A stretch of DNA of 62,539 nt, counting the filler, from Platydemus manokwari (taxonomy: Eukaryota), in the NCBI GenBank assembly GCA_037951405.1. It is 6 parts of 6 records of this genome, joined end to end, with 100 filler letters (N's around TTAATTAATTAA, not from the genome) between each part and the next. Parts side by side here need not be neighbours in the genome. Positions count along the whole stretch, not along the records: positions 10,099 to 20,265 come from JBBMOY011162213.1; 5 more parts are not named here. One strand, given 5' to 3'. Below the pieces are notes generated by a model that ran no database searches, was not told the DNA's origin, and saw nothing but the letters and a program-made list of their open reading frames with translations. The position numbers and the translations under genes are program-made. Shown here piece by piece: positions 1-62,539 of this stretch. Positions within the stretch are counted from its first letter, which is position 1; each line of letters opens with the position of its first letter.

Positions 1-37
<37 letters not shown>
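1..37. repeat. (AG)n microsatellite
   Basis: 18 perfect AG units at the window start. Confidence 0.97.
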
Positions 38-41
<4 letters not shown>

Positions 42-1730
42 ATTAGCGAAAGCTCATTTTTCCAAAAACCAACTTAAGCCCATTATTAAAACCGATAGGA
101 ATAAGTCCATTTCGGCATACAATTTTACATTTACCAATTGATTTCCAATACAAAAAAGGGTGTAAGCAATAAGTCCTAGGACTATACTCCATTGTATCTC
201 TTATTGTCATGCTTTGTTTAAAAAGTTCAGAGTCCATTAGCGATGAGCTACATTCAGGAATTATAATGTTCGTCATAAGGTTCAGTGCATATTGATGTGC
301 TAAGATTAATTTTAATTTTTATGGTTTTAATATATTACGTGTTTAAACTGTATCAGTACTGTGTAACATTAAACTTTATGCTTTTTCATCATAAATTGTC
401 ACTATTCACAATATTATCCATTTAGGTCTCAGTGACTTCAATATCAAAAGATAAGATCTAAAAATTTGAGACGTTAGATTTGAATGGCTGTTGACACACT
501 TACTATCTTCATACAATACATTTGTGTGAAGTGTAAGTGAATTATAATAAGTAAGAAAGATTGTACCCGTGGCCTTAATAATAAATTTCTTGTGACTGAT
601 TAAGGCAACAGTGATCACATAATACTACAATAGATATTTAAAAATAATGAGCATTTAAGGCCCAAACGCAACATACAGAGTGTTTCAGTTAATGCCGTGG
701 ATGTGTATCCCACATATTTGTTCCCTGTCGATGTTAAAGTCAATGCTTAAACTCTTGCAGACCAATATAATAATGTATGGCACTCGTTTGAAGAATTAAT
801 TAACAAAGCTTGGATATTATTATTAAAGGAACTATTTTTATAATAAAGACGTAAAGAAAGTTTAACTTTATGAATTTTAAAATGAATAAGCAATTGTAGT
901 TGTTGTTTATATGATACTTTAGTTAGTACTGGTGTAGTGGCAGCTGATACACTGAAAAATTCTAAATGAAATCTGTTTACTGACTTGATCGTAATGAAAT
1001 TTCCCTTTGTGAGCTGTATTGACTTAGTGAAGGTTTTTTAAATCCAGATTGTTTTTCTTTTTTGTTTCTGAATTTTCCTTTTCATTTTCGAATCAATGTT
1101 TATTTTTATATATTTTAACAATCTTGTATCGTGGGTTTATATTACTTCATTAATTTATATATTTATATAGCCACCTAGTTCCTTCACTTTTATTGACTAT
1201 GTTTTATTATCATTGTAAGTCGATTCAAATAGAAGCACCGAATTATTAAAATAATTATCAATGATAATAAATTATTGTCGAGCTAAAGTTAATCCATGCT
1301 CTCGATAACCACTAAAGTTTTATGGAGATTTAAGAATTTATGAATTCTGACGACTTTCTTCTGTTATTAGCATTTTTGTTTTGGGTTTTGTTAATGCCTC
1401 GTAATATTTAGGATGAATTTTAACAAAAATATTTCTAACATAGTAAAGTTTTGAGATCTTTATTTTACTTAAAAATGAAATAGGATTTCATGGTAACACA
1501 TAATTTGTTTCTCTGAGTAGTATTGTCCAATTTTTTTCAATAATTATATTCGATTGGGTTTTAATTGGGCGTTAGCAAAATTACCAGCATAGTTAACGAA
1601 TATTGTTATTGTTTCAAAGAATATTAATCTAAATAATTGAAATCAAAACGATTATTGTTCACTAAAAAATTACACTAAAGACAGAATAATTTGAATTTGC
1701 ATGACAATAACTTAAATATTAAACCTAATG

Positions 1731-2100
1731 CAATGGTTCTCAACCCCGGGATCGGCAAGCATTTTTTAAGGGATAGCCGAATTATGGTAGGTGGACAAAC
1801 CATTGCATATGTAAAATCATGCTTTAGAATGCTGTTAAATAAATAATTTGTGATGCTGATTAAACTCCTTCTGTTCACAATTACCTTGACTACTACATTT
1901 AAGTATTATATAGGTAATATTATTATCTGATAATCTTATTGTTATAGGTAATTCGTTATTTGTTGTAAATCAATGAAATGTTGGAAATTGATTTTATTAA
2001 ATGTGGTGAGTGATGACTTATTTTTAGTAATATTGATTTTCTTTGGGGTTGCCAAGGTCTTGAAAATGGGTCACCATAGAAAAAAGGTTGAAAACCGCTG
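1731..2100. mobile_element. Non-autonomous hAT (Charlie/Buster-type) MITE, 370 bp
   Basis: Left end CAATGGTTCTCAACC and right end GGTTGAAAACCGCTG are imperfect inverted repeats resembling the Charlie-type TIR CAGTGGTTCTCAACC. Flanks ACCTAATG (1723-1730) and ATCTAGTG (2101-2108) match 6/8, consistent with a decayed 8-bp TSD. Confidence 0.75.
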
Positions 2101-4255
2101 ATCTAGTGGTTAATAATTCATTGAATTAACTATAATGAATTTTCTTTTATTGAACTAATAATTTTGATTACTATATCTTTAAATAAGCTTTATTTTAGAT
2201 ATTAAAATTTTAGCTTCTAAATTAGTAAAATTAATATTGTTTTGATGTCTCTACCGACACCTGTAGATTAAATCAGGAATTACATATATAGCTGCTGCAC
2301 TATTCTTTTAATGTCAAAGTACATAACCTTTTTTACAATTATAATTTTTGTGTTCTGAAATAGTAATCGAATTCTCACCGTTATGATAGTTGTTCAAAGA
2401 TATAAAAGTATTTTAAAATACAAATTTGACTATTTTTCATGGAATAATTACAAATCACTTGAGTCTTAAAGCTTATGAATTCTGACAACATCAGAGCAAT
2501 GCTATCATTTGTCAAAACTTCTCGTGGAATACTTTCATAGAATTGTTTCAATTTTATACGGCATGGTCATGTATTGTGTTTGTTTTCCCAAACCATTCAA
2601 TTGGTGGGATTAGGACTGAGCACTGAAAATTCACAGTAAATTTGATTTGCTTTATACACAAGAACAGCACCTTACATTTGACAACTGTTGTGCATAGAGT
2701 TAAATTGTGGATAATGCGTCATCTTTTAGATGACTTCATACTGTCTAAGCTCTACAATGTCAACTACATGAGATATTATGCCTCCAATTCAAGACTTATG
2801 GTTTCAATCAGTCTTTTCAATTTAGTATATCAGGGTGACTTCTTTGTCTAGCGTCAATGCGTCTTCGCATGCCTCAGATGATATATTTCCGAAAACTTTA
2901 CCAAAATACCTATTTTACTGAGCCGAATATGGATTTCTTCAATGGGATACAGTTACACATTAATCGATTGGGCAATACTACAAAGTTAGAGCACTTAAGT
3001 AAATCAGAGTATTGACTGCCAGAGTATGAACACTACCAACACTAATATTACCGACCAAGCAATAGGAACTCTACTCTCCGAGCAAGTTCCTTTGGTCCCA
3101 CTTTCGGATTCTGAAGTGGAAGAAATACAGACAATTTATCTTATGGCAATAATCAAAACAATATGAACAATCACTTTAGAAAGAGATCCTTGGTATACGG
3201 AGAACCTTCAACGACTTAGCTGGGATAAAGCAAGTGACACGTGAAATAAAAACCCCTTATTAAAAATATAATTAGAATATTTATATTCATTGATTTAGGA
3301 TTATCTTTATTATTCTTGTTATCCTTATTACTACTGTTATTGCTTATGTTATTATTTATATTATACCGCTTATTGCTCACGTTACCGATATTGTAATGTA
3401 TATAATTGTAAAGGTGTGTATAGATTAGCGGCATATCAATTAGATTTGCACCACTCAATCTCAATTTAAAATATCTACAAAGATATTGATATAAAAGTTA
3501 AAAAAATATTGTTTACAAATAGTTGCTGATATATGCAAACAAAAAATCAATGTTGACGGAGGCGAAATCACGATTTCAACTTATAATTTTATAATGATTA
3601 CAATGTTATCAAAAAGAAACCATGACGGCTGGGCCAGCATGCAAAAATAAATATTTGCATCCTCTGTAATATCAAGCAATAACGCCTGATTAAAGTGGTG
3701 ATATTTATGCGAAAATCAAAATAACAATGATGATCCGATTAATATTTATAATTGGTTTTATTCAATTTTTAGATTATTTAAATGAAAAAATGCAGAAAAA
3801 TTTTCGAAAATAATTTCCACCGATTTGAATGGGAAATTCTTTCCACTTGTCGACACGCACTTGTACAGCGTTTAATCAGTAGAAATAAAGTTTTTAAATT
3901 GCGAAATATCATCAAAGTGGTTTTGGTAAAACAAAATTAATTTAAAATTATTATTTTTCGTGTTTTATAAATTTTATTTAAATGCTATGATAAATATTAA
4001 CTTAACGAATAGAGTCACGCTAATATTATCTATTAAGGCATCCAAATCGCGTATTGCTTGTAAAACAATATCCATTCCATTCAGTACTCATGCCAAATCA
4101 ATTAGATGTTCGAATAAAATAATTTCAAAAAAATATTTATTAAAAAAACCCGAAGCACACCGACTAATAGAATATAAAAGATATTTATCTACCAAGCATA
4201 ATTAAAGAAAAAAATGTGCAATCGAAATAAACCAAAGAATCATTGGGAATGTTGA

Positions 4256-7834
<3,579 letters not shown>

Positions 7835-9511
7835 TTAAATCTGTTGAATTTGAAATTACAAAGTTAAACAAATTTCTTCGATAATTTTTGTTTAGAATAT
7901 ATGTAATACATCATTGATATGCATTATTATGTATTGATGAATAAGGTTGAATGTAAATCTGTTCTTAATATTCGAATAATTATATATTAATTAAAAAAAT
8001 GTAATTACTTTAGGTCATAATAAATGTTTAAAAATTTGAATTTTAATAGTTTTGCAAAAATTCAATTGAAATCGTAACCTACGGTGAAAATCATATTATT
8101 TTGCTTAGTTTACTAATACAGTATACCCAAATATTTGACCGCCTCTATTTGTACTCTAGGTTCAATACTGAGAAGTTCTGATTAAAATATATACAACATA
8201 ATTTACAACCCAAAATTCGTACAAAGTTCCAAGATCCGATTAAAAATTTGAAAATATCTACTAGAAAATTCTCAAAGTAGTATAATTTTTTTACAAATTA
8301 GTTACTACTCTAAATTGCCTTTAACTATTATACCGTTACAATACATTTACTACTTTACTAAGCATTACTAACTCACAGCTTATTTTCTTTTACCGAAAAA
8401 CATAATCAATTACCTTAAAAGTAACCTTGTTAATTTCTTTCTTAGTTTTCAAAATATCACGAACCACTGTTTTGCTCAGATTTTTTATACAAATACTTAG
8501 TAGAGTCTAACTATGTATACCGACAGAAAATAAAAATGTTTTATAATTACAATAAAAGGTTATCTACAGAAATTAATATAATGGATTAATATTGGATTAT
8601 TGATTTCCCCACTGATAAGTTTTATTGTATTTTCTCATTTCGATTTATATAATTTATTAACTATTTCTTTTTGTTACTTTGATTAATTTTCATTTTTAAC
8701 TCAACGTATTTATTAAAATCTTAAATTTCAGTTCACAAAAATTAAATTATAAAACTACTGTGTTTTAAAACCTTTAAACAAAACAAAAACAAGGCATTCT
8801 AGAGCCAGAAAAGAGTAAAAAATACAAAATGAAAAATAAAACAATAGCAGAATAACTAGGAAATCTGATCAGTTACATTTTTAACATTCTGAGTGAAAAA
8901 ATTGTCTTTTATAATAATAAATGCATACCATATAATAAAATTGTTTGAGATATTTCGTAATCACAGCATCAATACTAGACTGAGTGGAGATTTAAAAATA
9001 TTCAATAAAATGAATTCACAGAATTGTTGCATAATCTTTAAAATATTTATTTCAAAATGGTTTATACATTGTATTTAGTTTAATAATATATTAATCTTTT
9101 AGAACCCATATATGGTTTTCATGGAACTGTATTGGCATTAGTGTTTTTGTGCATTCACATAGGCTATTTGATAATTGCAATCTATATGCACCTAATTTTC
9201 TCACGCATTTATTTAGATTTGGCATAATGATTTTAGAATTTTAATAATTTAACGCAATTATGTCAATCTATTTCAGAAAGTTAGAAAGACTTGACCAATG
9301 AATTTTCTTAATTAATTACTTATTCTCTTACTTTTCCTATTAATTTGTTCTTATGATTTAATAAATTTTTATTTTTTGAACCATACAAAATTTTTTTCAT
9401 TGATTTTTACATAAAAATCATAAAATATTTACAAGTAAATCATATTCATGCGAAAAGTAAAATCAAGAGTTAAAATGAAATCGCTAGAGTTAAATCATAA
9501 ATTAATTGTCT

Positions 9512-9673
9512 TTATCGATGCCCATACTCCATTTCTCCAGGCTTTGATAAGAGGATTGAGACTGGGATTGTTGGGATTTGTTTCTTATCTTCTGGTAGAC
9601 TGAAGACAAGGAGTGAAATGACCCTATTTGTGGCTTTTGAGACGATATTATTGAAGATTGCATTTATCCGGAT
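9512..9673 (-). CDS. Candidate terminal exon of an unidentified gene cut off by the contig end
   Basis: Acceptor tttatttgttacag followed by a phase-0 frame of 53 aa (IRINAIFNNIVSKATNRVISLLVFSLPEDKKQIPTIPVSILLSKPGEMEYGHR*) with locally raised GC. No family recognised. Confidence 0.35.
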   Translation of the reverse strand: MRINAIFNNIVSKATNRVISLLVFSLPEDKKQIPTIPVSILLSKPGEMEYGHR

Positions 9674-9998
9674 CTGTAACAAATAAATAAAATGGGATAC
9701 TAAATATTGTGTGACTAAAAATTGAATGAAAATGCTTGACCAACGGACATGTAACCAAATGGGAAAGTATATAAATTTGAAGGAATTTAATATAATATAT
9801 AATTGAAGATTTATTTTATACGGGGACTCGAAATTTGTTACTTTGAACTTGTTAAGACTAAATATTAGAGAAAGAAAATATGAAGAATATGTAATAAGCA
9901 CAAGAAGAGTAGTCAGTCACTATTCCATCATACCAAGCATACGAGCAGACCAACAATATTCCCGACAACTTTATTTAATATCGTACATAAATAATTAG

Positions 9999-10098
9999 NN
10001 NNNNNNNNNNNNNNNNNNNNNNNNNNNNNNNNNNNNNNNNNNTTAATTAATTAANNNNNNNNNNNNNNNNNNNNNNNNNNNNNNNNNNNNNNNNNNNN
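9999..10098. other. Artificial contig-joining spacer
   Basis: N44 + TTAATTAATTAA (stop codons in all six frames) + N44 = 100 nt. Confidence 0.97.
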
Positions 10099-10184
10099 AC
10101 GTGTATGTTAATGATTTGCTACAGCACACACACAAGTGTTTACATCTGGTGTCAAATTCCGGTTATTAAGTTATATACCCAATA
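10099..10184 (-). mobile_element. Mariner-like element end (probably 5' TIR), cut by the contig start
   Basis: Minus strand reads TA-TTGGGTATATAACTTAATAACCGGAATTTGACACCAGATG, a mariner-type TIR following a TA target. It is related to the ends at 20441 and 31198. Confidence 0.6.
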
Positions 10185-11209
10185 GTGCTAATTATTTTAA
10201 TTTATAACTATCAAAAACTCTCTATCACATTTATTTATTAATCATCTGTTAATATTTTAAAATATACCAACAACCCAGTTGAGTTGTTCTGGTATTTAAA
10301 TTTATTTAAGCAATATTATTCATCTCCTGTCAATTAATCTCCACCAACAACTCTGTTAAGTTGTTCCGGCGACCCAAATTTAAACCGTTTCTAATTTAAT
10401 TGAATCCAAGTACAAAGTTCCTCTATACTGAACCCAGTTTAACTAGAGGTTAAATCCTATAAAATCTAAAATCCTAAGCAAATATGGTCCAAGAGGTTAC
10501 GGTTCCACGTAGGCCTAACCTCCAATAATCTAGCAGCTTTAGGGCTCTTACCGGGACACCTAAGAGACCATATACAAAATGACACGCTCTATCAACATCA
10601 TCCATAAATTCAAATAACTATTATTTCACTTAAATTCTAATGAATCTGTTACAATAATACAATCGCTCATTGGTCATTCATTTATTATTTCCATGTAGTT
10701 GCAAAACACGGATATACTCAATTACAATTGACTGAAATTATTTTTATATTCTCTAATTCTGTGTAGTGAAAATTAGCAAAGATATTGCAAAAGTCCTAGT
10801 TTAGGATGCATTGTAATTAAACCTAAACAATAAAAATAATCATTTTAATTATATTTAAGGTTTCTATTGCTAATTTGGGGCATACAATACATCAGTTATT
10901 CATAAGTAGCTGTATTAAATGATAAATAATGAAAACTCAAACAATATTTATTCAAATTTACAATCGAGATTATCCAAATTCATCAAAAGAATTCACCAAG
11001 AAACATTTTTTACAAACATTGCTTTATCATGAATATTTGTACGTCATTATATGTAAGATATATTATAGAATAAATCATAAATAAAAATGATCTGAAATAT
11101 ATGTTAATCTAAAGATTATTTCTGATTTATTAAATATGGCGTTAGAAATTAATACAATTAATATGATCTATTTATAATATAATCATTATGATAATACAAT
11201 TTATTTTCA

Positions 11210-14200
11210 TTAATCAAAATATAATGAAACAATAATTATTAAAATTATATTTTTGAATATGTATAATGTATTGTCTAATATTTTATTATTAATATAAAAT
11301 TAGTGATATATAATAGTAACATAAAGTTATAAGTATTCTTTATAAAAAAGTAATTCAAATATCTGATAAAAATAAATAAATTTTACCACTCTTTTGATCA
11401 TTGATTTTTCCATTGCAGAAATTGTATGTGCAGCAAAGTTTCGAATATATTTTACTATTGATTTGAACTGTGCAATTTGACGAGCAATGTTTGTTAATTA
11501 AATTCCATGATGTTTCATTGATCCAACCAATTTCTGTAACGCAGAATGAACAGTTTCTTTGATAAAACATTGTTGCATTATTATTTGCGCAATTATCACA
11601 CACAAGACAGCTAATTTTCCTTGTTGAAACAGGAGCTGGATTCGCAGATAAATTTTCATTAATAGCATTAAATTAATTTAATTTTAAAAATAATGATCGA
11701 AACATGAAAATATAAAATTGAAAATCATGATTAAGCATAGCTCATCAATAACCTGTTATTAAGAAGATTTCAATTAAATCGCGAATTTAATTTTTAACAT
11801 AAAAATGTCATATAATAGAATTGTTATTCTATTAGATAATATGAATAATGGTTAATTATAAATAATAACCTTGAAAAGTTCTTGGATTTTGTTCGTTGCA
11901 GAAATCAGTGTTACAGCAAAACCATCTTTGAACTTTTGATTGAAGACATTTCAGTGAACACGTCCGTGATATAAATTTGTCATTGAAATCATATGACAAA
12001 CCATGCATTATAGAAACACATTTAGAACAATTGGTATTGATTTGGATATTTTGAACTGCTTCACTGCAGTTTTCGCAAATACTGCATTTAATGTTTCTGT
12101 TAGTTGGCCATTCTAAAATAATATGAAAGTCGATAAGTATTGAAAATTCAACTTCATATTTTATTTTCATTTTAATCAGTTCGCTGAAATTCAATCAAAG
12201 ATTTTCTCTATTAGAATTAAGGAAATAAATAATCTTTTCATAGAATCTATTTGTTTTACAAACACATTGATTAATTGCATTTCAAAGTGCTTGAAATTGT
12301 TTTAATTATCTATCCCGGATTGAATTATCAAAATGAATAATTTTATCGATCGTGCTAAAATCCTTTAATTGTATGTGTTTCTCTTTCATGTGGATCAAAC
12401 CGTAACATAGTGTATTCTCGATGTTAGTGCCTTAATCAATATTATGTCTCAAAATTTATTCATTATTCTTCACAAATTTTTTTTTGTTTGTGCATTTTTT
12501 ATTCATATTTAATTATTATGTAAACTAAAAAAATATATAAATAAATATAATAACGATTGTTTTTTCAAATATCTTTTTTCTTACACACATTCTTTAGGTT
12601 TCTATAATTCATTTTCACTGTTAATTTAATGAAATATTATCTTGCAGCAATTTCAATATATATTTTTCTTCAATCTCGCTGAGTTTGATATTCTGTCTTT
12701 AGAGAATTTTAGGCGGTTTTATTTGTAAAATATTAATTGAGAAATATTTATGCAAAATTTAATAATAGCTTATTTATTTTTAAAGTATGAAATATTTATT
12801 TCTGGTTTTCAGCACTACTTGCTACGAAAGTCATTAAACAGTTGGACCCAAAGTCTTTTATATGTGGCATTAATTACGATTTGCCGAGTCAATACAACAT
12901 CGGTAAATAAAATACGTGAGTGACTATCGAATATTCTGAATATTTGAGAAAAGAAATCACAAGTATCTTGACTTACATCTACAGAATATTTATCATTGTC
13001 TTGAGTAGAAATATTATATATACAAAGATTTTTAAAATCAATTTTTATTTAAATAATCTTTTTAAATAGAAAATAAATTTTGATGACAAAATTACAAATA
13101 ATCAATTTAATTTGTTAATATATTTCGTTTACAAAAAAATTTAACTTTAAAGTCATCGTATTGGTTTCAATTTCTTATTTTATCACCTAACTATGAACTA
13201 TGATTGTAAATATTTTGATAATAATCTCAAATAATAATTTATTAATTTAATTCCAACCTGTAACTGTCTTTTGCAAATACACATTGCAAAATGAATTTCT
13301 GCAGCATGATGTCACAGCTGAAGTGTTTGTGATTGAAAAATAGCACTCTGACGAACAGGATTTGTGTAGTGTTACTTTGTTGCCTTTTTGATTAGCTTTT
13401 TTCATATATGTTAAACAATACGTGCAATTATTGTTAAAATCACGAATTTTATTATAGAAATTGCAATTTTGACATTCCTGACATATGATTCGACCTTTTT
13501 GTCCTACATTTAAAATAAAAATATCAATCATATCATTTATTTTTGATAAATAAAATTCAATTTATATCTTGAAAAGTAGTTGAGATTAACCTGAGTATGA
13601 TCCTGTTTTATTTGCATTGCATAAAAAGAAATTGCAATAAAATATCGGTAAATGAGAATAGGAAATTAATTGAGCTACATCCGTTAGGCAATATTTTGAA
13701 ATGATTTTTGATTTTTGAAAAATCTTATCACTCATAATGCTTATCAAACAAAATTGACAATGATATTCAATGGAAAATTGATGGCTTTCTTTACAATGTT
13801 GGCAAACGAAACAATGAACACCTTGGCGAGCATCTAAAATAATAAAAAAGTAAATATTTTCAACCAAACAATAATAAATAAATTCTTGAATCAGTATAAA
13901 GATTCATAAAAAAGTTTAAATATGAATAATAAAATTTCATACATAAATTCTTTATATTGTTTTCTTTATTGCATAAATCAGTATTGCAACAAAATGTGCT
14001 TCTATTACTTTCTAAATCAGGATATTCACAATTTGGAACGCATGATTTATTAATAAATGTGTTTCCATTATAATTCTTAAATCTTGACAAACAAAATGTG
14101 CAATTTGTATGTTCAACCGGTTTTGATTCGTTATTTTGACAGTTTTGACAAACGTGGCATTTGATAGTATAGGCCATTGAGCACCCTGATTGATTGTTTA

Positions 14201-14281
14201 AAAGTTTGTATAAAAATATAAACATGATTTAAACTTACTCATCAAGACTAAAGCTGCAAATAAAATCAATCTGGAACTCAT
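11210..14281 (-). CDS. Five-domain Ly6/uPAR (three-finger) protein with signal peptide and hydrophobic C-terminal (GPI-signal-like) tail, 7 exons, about 443 aa
   Basis: Exons: 14281-14239 (MSSRLILFAALVLM), 14185-13943, 13833-13591, 13503-13258, 12112-11870, 11635-11387, and 11274-11210 (DNTLYIFKNIILIIIVSLYFD*). All introns are GT-AG and phase 1; total 1332 nt. Each internal exon holds one CxxCxxC...CxxC...C..C...CCxxxxCN domain (domain 2 lacks two of the cysteines). Confidence 0.85.
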
Positions 14282-17169
14282 TATAAAAATGAAATGAATG
14301 TTTCTTAAATTCTATTTATAGATGGTGATTATGAGAGAATATGGACACCATATATGTAAAGGATAAAAGTATAATTGGGTAGAAAAAGTAACTATGACAA
14401 CTAATTATCGCTGAAAATTCAAAGAATTTTTTTGTCTATATTCAAGTTGAAACAAATACCTGAAGTTTGCATTGTTTGGCTTATCTCCTTACAATCTATT
14501 AGCTTTTAAGGTTAGTCATTTAGAAAAATAGGTAATAAAAACAGTTGTCTATATGTGCATGATGAAATTTACACAAATGAAATATGATATTCTCCAAAGT
14601 AGCAATCCAATAATATTGTCATAAATTTATTTTATTAAATTTGCATTAAGTGTTCACAAAAATATACAGATTGTGTAGGATAAAACAATTTTTTCAACTT
14701 GCTATTCGTTTATTAATGTGTGCATTGGAATTTCTATATTTCCGTTTATCTTGTAGCTAACTAGAATGTAGATTCCTTTTAATGTGAATATTTAAAATTA
14801 ATGTTGAACTCTAAGTACACCTCTAGTTGTCAATAGTTGTCATTTTGATAAATATTATTTTATGAAGCAAAATATTTTACTCATAATCCATTTCATTTTC
14901 ATTTACCTTTCCAGACTTAAGAGTTACTTTTTATTTATTTTTCATAAGGCCATTTTTAGTTTAGTTTTTCTAGTGGAGTTGTTGTTAAAAAAATTGCTCA
15001 GCGAGAAAAAAGAAATATTAAATCAGGTGCAACAACAAATGTCTATAAAATATATTTTTATTTTTATTTGTAAGTATCTTTGGATCATTTGATGATGATA
15101 AATATAAAAGATTGAATAATAATAAAAAATTAAAATAAATCTAGAATGTAGGATTAAAAGAATAGATTAAGGTTTAAATAAATTAATGCTATTAATTAAA
15201 TGTCATAACAATGATAAAACGTCAATCAGAAAAATGATAACCCTTAAATACAAAATATAACGATTCTTTATTCAGGAAAACCATATAATTGAAAGTCCAG
15301 ATGAAAATAATTTTTTCCGATTGATATAACTGGTCAAAACATTGAATTTGAAAATAATATATTTTATATTAAATAAGCCGATAATTTTTCTAAAAGAAAG
15401 ACGGAATAAACACTTGACATGATCAAACAAGAACGACATTGATTTGAATCCAAATATTTAAATTTTTTCTGATCCAAACATCCGATTTTACAAATAATAT
15501 AAATCAGTACTCATTTCACTGCAAATATCGAAAATAACTATTTAAACAGTTTTAAAATTCCCGCATTTACTCAACAAGAATCCACTGTAACTGCTTTGAT
15601 ATTGCTTTTAAATTCGATTTCTTTAAATAAATCTTGTTTAAAGTAAAAACGTATTATTTGTGTAAACCTTGATTAAAAGTGTTAAACAAATCATGTGCAT
15701 TGATAGAAATTCTGACATACTGGATCAAATAAAAAGTAAAACACATCATTCAGCAGATCATACAGCATTTTAAGATATTAAATAAGTTGTTGATAAATTA
15801 ATAGAAGTCATTTATTTCTGTGTGTTAACAGTACTTCAATTTTTAGAGTTATAAACGTCAATGAATCTAATTTATCCTTACCGATATATCTTGAAGCAAA
15901 TTTTCATTAGTTAGTTAGTTTCATATTTTAAAAATTAGGTAATATATTATTTGATTTGATTTCTTTAAAATTCCATTTTAGAAATCAAAGAAAACTTGTG
16001 TATTTTTTGGATAAATTATTTTATCAACCGAAACGTAATCATTTCATTATCAGAAAGTGACAAATTATTAATCATGTAGTATATTTGAAGATAGCTGTGT
16101 AATTCTTTTTGCTAGTATGAATCGATGAAGAATTTATTTTGAGACCCATCTCTTAGAAAGACATGCTGATATGTAATTAATATAATAAAAATGCGGATAA
16201 TAGTTTAATAATTTACTGACAGTAATGTGGTATCACTAAATCATCATAACAACATGGGCAAAGATAAAGAGAAAATAATTTACTAATAGACTAAAACGTA
16301 AATTTTTTCATAACTTTAATGGGATAAATTATATGGCCTATAAATACGGACTATAAATTCAAGATCAGAATCATAATATTTTTATTATCTTCTACCTTTT
16401 GAAAGTATTTTATTTCACTGAACAATATTTTATCTTCTAATAATCAAGAATTGTGTTTCGTTGCTATGATACATAAATTTTTTTATACCTACCACGTATG
16501 ATTTACAAATAAGTAATTTATACCTTTTTGTTGGTACCAACACAAGCGTTACCACGGGAGTTATCTTCAAATGATCTTCAATAATTAATATTAATATTCA
16601 CCATTTCTAAATGATAATGATAAATATCAAGATAACCATGATGTGTGACTTGCTGAACAATGTCATTATTCTATTGTTAACGTTTAGACAAGGAAATCAT
16701 CACCATTGTTTTATATGAATGTTATAGACTTACTTTTTTACAGCAGGACACCGATTAAAACAACGTTTATTCAGAGTTCACCAAAGTTTTCCCAATGTTT
16801 TATTTCAATTCAAACATCAAAGTAAAATTTTGTGTGAAATGACATGATAATACAAGACGTCTCTCATACTGAAACAAAAAATGGACAAAAATAATTAATT
16901 CTTTTGCCTATGGCGAATAATCGTGTATCATAGAAACAAGACATAATTGTATAAGTAATGAAGTACAGATGAATGAAAAAAGATACCATTAACAGTAGGA
17001 ATCTAATAATATTGTGATATATCGATGGAAATTTGATATCATATCAATCCAGAGCAATACAAGTTTTTTGTTCTTCTTAATATATATAAATTATGTAATG
17101 ATTATGCAATAAGATAAGTATGTTTATTAACAATTTTTAAACGACAATCATTCTGATTCCCAAACAAGC

Positions 17170-17512
17170 ATGACTGACACGCCATAATTTAAAAGAAAGA
17201 GATCTTGTTATGAAGCTTCCTTCAAGCTTAAAGTCAGAAACTTTGAAGAAGCAAATGGTAACTGGGCTGCTTCCAGAGAATTCACAATTCCGCAGACAAA
17301 TGTCAGGTTGTGGAGAAAGCAGAAAAAATGTCTTATTGAGCTGCCAAAAACTAAAAAAGCTTGCAGGGGCTTTCCAGCCAAGTACCCGGATTTGGAAAAA
17401 GAAAACTTAGGGGAGCGTTATAGTTGGGTATGTCAAAAAAGACCACTTTTTAAATTTAAAAGTAGGGGGAGCATTATACCTGGGTAGGCATTATACTTGG
17501 GTGATTACGGTA
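17170..17512 (+). mobile_element. Internally deleted pogo/Tc2-type DNA transposon: Brinker-like DNA-binding domain relic plus right TIR
   Basis: Frame from 17170 reads MTDTP*FKRKRSCYEASFKLKVRNFEEANGNWAASREFTIPQTNVRLWRKQKKCLIELPKTKKACRGFPAKYPDLEKE, matching the pogo/POGK-type N-terminus. It ends in GCATTATACCTGGGTAGGCATTATACTTGGGTGATTACGG-TA, a Tc2-like terminus with TA target. Confidence 0.8.
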
Positions 17513-19293
17513 GGTAGAGATCCAAAACAGGAGTTGATAAAAAAACGTAACCCGATATGAAAATAAGTAGTCGATTCTATTAGCGGACTTTGTTTGGAAA
17601 AATGTTTTGTGGTGCATGAAGCAAATCATTGCAGAGAGAATTTTCTTGAATTTAAAACAAAAGTTGTCGAGTTTTTTTACCATTAGAATATCTCACTAAG
17701 CAAAACGAATGAAGATTGAGCTGGTACATTCTCATGCAATCACTGAACGATTAAAACCATCAGACACGATATCCGGGAATTTTTCTTTAGAAAAGAAATC
17801 TTTAATTCATATGATACAGAAAATTGCACAAGTCATTGCTTTTGTCAATGATAGCTTGATAAGAAAAAGCAAAAATCAATAATTATATATGATACAACTT
17901 TATTGCAAACTACTGATTATATTGATTAGATGAAGTGTGTTTTATGAAATTACCATGTTGGATTAGAAAGCTAAATTGCAATGGCTTTTCATTTATCAAC
18001 TTTCATTGATCAGGTTGCTCATAAATTGTTGAATGAAATTATTATATTTATAAACTAGCGAAATCGATATGTTGTGCAGAAAATATTTTCTAATATTGAA
18101 GAGATGGAATGTAAAAATTATAATTGATTCATTTCATGATAATATTTCATATTTACTTCCACTCATTTATTGAAAAACGTCGATAAATCAAACATAAAAT
18201 AATCATTGATTTATACCGTCGTCATGAATGGAATAGTGGCTTAGAAAATGTCTTTAAAATCCCATCCAGTTTACAGCTTTTTTATTCATTTAGAAGAACT
18301 TGATTTTTAAAACGAAATAACAGTCAATTAATTTAATAGCTTCAAAAGTTAAGATTTGATTATTGAGACAATTATCGATTTTTTCGTTTTAATTTTATAC
18401 GTTCAAGCAAATATTTTCCTTTCATTTTATATACAAAGTTAGATATGTATTTTATCTTAAAAATGGGCTATATTTTTTGTAAGATTTCATAAAAATATTT
18501 ATAGCTTTTGTGTGTATTAAGTATACAGATGAGAAAGATGGAAGGGTTTTACAATAGATTTATACTGCAAGAAAACATGAATTATTTAGAATTACTAAAA
18601 TGACTTTTAAATTAACTAATACAAGTAATAATACTGAAAATGAATGAATTCCGATATTTATAGTCATTTATATTAAAATATCGATTGACTGTGATAAACC
18701 CTTTTATGTCGAACCTTGATAGTTTCACTCTGGTTATATTGCATCCAGAAAAGTCCACTTCATTGAAATCATTTTATTATTTATCAAATAGTTTTCAAAG
18801 AGAAATGACCATTAATATACCGAAACCGAAGACAAGACATTATAGGAAACCCATAACAAAATAAGAAGACTCTACCATCAAAGTACCGCGAAAATTCGGA
18901 GACAACGTGTAGAATTTTATGAGGTTTTAATTGATTTAATCTATCACCACACATCAAAAACGTTCGCCAATAAGCAGCTTTTCAAATGAATAATTTTTTA
19001 AAGGAATATTTTTTTCTTTTTTCCCGCGCTAATATTTTTCGTCGAAAAATTATTCGTTTTTCATATAACAGAATCAGTGCAGAATCAAAGGATTTTATTC
19101 ATTATAAAAGAGACGGCAAAATATTCCAATCCCTACCAATACTGAAATATCCACTCTATTAATGTTATTGAGGAAAATGATTCCAATAATATTAAAAAAA
19201 ATTATAGTAAAAATATCAATATTAATAAGGATATTAATAAAAATAGCTGAAATATTATTTATTGTTTATTAATAATAAAAAGTGCTAATAATG

Positions 19294-19423
19294 NNNNNNN
19301 NNNNNNNNNNNNNNNNNNNNNNNNNNNNNNNNNNNNNNNNNNNNNNNNNNNNNNNNNNNNNNNNNNNNNNNNNNNNNNNNNNNNNNNNNNNNNNNNNNNN
19401 NNNNNNNNNNNNNNNNNNNNNNN
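19294..19423. other. Scaffold gap (130 N, no spacer motif)
   Basis: Plain N run, unlike the 100-nt spacers. Confidence 0.95.
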
Positions 19424-20265
19424 ATTTAATAGTGGGCTACCTGTTACAATTATGATAGATCAGATTACCAAAAACTGAACTTTTTAAAAATGATTTTAAG
19501 AATTAATCAAGCCAAATAATCCACAAAATCCCAACATTCTTATATTTAATTTAAAAGCGTTGTTCTCCATGAAATCCAATAAACCTTTGATATTTGCTTG
19601 ATTTCATAAAACATTAATTATTGGGTTTCAAGTGAAAATATTTTCCCAATACTCCCCGTTTGACGATAGTAACGATTTCAAAGACTTTAAACAACAAAAA
19701 AACATAATTTTTACTTGGTGTTCGAATGAAAAATATAGCTATGATATACACACATGTATATATATACATAACGCGATTAGTTTATAGTTCAAAATTTTCA
19801 ATAAATAATTCTTTCATTCTCTATAAACTATTCTTAATATTTAGAGACATTTCTAATTGATGTGGCAGAAAATTTAAATACTAGATTACTTGGAATATTT
19901 GTAATATTTATTTAAACATTCGTTGAAAGAAATGATTGATAATAATTTTATTTATAATAAATAATGATGCAGTAACTCGATTAAATGTTAATGTTGATCA
20001 TTTCTGTATTTTCCATTCTGTTTATAATTTTTATCAATCATTGATTTTATTACTGATTTATTTAAACTGTGAATTCTCGAATGAAGTTCATAATATTTTA
20101 AATTTAGAATATCTAGCATAATAAAAAAATACTAAAACATACTGTTTATTTTCTCGCTTTGAATAAATATATATAAAATAATTTGATTAATGAAAATCAT
20201 AATAACAATCTAACATGTACTATTTATGATATCGATAAATTAAAGCTAATAAATAATTCTAATTC

Positions 20266-20365
20266 NNNNNNNNNNNNNNNNNNNNNNNNNNNNNNNNNNN
20301 NNNNNNNNNTTAATTAATTAANNNNNNNNNNNNNNNNNNNNNNNNNNNNNNNNNNNNNNNNNNNN
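20266..20365. other. Artificial contig-joining spacer
   Basis: N44-TTAATTAATTAA-N44. Confidence 0.97.
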
Positions 20366-20441
20366 ATACGACATTATATGCAAGCAATACTCCCAGCGAC
20401 ATCTTTTATCAAATCGAAATTTTAAGGTTATACACCCAATA
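20366..20441 (-). mobile_element. Mariner-like element end (probably 5' TIR), cut by the contig start
   Basis: Minus strand reads TA-TTGGGTGTATAACCTTAAAATTTCGATTTGATAAAAGATGTCGCTG. The TIR is nearly identical to the one at 31172-31198. Confidence 0.7.
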
Positions 20442-22423
20442 GTTTGAATGAAAATATTTTTAATAACAGATCACCAACGTTTTTGATAGAGAAATTTTCA
20501 ATAAATTCTCATCGGCTTATCGTCTTCTTATATTTTCCCATTACATAGAATAAACCGATTACTTATAAATCTTAATTATTTGTATTACTTGATTATATTT
20601 AGTGAGATGTATAATAATTTTTATGAAGTCCATAAATCTGATTTATATTACCCACTGTACTTAGTATGATTCTCTGGGTCATGGTTGACAAATTCTGCTA
20701 ATACATCATTTTAAATGTGGAACTCTTATATTAAGCCGTGTTTATTTGGTTATAAGTAACATTTTCTGTAGATTTCTCATTGATCCTTAGGTGTTAAGAA
20801 CAAAAAGTAGTATTTCACCTACTATTATAATTTATTTTTTTATTTATAATTTTTATAATTAGAACAATAATAATGATTATAGTTACCGAATTCCACTCTA
20901 ATTGAGAAATGTTGATTAATAATAATTATTATTATTATTGTAGTTAATATTATTGTTAATAATTTTTAAAATTACCAAAGATATGAGTTGAAAAAAAACA
21001 GAAGGCAAGGAATAACAAAGTTAAATGAAGTAGTGATAGATTCGAATCCATCTGTAACTCAACTACGAAATGCTGGAATCGAGGTCCTTTCCTATACTAA
21101 TCAGTTGAAATGATTTCATAAATGTGATATTATCTTGTATTATTTTCTTCTTTTTCAAGAAATTTCTTTTAAAACTCAGAGACACTGAATAACCTTATCT
21201 TTCAAGCATACTGAAATTTTCAAATACATTTTAAATCCCTAGATATTATGGCATCTTGATTAGAAGGGGTTTGTAAAATGTAATTTTGTTTGTTGAACGG
21301 CTTAGAAAACAATTTCCGTTTTAGTAAATGACAGAGTAAATTATTCTTAAAATGCGGTCAAATGTCGGCATATGGTGTTTAAAATTTCTTGTTTCTGTAA
21401 GAGTTGTTTAAATTAAGTGTTATATATATATTGCCTTTTTAATTCACTTTCTGATATTTCCGAAAATATGGATATAAAATATATTCTCATTAAATTTGAT
21501 TTCTTTTTTGAGTCACATTCATTGTCGATATATGCCGTGAATGACTAAAACAAAGATATTTGTGTAACTTTTTGATGTTTCCTTTCTGTCCTATTTCCCT
21601 CATTCTGATGATCTTGCCCTTTGATCGGTCAATATTTATAATCCACGACAATATTTAAACATCACGACATTTAAACAACAAAATCACAATAACAGCTGTA
21701 AAGCCTCGCAATTATTTAGAGAAAGAAAACAATCAATTAAAATTTTAAACGATAAAATTTCTTTTGGAAACTATTTTTGACAAAAAACGTTTCAACAATG
21801 TTATTCAATGCGCAAATTTAAAAATAAATTTATCATTGTACAATGGAAAAGCTGATTTTTAAATAATGGTTGATTTTTCCGTTCGAAGAATAATGCATTC
21901 AATGTGTTTTCGCAAGCAAATGATTTGATATTTCTCAACAATTTGATTGCATTAATCCAAATTTTCTTTAATTTTAGTAATGCAAGCTCCCATTCTTGGA
22001 ATGAAATAAACCATAAAAATAATATTTTATAAAAAGGATATTTTATCATTTTGAATCGATGTTTGAGAAATTAAATATATTTTTATATAACTCTAATAAT
22101 AATTATAATGACATTAATAATTTTTCTGTCTTTGTTGTGGGTATTTTTCTTCTTTCCAAGTTCAGTACAGTATTAGGATTTCTGGACAAACTGAATTTCA
22201 AGGAAACTAGCTGCCTAATGTAATTCTATAATAAAGAAGTTCGTAATTATAATCTTATTTCAGACATAGGATAAATATAGGCATTTCTTGAAGATTAATA
22301 AAATCTTACATTCTTATTAATAACCTGCACAACGATTGAATAATCGAAGTACAACTTTGGGATGGTTATAACAATTCATCTAAATACTTAACACAAGAAT
22401 TAATAAAATAATATATTTTTTCA

Positions 22424-25141
22424 TCACATTACAGAAACTTGACCATTTAAGTTAACCTGGCGACGAGCTTTCCCAAGAGAAACTCCTCTAGTCTCCCGTC
22501 CGAATCGTAAAGTATTTTGAGTAGACCCGAGACTTCGTTTATCATTTCGAACTGTAATTATCAGAGCACATTTTCCTGAATTAGTAAGAAATGGTTTGAG
22601 TAAATGAGTCAATTTGGTATCTCGATATGATACTGTATTTGGATCTTGTTTACGTAGACTGACAAATACCCTATTAAAAGCTGTTAATGATCTATTAATA
22701 TAACCAGCTTCTTTGCTGAGTATTTTATTAGTTTGCGTTTCAGCTTTTATTATATCTTCAAAACCAGCCAAATCACAAAGGCAAAGAAAACTGCAAATAT
22801 TTTCACCATGTATTTTACTTCTGCCTTGCAATCTTATAAGAGTTATCAAATGCGATCGTGATGATGCAGGGTTAAGAGCAGTTCTTGCTACTTTGCGTTT
22901 CACTCTACAAACCTGCATTAAAGCCTCTGCATCAGCTTCATTTGTTATTGGAACACTTTTTAACTTTTGATATGCTGTTTCCATTCCATTGTCAACGTAT
23001 AATTGAATATTAGTTTCTCCTGACAAAACATCTATGCAATTATCGTTATATATTTCCACAACACAAGCAGTAATTTTATACTCACAATCTCTCTGCCGCA
23101 GTCGTTCTTCCATTAATATAGTGGTAAGTGCCCTTTGCATAAGACCTTGTTGATTTGATCCATCATTTCCCCCAATGAGAGTAAAAGTCTTTCCACTAGC
23201 CTCACCACCGTAAGTGATGAAGCATACATTGTATCCATCAATGAAAGACATAACCAATGGACGAAATTCTTCATATAAGTCAGATTGTGACATTCCTGGA
23301 TGAAACACTTTATCAAATTCAAATCTTTCGTTCGGTGCTATTGTTAAAGATATTGTTTCATTGCCAATAAATTCCAAAATACTTCCACCATCTGAAACGT
23401 GACGACAGCGACAATAAACACGAATATTTCCCATTTGTTCCTGCATCAGGTTATAGGCATGTCTACGTTTCTTTTCTTCTTTTTTCAATTTTAATTTCAA
23501 TTCTTCAACTTGTCTTGAAAGTGTAACCATTTTAATTTTTTGTTCATCTGAAAATGTTTTTTCATTATTTTGATTGATAAGTAAAGCTATATGACTTTTA
23601 AGAGAAGTGAAAACACAGCATAATTGTTTTCTTAAATATTCTATTTCGTCTCTGGTTTCAGAATGGAGTTGTCTGATGATAGCAAGATAGTGCTTAATTT
23701 TATAAAAAATTGACTCCATGTTTTTATCATTCATATAAAAGTGAACTAGATTTGTTTGTGTCACACAGTCTATAGTTAATGAGTTATTTACATTTGATGG
23801 ATTCGATTTCATAATGAGAGAAATTCTGCTTTCGGCAAATGGAGTAAATTCAGTATCTACCATATTGACACCATCCATTGCTATAGTTTGCTTGGTCAAA
23901 TTATTACTTCCCAGGTAATGATTTGCATTCGAATTTAAAGCTTTAACAATTTCATTAGATCTGTCAACTGAATCGTTCGATACTACTTGACTATTAACAG
24001 ATAACGAAGATGGTGTACGAGTTGATATGTGCGGCATATTATGAATAGAATTATTTATATTGATATTGTTGGTAGGCATTATTTCTTCAATTATGGATCG
24101 AAGACCTTTTGTTATTTTAAAATATTTGATACAGGCAGTCTGATCATAGCCAAAATGACGTAATTCAGCTGCAACTTCCAAAGGGTCACACAAAAATGGA
24201 CAATCGTTTAAAATATTTTCAATTTTCAATTGGATTTTTGGCAACAACAATTCAATTGCTAAAGGAATTTGCAATTGTTTCATTTTCGGTAGTTTAAACT
24301 TTTTCAGATCAACAGTCACAAGAGATATATTGTGCGATATCATCGGTTGTTGATGAACTTCTTCCAACACTTCTATCATCAGATTGTTTTCCAATTTTAC
24401 AATGCTATCAAATAATTTACAATTGGTAAAAAACTTTTTTTCATCAGTATGTTGGGAAATTTGTTTAATTTTTTCTCCTAATTTTTTAGCGGGATTAATA
24501 ATATTTCGTACTCCCCATGGAAGAAGCGAAGAAGAAATTTGAGACATATTCTCACTTCTTTTATTTGTTATTTCATACTCTGTTATACTTTTTGACTTGT
24601 TAAGTTTAATTTGTTTCATTGCAATTATAGTTTGAACTGCTACATCGACGAGACAGTCATCAGTTGAACTGAAAAAATCAGCTTTGTTTTCACATTGAAT
24701 ACCACTAGATGAAAATTGCCGAGTTGTATCATTGTTACACAGTGGGGAAATTTTACAATCATCACCAGAATTTTTAACACTGGAAGCGAAATTATCAAAA
24801 AATTGAGAATACTCTTCATATAATTTGTGAAAAGAATTTAATAACCTAATAATTCTACCGCTTTTTCCTCCATGAGATATGATCAAGTTTCTTTTTGAAC
24901 CATTTTCTGTACAGTTAGTGAAATTTAAATATTTTTGCCAATCTTTAGGAGATATGAAACTTATTGGCAATTTTTTATTTAAAAGTCGGTTATTTGAAAG
25001 TTTCGGCTTATCTATGTCTTTCGAGATTGTTTCAAATAATTCAGATTTTGACTTGTTACCTGAGTTTACTGTTGGGGGTAAGTTTGATAATGGTATATTT
25101 TTGATTATATTCTCTTCATCTATAATCCAATTATAATCCAT
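22424..25141 (-). CDS. Kinesin-14 family (C-terminal motor, KIFC-like) protein, single coding exon, 905 aa
   Basis: Coiled coil, then the kinesin-14 neck 'GNIRVYCRCR', 'FEFDKVF', P-loop 'YGGEASGKTFT', 'VEIYND', switch I 'SSRSH', switch II 'DLAGFE', 'INRSL', and 'YRDTKLTHLL'. The motor domain is at the C-terminus. Confidence 0.93.
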   Translation of the reverse strand: MDYNWIIDEENIIKNIPLSNLPPTVNSGNKSKSELFETISKDIDKPKLSNNRLLNKKLPISFISPKDWQKYLNFTNCTENGSKRNLIISHGGKSGRIIRLLNSFHKLYEEYSQFFDNFASSVKNSGDDCKISPLCNNDTTRQFSSSGIQCENKADFFSSTDDCLVDVAVQTIIAMKQIKLNKSKSITEYEITNKRSENMSQISSSLLPWGVRNIINPAKKLGEKIKQISQHTDEKKFFTNCKLFDSIVKLENNLMIEVLEEVHQQPMISHNISLVTVDLKKFKLPKMKQLQIPLAIELLLPKIQLKIENILNDCPFLCDPLEVAAELRHFGYDQTACIKYFKITKGLRSIIEEIMPTNNININNSIHNMPHISTRTPSSLSVNSQVVSNDSVDRSNEIVKALNSNANHYLGSNNLTKQTIAMDGVNMVDTEFTPFAESRISLIMKSNPSNVNNSLTIDCVTQTNLVHFYMNDKNMESIFYKIKHYLAIIRQLHSETRDEIEYLRKQLCCVFTSLKSHIALLINQNNEKTFSDEQKIKMVTLSRQVEELKLKLKKEEKKRRHAYNLMQEQMGNIRVYCRCRHVSDGGSILEFIGNETISLTIAPNERFEFDKVFHPGMSQSDLYEEFRPLVMSFIDGYNVCFITYGGEASGKTFTLIGGNDGSNQQGLMQRALTTILMEERLRQRDCEYKITACVVEIYNDNCIDVLSGETNIQLYVDNGMETAYQKLKSVPITNEADAEALMQVCRVKRKVARTALNPASSRSHLITLIRLQGRSKIHGENICSFLCLCDLAGFEDIIKAETQTNKILSKEAGYINRSLTAFNRVFVSLRKQDPNTVSYRDTKLTHLLKPFLTNSGKCALIITVRNDKRSLGSTQNTLRFGRETRGVSLGKARRQVNLNGQVSVM

Positions 25142-25673
25142 CAGACTTTGATTTAAATTAAAGTAATTAATGTTAGCGGAAAATAATATATTGATAATTA
25201 ATCATATTATATAATTAAAATTCAAATATTATAATCAATTTACATAATACAATTTAAATAAATTTATTATTATACTTTTGAATTATCAAAAATTGATTAT
25301 ATAACATTTAAAAAGTTAATTTTATTGAAATTGTGTAAATTTAATGTATTAATGTACGATTTGAAAGTTTTTTCTAATGGAATTTTCTTTTTATTTTAGT
25401 TTTTTCATCATTTGAATAGTTCAGAATTTTTAAAGTCTAGGAGCAAAATTTACAAAATGAAAATTATTTATTATTTCATATTAATATTCATATTTGTTTA
25501 AATAACCTAAATTTTATTTTAAAAGCCAAAACTATCTGAATTTTAACCCCATTTTAAGTGTAATTTTTGATCTCTTTTTAAAATTAATTTACGTTTATTA
25601 AAATATATGTAGTTTAAATTTTGAAATAACCTATTATAGATTATTTTTTTATTTCAGACATTGCCATTTGTTT

Positions 25674-28600
25674 ATGAGCAATTTGGTTACTCCAATGCTT
25701 ACATCTGTAGATAAATCTCCAATTGTTGACTTTTATCCTTCTACAATATGTTTTTCTAATTCAACATGTGCAATTATTAGTTCTAGCAAAGAACATCAGA
25801 TATGTTTAAATGAAACCCCTGTTTGGGATGATTTAGAAAAATTAGTTAATCGAAATTCAAAATATTATACAAGTACTATATCTAATAAAGAACGAACTAG
25901 CTGCACTAAAAAGAATATAAATAATAATCTGTTTTCTAATGAAACAAATAAAAATCTTGAATCTAAAGTTGGTCCACCGGATAATGATATTAATATGAGT
26001 GATAACTTACATTTGGTTGAATTCAGTGATTTATCAGATGGTAATAAGTATAACGAAAAATTATGGAATACCTCAAATAGTGAGAATAATTCATGTGCAA
26101 AGGCATGTGTAAATGTTAATATGGGCTATAACGAAGGAGTAAGCAGAATAAATTTTTTATTTTGAATAGAAACAATTATTATTTACCAAATTATGCATTT
26201 TTAGAGCTCCATGGAATCAGTTGTCAGTAATATTAAAATGAAAGAGAAGAATAATTTTCCACTAATGAATTATCCCGTGACAGAAAATATAAATGTCAAG
26301 TCACCCGATGTAAAATTAAATATACCTAAACCAGACACAAATTCTAATCAATCAATTGCATCACTTAGTCCACAAAATTCACGGAATATTAATCAAGTTA
26401 AAACGTTTAAGAACAATTCAAAAACTGGTCATTCTCGATTATGGGGTAGCTGTGGATCTGCCGGAACTCTCCAGTTAAATTTCGACATCAAAAATCTAAC
26501 CGATCCTCCAGTGACATTTGATTATAAACCTCGTAGCCAAAGCAATGTTTTTGGAGATTCTATTTTGTTACCAGAAACGGAAATCAGAAATCGATCTTAC
26601 GTAAATAATACCAATAAGTTAAAGCGGATTTCTCAAGTGTCTTTTGAAGCCGAATTCGATTCCGAAGGTCGAACACATGAACAAATAAGTATCGATTTTC
26701 GCAAATTGGATCCTTATGTTATTGCCGTAGGGAATATTTCGTGAAATTGAATTTAAATTGAGGAATTATTGTTTCAGGGTCAAATTACCTTCATTGAATT
26801 ATCATTCTTTAAAGCTATCAAGGCAGAGGTAATTTTTTAATTATCAATATAATTACATTAATATTAAATCCTTCATAATATTTTTATTAATAACCTTATA
26901 TGTTAGACATTTTTAGCTTATTTAAACGTATTTTATTAATCTTAATAAACTGGAATCGTATTTTGTCTTGACATGTGGTTTATTTTCTATCAGATATTTT
27001 TAGAATATTGATTTAAATGATGAAGAATTCTGATTGGACAATTTAGTAGCCAATGTGATTCAATTATCGATTGTATCTTGGATAATAATTATTTGAGCGA
27101 TGTAAACGTATTCATGATATTAATGACCTCAAATTCATATTGAACTCAAGCTAATATTAAAAAATGTAAAAATGTTTCGTTGAAAAATTTTTTAACCACA
27201 TTATTAAAATGCAGTTATTTGATGACATAATCTGATTATTATATTGATAAATTGAAAGAAATTTGGTATTCATCATATCTAAGCAAATATTTTATCTTAT
27301 GTATGATGAATTGTAATTTAATTTTTTGATAATTTGGATTTTCCATTTAATTTGGAAATAAATGTATAATTAGATCAATATTTGATCACATATATATCAA
27401 GTCGGCATGATGATCCAAAGAGATTTGGTGAATAATATCCATTAATGGAACAAATCGTTTGCATGGAATAACATATTCGATAATTGTAAACCTAAATTAC
27501 TGACAATAAGGCTATGCACATAATGTATTTACGCTGATACGGCAATCGAGCACCAAAGGAAATTTTTTGAAATTGCTACCCACACACACACACAAACACC
27601 GACGGAGAATGACTCATCAATATTTCTAGATGTTAGTTCTACTGAATGATTTGGCTTGATTGTGGCAGAAAATTTTATAGAGGTATTCCAATGAATTTTC
27701 AATAGTTTGACTCATTTGTAATAAATGCCGTTTCAGAAATCACGGATTTTAGGTGTAAAATAGATATATAATCACGTTTTGCTCTTGCTTTTGCATTTGA
27801 TTTTCCGAATTATTGATTGTCTTATTTAACCGGATAGAATGTCTCAGAGTTAAAATGAAAATTAGATTAATTTCTTACAATTTATCATCAAACGAAACAC
27901 TTAGATTTGTGATAATTTATTTATTATTTCATTAATGCATGTATTAATTAGTTATTATTAATTATTTATCTTTAAATGTCACAGGAATTTATGTCTTTCA
28001 AGTGGACCGCTTTGTCCAAACACACCCACGCGCCAGCAATTGTTGCATCTACTCGTTGGTTCAATCAATTGAATTTCTGGGCTCAAAGAATCATACTCGA
28101 ATGCACAGACGTCGCTCGTCGTTCAGAAATGCTATCTTATCTTATTCGGATTATTAAAGTGAGAGTTTTTTTTTTATAAAAAATCATGATATTATTAATG
28201 ATCTTTAATATTAATCCTATGATTATATGAAATTAAATATTGCATTATGCATATTAATTATCAAGTCTCTATTTCATGTTTCCAGACACACACACAACCA
28301 CGTGCACCTATTTTTGCTAGCCATCGTGTTGATGATTAATTACGCATTCCTCATTCCTGGCTCTGTAGGTGTGTGCCATTTTGTCTATATTTTAGATCTA
28401 CGAACATTTTTTCTATAATTCTTATAGCTGTATTCCGACTGTACAACTTTGTGTTTTTTTTGCAAATTGATTTATCAATTGCATGACTGTGCATCTACCA
28501 TTTGTAATGTTCCATGAAATGTAATCCCAAATTGAATTTTTCCAATTGACAATCTTTGAACAACTAGTTGACATTTATTTCACATTATCAATTCGATATT

Positions 28601-30963
28601 TGTACATTTGTTGAATTAATCGATAAGAACCAACATAATCATTGACAATAAACTTCGATCTAATTGTTCATCATTTTTAATGATTAAAGAAACAATTTAA
28701 TCTTTCATCATCACTTATTCAATGGTCACGATTCATTGTTGTTGTTTTTTTGTTGTGGTTTTTTCTTTTTTTTTGAAAATTGTCTTGCACAAGAAATTAC
28801 AATGATCGATGAATGGATTTGCAATAAAAACAATTCTTATTTCATTACAATTTACAACACACAATTTTTGCTGAATTTGGAATTGTAATTGTGTCATTTG
28901 TATACACTTGATTTTTTTTGTTTTTACATTTGAACATTTGGAATATGATTAAAATTTAATTTGTTATCAAGTGATTTATTGTTATTCAAGCCAAAAACGA
29001 TCAATTAATTTAGTTGTTAATAAGTTTGTCAGATCGTTTATGAGGTCGTTCACAATGTCAATTTCGATATTTTCTAATAAAATTGAAATTCTGAGAATTA
29101 TTTTTTTTTTATTTTAAGAACTACTTGGTTCCATTTTCAGTGATTTCCAAAATTATAGAACTATTTACAAATTCTTTCTTTAATTTTTTTTTCTTTATTC
29201 TATCAATAATTTGTATTAATAATATTCAGTTCATCTACGATATATTCATTATTCAATGTTAATATCTACTGTTCATAGTACTTTTATTATCATTCTCTTC
29301 ATATACTGATATCGTCTTCTGACTATAAAACGCAACAACCCAATTTTGAATCAATCTTCCAAAGTACATCTTATATAATTTATTTTTTTTTACTTTTTCC
29401 TACACTTTTACCACAAAATATGATTTTCATATCTGAAAAAATGCTTTCAAATCATTAATTTAAATATTTATAATTATTTTATAACTTTTGTTATAGAAAC
29501 TTGTTGATCATTATAACAATCTTTCTTCTGGAATGGCCATTATGTCAGCTCTGCAAGTGGAATGTATTCACAGACTGAAACACACTTGGAACAATATTTC
29601 CAATAAAGATAAAACCACTTTCCGTCGAATGGAAGAATTGTTTTCCAGTGAAAACAATTATGAAAAATTACGAGTTCACATTGATTTTCTTAAATTGCCA
29701 TGTATACCATATTTAGGTAGGTGATAGAAAATCATTTATCCATTTTATTAAATAATCATTTATCATTTCTATTTGATCTATCACTATTATCAATATAATA
29801 TATTGTCAAATTTATTTATCAAATTCCAAAATGGCATTGGTATCTCACAGAACTTATCATTGTCAATCACATTTATTGCGATTTACATCACAATAAACAA
29901 TGGTTATCAATTTTTTTTGCTCTAAACAATCATCATTGGATATTTGAATAATTATCATGACTTGATAACATTTCTGTGAATAATATCATTTTATGATATT
30001 ATTTTCCCCATATTTTTTTTATTTGACTTTTAAAGAATATCATTTATATCAATGTTGACTTTAACTTCCAATTAATGATTGGTAAACACAATTGAAATGA
30101 AATTATTGGTTTTTGATCAAATATAATGAGTGATTTTGTTTGGTAAACAAAATGATGAATATCGATAAATATCTTGGTTCGAATTTCTTCACGTTTTCTC
30201 CCAACAGGTCTCTATCTGACGGATTTAACATATATTAATGTTGCCCATTCAAAACTCAGTGAATTTGAATCACAAACCAAAACTGATCAGATCAATAATA
30301 TTCTCCGAACAGTGTCAGAATTTCAACAATCAGAATATGGTATATATATAAATATATACGTTCAATTGAAGCCATTGATATATGATTGATTTCAAGATAT
30401 AGATCAAAATCTTGCACTATATCGCTATCTCGAAAGTCAGAGATATATTGAAGAACTGCAGAAAATCATTGAAGAAAACAATTATCGAACATCGGTATTC
30501 CTTGAACCGAATTCCACAGAATCCACCGTCACAACATCACGACAACAATCAGATTATCCAACCACTAATTCTCTCAGTCCACAAAAAACACCACCATCAT
30601 ATGCATGCAAACATCCATCCAGTAAAAAATGTTTTCTTGGAAACAATCAATTGTGTTTGACATTGTTGTTATTTATTAGATACGGGATATTTACAATCAC
30701 CTATTTCTCCAAAACCCATGGCATCATCGACTCTGTTGAATGAATCCATCAAGGAAGTGTCGGAACAATTACCGAATTTAATTGTCAAACCAGATAACAA
30801 ATCAATATCAGTTGATGATGCAACATGTCATGATAATAATAACGATGATTTGGAATTATCACATATCATTACTAATCAACAATCAATTATGGGTACAACT
30901 AACCAAGATATACTACTCAAGGGTCAAGCTTCCGGAACATTAAAAATATCAGATAGTTATATG
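25674..30963 (+). CDS. RALGPS: RalGPS-like Ras-family GEF (CDC25 domain), 3'-truncated at the contig end
   Basis: In-frame exons 25674-26138, 26205-26726, 26778-26828, 27985-28158, 29497-29716, 30208-30339, 30397-30621 and 30680-30963. Motifs 'AGQITFIELSFFKAI', 'APAIVASTRWFNQLNFW', 'KDKTTF', 'PCIPYLGLYLTDLTYI', 'NNILRTVSEFQQSEY' and 'YIEELQKIIEENNY' match RalGPS. The PH domain is not reached. The start codon is uncertain because there is an acceptor at 25657. Confidence 0.9.
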
Positions 30964-31025
30964 GTGAGAAATATATATATATTTTTTGTTATAACTATCA
31001 AATCATTATGATAATAATAATTTAT

Positions 31026-31125
31026 NNNNNNNNNNNNNNNNNNNNNNNNNNNNNNNNNNNNNNNNNNNNTTAATTAATTAANNNNNNNNNNNNNNNNNNN
31101 NNNNNNNNNNNNNNNNNNNNNNNNN
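31026..31125. other. Artificial contig-joining spacer
   Basis: N44-TTAATTAATTAA-N44. Confidence 0.97.
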
Positions 31126-31196
31126 CTATGCAAAATGTACTTTAAATAAATAAATATTTTTCAAAAAAAACCGAAATTTTAAGGTTATACACCTAA

Positions 31197-31198
<2 letters not shown>
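31126..31198 (+). mobile_element. Mariner-like element end (probably 3' TIR), cut by the contig start
   Basis: AAAAAAAACCGAAATTTTAAGGTTATACACCTAA-TA shares its TIR with 20415-20441 (one mismatch) and abuts a TAT repeat. Confidence 0.7.

Positions 31199-31245
<47 letters not shown>
31197..31245. repeat. (TAT)n microsatellite
   Basis: About 16 perfect units directly after the mariner end. Confidence 0.95.
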
Positions 31246-32220
31246 TTTCTAATTTATTACAGATAGAAGTATAATTTTCATTAACATTTTTATTGAAATA
31301 TATGTTCCCAAAGTGTGAAATTTTTGATAGTTTTTCTCATATATGAACAGTGTTAAAATTCAGTTAAAAATCTCAGGAAAAGTAAAGAAATATTTATTAT
31401 TTCACTTTTGAATATTTTTGCATACTCAATTATTTAAGATGATCACATATTACCCAACAAAAAAATTAATTTCATTTAATTGATCAGTAATTTGAAAATC
31501 AATAAGAAAATCAATAATAATAATATTTAATAAATTTATCAATCGATAAAAATTATAGCAAAATGGTATTATATATGAGAGATGGCAAGGTAAAAATTTG
31601 ACTGTAGATTTCAATAAAATTTATATATAAACTTAGAATCGATAATTATATAATTATATAATTATATTTGAAAATATATAAATTATTTTATGATATTTCA
31701 AAGAAGACATGGGGCTTAAGTAATGTTTCTAAAATGGGTTAAATATTAAAAGAAAACATTTTAAAAACATTTAATTCTATCGCAAAAGAATATGTTGTGG
31801 TAAAGGTTATGAGAGTTGCTGATTGAGCTACTGACAATTTCAATAGTGAGCATCCAATCACTGATTTCATAATTCTTTCCACTCATTGATATCGGAAATA
31901 ACTGTGATCGAACATTCAACAATTCTCTAAATTATGTATTCGAACTCAGCTTTTATGTCAATCCACTTATCCATGAGAAAATGTTATTTATTCCATATCC
32001 CATGGTTTTAACTCTGATGTTTGGAAAGTTGTCACTGATAATAATAAAGAGTTCCTAGATGCGCAAAGGATAAACAAATAATTAATCTAGCAAGACACAA
32101 AATTTCTAAATGATTCAATGAAAAATATCTTGGATATCTGGCAATGTTGAGAAGTCATATCCTCATTTGTATTTACCAAAATATTCCATCATTTATCTAA
32201 TCGTTTTCAATTGTTTTCAG

Positions 32221-35200
32221 ATTATTTCCAAGACCAATCCTACCATAATCCATCAGTTAAAAAATTTCTAAGAGTAAACTCTTTCGACAAATCGATTTAT
32301 AATATTAACCAATCTATTATTCAGTTCTGGAATAATACTGTTGTTGATAAAAGGGGTCGCAGGTTTCTCAATCCGGATGTTTTTAGTAAAGGTTAGTTGA
32401 ACGATTTCCACGAGTGATTATTTGTTATCATTTTAGATAATTTTGAAGTGTCACCACTGGATAATTTGAGCCAAATTTTTACCATCAATGAGGAGTTGAC
32501 TATTTATGATAAAGAAGGCCAGAGAATTCAATTGGTTGCAACTATCATCAGAAATCTGGCTTTTGATAGTTCTAATGGACGAATTTTGACTCAGGAGCAT
32601 CAGTGTATTCGATTTATTCTCCTATGTTGTTACGCTTCTCATTTTGCCTTGCACCAGCTAGGACTGGAGATTCTTTCAATGCTAAAATTTCCCGTCTGTG
32701 GAATTTTATTGGATACATTTACGCATCTTCTTGTTGATCTCATTAGAAGTGAGGATAGGGTCGATAGATTAAGGGGTATGTAATAAACTTTATTATTATA
32801 ATTTTTTAATTGAAAAATTTTCTTGAAAAATAAATATAAAATCGATAATCTTTAAAAATGATGACTAAATGGCTTTCATTGAGTGGAACATCGAATAAGT
32901 AAACTATTGCACACAAGTTAATCAGATTGATTCAGATTTTGTAAAATCAATAAACTTAAAACGAAATAGGTGTTTAATCAATTGATGAAACAAGTTCTAT
33001 TTGCGTTGATGTTTTATGGAGAAAATACTTAATAAAAGATTTTCTCTGAAACTTGGATAGAAAATGAAGTGTTTTGTAATTTATTTTAATAGAAATGAAT
33101 TTTTATTGACATAATTATGGTATCATACACCGTCAATATCAATTCTACTATTATGGTTCGATGTTGTTCGAATTTTCAATGAATAACCAATCCAACTGTA
33201 CTTGTCAGCCAGTCATTGATAAAAGCTATATATATGAGGCACCTGAGTCTTAACAATAATAAAGAATCTTTAAGAAAAATTAGTAAATTCTTTTGACGAT
33301 AACAACCTCGGAATATTTGAATTTGTAGCTCAGAAGAAATGAATATGATATTCAAAAATAAACTTGCTCTTTTAATCTTGCCCTAATGATTCTCATTCAG
33401 TGAGAAATATTTCGTGTACGCAAAAAAATATTGAAAAATATTGATTGGTCGAATTTGGTGATCATCATTGTCACAACTGAAACGAAAAGATACATGTTTT
33501 AAATTCTACACCGTTCAATAGGTTTATTAATTTTACCTCCATGGACCATTGAATACGAAATCTCACAGTCAGAATAGTTAGTGTGAAAAGATTAGATCAA
33601 TAAAGTTGAAGTTCCAAATCAGACTAAAGAGAGAATTCATCGATTCACAAACTGTCATCCGAAGAAATATTAAGACCTGGTAGTTGTCAGATCTTGTGAT
33701 AACCGTTTGTTTAGTTGTAACTCTTTTCACGGTGTCATGGGAATAGCATAATTTGCTTGAAACCTCTCAAACTACATTCATCTTTATTTTCCAATATTCT
33801 CTGAAAAAAATGTTTGAAATATGTCATTCAGATCTCTATTATTATTATTATTTCATTCATAATTTTCTAAGAGTACTATTAAGTGGAAATGCCTACTCAA
33901 AGATTATCTATCTACTTATAACATACTACTATTTCTATTAGTATAAAGAAATCTCAATTTTTTGAATGACATACATAGCTGCCGACATTTCAGACCATTA
34001 TTTATTCTTCATAATATTCAATAATTTATTATATTCATTAATTCTCAGTTCTATTTAGTCCCATTCGTCATATTGTTTGATTATTTGAAAGAATTTATTA
34101 TTATTATTATTATAGATTATAGAGTTGCCATATTTTTTGTTTTAATTTTCATTAAAATTATCTTACAATCTATATCGTAAATGCGTTGGTATTTTGAATT
34201 CGATAAATAGGTGGAAAAAATTTGTAAGACAAAATCGTATTCTTTCTAGCCTTCGCTTATTCATATTTCGACTTCTACAAATTCCTCGATTCCATTGGCC
34301 GGCCTATTTTAAGGTTACAAAATATGTTTCCATGGAAAATATCTGGAAATTATAAATTTCCTACTGCTAAGTTAAATATATTCTTTGAACAAATGACAAC
34401 AATCCGTCGAGCGGCGTAATCAAATTAACTGGTGTTCTAAAACTAATATAATCCAGTGGATGGCTCAACTTTCATAGCCAAATGAGTATTGGTTCTGACT
34501 CACGCAGTTACGGAAACCATCAAATCTATAAACTGTAATTGTAAAACATATTTTGGAATTCGGACTATCGTTTGAATCCATAATTTGATTTTCGAATTTG
34601 CGTTAATTTTATTCACAATTGCATTTTTGGATCCGCAATAATCAAGATTAGTTCAGAACGAAAATTTTCTTTAGTAAAAACGAGCAAATTTTATTTGTAA
34701 CCGACTTCAATGTTAATGAGTGGAAACAAATGATTTTTTACTTTTAGTGAAAATAGTCCGGATAAATTGAAATAATTTTATAAATTTTTGAATGTCGGAT
34801 CACAAGTGGTTTAATGATATTTTTAATTTTGAAAGCGACAATGAATTCATTGAAGTTAATCTTAATAGACTAATGTTTACTTGGGATTGTCGGGTATATT
34901 TGACGGAAACATTGATATACTTGTTTATTGATGTCTACTAAACGTACCTTGCATTAGTAATGCCTCGCAATACATTCAAGTTGCAATGAGAAATTTTAAA
35001 AATTATAAATCATTTTTCAATTTTATTCTCGCACAGTGTCAATTGAATTTATTCGCTAATCAATATCTCTATTTGTTCAACTACCTCTAAGTATTATTTT
35101 CTATCAAGGAAAAGTTATTTAATTGTTAACGTATAAGGTTATGTTGTTCTCAATCCAAATTATAAATCCAACGAATGGCAGTGAGTTCGAGTCCAGTGTT

Positions 35201-38200
35201 TAGTTATTTTATCAATTATAAGATAGATTTGAGGTTATAGTCAAAATGATGAACAAAAACCATAATTAAACCAACATATCAGTGGACGGCTTGTTTAAAT
35301 TTAGCACTTACAAATAATATTAGAAGAGAGGAAAATTGAATGATTCTGGATAAAAATCCCTTTATTGATTTCATATTTTACACAGAATTTTTCACTCGAA
35401 ATAATATCACTTAGTGAACATAAAGTACGCTTTTGAAAACAGACTGACAAAGCATTAAAAATAACCATTTATATTGGTGGATAAATAGGAGTATTTATTA
35501 GGAAAACGATTTATTATAGTCTAAAAATTATTCTTGAAGCTATATATATAATCAATAGGAATACAAATAAATATTCTCAAGAAATAAGAAATCGATAAAC
35601 AAATTATTTTATTGTATAGAATAGAAAAAATAAAATTGATATAAAAAATTAACTGCTAAGCAAGTTTAGAAAAACAATAGAAAGAAGTCAAAAGAATTTA
35701 ATCAACTGACATTTCACGAATCAAAATCTCACAATGGAATTAATATTAAAAGTTTTCTTTCTGAAAACCGGAATTACTTTTCATTATGTTGACTTTGAAA
35801 CTGCTTCATAAAAATTATTCTAAAAAGATCTCAGTACTAAATAACAATGTATACGTCCAGAAAATTTACCTTTCATCAAAAATAATGATTAATAATTCAT
35901 GTAATTGTTTTTTGATTATTATCAGATATAATTCCAGTAGGCACAAATAATAATAACATTTTGAGTGTGATATTATGAATAGTCGATATCAAATCTAATC
36001 GCAGTTATTGTGTGGACTATACTATTTTATAAAGCACGAATTGAAAACGAACTGAAAAATTACAACATCAAATTTTATTTTAATCACCATTATTATCACC
36101 GAAGTAATATTTGGTAAAAATAGGATTTAAAATTTTTTCAATTCATTATAAATTCTCAATATTATTTGAGATTTAATAAATTAATTAAAATTTATAATAT
36201 TTATCGTTTGAAGATTTAAGAATTATTATAGCATATATTAGATCGATGAAATTCTTAAATTTGTATTCAATACAAAATTCTAATGAAATACCAGCCGCTT
36301 GATCGATATCAATAATGATTTAATTATTAATTCAATAATATTTTATTCTGTCTTGTTGGTAAAACCCTTAAACATAAAATCTAAAAATCTTCTATACAAA
36401 TCAAATATTAAATGGAATTTCCCATCTTTGTCAGTTGTTTTAATTTTCCTAACATTTTCCAATTTTTTCCAGTAACTCACAAGAAGATGATGAATTGTTT
36501 ACAAATTTCTTCATTTGCATGTTGTTTTGCTTTTCAAGTAAACTCGGTGCTTGCTAGAGCTTTAATAAAATAGATCGACATTTTTATAGATCTTTAAATA
36601 ATGGTACTTAGGATCAGAGATCCCTTTCAATTTACAAGGAAAAGGGAATTATGTAAATTCAGAGAAATATAAACAGTTTATTGAATTTGCTTAAGATTCC
36701 ACTCTATAAACGGAATTTAAATGCCCGCTTTTAAAAAGACTTCAAAGGCATTTAGAGAAATTAAATCAGAATCATTTTTCGTTTAAATTCCTTTTATAAG
36801 AAAAATGATTCTGAAAATTTATGATTGGTAATCGCTAAATATATTTATTCTACCCATCATAAAACAACACCGATTGCATATGTTTCTTCTATTACAACCA
36901 ACCGTGTACTTAAATAATGATATTCGCTGAACGGGTTCAGTGGAAAAATAATTTGAAAAATAATAAAACTCATGGAGATAATTTTTTCCGATATTATTTA
37001 ATTTTATCACAACCACAATTTTGCGTGTTAATCCTTTTCTACAGATTAAAAGAAATACCGATTAGATTGAAATACACATAATTCCTTTCATGATTTCAAT
37101 CAATATTTCTCCTAAAGCCAACAAAATTTGACAGAGAAATTTTGAAAGATAAAGATATTCTAAATTATCAAAGAATTATAATGATTATGAAAAAAATATT
37201 TTTTTCTTTATTGATTTCCTTCTGTATAAAATTGGCTTTGTCTTTTTCAAAATAATTTATCTCTTTACCCAGAATCATTTATCATCTAAATTCTATTATA
37301 ATAATAGTTATTGTTGGAGAAATTTTGCTTTAAAATGGCCACGTTTATGAGTGATTCCTATTAATAATAAGCAGTCGATCAGACCTGTCAGATATTTAAA
37401 AATCAGCTTTAATTTTTTTTACATTAACCACTTCCACGGCTCAAGCTATCTTTAATCTTGATTTCTTTGTTTCATTAATGGTTTTGATTCATCTAATGAT
37501 TTTCAGTAAGTATTTATAGATAAGTTCTGACAAAGTTCAAATCGCGAAACCATTTGTTTCTAACTAGAAACACTCCTAAAGTCGTACCTTGAAAATCAAT
37601 AATATCAAAATAAAAGATTGAAAATCGTAAAAACTTCAAAAACATCTTTAAATATTTAGGAATTAAATTTCAATACGGAATCCAGAAAAGTGTTTTTCTC
37701 CTACTGTCACTCCTAGACCCTCATTTTAAATAACCGTTATTTATATCTCATCATTTTGCTTGGAAAAGCTGAAATATTTCTCTCGACAGTTATTTTTTAA
37801 GTGGTTTATTTGTATTAATGATAAGAGAAGTATTGATAATAATTCTGTTTCTAAAACTACTTATAGTGAAAAAATTTTCTGATCTATTTCTAATTCCAAT
37901 AATAGTATTGAATTTTTTTTGGAAGATTTTTTAAACCTGAAAAAGTTCAAATTCTGACAAATAATTTCGAACAATTGTATAAATCCTGGTATTAATCATG
38001 AATTTATTGCACAATCGATTTAATTGTTTATTTCATAGAATTTGCAGAATACCAGTTATTTAATAAATGTACCGAATTTCAAATAAAATATTGTCTTGTC
38101 ATGGTAATTTTTTGTGTAAATAACCTCTGAAACGATTGCACAGATATCAAATTAAATATGATTATTTTCTACTTATTATTATAAGTAGATAATACGGTTG

Positions 38201-39180
38201 TATAAAATAAACTGAATTTTTAAATTAATATAACATTACGATTTTGTATGCTAAAAGAATGCTTTGCGCAGGTAATTTTGTGAGAGATTATAAGTAGTAT
38301 TGAAATAGTTTCGTCAATAAAGCTTTAAATTTATTTTATTTTTTCATCAAACTATAACTACTTGTGAGATTGTCCTATAAACTTTTGTGGATGAGTTTTA
38401 GCTCATTAATTTGCATTTTAACTTTGATGATGCATATAAGTAAGGAAATCTCACATAAATAAGTGTGCATATGGATTACAGTGACAGAGGATGAAATTAA
38501 CGATTTAATTGATATATTATTTACAGTTCTTATGATTATTGTTTGATATTTTAATTATTTGAAGAACATTAAATCATCCATTTATACTTCCAGGCCTTGA
38601 ATTGATATCTCGTCTATGTGACCAGACAGTATGCACTGAGAACATTGATTTCTTTACCAGTCTTCCAAAATCCTTTTTTACTTCTTTAATTTCAACCCTT
38701 ATAGTCCACGATTTACATTTACTTGTTCTCGCCTTAGAAGCTGTGTATGGTTTGTCAGAGATCGATCCGATTTTATGCTGCAAGTAAATATTTAATAATC
38801 GAATAAATATTTTTTTAATCAATGTTTTTTTTCATGATAGATTGATTGATTACTCATCAGAAACATTGATCACATTGTATACTCTTTTGAGTCTTGAAGC
38901 CCAAGTTATGGGTACTCAAAGTTTAATTCGAATCAGAGTTATGCAAGGTCCTAGTGTGATTGCAGCAACATCAAACAACTCCATCAGTCATATCCGCTCC
39001 AATTCGTCTGTGCCGCATCAAAATCAAAAACAATTAGCTACTTCATTGATGCCTCCTCCACCGGTTCCACTTCACAAGGTACCCATATCAGCAATGCCAG
39101 TTTCACATGCCACAAATATTAAAACTCAAAATTACACCACTACTGACATGGTAACTTCGGTGAAATCTTCCCCAAATCAA
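32221..39180 (+). CDS. ARID2: ARID2/BAF200 (PBAF subunit), internal exons of the ARM-like region
   Basis: In-frame exons 32221-32391, 32437-32775, 38594-38783 and 38841-39180 (5.8-kb middle intron). Motifs 'QFWNNTVVD', 'DKEGQRIQLVATIIRNLAF', 'CIRFILLCCYASHFALHQLGLEIL', 'SEDRVDRLRGLELISRLC', 'DLHLLVLALEAVYGLSE' and 'LLSLEAQVMG' parallel ARID2. The 5' and 3' exons are absent. Confidence 0.88.
34590..35000 (+). mobile_element. Possible heavily decayed hAT-type transposase C-terminus in the ARID2 intron
   Basis: Fragments 'TIAFLDPQ' and 'LAIHSSCNEKF' occur in the order and rough spacing of hAT 'A.FLDPR' and 'LAIPASS..SER.FS'. Many stops. Confidence 0.25.
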
Positions 39181-41402
39181 GTTATTCTTTAATTGATTTT
39201 TAATTTAGTTATATACAATATTAACAATTGATCGATTTAAAATTATAATTCTTGATCTTGAAATCGATATCTGATCATATTTTACATTTATCAATTGATT
39301 AAAGTTACATTGTTTATCGAAATGATATTTCTAGAATTAAATCAATACAGAAGCACCGGCAAAGATCAAAAATAAATAAACAAATACCTAATTTCCATAT
39401 TAAAAATGATAGAAATGAATTTTTACCAATCAAAAATGACATTCATTTGTCCATATAAATTTACATGACTTCAAACAAGCATTTTTGAGATGAAAATAAA
39501 TATATATCAGGAATTGCATATTGGTCGATGACTATCTGTGAGTCAGCACTAATAAAACAAGTGATTTTAATAATAATTGGTAATATTCTATACAAATAAA
39601 TAAATAATAGGAATAAGTTTATAAAAAATTAAAATTTAAAATTAAACCATGAACAAGATTGTTTAAAAATTAATTTCGAACAGAGAATATTAGATCGGCT
39701 TTGACTTTTTAAAAACTTGTCTAAGTCTGACCTTACTTTAAAATTAACCAATAAATTTTTTTGATTGTCTGATATTTGATTTAAATTTATTGGGTTGAAA
39801 TAATGCTGAGCGTTTCTTTAAATTTTAATGGTATTATAATTAAAATTATATTGATTATCTACTGACTACTTTTCACACTTTAAATAGAGATTCAATAAAA
39901 TGTAGTTAATTAATTTAAATATACAGTAGAATTACAGTTAAAATTGATCTTTTTTTACTCTTAAATTATTTGATTCAGTTAGTTATTTGTTTATTTATGA
40001 TCACTTGTACTTAATAAATGCTTTCTACATTGAGCCTTGCATATCTAGCAACTATTCGAGGAATAGGTTAATTAGTGAAGAATTATCAATCTCAAAACTG
40101 TAATCAATCATGTATTAACGTAAAACGAATTTTTATACCTGGTTATATAAATAATAAACCGAGAAAAGTAATTTAATTTAATTTTAATAATTTTAAAAAT
40201 ATTATCAAAACAAAATATTTTTTATCATTATTATTTTAATTTAAAAAATTTTAAAATAAATTTCAGAAAATCAATAGTATTTTCAAATTAATTTCAAAAT
40301 ATTTTATCCGTTCAGATAAGCCTTCTAAGACGGCACAAAGCAGAATATATTCGGACATCTTTAATCAAAATTCTAGATGTGCAAATTTATTTTTAGATTT
40401 ACACAGAAGCTATAGTTAAATGCAGTTGATTTTAAATTTAAGAGCAATAATACTAATTTATAATTTTTAAATAATTTTTTTACATTTTCTTTTCAATTTC
40501 TTATTGTTGTATTAATATTACAACTCGATAAATTAATACTGATAATTATCAGTAGTACATTAGATGAACATGTTAGTTTTAATATTAAATATTTCCATTA
40601 AACGTAATAATCACACAATCCAGCAATATATTAAATAACATTATACAAGCAATGTGTTCAATAAATAATTTTACAAATAAGAGATTACTTATGAACAATG
40701 GCGACATATCATAATAATAGAAAATTAACATGTATATTATAAATTAGTTATTGATTAAAATTTAAATACTTATTAAATCGATAATTGCATAGTAATTTGA
40801 CAAATATATTTAATGCCTCTCAGATCTCACAAATTGGAAATTATATGTGTATAAATAAGTTTTTCCTTTCTAACAATAAACGCATTTAACGAACAGTTTT
40901 GTCTTCTGAATGATACTAGTGGACTATCTTAAGAGTAGATCTAATCACAATTTTTTGTTTTCAAATAAAATCCATCGAATCTCAAGAAATATTACTTGTG
41001 AAAGTTACTTATGCAATATTTGTTTTGGAAAATATTATGTGTAAATTCGGTAATGGGTTCTTGAATTTGTCCATATTATTTTGATATAGACATTGTTGAA
41101 GAATAAATACATTGCTTTATTTTTAACCTATAATGAAAATAGTTTGTCGCAAATGTGTTATCATTTCGGATAAAAATATTGAATTTGTAAATTATTTTAA
41201 TGTTTTAAATATTATTTAAGATTCATTATGTTTTTGTTATACACAACTAGTTAATTAATCTTGATAATAACATATTATGATAAATGTTAAGATTAATGAT
41301 GTTTAAAGGTTGTTAAAGAAATTATATTAATAATGATTATTTTCAGTTCAAATTATTTTACAAGACTGAATATTTTTGAGAAATATAATTGATGGGATTT
41401 TT

Positions 41403-41502
41403 NNNNNNNNNNNNNNNNNNNNNNNNNNNNNNNNNNNNNNNNNNNNTTAATTAATTAANNNNNNNNNNNNNNNNNNNNNNNNNNNNNNNNNNNNNNNNNN
41501 NN
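41403..41502. other. Artificial contig-joining spacer
   Basis: N44-TTAATTAATTAA-N44. Confidence 0.97.
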
Positions 41503-41575
<73 letters not shown>

Positions 41576-41600
41576 CAATAAAAACAATAATAATAATAAC
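41503..41600. repeat. (AAT)n microsatellite, degenerate at its right end
   Basis: About 22 perfect AAT units from the contig start, followed by variant units. Confidence 0.95.
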
Positions 41601-42365
41601 AAATATAAGCATAACAATAATAATAATTATTATATTGTGTTATTTTTATCAGTTAAACTTACAAATCAGTTTTGCATCCGTCACTAACATTACCAACAAT
41701 ACAGCTTTAAATAATTCAACACAAATTATTTTAAATATATCATTTCAACATCCATCGTGCTTAACCGCATTGATTATTAACTCTCAATTATCTTTCAAAT
41801 TTATGCAATATTTCAAAGCTAATAAAATATTATTTAGCTCCAATGATATTATCTTTTAGAAATCTACTTTATTGATCTCAATCAACAAATGGAATGTCGT
41901 GATCCTCTAATAACAAATTAGTACAAGCCTGTTTTTTTAAAAAAACGAGTGAGTATAGCAACGTATGGTCAGCAATAGTAAATGAAGCGAACATTATCTT
42001 CAAATGGTAAGGCGATCATCTCGGTAAGGCGAACAATATTAAAGGTGAGATAAATGTTGAAACAAATAAAAATATCATATCAAACTAAAAATCAATCGAG
42101 GGAGAGAGTATATTCCACAAGGATCTAATATCATCCTATTAAAGATAGAACTTAATCCCTTATCAAACTATAAACTTTATTGATTGCCATAAACAAAATG
42201 ATCAATAAAAATCCATTAATAATCACAAAAACAATAATATTGGAAATAAAATCCAAGTTATTCATAGATAATATTAATAATATCGATTAAAACAAAAAAT
42301 AGAGAAAAAAAATATTATAAACTGATGCTGTATGATTATGGTTATTAAATAATCCTGTGGATAAC

Positions 42366-42988
42366 CTTATCCTCATTACTGTCATCATTTCCCATCTCCA
42401 ACAGAGTATATTTGCCTTTCGCAGCTTTGAAATTGTCTCTATTTGCCCATTCGTTCTTTGTCTTATCCTTGAACTTTTTATTGAATTCCTTTTCACCAGC
42501 TAATTTCGTATTGAATGGTCCAAGTTTCAAACTCTGACCAGATTCTCCCTACACATATTATGTATATATCTATTCCTAAATATCAATATCGTCACATACA
42601 ACTCGTCCCCATCGAGTCCACACGTAATAATTACCACCGTGTAAAATCATTTGTAAAACATAATATTTATTATTGTTACCATCGATATTCGTTTGATTTA
42701 ACATACAATCGAAATCGTCTACGACCTGGTTAAATATTATTCCAATTCGTCAATATATATTTTTCAAATAACCTGTCCACCATTAAATATAAAACCAGAT
42801 CCTTTATCTATTGTGTGAACTTTCTTTCTAAAAGACGGACCTTTAGTTAAAGCTAAAATAGACCGAAAAGGATTACTTAAAATATACTCCTAATATAAAC
42901 CTGTTTTAATATTTTCGATTTCGGTTTTAATTTTTTTCGCTTTCGGTTCCTTTTTCGCTTTAGCGACAGCTTTTCGTTTAGGAGGCAT
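42366..42988 (-). CDS. PARP3: PARP3-like ADP-ribosyltransferase, 5' exons (basic N-terminus + WGR domain), truncated
   Basis: Exons 42988-42901, 42852-42773, 42725-42600 and 42548-42366 join in frame: MPPKRKAVAKAKKEPK...VVDDFDCMLNQTNIDGNNNKYYVLQM...YYVWTRWGRVGESGQ...KEFNKKFKDKTKNEWANRDNFKAAKGKYTLLEM. A short N-terminus directly before WGR is the PARP3 architecture. The catalytic domain is not seen. Confidence 0.88.
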
Positions 42989-45900
42989 AATTAGATATAT
43001 TTAATTAATAAAAGTTTCAAAAAAGATGAATATTTAGATTTGTGTATATGTTGATGCATTTGCTTCAGATAAACAACAAATTTCAATGTTAATTACATAT
43101 ATAAATAATATGAAATTTAGTTATTGAAGTGATTTATAAAATTTTATATGAAAATCAGCACACATGAATCTCGTCAATAAATGCCTAGCTAACACAGCTT
43201 TCTATATTAAATTCAATAACAGCGTGTATCGCTCTTTGACAAATATTATCATTTCTTTAGTAATTTTAATATTAAATTCAATCAACCAAAAATTATCTTC
43301 TCTCACTACATAGATTTGTTGAAAATAAGTATCATGTTAAAATGATATTTGTTTTTATCCGATATAAAATTCGAGTAATTTTAAATTGTGCAGCTACTTA
43401 TATTATTAAGTAGTGATTTTTAAATTTTTATTGACATTGAAGTTGATTACAACATATGGAAATTAGTCGAATATAAAAATGAATCACATAATAAATTAGG
43501 CATTTTAAACATGATTTGAATAATTCCAAAACTATGAAAAACTGTTTTATTTATGCCTTCATAAACTTGACGGCAGTGGAATCATTTTAGCATCACTTGA
43601 TTATTTTGTACAGAACATTGTTGAAGGTTATTTCAATTTCTTATCAGCAATCATTTATATTTTAGAAGAGTTTGGATTTATCTCCTCATAAACTACCTTG
43701 TGATGTAACATACGTTATTATGTTCTTTAACACCGGTTCATATGGAGTAGATGTTGCATTCTATCACCTTGGTACAAAGATGCTGTATTAGATTGAGATT
43801 GAATTTGATAAGCAACGCTTACTTTTTCTCCGAAATATAGGTAAACTCTAACATTTGTGATCAGGTTTTCTCAATATTTTTCTGTCATGAATTTGAAAAA
43901 TTCCCTAACTTTGTTCCCATAAACATCTTGTTGCATACCAAATATAAAGAATATAGGTCAAATAAATCGATATCCTATTGGCGCGGATGATAAGTCAACG
44001 TAATTTATGTTAAGTAATTTGGTTGAAAACAACTCGGGTCGACGGTACCGATAAATACATATAATTGGAAAACGTGCAAACTTAAAATCTATAAATAAAA
44101 TCATAAAAAGTATCTAAAATATTAAGATATAAAATACAAATATAATCTCTAAATTATAATAAGATTTCTGCAAAACGTTAAACACAGAAATTCAAATTTT
44201 TTTCAAAACTGTTTAAGTTAAAAATTTTCAAGGCCACTGAGAAAGTTTGATGGCAACAGAAATTTCGAACACAATTTTGTTGTGGTCTATTTAGCATAAC
44301 CGTCAGCTAAAATTGTGTACCGTTACTAATTTTAGTTATAATGTATAAAAGTTGAGAAAAATAGAAGCACACGTAGAATGACATTCTTAGGTATACCTAT
44401 TATTATAAAAGCGGCTAGTAACAGTCACCCATCGTATAGAATTTATTCTAGCAATTTCAAGTGAAACTTTGTATATCTTTTTATTATCCAATGTACTCGT
44501 GACCAAGTAAATTTTTAATTGTTGTTATTGTATTTAACTTTTGACTCACAGCTAGTCTTTGGGTGGATGAAACTCATATGCCAGATCTACTTTAATTGTA
44601 TCCCAATTTCATATTTTAATTCAGAGGCTTGCCCGGCCATTTGGATGACATATCCTTTACTTCTTACACGAGGGCACTGTTCTGCAAACAATATATTGAT
44701 TGCTTTCATGATGTTTGTTAAAATCGATAATCTGATTAACTCATAATATATTTTTATCTACAGAGTTTTATTATTTATGTTTCATACTCTAAATAATATT
44801 GTTTGCTTCCAGAAGAATCGAAGGTAGCACGATATTGATTTTTGCAACAATGTGCTGCTGTGCATGTATATCATACACAACAGAAATACTCATCAGTTTT
44901 CAACCGCAATTGACGCTTTTACAATGTCATCGTGCACAATAATAAATTGATTCATTAAAACAAATTGTTCTAGAATATTTAATTAATTTTTATTATTTGA
45001 TTTTATTTATTTGTTTTCAGAATTTTTTAAAGAACATTTATTTAGAATTTTTTTTAGGTTTTTTTACATACTCGACAATGTTCATATTTTTGCTAAAGAA
45101 AAAACTGCCTTTTATATGAAACAGTGAGATTTTGTTTGGACAGATTTATAGAATGATTAAATATTTATGGGTTTTATTAGTTTTTTATTTTACTGGCTTT
45201 GGAAAAGCTTCCAAAGCACATATTGGAGACTATTATTGGAAGAAATTATCTAAAGAATTAATTTAGAGTTTATAGTATTGATCAACTGCTATCAAAAATT
45301 GAATGTGTAACAAAATTCACTTTATTTAAATATAATTTTATTAAAGAAGATCGATTGATTATAATCTGTAACTGTTACTGTGCTATGATCACTATATCAC
45401 TGACAAGACAGTTATTATTTATAAAGTTTTATTTTTTTGAAAAATGAAAATATGCGAACACTACAATTGAACACAAGCTATAAATATTCAATGTTCGATA
45501 CCTCAAGTTAGTGAATTGTCTGGAGTCCATTCGGACGGATAAGTCGAAGGAATTTGTAAGTTAAAATATGATTTCTTTGAATTATAGCTCACATTTAAAT
45601 TATAAAATGGTTGTAATTAAATAACATAAATATTTACAACAAAATAAACTTTACCGCTATCCGATAAAAAATCCTTAAATTATAAGAATCCACAAGTTTC
45701 TTCTTACAACTGACCAATCATTTGGATGACAATTACAATTCTAATCTCGAATTAGACGAAATATAATCGGTTTTTGATTATTAATACTCTTCGTATCAGC
45801 TTATTAAGCCTTTTTTATTCCTGAATGGTAGTCATCGATATTCAATTCTGATATTTATAGCCCTGTCGATGAGTGGGTTGCGTGAGTGGCTGTTATTGTC

Positions 45901-48221
45901 AGCTTTTGTCTGCCTTTATTTATGTAAATATTTTTCTCTTATTATCATCCTATTGTTAATTTTTTCCATTTTCATTACCTTATTACTATTTTGCTTCTAA
46001 AAATCTTTTCTATTAATTATTATTTATTGAATTTTAATTGATTTTTATTTCATTATTAATCCCATCATAATTCAACCAAATTTTATCTTCTCCTTACATA
46101 CAAATAAACAGTAATATATAATAAAGTATTCAATAACAATTTTTCATACAGTTTCGTTCAAATAAATTAAATGACTTTTGTAGAGTAAATTAAATGTTAA
46201 AATTGATAATAAATTAAATTTCTATTTGAATTAATGTCCCTAGCAATATTGATAAGGCACGCCACGGCTTTTAGAGAGGATATGAGAATTGAATTGAAGC
46301 AATTGCCGAATTTCGAGATTAATTAACTTGCTGATCTGAATTCGAAATTAGGTTATTGTTAAGGGTAAATCCTATTTATTAAACAAAACACTACTCTAAT
46401 TATGAATATCATTTGTGCAAGAAGATCAAGCACATTTCTTGCGAAGCCTTTTATTCCATTTATGCCAAATTATATTGGGAGTCAAATGATCCGGAGGAGC
46501 CTTCAAATGAGGTAGAAATCATTATCATTTTAATATCTATTAATAACCCATACATTTTTATTTACACAATCGATCTATTTACTCTTCTCAATCGGTTCGA
46601 CTCCAACATACCGAAAGACAGACATTGAATAACAAAGTTTCACTGATGTTATCAGTTTCGGCTTGTAGATACTCAAAATTGTATTGGCGTATATAGCACT
46701 GCTGAATCACCAAAATAAACCCAGTGTCATAATCAACTTTTTATTAGTGTAAAGATTGAATAAAGTTCCAATAATTTATATCTAGTTATCCTAATTGCAA
46801 ACATCAATATAAGTTTTGAGTAACAAAAGGTAACGGAATAGAATTATAGGTCAATTAAACAGCTATTAATGCCTTTCACTTAGTCACTAAGTTATCAATT
46901 GAGCGCTAGGCGAGGCAAGATCATGTAATAGGTTATAATACACCTACAGCCTCAGAATATAGGACAACGAAGGATTGATAAAGTTGTTAAGAGTACAAAT
47001 CAATATAGCACTCGCTCATATAATAAACTATGGGTAGAAATTATCGAGAATATAAGGTCTAACCATATCATATCAGTACCAATTAACACAAAAAATTAAA
47101 TTTATTACTAGAACCTTCAAACAATATATCAAATGTTATTATCATCGAATTCACAATTCAATATATTTTTCACCCAAATTACCATTAGCACTTTCACAAA
47201 GATCCTGTGCTCCACTTTTTAATTAGTATTAAAATTAAAGATTTATCTCCTCGAATGATTTCCCGCTGCACAGTGAAATAATTCTCTTCAATTAAAACCA
47301 CTAACTATTAGTTTCCTACAAATTGATGGAATTCTAAAAATGTCTCCAGAAATGATTTCTTGCTGTAGTTCTTTGTAAACTGATTAATGGTTTATTGCTG
47401 AATGGTGTTAGTATTAGTATTGTTTTCCACTACACTTCCTATTCGAATTTCTTATCTCTCTTTTTCTGAATAAATATACTTTAATTTAATTAGAATATTT
47501 TTCTTTTATTGTGTCTGATTTTATTAAAATTATTGTTTACTCCATTCGATTGTTTTGTGTTATTTTCATGCTCAGGTGTTATTCATGATTATATCTATTA
47601 ATAAAACAAAAAACCACAAAAATTAATTTTAGACATATAAAGTTATTTTTAGATCGAATCAAACTTAAAAATTATTTTTGGTCACAGTTGAATAAAGTAA
47701 ATAAAAGTTACTTTTTTCACAATTTTATAAATAAAAAAAATGTAATTGTCATAACTGAATATGAATTGCTTTTCGACTGTATTTTCACTGATTTATATTG
47801 ACTATAATTATGTCCAGACTGGGTCTAAGAGTTTACGGTAAATAGTGAAGTAATATGCGACAAAATGATGATACTCTAATATAAAAATTAAACAAAAAAA
47901 TTTATTTTAAGAAATTTCCCAAAAATAAAGTTACGAAATCATCAAAGATTACACTCAAAGAAAATCCCAATTTATCTTCGGCTCATCATTTTGTACATAC
48001 ACATTTCCGATAAAGTATATTTGGCAATAGATTTACTTCATGTGAATTTAATCTTCAAGATATAATGCAGAAACGAAACAAATCATTAATATAATTTCTG
48101 TTGGTAATGGATTATTCGAGAAATACCAATGCATTCCTCATGCAGAATAATACCATATATTTCAATAACCAAAATTCAAAAGTAATGCATCAATAAATAC
48201 ATTTATTGAGATATAACAAGA

Positions 48222-48866
48222 TCAATATTTGATAGTGACAGGTTTTGAAAATCCATAATTAATTGCAGTATCGATATCTTCATCAGGATATATTTGATTA
48301 CTTGATTGATAAATATGTAGAAGTTCATCGACGGTTAAGAACAAACCAATGAGGCACACATAAAATCCAATTGTTGATATGATTAAACTTATAATTGAAG
48401 CGGTGAAAAGAAATTCCACATATCTACAATTTATTAAACTCCATTGTTTTTGAACATAGATAATTTCGTGCGATTTTCTAACCCTTATAGCTTCTAATAT
48501 CACTTGCAAAATCATAATTAATATACTAGTTAAATACGAAAACAATCTTATAATAGTAGAAACCGTTGAAATTGATGTGATTGATATCAAATTGACAGTT
48601 CCAGTTACTATTAAAACAATACTGACACTGAATCCAATAAATTGGTTTTTCAAATTCGGACATCTCAGAACCAACAATAATACTATTAAGAATGATGCAA
48701 CTCCAAGTACCAGTATTATCGTATCGATTGGTTTATGAACACATGATGTTCTTCTTTGAATAAGATCGGCATTCACTTCTCGTGTGGGAATCGTTTCATT
48801 ATACAACCAAAACAGACTTCCATTTACAACTCGATTATGTTCTTCAATGGCATCTTTTTTATTCAT
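48222..48866 (-). CDS. Intronless four-TM membrane protein (MS4A/CD20-like topology), 214 aa
   Basis: 645-nt ORF with four hydrophobic segments and a longer Cys-containing loop between TM3 and TM4. In-frame stops lie just upstream of the ATG, and AATAAA overlaps the region just after the stop. The family assignment rests on topology only. Confidence 0.75.
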   Translation of the reverse strand: MNKKDAIEEHNRVVNGSLFWLYNETIPTREVNADLIQRRTSCVHKPIDTIILVLGVASFLIVLLLVLRCPNLKNQFIGFSVSIVLIVTGTVNLISITSISTVSTIIRLFSYLTSILIMILQVILEAIRVRKSHEIIYVQKQWSLINCRYVEFLFTASIISLIISTIGFYVCLIGLFLTVDELLHIYQSSNQIYPDEDIDTAINYGFSKPVTIKY

Positions 48867-48982
48867 GGTAATTAATTAATGATCCAAATATTATACTATT
48901 GATTATATCAATTTATCATTAAATATAAATATTCTATATAAAAAAACAAGAACGATATAATTTATTGAAACAATCCAATTTA

Positions 48983-50833
48983 TTATAACCGCTCTATCAA
49001 CATTTGATTGCAGGATTTTTTAGAATTAATTTCCTCGATTATGGCGGTTAATTCTTGACTGATAATTTGTGATTTTGTGATTCTTTGATTGAATGTACTG
49101 GAATCTAGGTCTTGTTTCGTTTTTAAAAAACTTGAAGGATCTTCTTGTAACCTGGTCAGAAATTCCAGGACTTCATTGAATCGTCTGCTCAGTGAAGAAA
49201 ACCGACAAATCGTTTCAGATTCACTATCTAATTGCTGTGCCATTGATTCTTTCTCCTTACCCGTCAGTGGTCTCTGGAAAGGTTTTGAAATTAAAAGGAT
49301 TAAATGAAAATTAATTTACAAACGGTTAATTCGTTATTTAACGTTTTGATAGTCTTTTCTCGATATTCTTCAATGAATGAATTAATGGAATCTGTTTTGT
49401 CTTTGTTATTCTTATTGGTTGAGTAGGTTTGTAAAATAAGTCTTGAAATTTTAATCATGAATTCATTGAGAGCTTCTTGACGTGTGAAAGTCTATGAAAG
49501 TAAAAAACATTTTCATTGCAAAACTATATTTCAATAAGTGCTATTATATAAAAATAAAGCCAAAATAACTCATCTCTAATAGAATAATGAAGTATGATAA
49601 ATAAATACAATCCTATAAAATGTTCCGCAAGCAAAGACCACCTTCTCATTCTTAATTATTCCATTATAAGCCATTTCTATAAATTTTTTAACTGACATTT
49701 CTTATCATCTGGCATCAATTAACATATGAAGAGTTATTCGAAAATATCTTCAGCTTGAAAAGCATAACTAAACAAATAAATATCAAATCACTATCTGGTG
49801 AATTTTGTGATAAAATAATTCAATACCAGTCGTGTCAGTTTGATTGAATAGATTACAATATCCGGTTAGTGATTATGATAAATATATTAGTTTACTAACA
49901 ACACTATGATATATATATCTGATATATCAATGAAGATCCCAACTGTGAATTATCAATATGATATTTGAGTAAACATCGTTAGAAAATATGGAAATGAAAA
50001 AGAAAATATTGTTTTGCACAATCAAATATTGCTCAGGCGGTCAAGATTTAAAATAAAAACACAGTGAATAGCAATTTCAAGCCTATAATGGCTAATTAAT
50101 TAAAGTAATGAGAATTATATATAGTAGCGATTTGGATAAAAACTATTCTGTGCTCGTTAGAAAAACTGTTAGAAATTTATATTGTTTAAAATCGCTGAAA
50201 AACTTTAAAATTTAAATTTTTAAGAAATTTATACCACATTTCAACAAAGGGATATTTAATATAAATTCAAAAAAATTTGAAAACAATTAACAAGAACCAC
50301 TTAGTATTATTATAATTCATGACAGAAACCACTTCAAGTTATAGATGGATTGCTTGTTCTTAATCAATTCATTATTTTTTTTAGTAGATTCAATTAATAT
50401 CATTATTATATTTAGAATAGATGAGCTGTTATTAACTGAGTTAGACGATATATATATAGTAAAATTCGGTTAATAACAATAATCGAAAATCTATTTGAGC
50501 ATTACTGTAGATTACTACCAATTTATTACGCCTAATATCAGAAAACATTGCAATTTATTTGGCTGGGTTAATTTACTTATTAGGTAGTAATCTTCAAAAT
50601 ACCATTTACAGATCCCAGTTAAAAAATAAATATCAGTTCTAGTTCAACTAATTACTACTGGCCAAAACAAATAGCCAATCGTTAGATGCGAATGTAAGAT
50701 TATTCATTGTCTGATTATTTTTATTTAATTATTATTACTATTCTAGTAAAGTTCGATTATTATCAATCAATAATCGGTTGGTATAACTTTGTTTCCTGGA
50801 AAAGACAAGTTGTTATTAAACGAGTTAGACGAC

Positions 50834-50881
<48 letters not shown>

Positions 50882-51487
50882 TTATAATATTGATATTAAT
50901 TCTTGTTTTTGTAATGTCACGAGTTTAAGTGATTCACAATATTGATTGACTTTACTTCATCCAATCGGAATTTGAAATTTGTAAACAATAATGAATGAAC
51001 CATCATCGAACTAGTTGAAACAATGAGTGTTATTCAAAATCATTTCATTAATCCCCTGATATACACATACTTTACCTTGGGAAAATCAGCTAAATTTGAA
51101 CTGACATTCTTCTTATTTCTGATGTTTTCGGAGATTTTTCTCAAAAAATCATCCTGACGTTCACCACGGAAATTCATGACTGCACAAAAGAAACGAAACA
51201 GTACCAGATTGGTTAAGAGTCGATAACGAAGTCCACCCTGACTTTCTGTCGTGGTTGTTGAATCTGAAGATCTGTCTGATTTGGTTTCATTAAAATTGGG
51301 ATGTAATCGTTCTATTTCACACTTGATAGAAATAATTTTCTGTTCAAAGCTATTTGAATGACAAAAATCTTTAATACTTGGATCACATGAAATAATTGTC
51401 GAAGTGTTAAAGGGCAATGTTCAAGGTTGTCATTAATGCCATCTAATGCTGCATTGAGACATTTGAGAAGAACACTATTTTCGATCT
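48983..51487 (-). CDS. Divergent RasGAP-domain protein, 3' exons
   Basis: Exons 51487-51378, 51321-51076, 49491-49324 and 49273-48983 join in frame. 'HCPLTLRQLFHVIQCEIERLHP', 'LRYRLLTNLVLFRFFCAVMNF', 'FMIKISRLILQ' and 'SINSFIEEYREKTIKTLNNELT' follow the order of the RasGAP C-terminal helices. Confidence 0.72.
50832..50880. repeat. Compound (AC)n(AT)n microsatellite, intronic
   Basis: An AC run followed by about 15 AT units. Confidence 0.93.
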
Positions 51488-52563
51488 CTGTATTATTAAT
51501 AATCGGTTAAGAACAAATTATTCATAAAGAGAATAAATAAATTTCTATTAAAATATTCAATCTCAAAGAGCCAAAAACAGTAAACAGTTTATCTGTTAGA
51601 GTTTATCGTTATTAAAAATGTTATAATCATTAACATTTATTCCTACTTAATTGAATAAAGTAATTATTATTATCACACATTATTATCATAATAGAACTTC
51701 TAAATATTAAAAATAATCAAACTTAATAAATAATTTAAAAACAGATATTAACAAACCATGGTTTCATTGATAAGATGACATGCACAACTAAAAACATGAA
51801 TATGATTGGTAAATGATCATTGTAATGATTTTCAATAATAATTTGAAAAAAATGATATAAATGAAAAAAAATTAATATAAATAAAAGTATTGACAATTAT
51901 CAATTTATTAAATGATCGATAATTTCTAAAATCAAAAATAATAGTCGATTAATTATTATTATCTTTAAGTTTTAAAGTAGACCAAGTAAATTCAATCGAT
52001 AGAATAAATAAAATACCAGAAAATAAGCAAAAAAAATTTGGGCGTTTAAAGGACACTACGAGATAATGATATATTTAATGATCAAATAAAATCATGATAG
52101 ATTTGATATTGATGAGTAGAAATGATTAAGAAACCAGTATAGTAATGGACACACATGTAGACATCACACGAACTCGTGATAAATTATGAGAAGATTTCTG
52201 CATTTTATTTTAATGATTTAATGGTATATGAGATGAAATTTCAGTTGTGGAAATATTTAGTTGTTTTTTAATAATGATCAATATTTTTTTCCGCCTTATC
52301 AATTCACTTCTGTTGTCACATGTCAGAATATTTGAACAAAATACAAAAGATGCGTTGACAAACAATGATAGAGTTGACAACATACCTACAACATGTAATT
52401 TTGTCACTGTTATCATATCAGATCTCAATATTTTAAAACTAAATATATAATTATGGCTTATTAAAAGTAAATAAAACACCAATGTAATTCATATTAGAAG
52501 TCTTTAACAATAACTTTATCAGACACATCAGCTTTCCAAATGAATATTCCTGATATCATACAT

Positions 52564-52663
52564 NNNNNNNNNNNNNNNNNNNNNNNNNNNNNNNNNNNNN
52601 NNNNNNNTTAATTAATTAANNNNNNNNNNNNNNNNNNNNNNNNNNNNNNNNNNNNNNNNNNNN
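52564..52663. other. Artificial contig-joining spacer
   Basis: N44-TTAATTAATTAA-N44. Confidence 0.97.
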
Positions 52664-53973
52664 TATTATTACATTAATAATAATAAGTTCTATAAATGAT
52701 AAGTATATACATATCTTTATATCTAAAGCACAAGTACTTGGATCTTAATTTATTTAGCTTTGATAAGTTTTCTTCAAGTAGTTTCTAAAATGAATGAAAT
52801 TGATAATAATACGCAATCAAATTATAATAAAAATAACTATAAATCAATGGTATATGTTGAAAACTTTTGTTATTCATCAATAAATTCAATTAAAAAAAAA
52901 TTTCAGCAATACCTATTTTTAAAATAAAATCTGATTTAAAAAAATATTAAAATTCAAAGAAAACAATTAATATTTAATCCAATCATATCTTAATTTAATA
53001 TTATCCGCATATATAAATCTTTTAATTTAATTTTTTAGACTTGAAATCTGATTTGTTCTAATATTCATTAAGTTATATGTGATAAGTTATCGTTTAATAA
53101 AAATAACAGAACTTCATTGATGGAAATATTTAGAGTTTGTTTTGAATAAATATGTAATATCTGATCGAGATTCAGACACGAAATAGAATGATTAGAAGGA
53201 GGCCTAAAGACGAAAAAACAATCTTGAGGACTCATAGGAAATCAAGATTAGTACCTTTTTTCTTAAATAAATTTTTAATTTTGTTTAAAAAAAAGAGTTT
53301 AAATATGAATGTAAATGAAATAAAAACTATTATTAGAAAATAAGATTTAGGATATTTGAGACTCTGAAATGTCTTCTACATGGTACGCAATAAATTTTTA
53401 ATTATTTCTCAACTTTTTTTCATTAAAGATTAATAAGACTTATTAATTTCAATGCTCGCGGTCTTATTTGTGTTTGCTTATCAAATTCATTACTATATTT
53501 TGAAAACTCTCGTGATTCAAGGACATCACCACATCGGTATAAAATACAACTTTTATGAGACTAGATAGACATCAATAATTGATATAAACTTGATATTGTA
53601 AAATATATAGACTGATTAATTTTAAATCTAATGAGGTCTTTAATGTTAATAATGTATCGAAAGTCAAATAAATCCAAAATTAATTGTAACTGGCTTTGAA
53701 AAGTAAAAAAAAATCCAAAATATTTGTTAGAGGATTGTCAAGAGCAAACCCTTCTCAAAACATAGTTAAAATTTTTCCGGCTCGTTTAAAACTTCATTTC
53801 CAATCAATAAATATTTTTGAGACACATGATTTTTTAAAAATATGTCTAGAGATTATACTTAATAATTATTATTTTATTATTAAGTTATACATTATCTATG
53901 TTCTTTAATACATATATTCCAAATAAATATCAATGTACACATTTACGAGATAAATTTATATATGAAAACGTAC

Positions 53974-54512
53974 TTTAGAATTCTCAGCTCTTGATTTGGA
54001 TGATTCCTTATTTGAATCAAATGATCGCAAATTTGGATCGTTCACCTAAAAAAAAAGAAAATGTGTATAAAAAATTTAAACAATAAACCCAATTTATCTT
54101 ATGATATATCTATAAATTAACCAAAATTAATAATTTTATTAATCATAACTTATTATATAAATTAGAACTTTATTATATAAATTAGAATAAAAAATGATAA
54201 TAAATAATAACTTTTTGACAATTTTCTATTATGCCAATTATGTCATCAAGATCCAATAATAATTCCTTGCCCCTTAAATTTTAATAAAATTCTTGATTAA
54301 ATAAATTAAATTACGTATCTAAATATTTATCCAAAGTATTTTGATCCATTTTTTCTGCACCTTTCAATTCTTTAACAAACTTCTTAACCTAAGATGTTGT
54401 CGTTTATTAAATAATAAAAATTCATAAAAATAACATCATTTATAATTTCTTCATTTTCCTTCATAGCTTCTGATAATTTATAAATTTCAATTCCGTCATT
54501 GGACTGATTCAT
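53974..54512 (-). CDS. 5' exons of an unidentified acidic/helical protein
   Basis: Four exons (54512-54435, 54388-54315, 54272-54212, 54045-53974) chain in phase from an ATG: MNQSNDGIEIYKLSEAMKENEEIINDVKKFVKELKGAEKMDQNTLDKYLDTGKELLLDLDDIIGIIENCQKVNDPNLRSFDSNKESSKSRAENSK. A possible next exon starts at 53560. Confidence 0.7.
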
Positions 54513-55839
54513 TTTAGAATAAATTGCACAAAATCAATTAAATGATATTTCAAAATTAAAAATAAATGTTTGAATTTTTTGAAAATAAATAAATCTTGAC
54601 AACGATAATTTAGGACTATGATTAAACAAAATTTTTAATTAGTTTTTGCGTAACATTACTTTCGATAATTCAGAGATTAATTTGTTAAAAATAAGTTTTT
54701 ATTTATATAAAATAAATATTTAAATGGAAAAAAGATTAATCCAAAATATACATTGTTTTCTTCATGTTGTTTTTAAAAGTTAAAAATGTATCACATTTAA
54801 CTTGAAAAAATTCAACTAGAAAATTTTAAACTATAGGATTTAGACAAATAAGAATTATTATAATTACAAATATCGTTAATATAAGATAAATGTCTATGAA
54901 AATGAATTCCAAATAATTTTTTATTTTGTATTATTTGAACTGATCATCAACTAAGAATATTGTTGATTTGTTGAACTATTGGTTGACTAGTTTGAAATGA
55001 TTGCATCACCATCTGATTGTTTTTATTTGTTTTTTGCACTGTATTAAGGAATTTGGTCGAGTGGAAATACTGTAATTTATTGTTTAATGAGTTCATTAGG
55101 CAAATTATTTGTCAATGAATTGTTGGAAAAGTCCCTCTTTAAACGTTTTGAGTACATATATGACTAAGCAGTTATATAGCTAACAAATCAGAAGCAATAT
55201 GAAGCCGGGATTTCAATTTGACTAAGTACAATGACAATAGAGTGACGCTTACACTGGAATTTAGTTGTCTAATAAATCAATAAATCTAACTAGAATCTCG
55301 AAAATCAGAATGCTGTATAATAAGATAATATAAGTAACACACACAAACTTCTTAGTATAAATTTAACTAGAAACATGACTTCAAATGAGTTTAAACCAGT
55401 TGAAAGAATTAATGTATGTCAGTACTCATTTCAGTGTTATTTATTCACCAGATTACAAGCTAATTTATTTTAAATAATTCTACTTTTCACATTGATCCTT
55501 ATTCCGTTTTGTTCAATATGTGGTTATATATGTTAGTATACTATCCACACAATAATTATGGGTTCTCTAGAGTCAATCCCAATATCAACACTATCCATAC
55601 TTATAGAAATTGAAATTGATTAGAAAAATACCTGCATTATCTAAAAAGTTTGTTAATTCCAAATGTCAAACATTCTTCATGATTCTAGCATCATAACAGA
55701 AGTGAAATAGTAATAGATGTTTAAAATTGCTGGTTAGATTATTCAAAATATGTCACTAATTTTATAATTAACTTAGTGAGAAGTGTGTACTATCACAGAA
55801 GAGCTAAAAGCTCAGATTATCCTCAATATTATCCGTCAA

Positions 55840-57030
55840 AATCGATTTGGTGGATTATTATTGGTTAATAACAAAATCTCTTGCTTTGCACATGCTGATG
55901 ACTCTGCGCTGATCGGTAGGGACGCCAATGGTATACAATCAATGATCAAAGAGGCTTCCAAACTTGGAATCACACTCGGATTCAAGTTCAGACCATCACA
56001 ATGAAAGAGAATGCTCTATGTTAGATAACTTAGAAGTGAACAATGAACCAATTTCAATAATTACTATGAACAATCATTATCGGTATTTGGATGTGAACGT
56101 CTCATTGAAGTTTCACAATTCCACAGAAAATTTATTCAACGATATGAAAACTACGATAGAAATTCTCGCAAATTCAATTCTGCTCCTATGGCAGAAACTT
56201 AGAGCATTCGAACTGTTTATCTATACAAAATACACTTTCTTCTTGAGAAATTATTATATCACCTATAAAAAAATTCAACGAATTCGACATTATGATGAGA
56301 AAATACCTGAAGACAATACTGGGTGTACCAAAATATTGCAGTACGAGTGACCTATATGCCTCCAAAGCCAATGAGGATGCGGTTTACGCAATATAACAGA
56401 AGGTTATACAGTTCAATCAATCATCCATGCCTACTGTCTCCTCATGAGCAAGCATGTTGTAATCAGACTGATGGCGATGCAGTTTCTATGTCAATCAGCA
56501 AGAAACGAAATAAAGGTGAATGACATCAACGACGCACTCAATTGGATGAACTCACACATTTCTGGGACTCGCAGGAGCAATACATAATGAGGCAATGCCC
56601 GTGAATATACAGCGAATAAACTCCACACAATTATTCGCTTTGAGACAATCAATGGTCCCCCCATGTTCAGAATCGATAAAATATCCGCTTAAACGGTCTT
56701 AGTTACACAAAGACAGCGACAGTGGAAACAAAGAATATTAAACAAGCTTCGAAACTTCTTCGACTGTGTTTCATTCAATCGTACCAAATCCAATGGAATG
56801 AACAAATCAAAAGTGGGTGATACAATATCTTATGTGGTACGGTTAGCCCTATGTGGAGCAAGACAGTATTCCATGACCACTTAACCATTGCAGAATTTGA
56901 ATTCATCAACAAAGCCAAAATTGATATCTTACCGACTTTGAATAAAAAATACATTGACGGGATGGCGTGCTGCAAATGTCTGTACCCAACGGAATCACGA
57001 CTCACGTTTTCACAATGTGTAAACCATCTA
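55840..57030 (+). mobile_element. Decayed RLE-type non-LTR retrotransposon (NeSL/Utopia/R2-like): RT C-terminal half to zinc knuckle
   Basis: Across frameshifts: 'ISCFAHADDSALI' (YADD), 'LGFKFRPSQ', 'YRYLDVNV', 'SILLLWQKLRAFELFIYTKYTFFLR', 'YLKTILGVPK...LYASK', 'LTIAEFEFINKAKIDILPTL' and 'CCKCLYPTES'. Confidence 0.82.
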
Positions 57031-57200
57031 ACTTTTTGTTTTTTTTATTAAAAATTGTCTAAAAACTCTTGTTTTATTTAATTTTTTAATTTACTTTTTA
57101 GGTTTATGAAAAATGCTGTGATTTGTATTTATCGTTATTGTTTTTGCAAGAGTTATCGAAAAACCATATGTAAAATTTCAGTCCTTCAACACAAATCATC

Positions 57201-58409
57201 TGTTGTGATTCCTGATGTAATTAATAAAAGATATTCAAAATAAGATATTTAAAATAATTCAAAGTTAAATGATTTAATTTCAAAACCTAACAAAAATTTG
57301 AGCTCTTATTAATTGATATAATTGATAGTATACCCAACTCCAAAGGGTGTATATAAATAGAATTATAAACGATACTGTTGTGCTAATAAATAACAATATG
57401 ATAAATGAATAAAATATTTATGGAATCCTACCAGCCTGTGCTAAGTAGTATTTGGTATGACGATTTAAAGATAATTCAACTAGTAATAACTCGTTGAACA
57501 ATCAGTAAGTTAGATAAATATGATTAAAATCAGACCAATGGAGATTCCACCGATAATCTGGTCCAAATCAGAATAGCAGGTTGCGTGTAATTTGGATAAT
57601 ATAATAAGGTAGATAATAAGGTAGTAAAATAACAAACTATGATACGAATACTTTTATTATTGTATAAAGGAATTATTAACGAATTATTATTAACGAATGT
57701 GTAGCGCTACAGTATTAACAGAGATTTAGTGTTGTGCCCTAATGATGAGAACAACCGACGTAGAGAACTAGTTGCCGCCATACTTTGAAAAATAAACTGA
57801 AGAAGTGATTTGATTTTAGTTTACAAACCCTTGAAGCTTTGCAATTAGTATTTTTGCCCTGCAAATCTCAACGAGCTTTGAGAGGGGATGAATGAAGTTA
57901 AAACAATAATATTTACCATTGGCATAGATTATAAATTTATCGAATTGAACTAATTGAGATGAATTATAGGAGTATGCGGTTCCGAGCATAACGGTGAAGA
58001 ATATCCTTAAGCTTGTGTGTGTTAATCGATGAAAAGATTTAGCTGAATTGATGCTGATCCTGAGCGTAGAGGATTAATGTTTCAATTGAATGCACTGAAT
58101 TTATCCATAATGAAGTTTCTCTCAAAATAGCTGTGATAATTCTAGAGCAGAATTGGTGAAAAATTCTCTCAGAATTAATTTATCACTGAAAAAAGAGCAT
58201 TCTGATGTTCCTCGCAGAATTTAATTGAAGTGGATTAATGTATCTCAGAAGTAAATGTGCAAATTCCTAAATTTGGGCTGGGTTTATATACCCAAAGTTT
58301 TTGTGGGTGTAATGATTAATTTTTCCGCGAATAACTTTTTTCTTAGTTATTTGTTTATTTTCCATGGTTACCAATGCTTTCATCTAAGTAATATACCATA
58401 TATATAACA
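57201..58409 (-). mobile_element. Possible solo LTR (about 1.2 kb)
   Basis: Minus strand begins TGTTATAT and ends CAACA, with TATATAAA about 120 nt in and GC content above the flanks. Flanks CATC/CATT match only 3/4. Confidence 0.3.
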
Positions 58410-58454
58410 CATTAAAAAAGAAAAAAAGTAGATTATTTTACTTATTTCACTGAA

Positions 58455-58512
58455 AATTTATGTTCAAATTTTAATATGAATCTTCATTCATATTAAAATT
58501 TGAACATAAATT
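58455..58512. repeat. Perfect inverted repeat (27-bp arms, 4-nt loop)
   Basis: AATTTATGTTCAAATTTTAATATGAAT-CTTC-ATTCATATTAAAATTTGAACATAAATT. Confidence 0.95.
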
Positions 58513-59038
58513 GTATTGAATCAGATAATTTTTAGATAATCAGAAATTTTTTCTCTCTTGCCATAGCAAACGTTCAAAACTTTCATGCCATATTTTGATC
58601 AATAATTTTCAAATTATAAAATTTCTCTTTCTGAGCCATCTTGATCATAGTTAATGGGTATTTTAAATGAAACTCAAGGAACATGAGGTTTGAAATAGCT
58701 GAACTTAGTTTTCAAAATAAGTTTTAAAATAGCAGTTAATTATAATTTGTGATCAAAATTTCAAGTTCTTTCAGTCGAGACCACAGATTAAATAATGTTT
58801 TTGACAATGGATATGAGCTCTATCACCTTTTAATTTTAATTCCATAAGAATTTCCATATTTTATTTCTAGAAATACATCTGTAAAATCAAGTTTGCATTT
58901 AGAAAAATAATAATTTGCATAATATAAATAGATCTAATGTGTCACAATAAATAGAAAAGACAAATACTCAAATTATTTTCAAAAAATTTCAAAGTAAAGG
59001 GTAAGATATTTCATTTGAAAATATTGGAAGCACAAATT

Positions 59039-59548
59039 TTAAATGCATTTGGAAATATATTTGAAAGCATTCATCATTGATCTCTTAAAAAATTCTTTTT
59101 CTAAAATTTATATTTAATGCTTGCATAACTTTATTGAATGCCAAATATCCAAACCTTTCTTATGCTCATTATTTTTACAATAATTCATAGACATTTCACA
59201 CATATTTTCTGGCATACATTTCATTGGTATATTTTGTGTACTAGACTAAGATAAATAAAAACTCACATACACAAGGATAACACACTCACTCATATTTAAT
59301 TTACATTTACATATTCAGAATATGAATATGAATTTTTGTGATCCGACTAGTTTCATAAACATGACTATAATTCAGACAACCTTTGGTGTCATTCATATAT
59401 CTTAAAAGGTAATTTATTAAGTAATCATTCCCAGGAATCTTTTAAGCAAACTTACAAATTTGCCCGATAATATTTCATGTATACTTAGCAATCTCGATCT
59501 ATTTACATAAATGCGTTTCATTGAGTGAAGCATAATTTCGTTTGGGAG
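59039..59548 (-). CDS. Candidate 3' exons of an unidentified gene
   Basis: 59548-59456, 59245-59155 and 59100-59039 chain in phase with GT-AG sites (one strong GTAAGT donor): LPNEIMLHSMKRIYVNRSRLLSIHEILSGKF-SSTQNIPMKCMPENMCEMSMNYCKNNEHKK-EKEFFKRSMMNAFKYISKCI*. No homology recognised. Confidence 0.35.
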
Positions 59549-60274
59549 CTAAATTGTCTAGGCATATAAGGTAAATTCAAAATTATTCTTATGTTGAAAA
59601 CCCGGTATAATCATTTTTAAACTCCAGCCTAATATAAATTTCATAAATTCAAATATAGTTTTGTGCAAATCAAAAACAAGTAATCTGTTAATTACGTAGA
59701 TTGATATAAAAACCATTATTTTGATTGTTTAAAAATTTTAAAATGGCTGAAGTTAAGAAAAGGGTCTTAAAATAAATTTTTTAATTTGTTGAGTCTTGCA
59801 AAAAAACATGGAAAATTTTTTACTTAATTACTTAAGAAGAATTTTAGGTTTTTGAAATCAAATATTAAACATACTGCAGTCTCAAAATCTCTTTGCATAA
59901 TGTTTATTTCAAAAACAGATCAAAGTCGGTCAATGAAATTTAGCGAGGACTCTTTTAACATTAGAAGCAAATTGGTATTTATTCAAATTTTTACAATTAT
60001 ATCTATAAAACCAAGAAAAATTAGATGAATTAGATGATTAGAAAAATTATGGGGAGTTTACTAAGTCCATTTTTCATCTATGAAATTTTAATTTAAAAAC
60101 TCAAAAAATCAAATAAAAGTAACTTGGTTTGCCTAAATATTAAAAAAACTATTGTTATATAAAATTTGTTGATTTATTGGCGCCTTCTCTTTTCTATTTC
60201 TAGACTGAAGTGTAAAAGTTTTTAAGGAAGACATTAAACCATTAACAGTTAAAGTATTACTTAATATTTAATTG

Positions 60275-60432
60275 ATGATGGATGAAGCCGGATCAATCAC
60301 TTTGGGGTTTTATTTGAGGTCCTATAGATGCCGTCCAATCTTAGGTTATCAACTTGGCATTGTGAATCATTCTAAGTGCTTTGTGAATCCGGATATCCGA
60401 GACATTTGTACACAAAACGCTGAATCGGCATT
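60275..60432 (+). mobile_element. Merlin/IS1595-like DDE transposase remnant
   Basis: 'AGSITLGFYLRSYRCRPILGYQLGIVNHSKCFVNPDIRDICTQNAESA' matches the Merlin signature 'PGS.I.SD.WR.Y..L...GY.H..VNHS..FV.P.TG.HTQ.IES.W'. Confidence 0.75.
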
Positions 60433-61380
60433 AAATTATTATTGTTATTTTTCTTACGGAAAATTTTTAAATACATTTCAGTTAAAATTGAATTTAAGTC
60501 GAAATCTTATAAAAATTTCATTATAAATAAATTTTGAAATTAAATAATACACGAAAAATTATTATATTAAAATTATGCCAAAGAACATTGTTCTTAACTT
60601 AAGTCACTCATTTTTAAATTCAAAATTATTAATTTTTGATGAAGTGATTGACCTTGAAAAATTATTTATCAAATAGCGTATTAAAGAATATTAATCTGTA
60701 GAAATGTAAAAAAAATTAAAAAGTCATTTTAAAAACCATTACATTATCTTTTCAAAATAATTGAAATCGAACAATAAATTATTTTAATATTACGACAAAA
60801 ATAATTTGCTATTTATTGTACATTTGGATAATAAGTCAAAAACCCATTATTGAATACAAAAATAATTACACAAAAATATCACTAATAGAAAATTCGATTA
60901 ATTATCATTGTGGCAGTCTTAGAAACATAACAAATCCAATATATAATCAATGATATTATCGTTATCAATGAAATTATTCATTTAATTTTTTTTATCTTTT
61001 ATTTGTATTTGTAAATTATTATGATTATTTTTTATTTTTCTAAAAATGTCTTAAATTTTAATCATCTTTGTACAATATGATTAATTTTTAAATTTTAAAA
61101 GATTCTAAAGCAAAATTCTGGATTTTTAATGTAAAGTTATTGAAAGAAAAGGTGAGTCACAGCTTTCTTAGATTGAAATGTATCTTTATAGTCTAATGGG
61201 GTCTTGCTTTTGAGCAGTATTTTTACGAATGTAACATATTTTTACACAAATATATTAATATTTTGTTCAACAATTTAGATTTGTTTTAATATTTACCATT
61301 TTCAAAGATTGTTATTTTTAATACAGTTTTATAATTATAAATAATTAGTTTTATTCACTATATTTTAATATTCTATATTT

Positions 61381-62484
61381 ATGAATCGCAAACCAGATCC
61401 TATAAATGTTTTCATTGTTGAACAACATAATAATGTGATATTTTTAATTTTTAAAGTTTTTAAAAATTTGATACCGTTACAATAGGTATTAAATATTTTA
61501 CACAGAGGAATAGGCAGCAAGAAGATTCCATATTCTAATTTAAAGTTACTTCATTATGATGCTCATCCAGATTTGGGTGTATCCACATCTACAAGACAAA
61601 CTATTCTTGAAAATCCTCAAACTTTATTAAAGTTACGAGATTTAATCATGTAATGTTATTGTACAATATATTTTTCTAGTGAGTCTAGTATTGAGAATTG
61701 GATTTTTCCAGCTATATACGCTGGTCATATTGATCACATAATTTGGATGAGGCCGTCGTTTTGTAACCAAATGGGGGATCGGATATCAAAAGAATACAAT
61801 GTTGGCTTCATAGATAATGGCAAAAAGATGGTGTGAGTTTTTCTTCGCGAATATGCAAAATATTTTTGGAATTTTTAAATCTTAATTTTTATTGTTTTTA
61901 GAGTTGATATTAATGATCTTTATTTTATAAATGATGGGACATATGTTAAATCTGATTCAATAGAAAATAAAGTAAAATTCAAATTATCAGTGGGGCCTAT
62001 TCATTACACTCACACCATGTGTCGATTTTGTTATGATATCAATATACAATTAATGAATTCTAATTTTATTCTTGATATTGATTTGGATACATTTGCTCCT
62101 GTAAATCCTTTTCGTGAAAGATTTATCCCTATGCAGGTATATTTGAATAAATTCATAAATTAATTATTTGATTATAGGAAGCTTTAATCACAAATATATA
62201 CGGACTGCCTAAAATCGATGCAGCGACCAAAGCACTGGAAGAATTAAAAAATCAACCATACCCATTTAGGTTGAAACATGTTCGTTATCCAGCGAAAAAA
62301 TATGATGGTCAAATACCATCTGTTCCCAAAGGTAGCTTAGAGGATGAGATTGCCGATCAAATGTCTCAAGATCGCAGAAATCAATTAAGCAAATTAAAAT
62401 ATATTATCAAACAAATTCAATTTGGTATTATTCCTACAAGTTACGAGGCTTTAAAATTGTTTGGATTATTTTCTTCAATTATGG
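61381..62484 (+). CDS. C5orf22: UPF0489 / C5orf22-like protein, 5' exons, continuing past the window end
   Basis: Exons 61381-61434, 61486-61631, 61680-61832, 61902-62136 and 62178-62484 join in frame. Motifs '[11 protein letters not shown]...[10 protein letters not shown]', '[10 protein letters not shown]', '[14 protein letters not shown]', '[10 protein letters not shown]' and '[14 protein letters not shown]'. Confidence 0.9.
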
Positions 62485-62539
62485 GTACGATTAAATATTT
62501 TATTCAAATTATAAATATAATAATTATATTCTACATTTG

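What the first reader, a model, noticed from the sequence alone, without database searches (positions are those of the whole stretch)
11210..14281. One gene stringing five divergent three-finger (Ly6/uPAR) domains, one per exon, between a signal peptide and a GPI-like tail
Seen: the five Cys-rich ORFs in the track lack their own start or signal peptide. They splice in frame behind a single 43-nt signal exon and before a hydrophobic last exon, giving about 443 aa. The domains share little beyond Cys spacing and carry many N-x-S/T sequons. Known: most Ly6/LU proteins, including schistosome SmLy6/CD59-like proteins, have one domain; uPAR has three and CD177 four. Inference: this is a lineage-specific multi-LU surface or mucus glycoprotein built by tandem exon duplication, possibly a multivalent receptor, defence factor or channel modulator. 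It is the best candidate here for an undescribed system.
Basis: partly seen in the sequence, partly recalled or inferred. Interest (0 to 1): 0.72.

Follow-up and report, generated by a model that had tools for sequence, protein, structure and literature searches.

The report
Five-domain Ly6/uPAR surface protein gene
This minus-strand animal gene most likely makes one secreted-pathway, probably lipid-anchored protein of five three-finger (Ly6/uPAR) domains, one per exon; that is unusual for a flatworm-type Ly6 gene, but multi-domain proteins of this family are already known, and no RNA data were available to confirm the splicing.

Summary
On the minus strand, 14281..11210, a 43-nt leader exon, five exons of 243-249 nt and a 65-nt last exon join through six GT..AG introns. 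All six introns are phase 1, and the sum is 1332 nt (443 codons). Each middle exon carries the Ly6/uPAR signature (C-x2-C near the start, CC-x4-CN at the end). Domain 1 passes Pfam's Toxin_TOLIP cut-off. Models of domains 5 and 2 match only three-finger structures. Domain 2 has lost Cys7 and Cys8 together, a loss known from multi-domain LU proteins.

Controls support one gene: exon GC exceeds intron GC, no other leader exon exists, and no other acceptor gives a hydrophobic tail. No RNA run exists, so the junctions, exon usage and anchor remain inferred.

Drosophila has predicted proteins with 2-44 LU domains. A 433-aa five-LU protein is already deposited for the rotifer Brachionus plicatilis. 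Among described flatworm Ly6 proteins the maximum is two domains (Sm29).

Verdict: a real gene, a new member of a known kind, of moderate interest.

The parts
14315..14320 (-). TATAAA motif 34 nt upstream of the start codon; possible core promoter.
   Evidence: This is a motif match in AT-rich DNA and is weak evidence.
14239..14281 (-). Exon 1, 43 nt: start codon plus the hydrophobic core of the signal peptide (MSSRLILFAALVLM). The donor is GTAAGT.
   Evidence: The mean Kyte-Doolittle value of the core is 3.2. An in-frame stop lies 6 codons upstream, and there is no AG between that stop and the ATG.
13943..14185 (-). Exon 2, 243 nt: LU domain 1, with ten domain Cys plus one Cys in the leader region. 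It also supplies the likely signal-peptidase site (CSMA|Y).
   Evidence: Pfam Toxin_TOLIP scores 23.7 bits against a cut-off of 21.2. Atlas neighbours are all LU/three-finger families.
13591..13833 (-). Exon 3, 243 nt: LU domain 2, with 8 Cys. Cys7 and Cys8 (the 7-8 disulfide) are both missing.
   Evidence: Alignment A1. The model has pLDDT 71, and its best matches are three-finger proteins, Z 6.3.
13258..13503 (-). Exon 4, 246 nt: LU domain 3, 10 Cys.
   Evidence: Pfam Toxin_TOLIP scores 14.2 bits, below the cut-off. The domain aligns in register with the others.
12113..13257 (-). Intron 4, 1145 nt, the only long intron. It holds a 45-nt tandem repeat (13051-13136) and no LU remnant.
   Evidence: One DNA contig of run X1 skips 12170-13038.
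11870..12112 (-). Exon 5, 243 nt: LU domain 4, 10 Cys.
   Evidence: It is 41% identical to P0001, an exon-sized ORF on a 530-nt public contig. The similarity starts and stops at the predicted exon edges.
11387..11635 (-). Exon 6, 249 nt: LU domain 5, 10 Cys.
   Evidence: The model has pLDDT 80.6. In an unbiased search, the 38 best of 48,161 chains are all three-finger folds (Z 8.9 down to 4.0), and the next best chain scores Z 2.5.
11210..11274 (-). Exon 7, 65 nt: a 21-residue tail ending in the hydrophobic stretch IILIIIVSLYF, then D and the stop. Candidate GPI-attachment signal.
   Evidence: It uses the first usable phase-1 acceptor after the exon 6 donor. None of 651 other AG sites in the piece gives a comparable hydrophobic C-end. 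Its GC is only 10.8%, so it has no compositional support.
11200..11205 (-). AATAAA motif 5 nt after the stop codon; possible polyadenylation signal.
   Evidence: Such motifs are common by chance in AT-rich DNA.

Best explanation
One protein-coding gene of an AT-rich animal genome, probably a flatworm, is read from the minus strand. Its seven exons are joined into one mRNA for a 443-residue precursor.

The precursor has an N-terminal signal peptide, five consecutive Ly6/uPAR (three-finger) domains joined by linkers of about 15 residues, and a short hydrophobic C-terminal signal. That signal is exchanged for a GPI anchor. The mature product would be an N-glycosylated surface protein that displays five disulfide-locked three-finger modules as a protein-binding platform.

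The gene arose by repeated tandem duplication of one symmetric phase-1 exon, followed by long divergence.

Domain 2 has lost the 7-8 disulfide. That bond is required for the stability of lone LU domains but is dispensable where a neighbouring domain packs against loop 3. So the domains probably work as an assembled unit, as in uPAR.

Shown: the domains, their fold, the exon phases, and the absence of other leaders.

Inferred: the splicing of all exons into one mRNA, the cleavage site, the GPI anchoring, and ligand binding.
For: Gene model:
- The exon/intron model has six GT..AG phase-1 introns and an intact 443-codon frame.
- Exon GC is 29-33%, against 12-22% in the introns.

Domain identity and fold:
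- All five domains carry the LU signature.
- Pfam Toxin_TOLIP is above its cut-off for D1.
- The profile of the five domains matches Lynx1 (E = 0.002) and SLURP-1 in the PDB.
- The D5 and D2 models match three-finger structures only. In the wide search there is a clean drop from Z 4.0 to Z 2.5.

One gene rather than several:
- Only exon 1 provides a leader, and no alternative ATG + hydrophobic + phase-1 donor exon lies in any intron.
- Only the start of D1 gives a small-residue cleavage site.

Tail:
- The hydrophobic tail is unique among 651 control acceptors.

Multi-domain context:
- The concerted loss of Cys7 and Cys8 in D2 fits the rule for multi-LU proteins (PMC6600238; Sm29 in PMC4492491).

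Relatives:
- The closest relatives of the profile are flatworm Ly6 proteins that have a signal peptide and a hydrophobic tail.
Against: - There is no transcript evidence. The only public run that holds the stretch is DNA contigs running through the introns.
- Four donors are weak (GTTAAT, GTTGGA, GTTATT, GTATGA).
- Exon 7 has intron-like GC (10.8%), and its hydrophobic stretch is only 11 residues.
- No signal-peptide or GPI predictor could be run. The spliced product has no reference, so it was not submitted to any tool.
- D2 and D5 get no Pfam hit, and D3 and D4 are sub-threshold.
- Because all the exons are symmetric, any subset would also stay in frame.
Confidence: 0.6

Rival explanations
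1. The locus is the same, but the five symmetric exons are used as alternative (cassette or mutually exclusive) exons. One leader and one tail exon would then serve a set of single- or few-domain Ly6 isoforms.
For: - All introns are phase 1 and the exons are nearly equal in length (243-249 nt), so every combination stays in frame.
- Leader + one domain + tail gives about 116 aa, the size of ordinary flatworm Ly6 proteins (109-126 aa).
Against: - Only the start of D1 offers a good signal-peptidase site after exon 1 (junction residues).
- D2 lacks the 7-8 disulfide that lone LU domains need (PMC6600238).
- No docking/selector-type pairing was found between intron ends. The best z was -2.75 among 15 pairs, and there is no conserved intronic element.
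- The introns (87-234 nt) are not short enough for steric exclusion.
Confidence: 0.15
2. The same five-domain chain is made, but it is released as a soluble secreted protein. Either exon 7 is not used (read-through after exon 6 ends after 10 more codons), or the tail is not a GPI signal.
For: - Exon 7 has GC of 10.8%, like non-coding DNA.
- Its hydrophobic stretch is short, at 11 residues.
- Secreted LU proteins are common, and the five-LU rotifer protein P0002 has no evident hydrophobic tail.
Against: - None of 651 control acceptors produces such a tail by chance.
- It is the first usable phase-1 acceptor after the exon 6 donor.
- The related flatworm Ly6 proteins end in similar hydrophobic tails.
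Confidence: 0.1
3. Two or more separate Ly6 genes lie in tandem (for example D1-D3 and D4-D5, split by the 1.1-kb gap), with leaders that were missed.
For: - LU genes usually occur in tandem clusters (PMC6600238).
- Intron 4 is far longer than the others.
- Read-through after exon 4 meets a stop 3 codons on, so a three-domain product is possible.
Against: - No ATG + hydrophobic + phase-1 donor leader lies in any intron. The single weak candidate, in intron 4, is not signal-like.
- The in-frame sequence upstream of D4 carries acidic residues.
- There are no tail exons after D1-D4.
Confidence: 0.07
4. The array is silent or decaying and makes no functional gene product.
For: No expression data of any kind are available, and several donors are weak.
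Against: - All five exons are open, in DNA where only 0.29% of such frames are open.
- All structural Cys and the CN motif are kept despite divergence to 21-35% identity.
- The only Cys losses are a matched pair.
Confidence: 0.05

Closest known systems
Sm29 / SmLy6D of Schistosoma mansoni and the two-domain Ly6 proteins of Trichobilharzia (P0003, P0006)
   Same: - They are flatworm Ly6 proteins with a signal peptide, tandem LU domains and a hydrophobic C-end.
- The domains start C-x2-C-x2-C.
- One domain has lost the C7-C8 pair (PMC4492491).
- They are among the best matches to the domain profile (E = 1.9e-9 and 2.5e-4).
   Different: - They have two domains, not five.
- In Sm29 and P0006 the lost disulfide is in the first domain; here it is in the second, and D1 keeps all ten Cys.
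- Sequence similarity is low, and orthology is not shown.
Mammalian multi-LU GPI proteins: uPAR (3 domains), C4.4A, Haldisin and TEX101 (2), CD177
   Same: - Consecutive LU domains lie in one GPI-anchored chain.
- The domain units are flanked by phase-1 introns.
- One domain lacks the 7-8 disulfide (PMC6600238).
- The D5 model superposes on uPAR domain 1 at Z 7.9, rmsd 2.1 A over 67 residues.
   Different: - Each vertebrate LU domain is split over two exons; here there is one exon per domain.
- In mammals the domain without the 7-8 bond is always the N-terminal one.
- There is no sequence-level orthology and no known ligand.
Brachionus plicatilis hypothetical protein RNA42694.1 (P0002, 433 aa)
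   Same: It has a signal peptide followed by five LU domains and is of nearly the same length. Pfam finds five Toxin_TOLIP/UPAR_LY6 stretches.
   Different: - Its five domains are near-copies of each other, joined by Thr/Pro-rich linkers, which indicates a recent internal duplication.
- It has no evident hydrophobic tail.
- It comes from a different phylum, so the equal domain number is most likely an independent origin.
- It is uncharacterised; no paper in the held library links Brachionus with Ly6 or uPAR.
Predicted Drosophila proteins with 2 to 44 LU domains
   Same: They are invertebrate proteins built only of repeated LU domains, and some of their domains lack the 7-8 bond (PMC6600238).
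   Different: They are known only from a review statement and were not compared by sequence here. Their expression is also unverified.
Lynx1 / SLURP-1 (single-domain mammalian Ly6)
   Same: They are the best solved-structure sequence matches to the domain profile (E = 0.002 and 0.0045).
   Different: They are single-domain modulators of nicotinic receptors. The similarity is at family level only.

Membership tests
Ly6/uPAR (LU, three-finger) domain family | Ten (or eight) Cys within 60-110 residues (criterion quoted in PMC4492491). | tested here: met
   D1, D3, D4 and D5 have ten domain Cys in about 64 residues. D2 has eight.
Ly6/uPAR (LU, three-finger) domain family | N-terminal C1-x-x-C2 motif and C-terminal C10-N motif. 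| tested here: met
   Both motifs are invariant in all five domains.
Ly6/uPAR (LU, three-finger) domain family | Score above the curated cut-off of a family profile. | tested here: inconclusive
   D1 scores 23.7 bits against the Toxin_TOLIP cut-off of 21.2. D3 (14.2) and D4 (9.7) are below it. D2 and D5 have no hit. Flatworm two-domain relatives also get no Pfam hit, so the profiles are insensitive for this branch.
Ly6/uPAR (LU, three-finger) domain family | Three-finger beta fold. | tested here: met
   D5 model: the 38 top chains of 48,161 are all three-finger (Z 8.9-4.0), and the next scores Z 2.5. D2 model: top matches are three-finger, Z 6.3. D1, D3 and D4 were not folded.
GPI-anchored Ly6 surface proteins | N-terminal signal peptide. 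| tested here: inconclusive
   Exon 1 gives an n-region plus a 10-residue hydrophobic core, and the start of D1 gives CSMA|Y. No signal-peptide predictor was available, and the joined sequence was not submitted.
GPI-anchored Ly6 surface proteins | C-terminal GPI-attachment signal (small omega residues, spacer, hydrophobic end). | tested here: inconclusive
   The tail of 21 residues has S/D/N candidates for the omega site and an 11-residue hydrophobic end. It is unique among 651 control acceptors. No GPI predictor was available, and there is no biochemical test.
Multi-LU proteins (uPAR/CD177/Sm29 type) | Two or more LU domains in one polypeptide. | tested here: inconclusive
   The frame-compatible exons and the lack of other leaders argue for it. 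No transcript data exist.
Multi-LU proteins (uPAR/CD177/Sm29 type) | [quoted passage not shown] | tested here: not met
   D1 keeps Cys7 and Cys8. The loss is in D2. Fish and amphibian multi-LU proteins also break this rule (PMC6600238), so it does not define the wider class.
Multi-LU proteins (uPAR/CD177/Sm29 type) | Domain units flanked by symmetric phase-1 introns. | tested here: met
   All six introns are phase 1. Unlike in vertebrates, each domain is one exon, not two.

The most novel reading that the evidence does not exclude
The five symmetric phase-1 exons are a combinatorial cassette. One leader and one anchor exon are spliced to different single domains or subsets, up to 31 in-frame combinations. 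One gene would then give a repertoire of Ly6 surface proteins, a way of diversifying three-finger proteins that has not been described.
Probability: 0.12. Interest if true: 0.65.

Novelty: new member of a known kind. Interest (0 to 1): 0.35.

Why it matters
Flatworm Ly6 proteins are prominent surface (tegument) molecules, and some are vaccine candidates, yet their functions are unknown. Those described have one domain, with Sm29 the only two-domain case.

A five-domain member with one domain per exon would extend the known architectures in this lineage. It gives a clean example of domain gain by tandem duplication of a symmetric exon. It also offers a natural test of the idea that loss of the 7-8 disulfide marks domains that pack against neighbours.

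It does not define a new kind of system. Longer LU arrays are already predicted in insects, and a five-LU protein is deposited for a rotifer.

Tried and rejected
Searches that found nothing:
- A word-based protein search with D1 and with the transposon-like ORF gave no candidates. The organism could therefore not be named.
- Rfam and tRNA scans of the piece gave nothing.
- The search for RNA runs found only one DNA-contig run. Laying it showed contigs running through the introns and no spliced form.

Tests that came back negative:
- A sixth LU exon or remnant in the 1.1-kb intron or the flanks: none.
- Separate leader exons for D2-D5: none.
- Alternative last exons: none with a hydrophobic end.
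- RNA pairing between intron ends, which could enforce exon choice: not above shuffles. The inverted repeats are AT-rich and unremarkable.

The 530-nt contig of P0001 and the Brachionus locus could not be read.

Full report
**What is there**

The piece (10099-20265) is very AT-rich, at about 24% GC. On its minus strand five Cys-rich open frames lie between 14228 and 11358. None begins with a credible start or leader.

I placed splice sites by eye and checked them by script. This gives seven exons:
- E1: 14281-14239, 43 nt
- E2: 14185-13943, 243 nt
- E3: 13833-13591, 243 nt
- E4: 13503-13258, 246 nt
- E5: 12112-11870, 243 nt
- E6: 11635-11387, 249 nt
- E7: 11274-11210, 65 nt

All six introns begin with GT and end with AG, and all are phase 1. 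Their lengths are 53, 109, 87, 1145, 234 and 112 nt. The split codons read R, Y, G, E, A and D.

**Is it more than chance?**

- Only 0.29% of 243-nt frames in the non-exon DNA of this piece are free of stops. Here five lie in a row on one strand.
- A profile built from the five domains scores 96-105 bits on each of them. It scores at most 5 bits on any other frame of the piece, so there is no sixth domain or remnant.
- Exons 1-6 have 29-33% GC, against 12-22% for the introns.
- Exon 7 is the exception at 10.8% GC.

**What the domains are**

The five exon products align with eight invariant Cys and the asparagine of the final CN. The pattern is C-x2-C-x2-C ... C-x2-C ... C-x3-C ... CC-x4-CN, and pairwise identity is 21-35%. 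The criteria used for schistosome and Drosophila Ly6 proteins are met: ten Cys in 60-110 residues, C1-x-x-C2, and C10-N (PMC4492491).

- Pfam's Toxin_TOLIP model passes its cut-off for D1 (23.7 against 21.2 bits). It is sub-threshold for D3 and D4, and D2 and D5 get no hit.
- The related flatworm two-domain proteins get no Pfam hit either, so the profiles are weak for this branch.
- The five-domain profile finds Lynx1 (E = 0.002) and SLURP-1 (E = 0.0045) among solved structures.
- Language-model neighbours of D1 are all LU/toxin families.

I folded the two domains without any Pfam support:
- D5 has pLDDT 80.6 and D2 has pLDDT 71.4.
- Foldseek lists almost only three-finger toxins, Ly6 proteins, uPAR and TGF-beta-receptor ectodomains.
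- By structural alignment, D5 reaches Z 9.1 on irditoxin, and Z 7.9 (rmsd 2.1 A, 67 residues) on uPAR domain 1. D2 reaches Z 6.3.
- In a search of 48,161 representative chains that does not depend on Foldseek, the first 38 rows for D5 are all three-finger folds (Z 8.9 to 4.0). The next row drops to Z 2.5.

The fold assignment is therefore firm.

D2 lacks Cys7 and Cys8 together, which are the two partners of one disulfide. According to the review PMC6600238, removing this bond destabilises single LU domains. Its natural absence is a hallmark of domains inside multi-LU proteins: the N-terminal domains of uPAR, C4.4A, Haldisin and others. Sm29 shows the same in its first domain (PMC4492491). So do the Trichobilharzia two-domain hits. 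Here the loss is in the second domain.

**One gene or several?**

No RNA evidence could be obtained. The only public run that holds the stretch consists of contigs that run straight through the introns, so it is DNA. The case for one gene therefore rests on sequence logic:
1. Exon 1 gives a typical n-region and hydrophobic core, followed by a consensus GTAAGT donor. An in-frame stop lies six codons upstream, and no acceptor lies in between.
2. No intron contains another ATG + hydrophobic + phase-1-donor exon. The one weak candidate, in intron 4, is not signal-like.
3. Only the start of D1 gives a small-residue cleavage site (CSMA|Y).
4. The exon 7 acceptor is the first usable phase-1 acceptor after the exon 6 donor. 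It yields a 21-residue tail with a hydrophobic end (11-residue Kyte-Doolittle mean 3.18). None of 651 other AG sites in the piece yields a 15-35-residue product with such an end.
5. The missing 7-8 bond of D2 fits a multi-domain context.

The weak points are four non-consensus donors, the intron-like composition of exon 7, and the fact that symmetric exons allow any subset to stay in frame.

I looked for RNA pairings between intron ends that could enforce exon choice and found nothing above shuffled controls. There was also no conserved intronic element.

Whole-protein homology searches, signal and GPI predictors and inter-domain modelling are therefore missing.

**Origin**

Faint DNA repeats at about 350-nt spacing link exons 2 and 3, and the acceptor regions of introns 2 and 4 resemble each other. 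This is as expected after tandem exon duplication.

The duplications are old:
- The domains are only 21-35% identical.
- P0001, an exon-sized ORF from a 530-nt public contig of some relative, is closer to D4 (41% identity) than D4 is to its sister domains.
- Its similarity starts at the acceptor and ends at the donor of exon 5.

**Relatives and organism**

A profile search of 1.84 billion representative proteins gave only eight hits at E <= 0.001:
- P0001;
- Ly6 proteins of trematodes and a tapeworm (Trichobilharzia, Clonorchis, Calicophoron, Paragonimus, Taenia);
- one rotifer protein.

This suggests a flatworm, or at least a related spiralian, from a poorly sampled branch. The species could not be named.

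The rotifer protein is Brachionus plicatilis RNA42694.1, 433 aa. It has a signal peptide and five LU domains that Pfam recognises. Its domains are near-copies joined by Thr/Pro linkers, so it is an independent and recent expansion, not an orthologue.

**How it most likely works**

By analogy with GPI-anchored Ly6 proteins of flatworm teguments and with uPAR-type receptors, the product is most likely an N-glycosylated surface protein. It has 13 sequons, and an N-C-S/T site before Cys4 is kept in four of the five domains. Its three-finger modules would bind extracellular protein partners, and D2 would be packed against a neighbour.

Only the building blocks are shown. Anchoring, assembly and binding are inferred. 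The linkers are short and not mucin-like, so a mucus role has no support.

**Novelty**

- Multi-LU proteins are well known, and predicted Drosophila proteins reach 44 domains (PMC6600238).
- A recent survey of invertebrate genomes treats proteins of 'at least one' LU domain as the standard architecture in all phyla, flatworms included (PMC13719153).
- A five-LU protein is already in the databases for a rotifer.
- Within flatworms, the described families have one domain, and Sm29 is the sole two-domain case (PMC4492491; PMC8763315).

The gene is therefore a new member of a known kind, unusual for its lineage. It is worth a cDNA check but is not a new system.

Noticed in passing
window 17188-17484 (+), within the GC-richer island 17099-17598: A 99-codon open frame resembles the N-terminal helix-turn-helix of pogo/Tigger-type transposases. 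Pfam BrkDBD scores 22.2 bits, just under its cut-off of 23.4. It is probably a transposon relic, and no close relative was found by word search.
   Followed up: partly
window 12170-13038 (intron 4): One DNA contig of run X1 skips 867 nt here and carries 27 other letters instead. In addition, 31 of the 51 laid contigs are only 95-99% alike. This suggests a second haplotype or paralogous copies of the gene, with an indel in the long intron.
   Followed up: no
window 13051-13136 (intron 4): A 45-nt unit is repeated 1.9 times in tandem, at 75% match.
   Followed up: no
P0001 (137 aa, 530-nt ENA contig): This exon-sized ORF is 41% identical to domain 4. The similarity is bounded by the predicted acceptor and donor of exon 5. 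A related organism therefore carries a homologous LU exon with the same boundaries. Its contig could not be fetched.
   Followed up: partly
window 19294-19423: An assembly gap of 130 N lies here and was left untouched.
   Followed up: no
window 10460-10600: A short stretch is GC-richer (about 33-40%) than its surroundings. It holds a 43-codon minus-strand ORF. There is no Rfam or tRNA match, and its nature is unknown.
   Followed up: partly
P0003 and P0006 (Trichobilharzia szidati CAH8834312.1 and CAH8834309.1): These two two-domain Ly6 proteins have neighbouring accession numbers on one chromosome-scale record. In P0003 both domains lack the C7-C8 pair. In P0006 only the first domain lacks it. 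This looks like a small cluster of Sm29-like genes.
   Followed up: no
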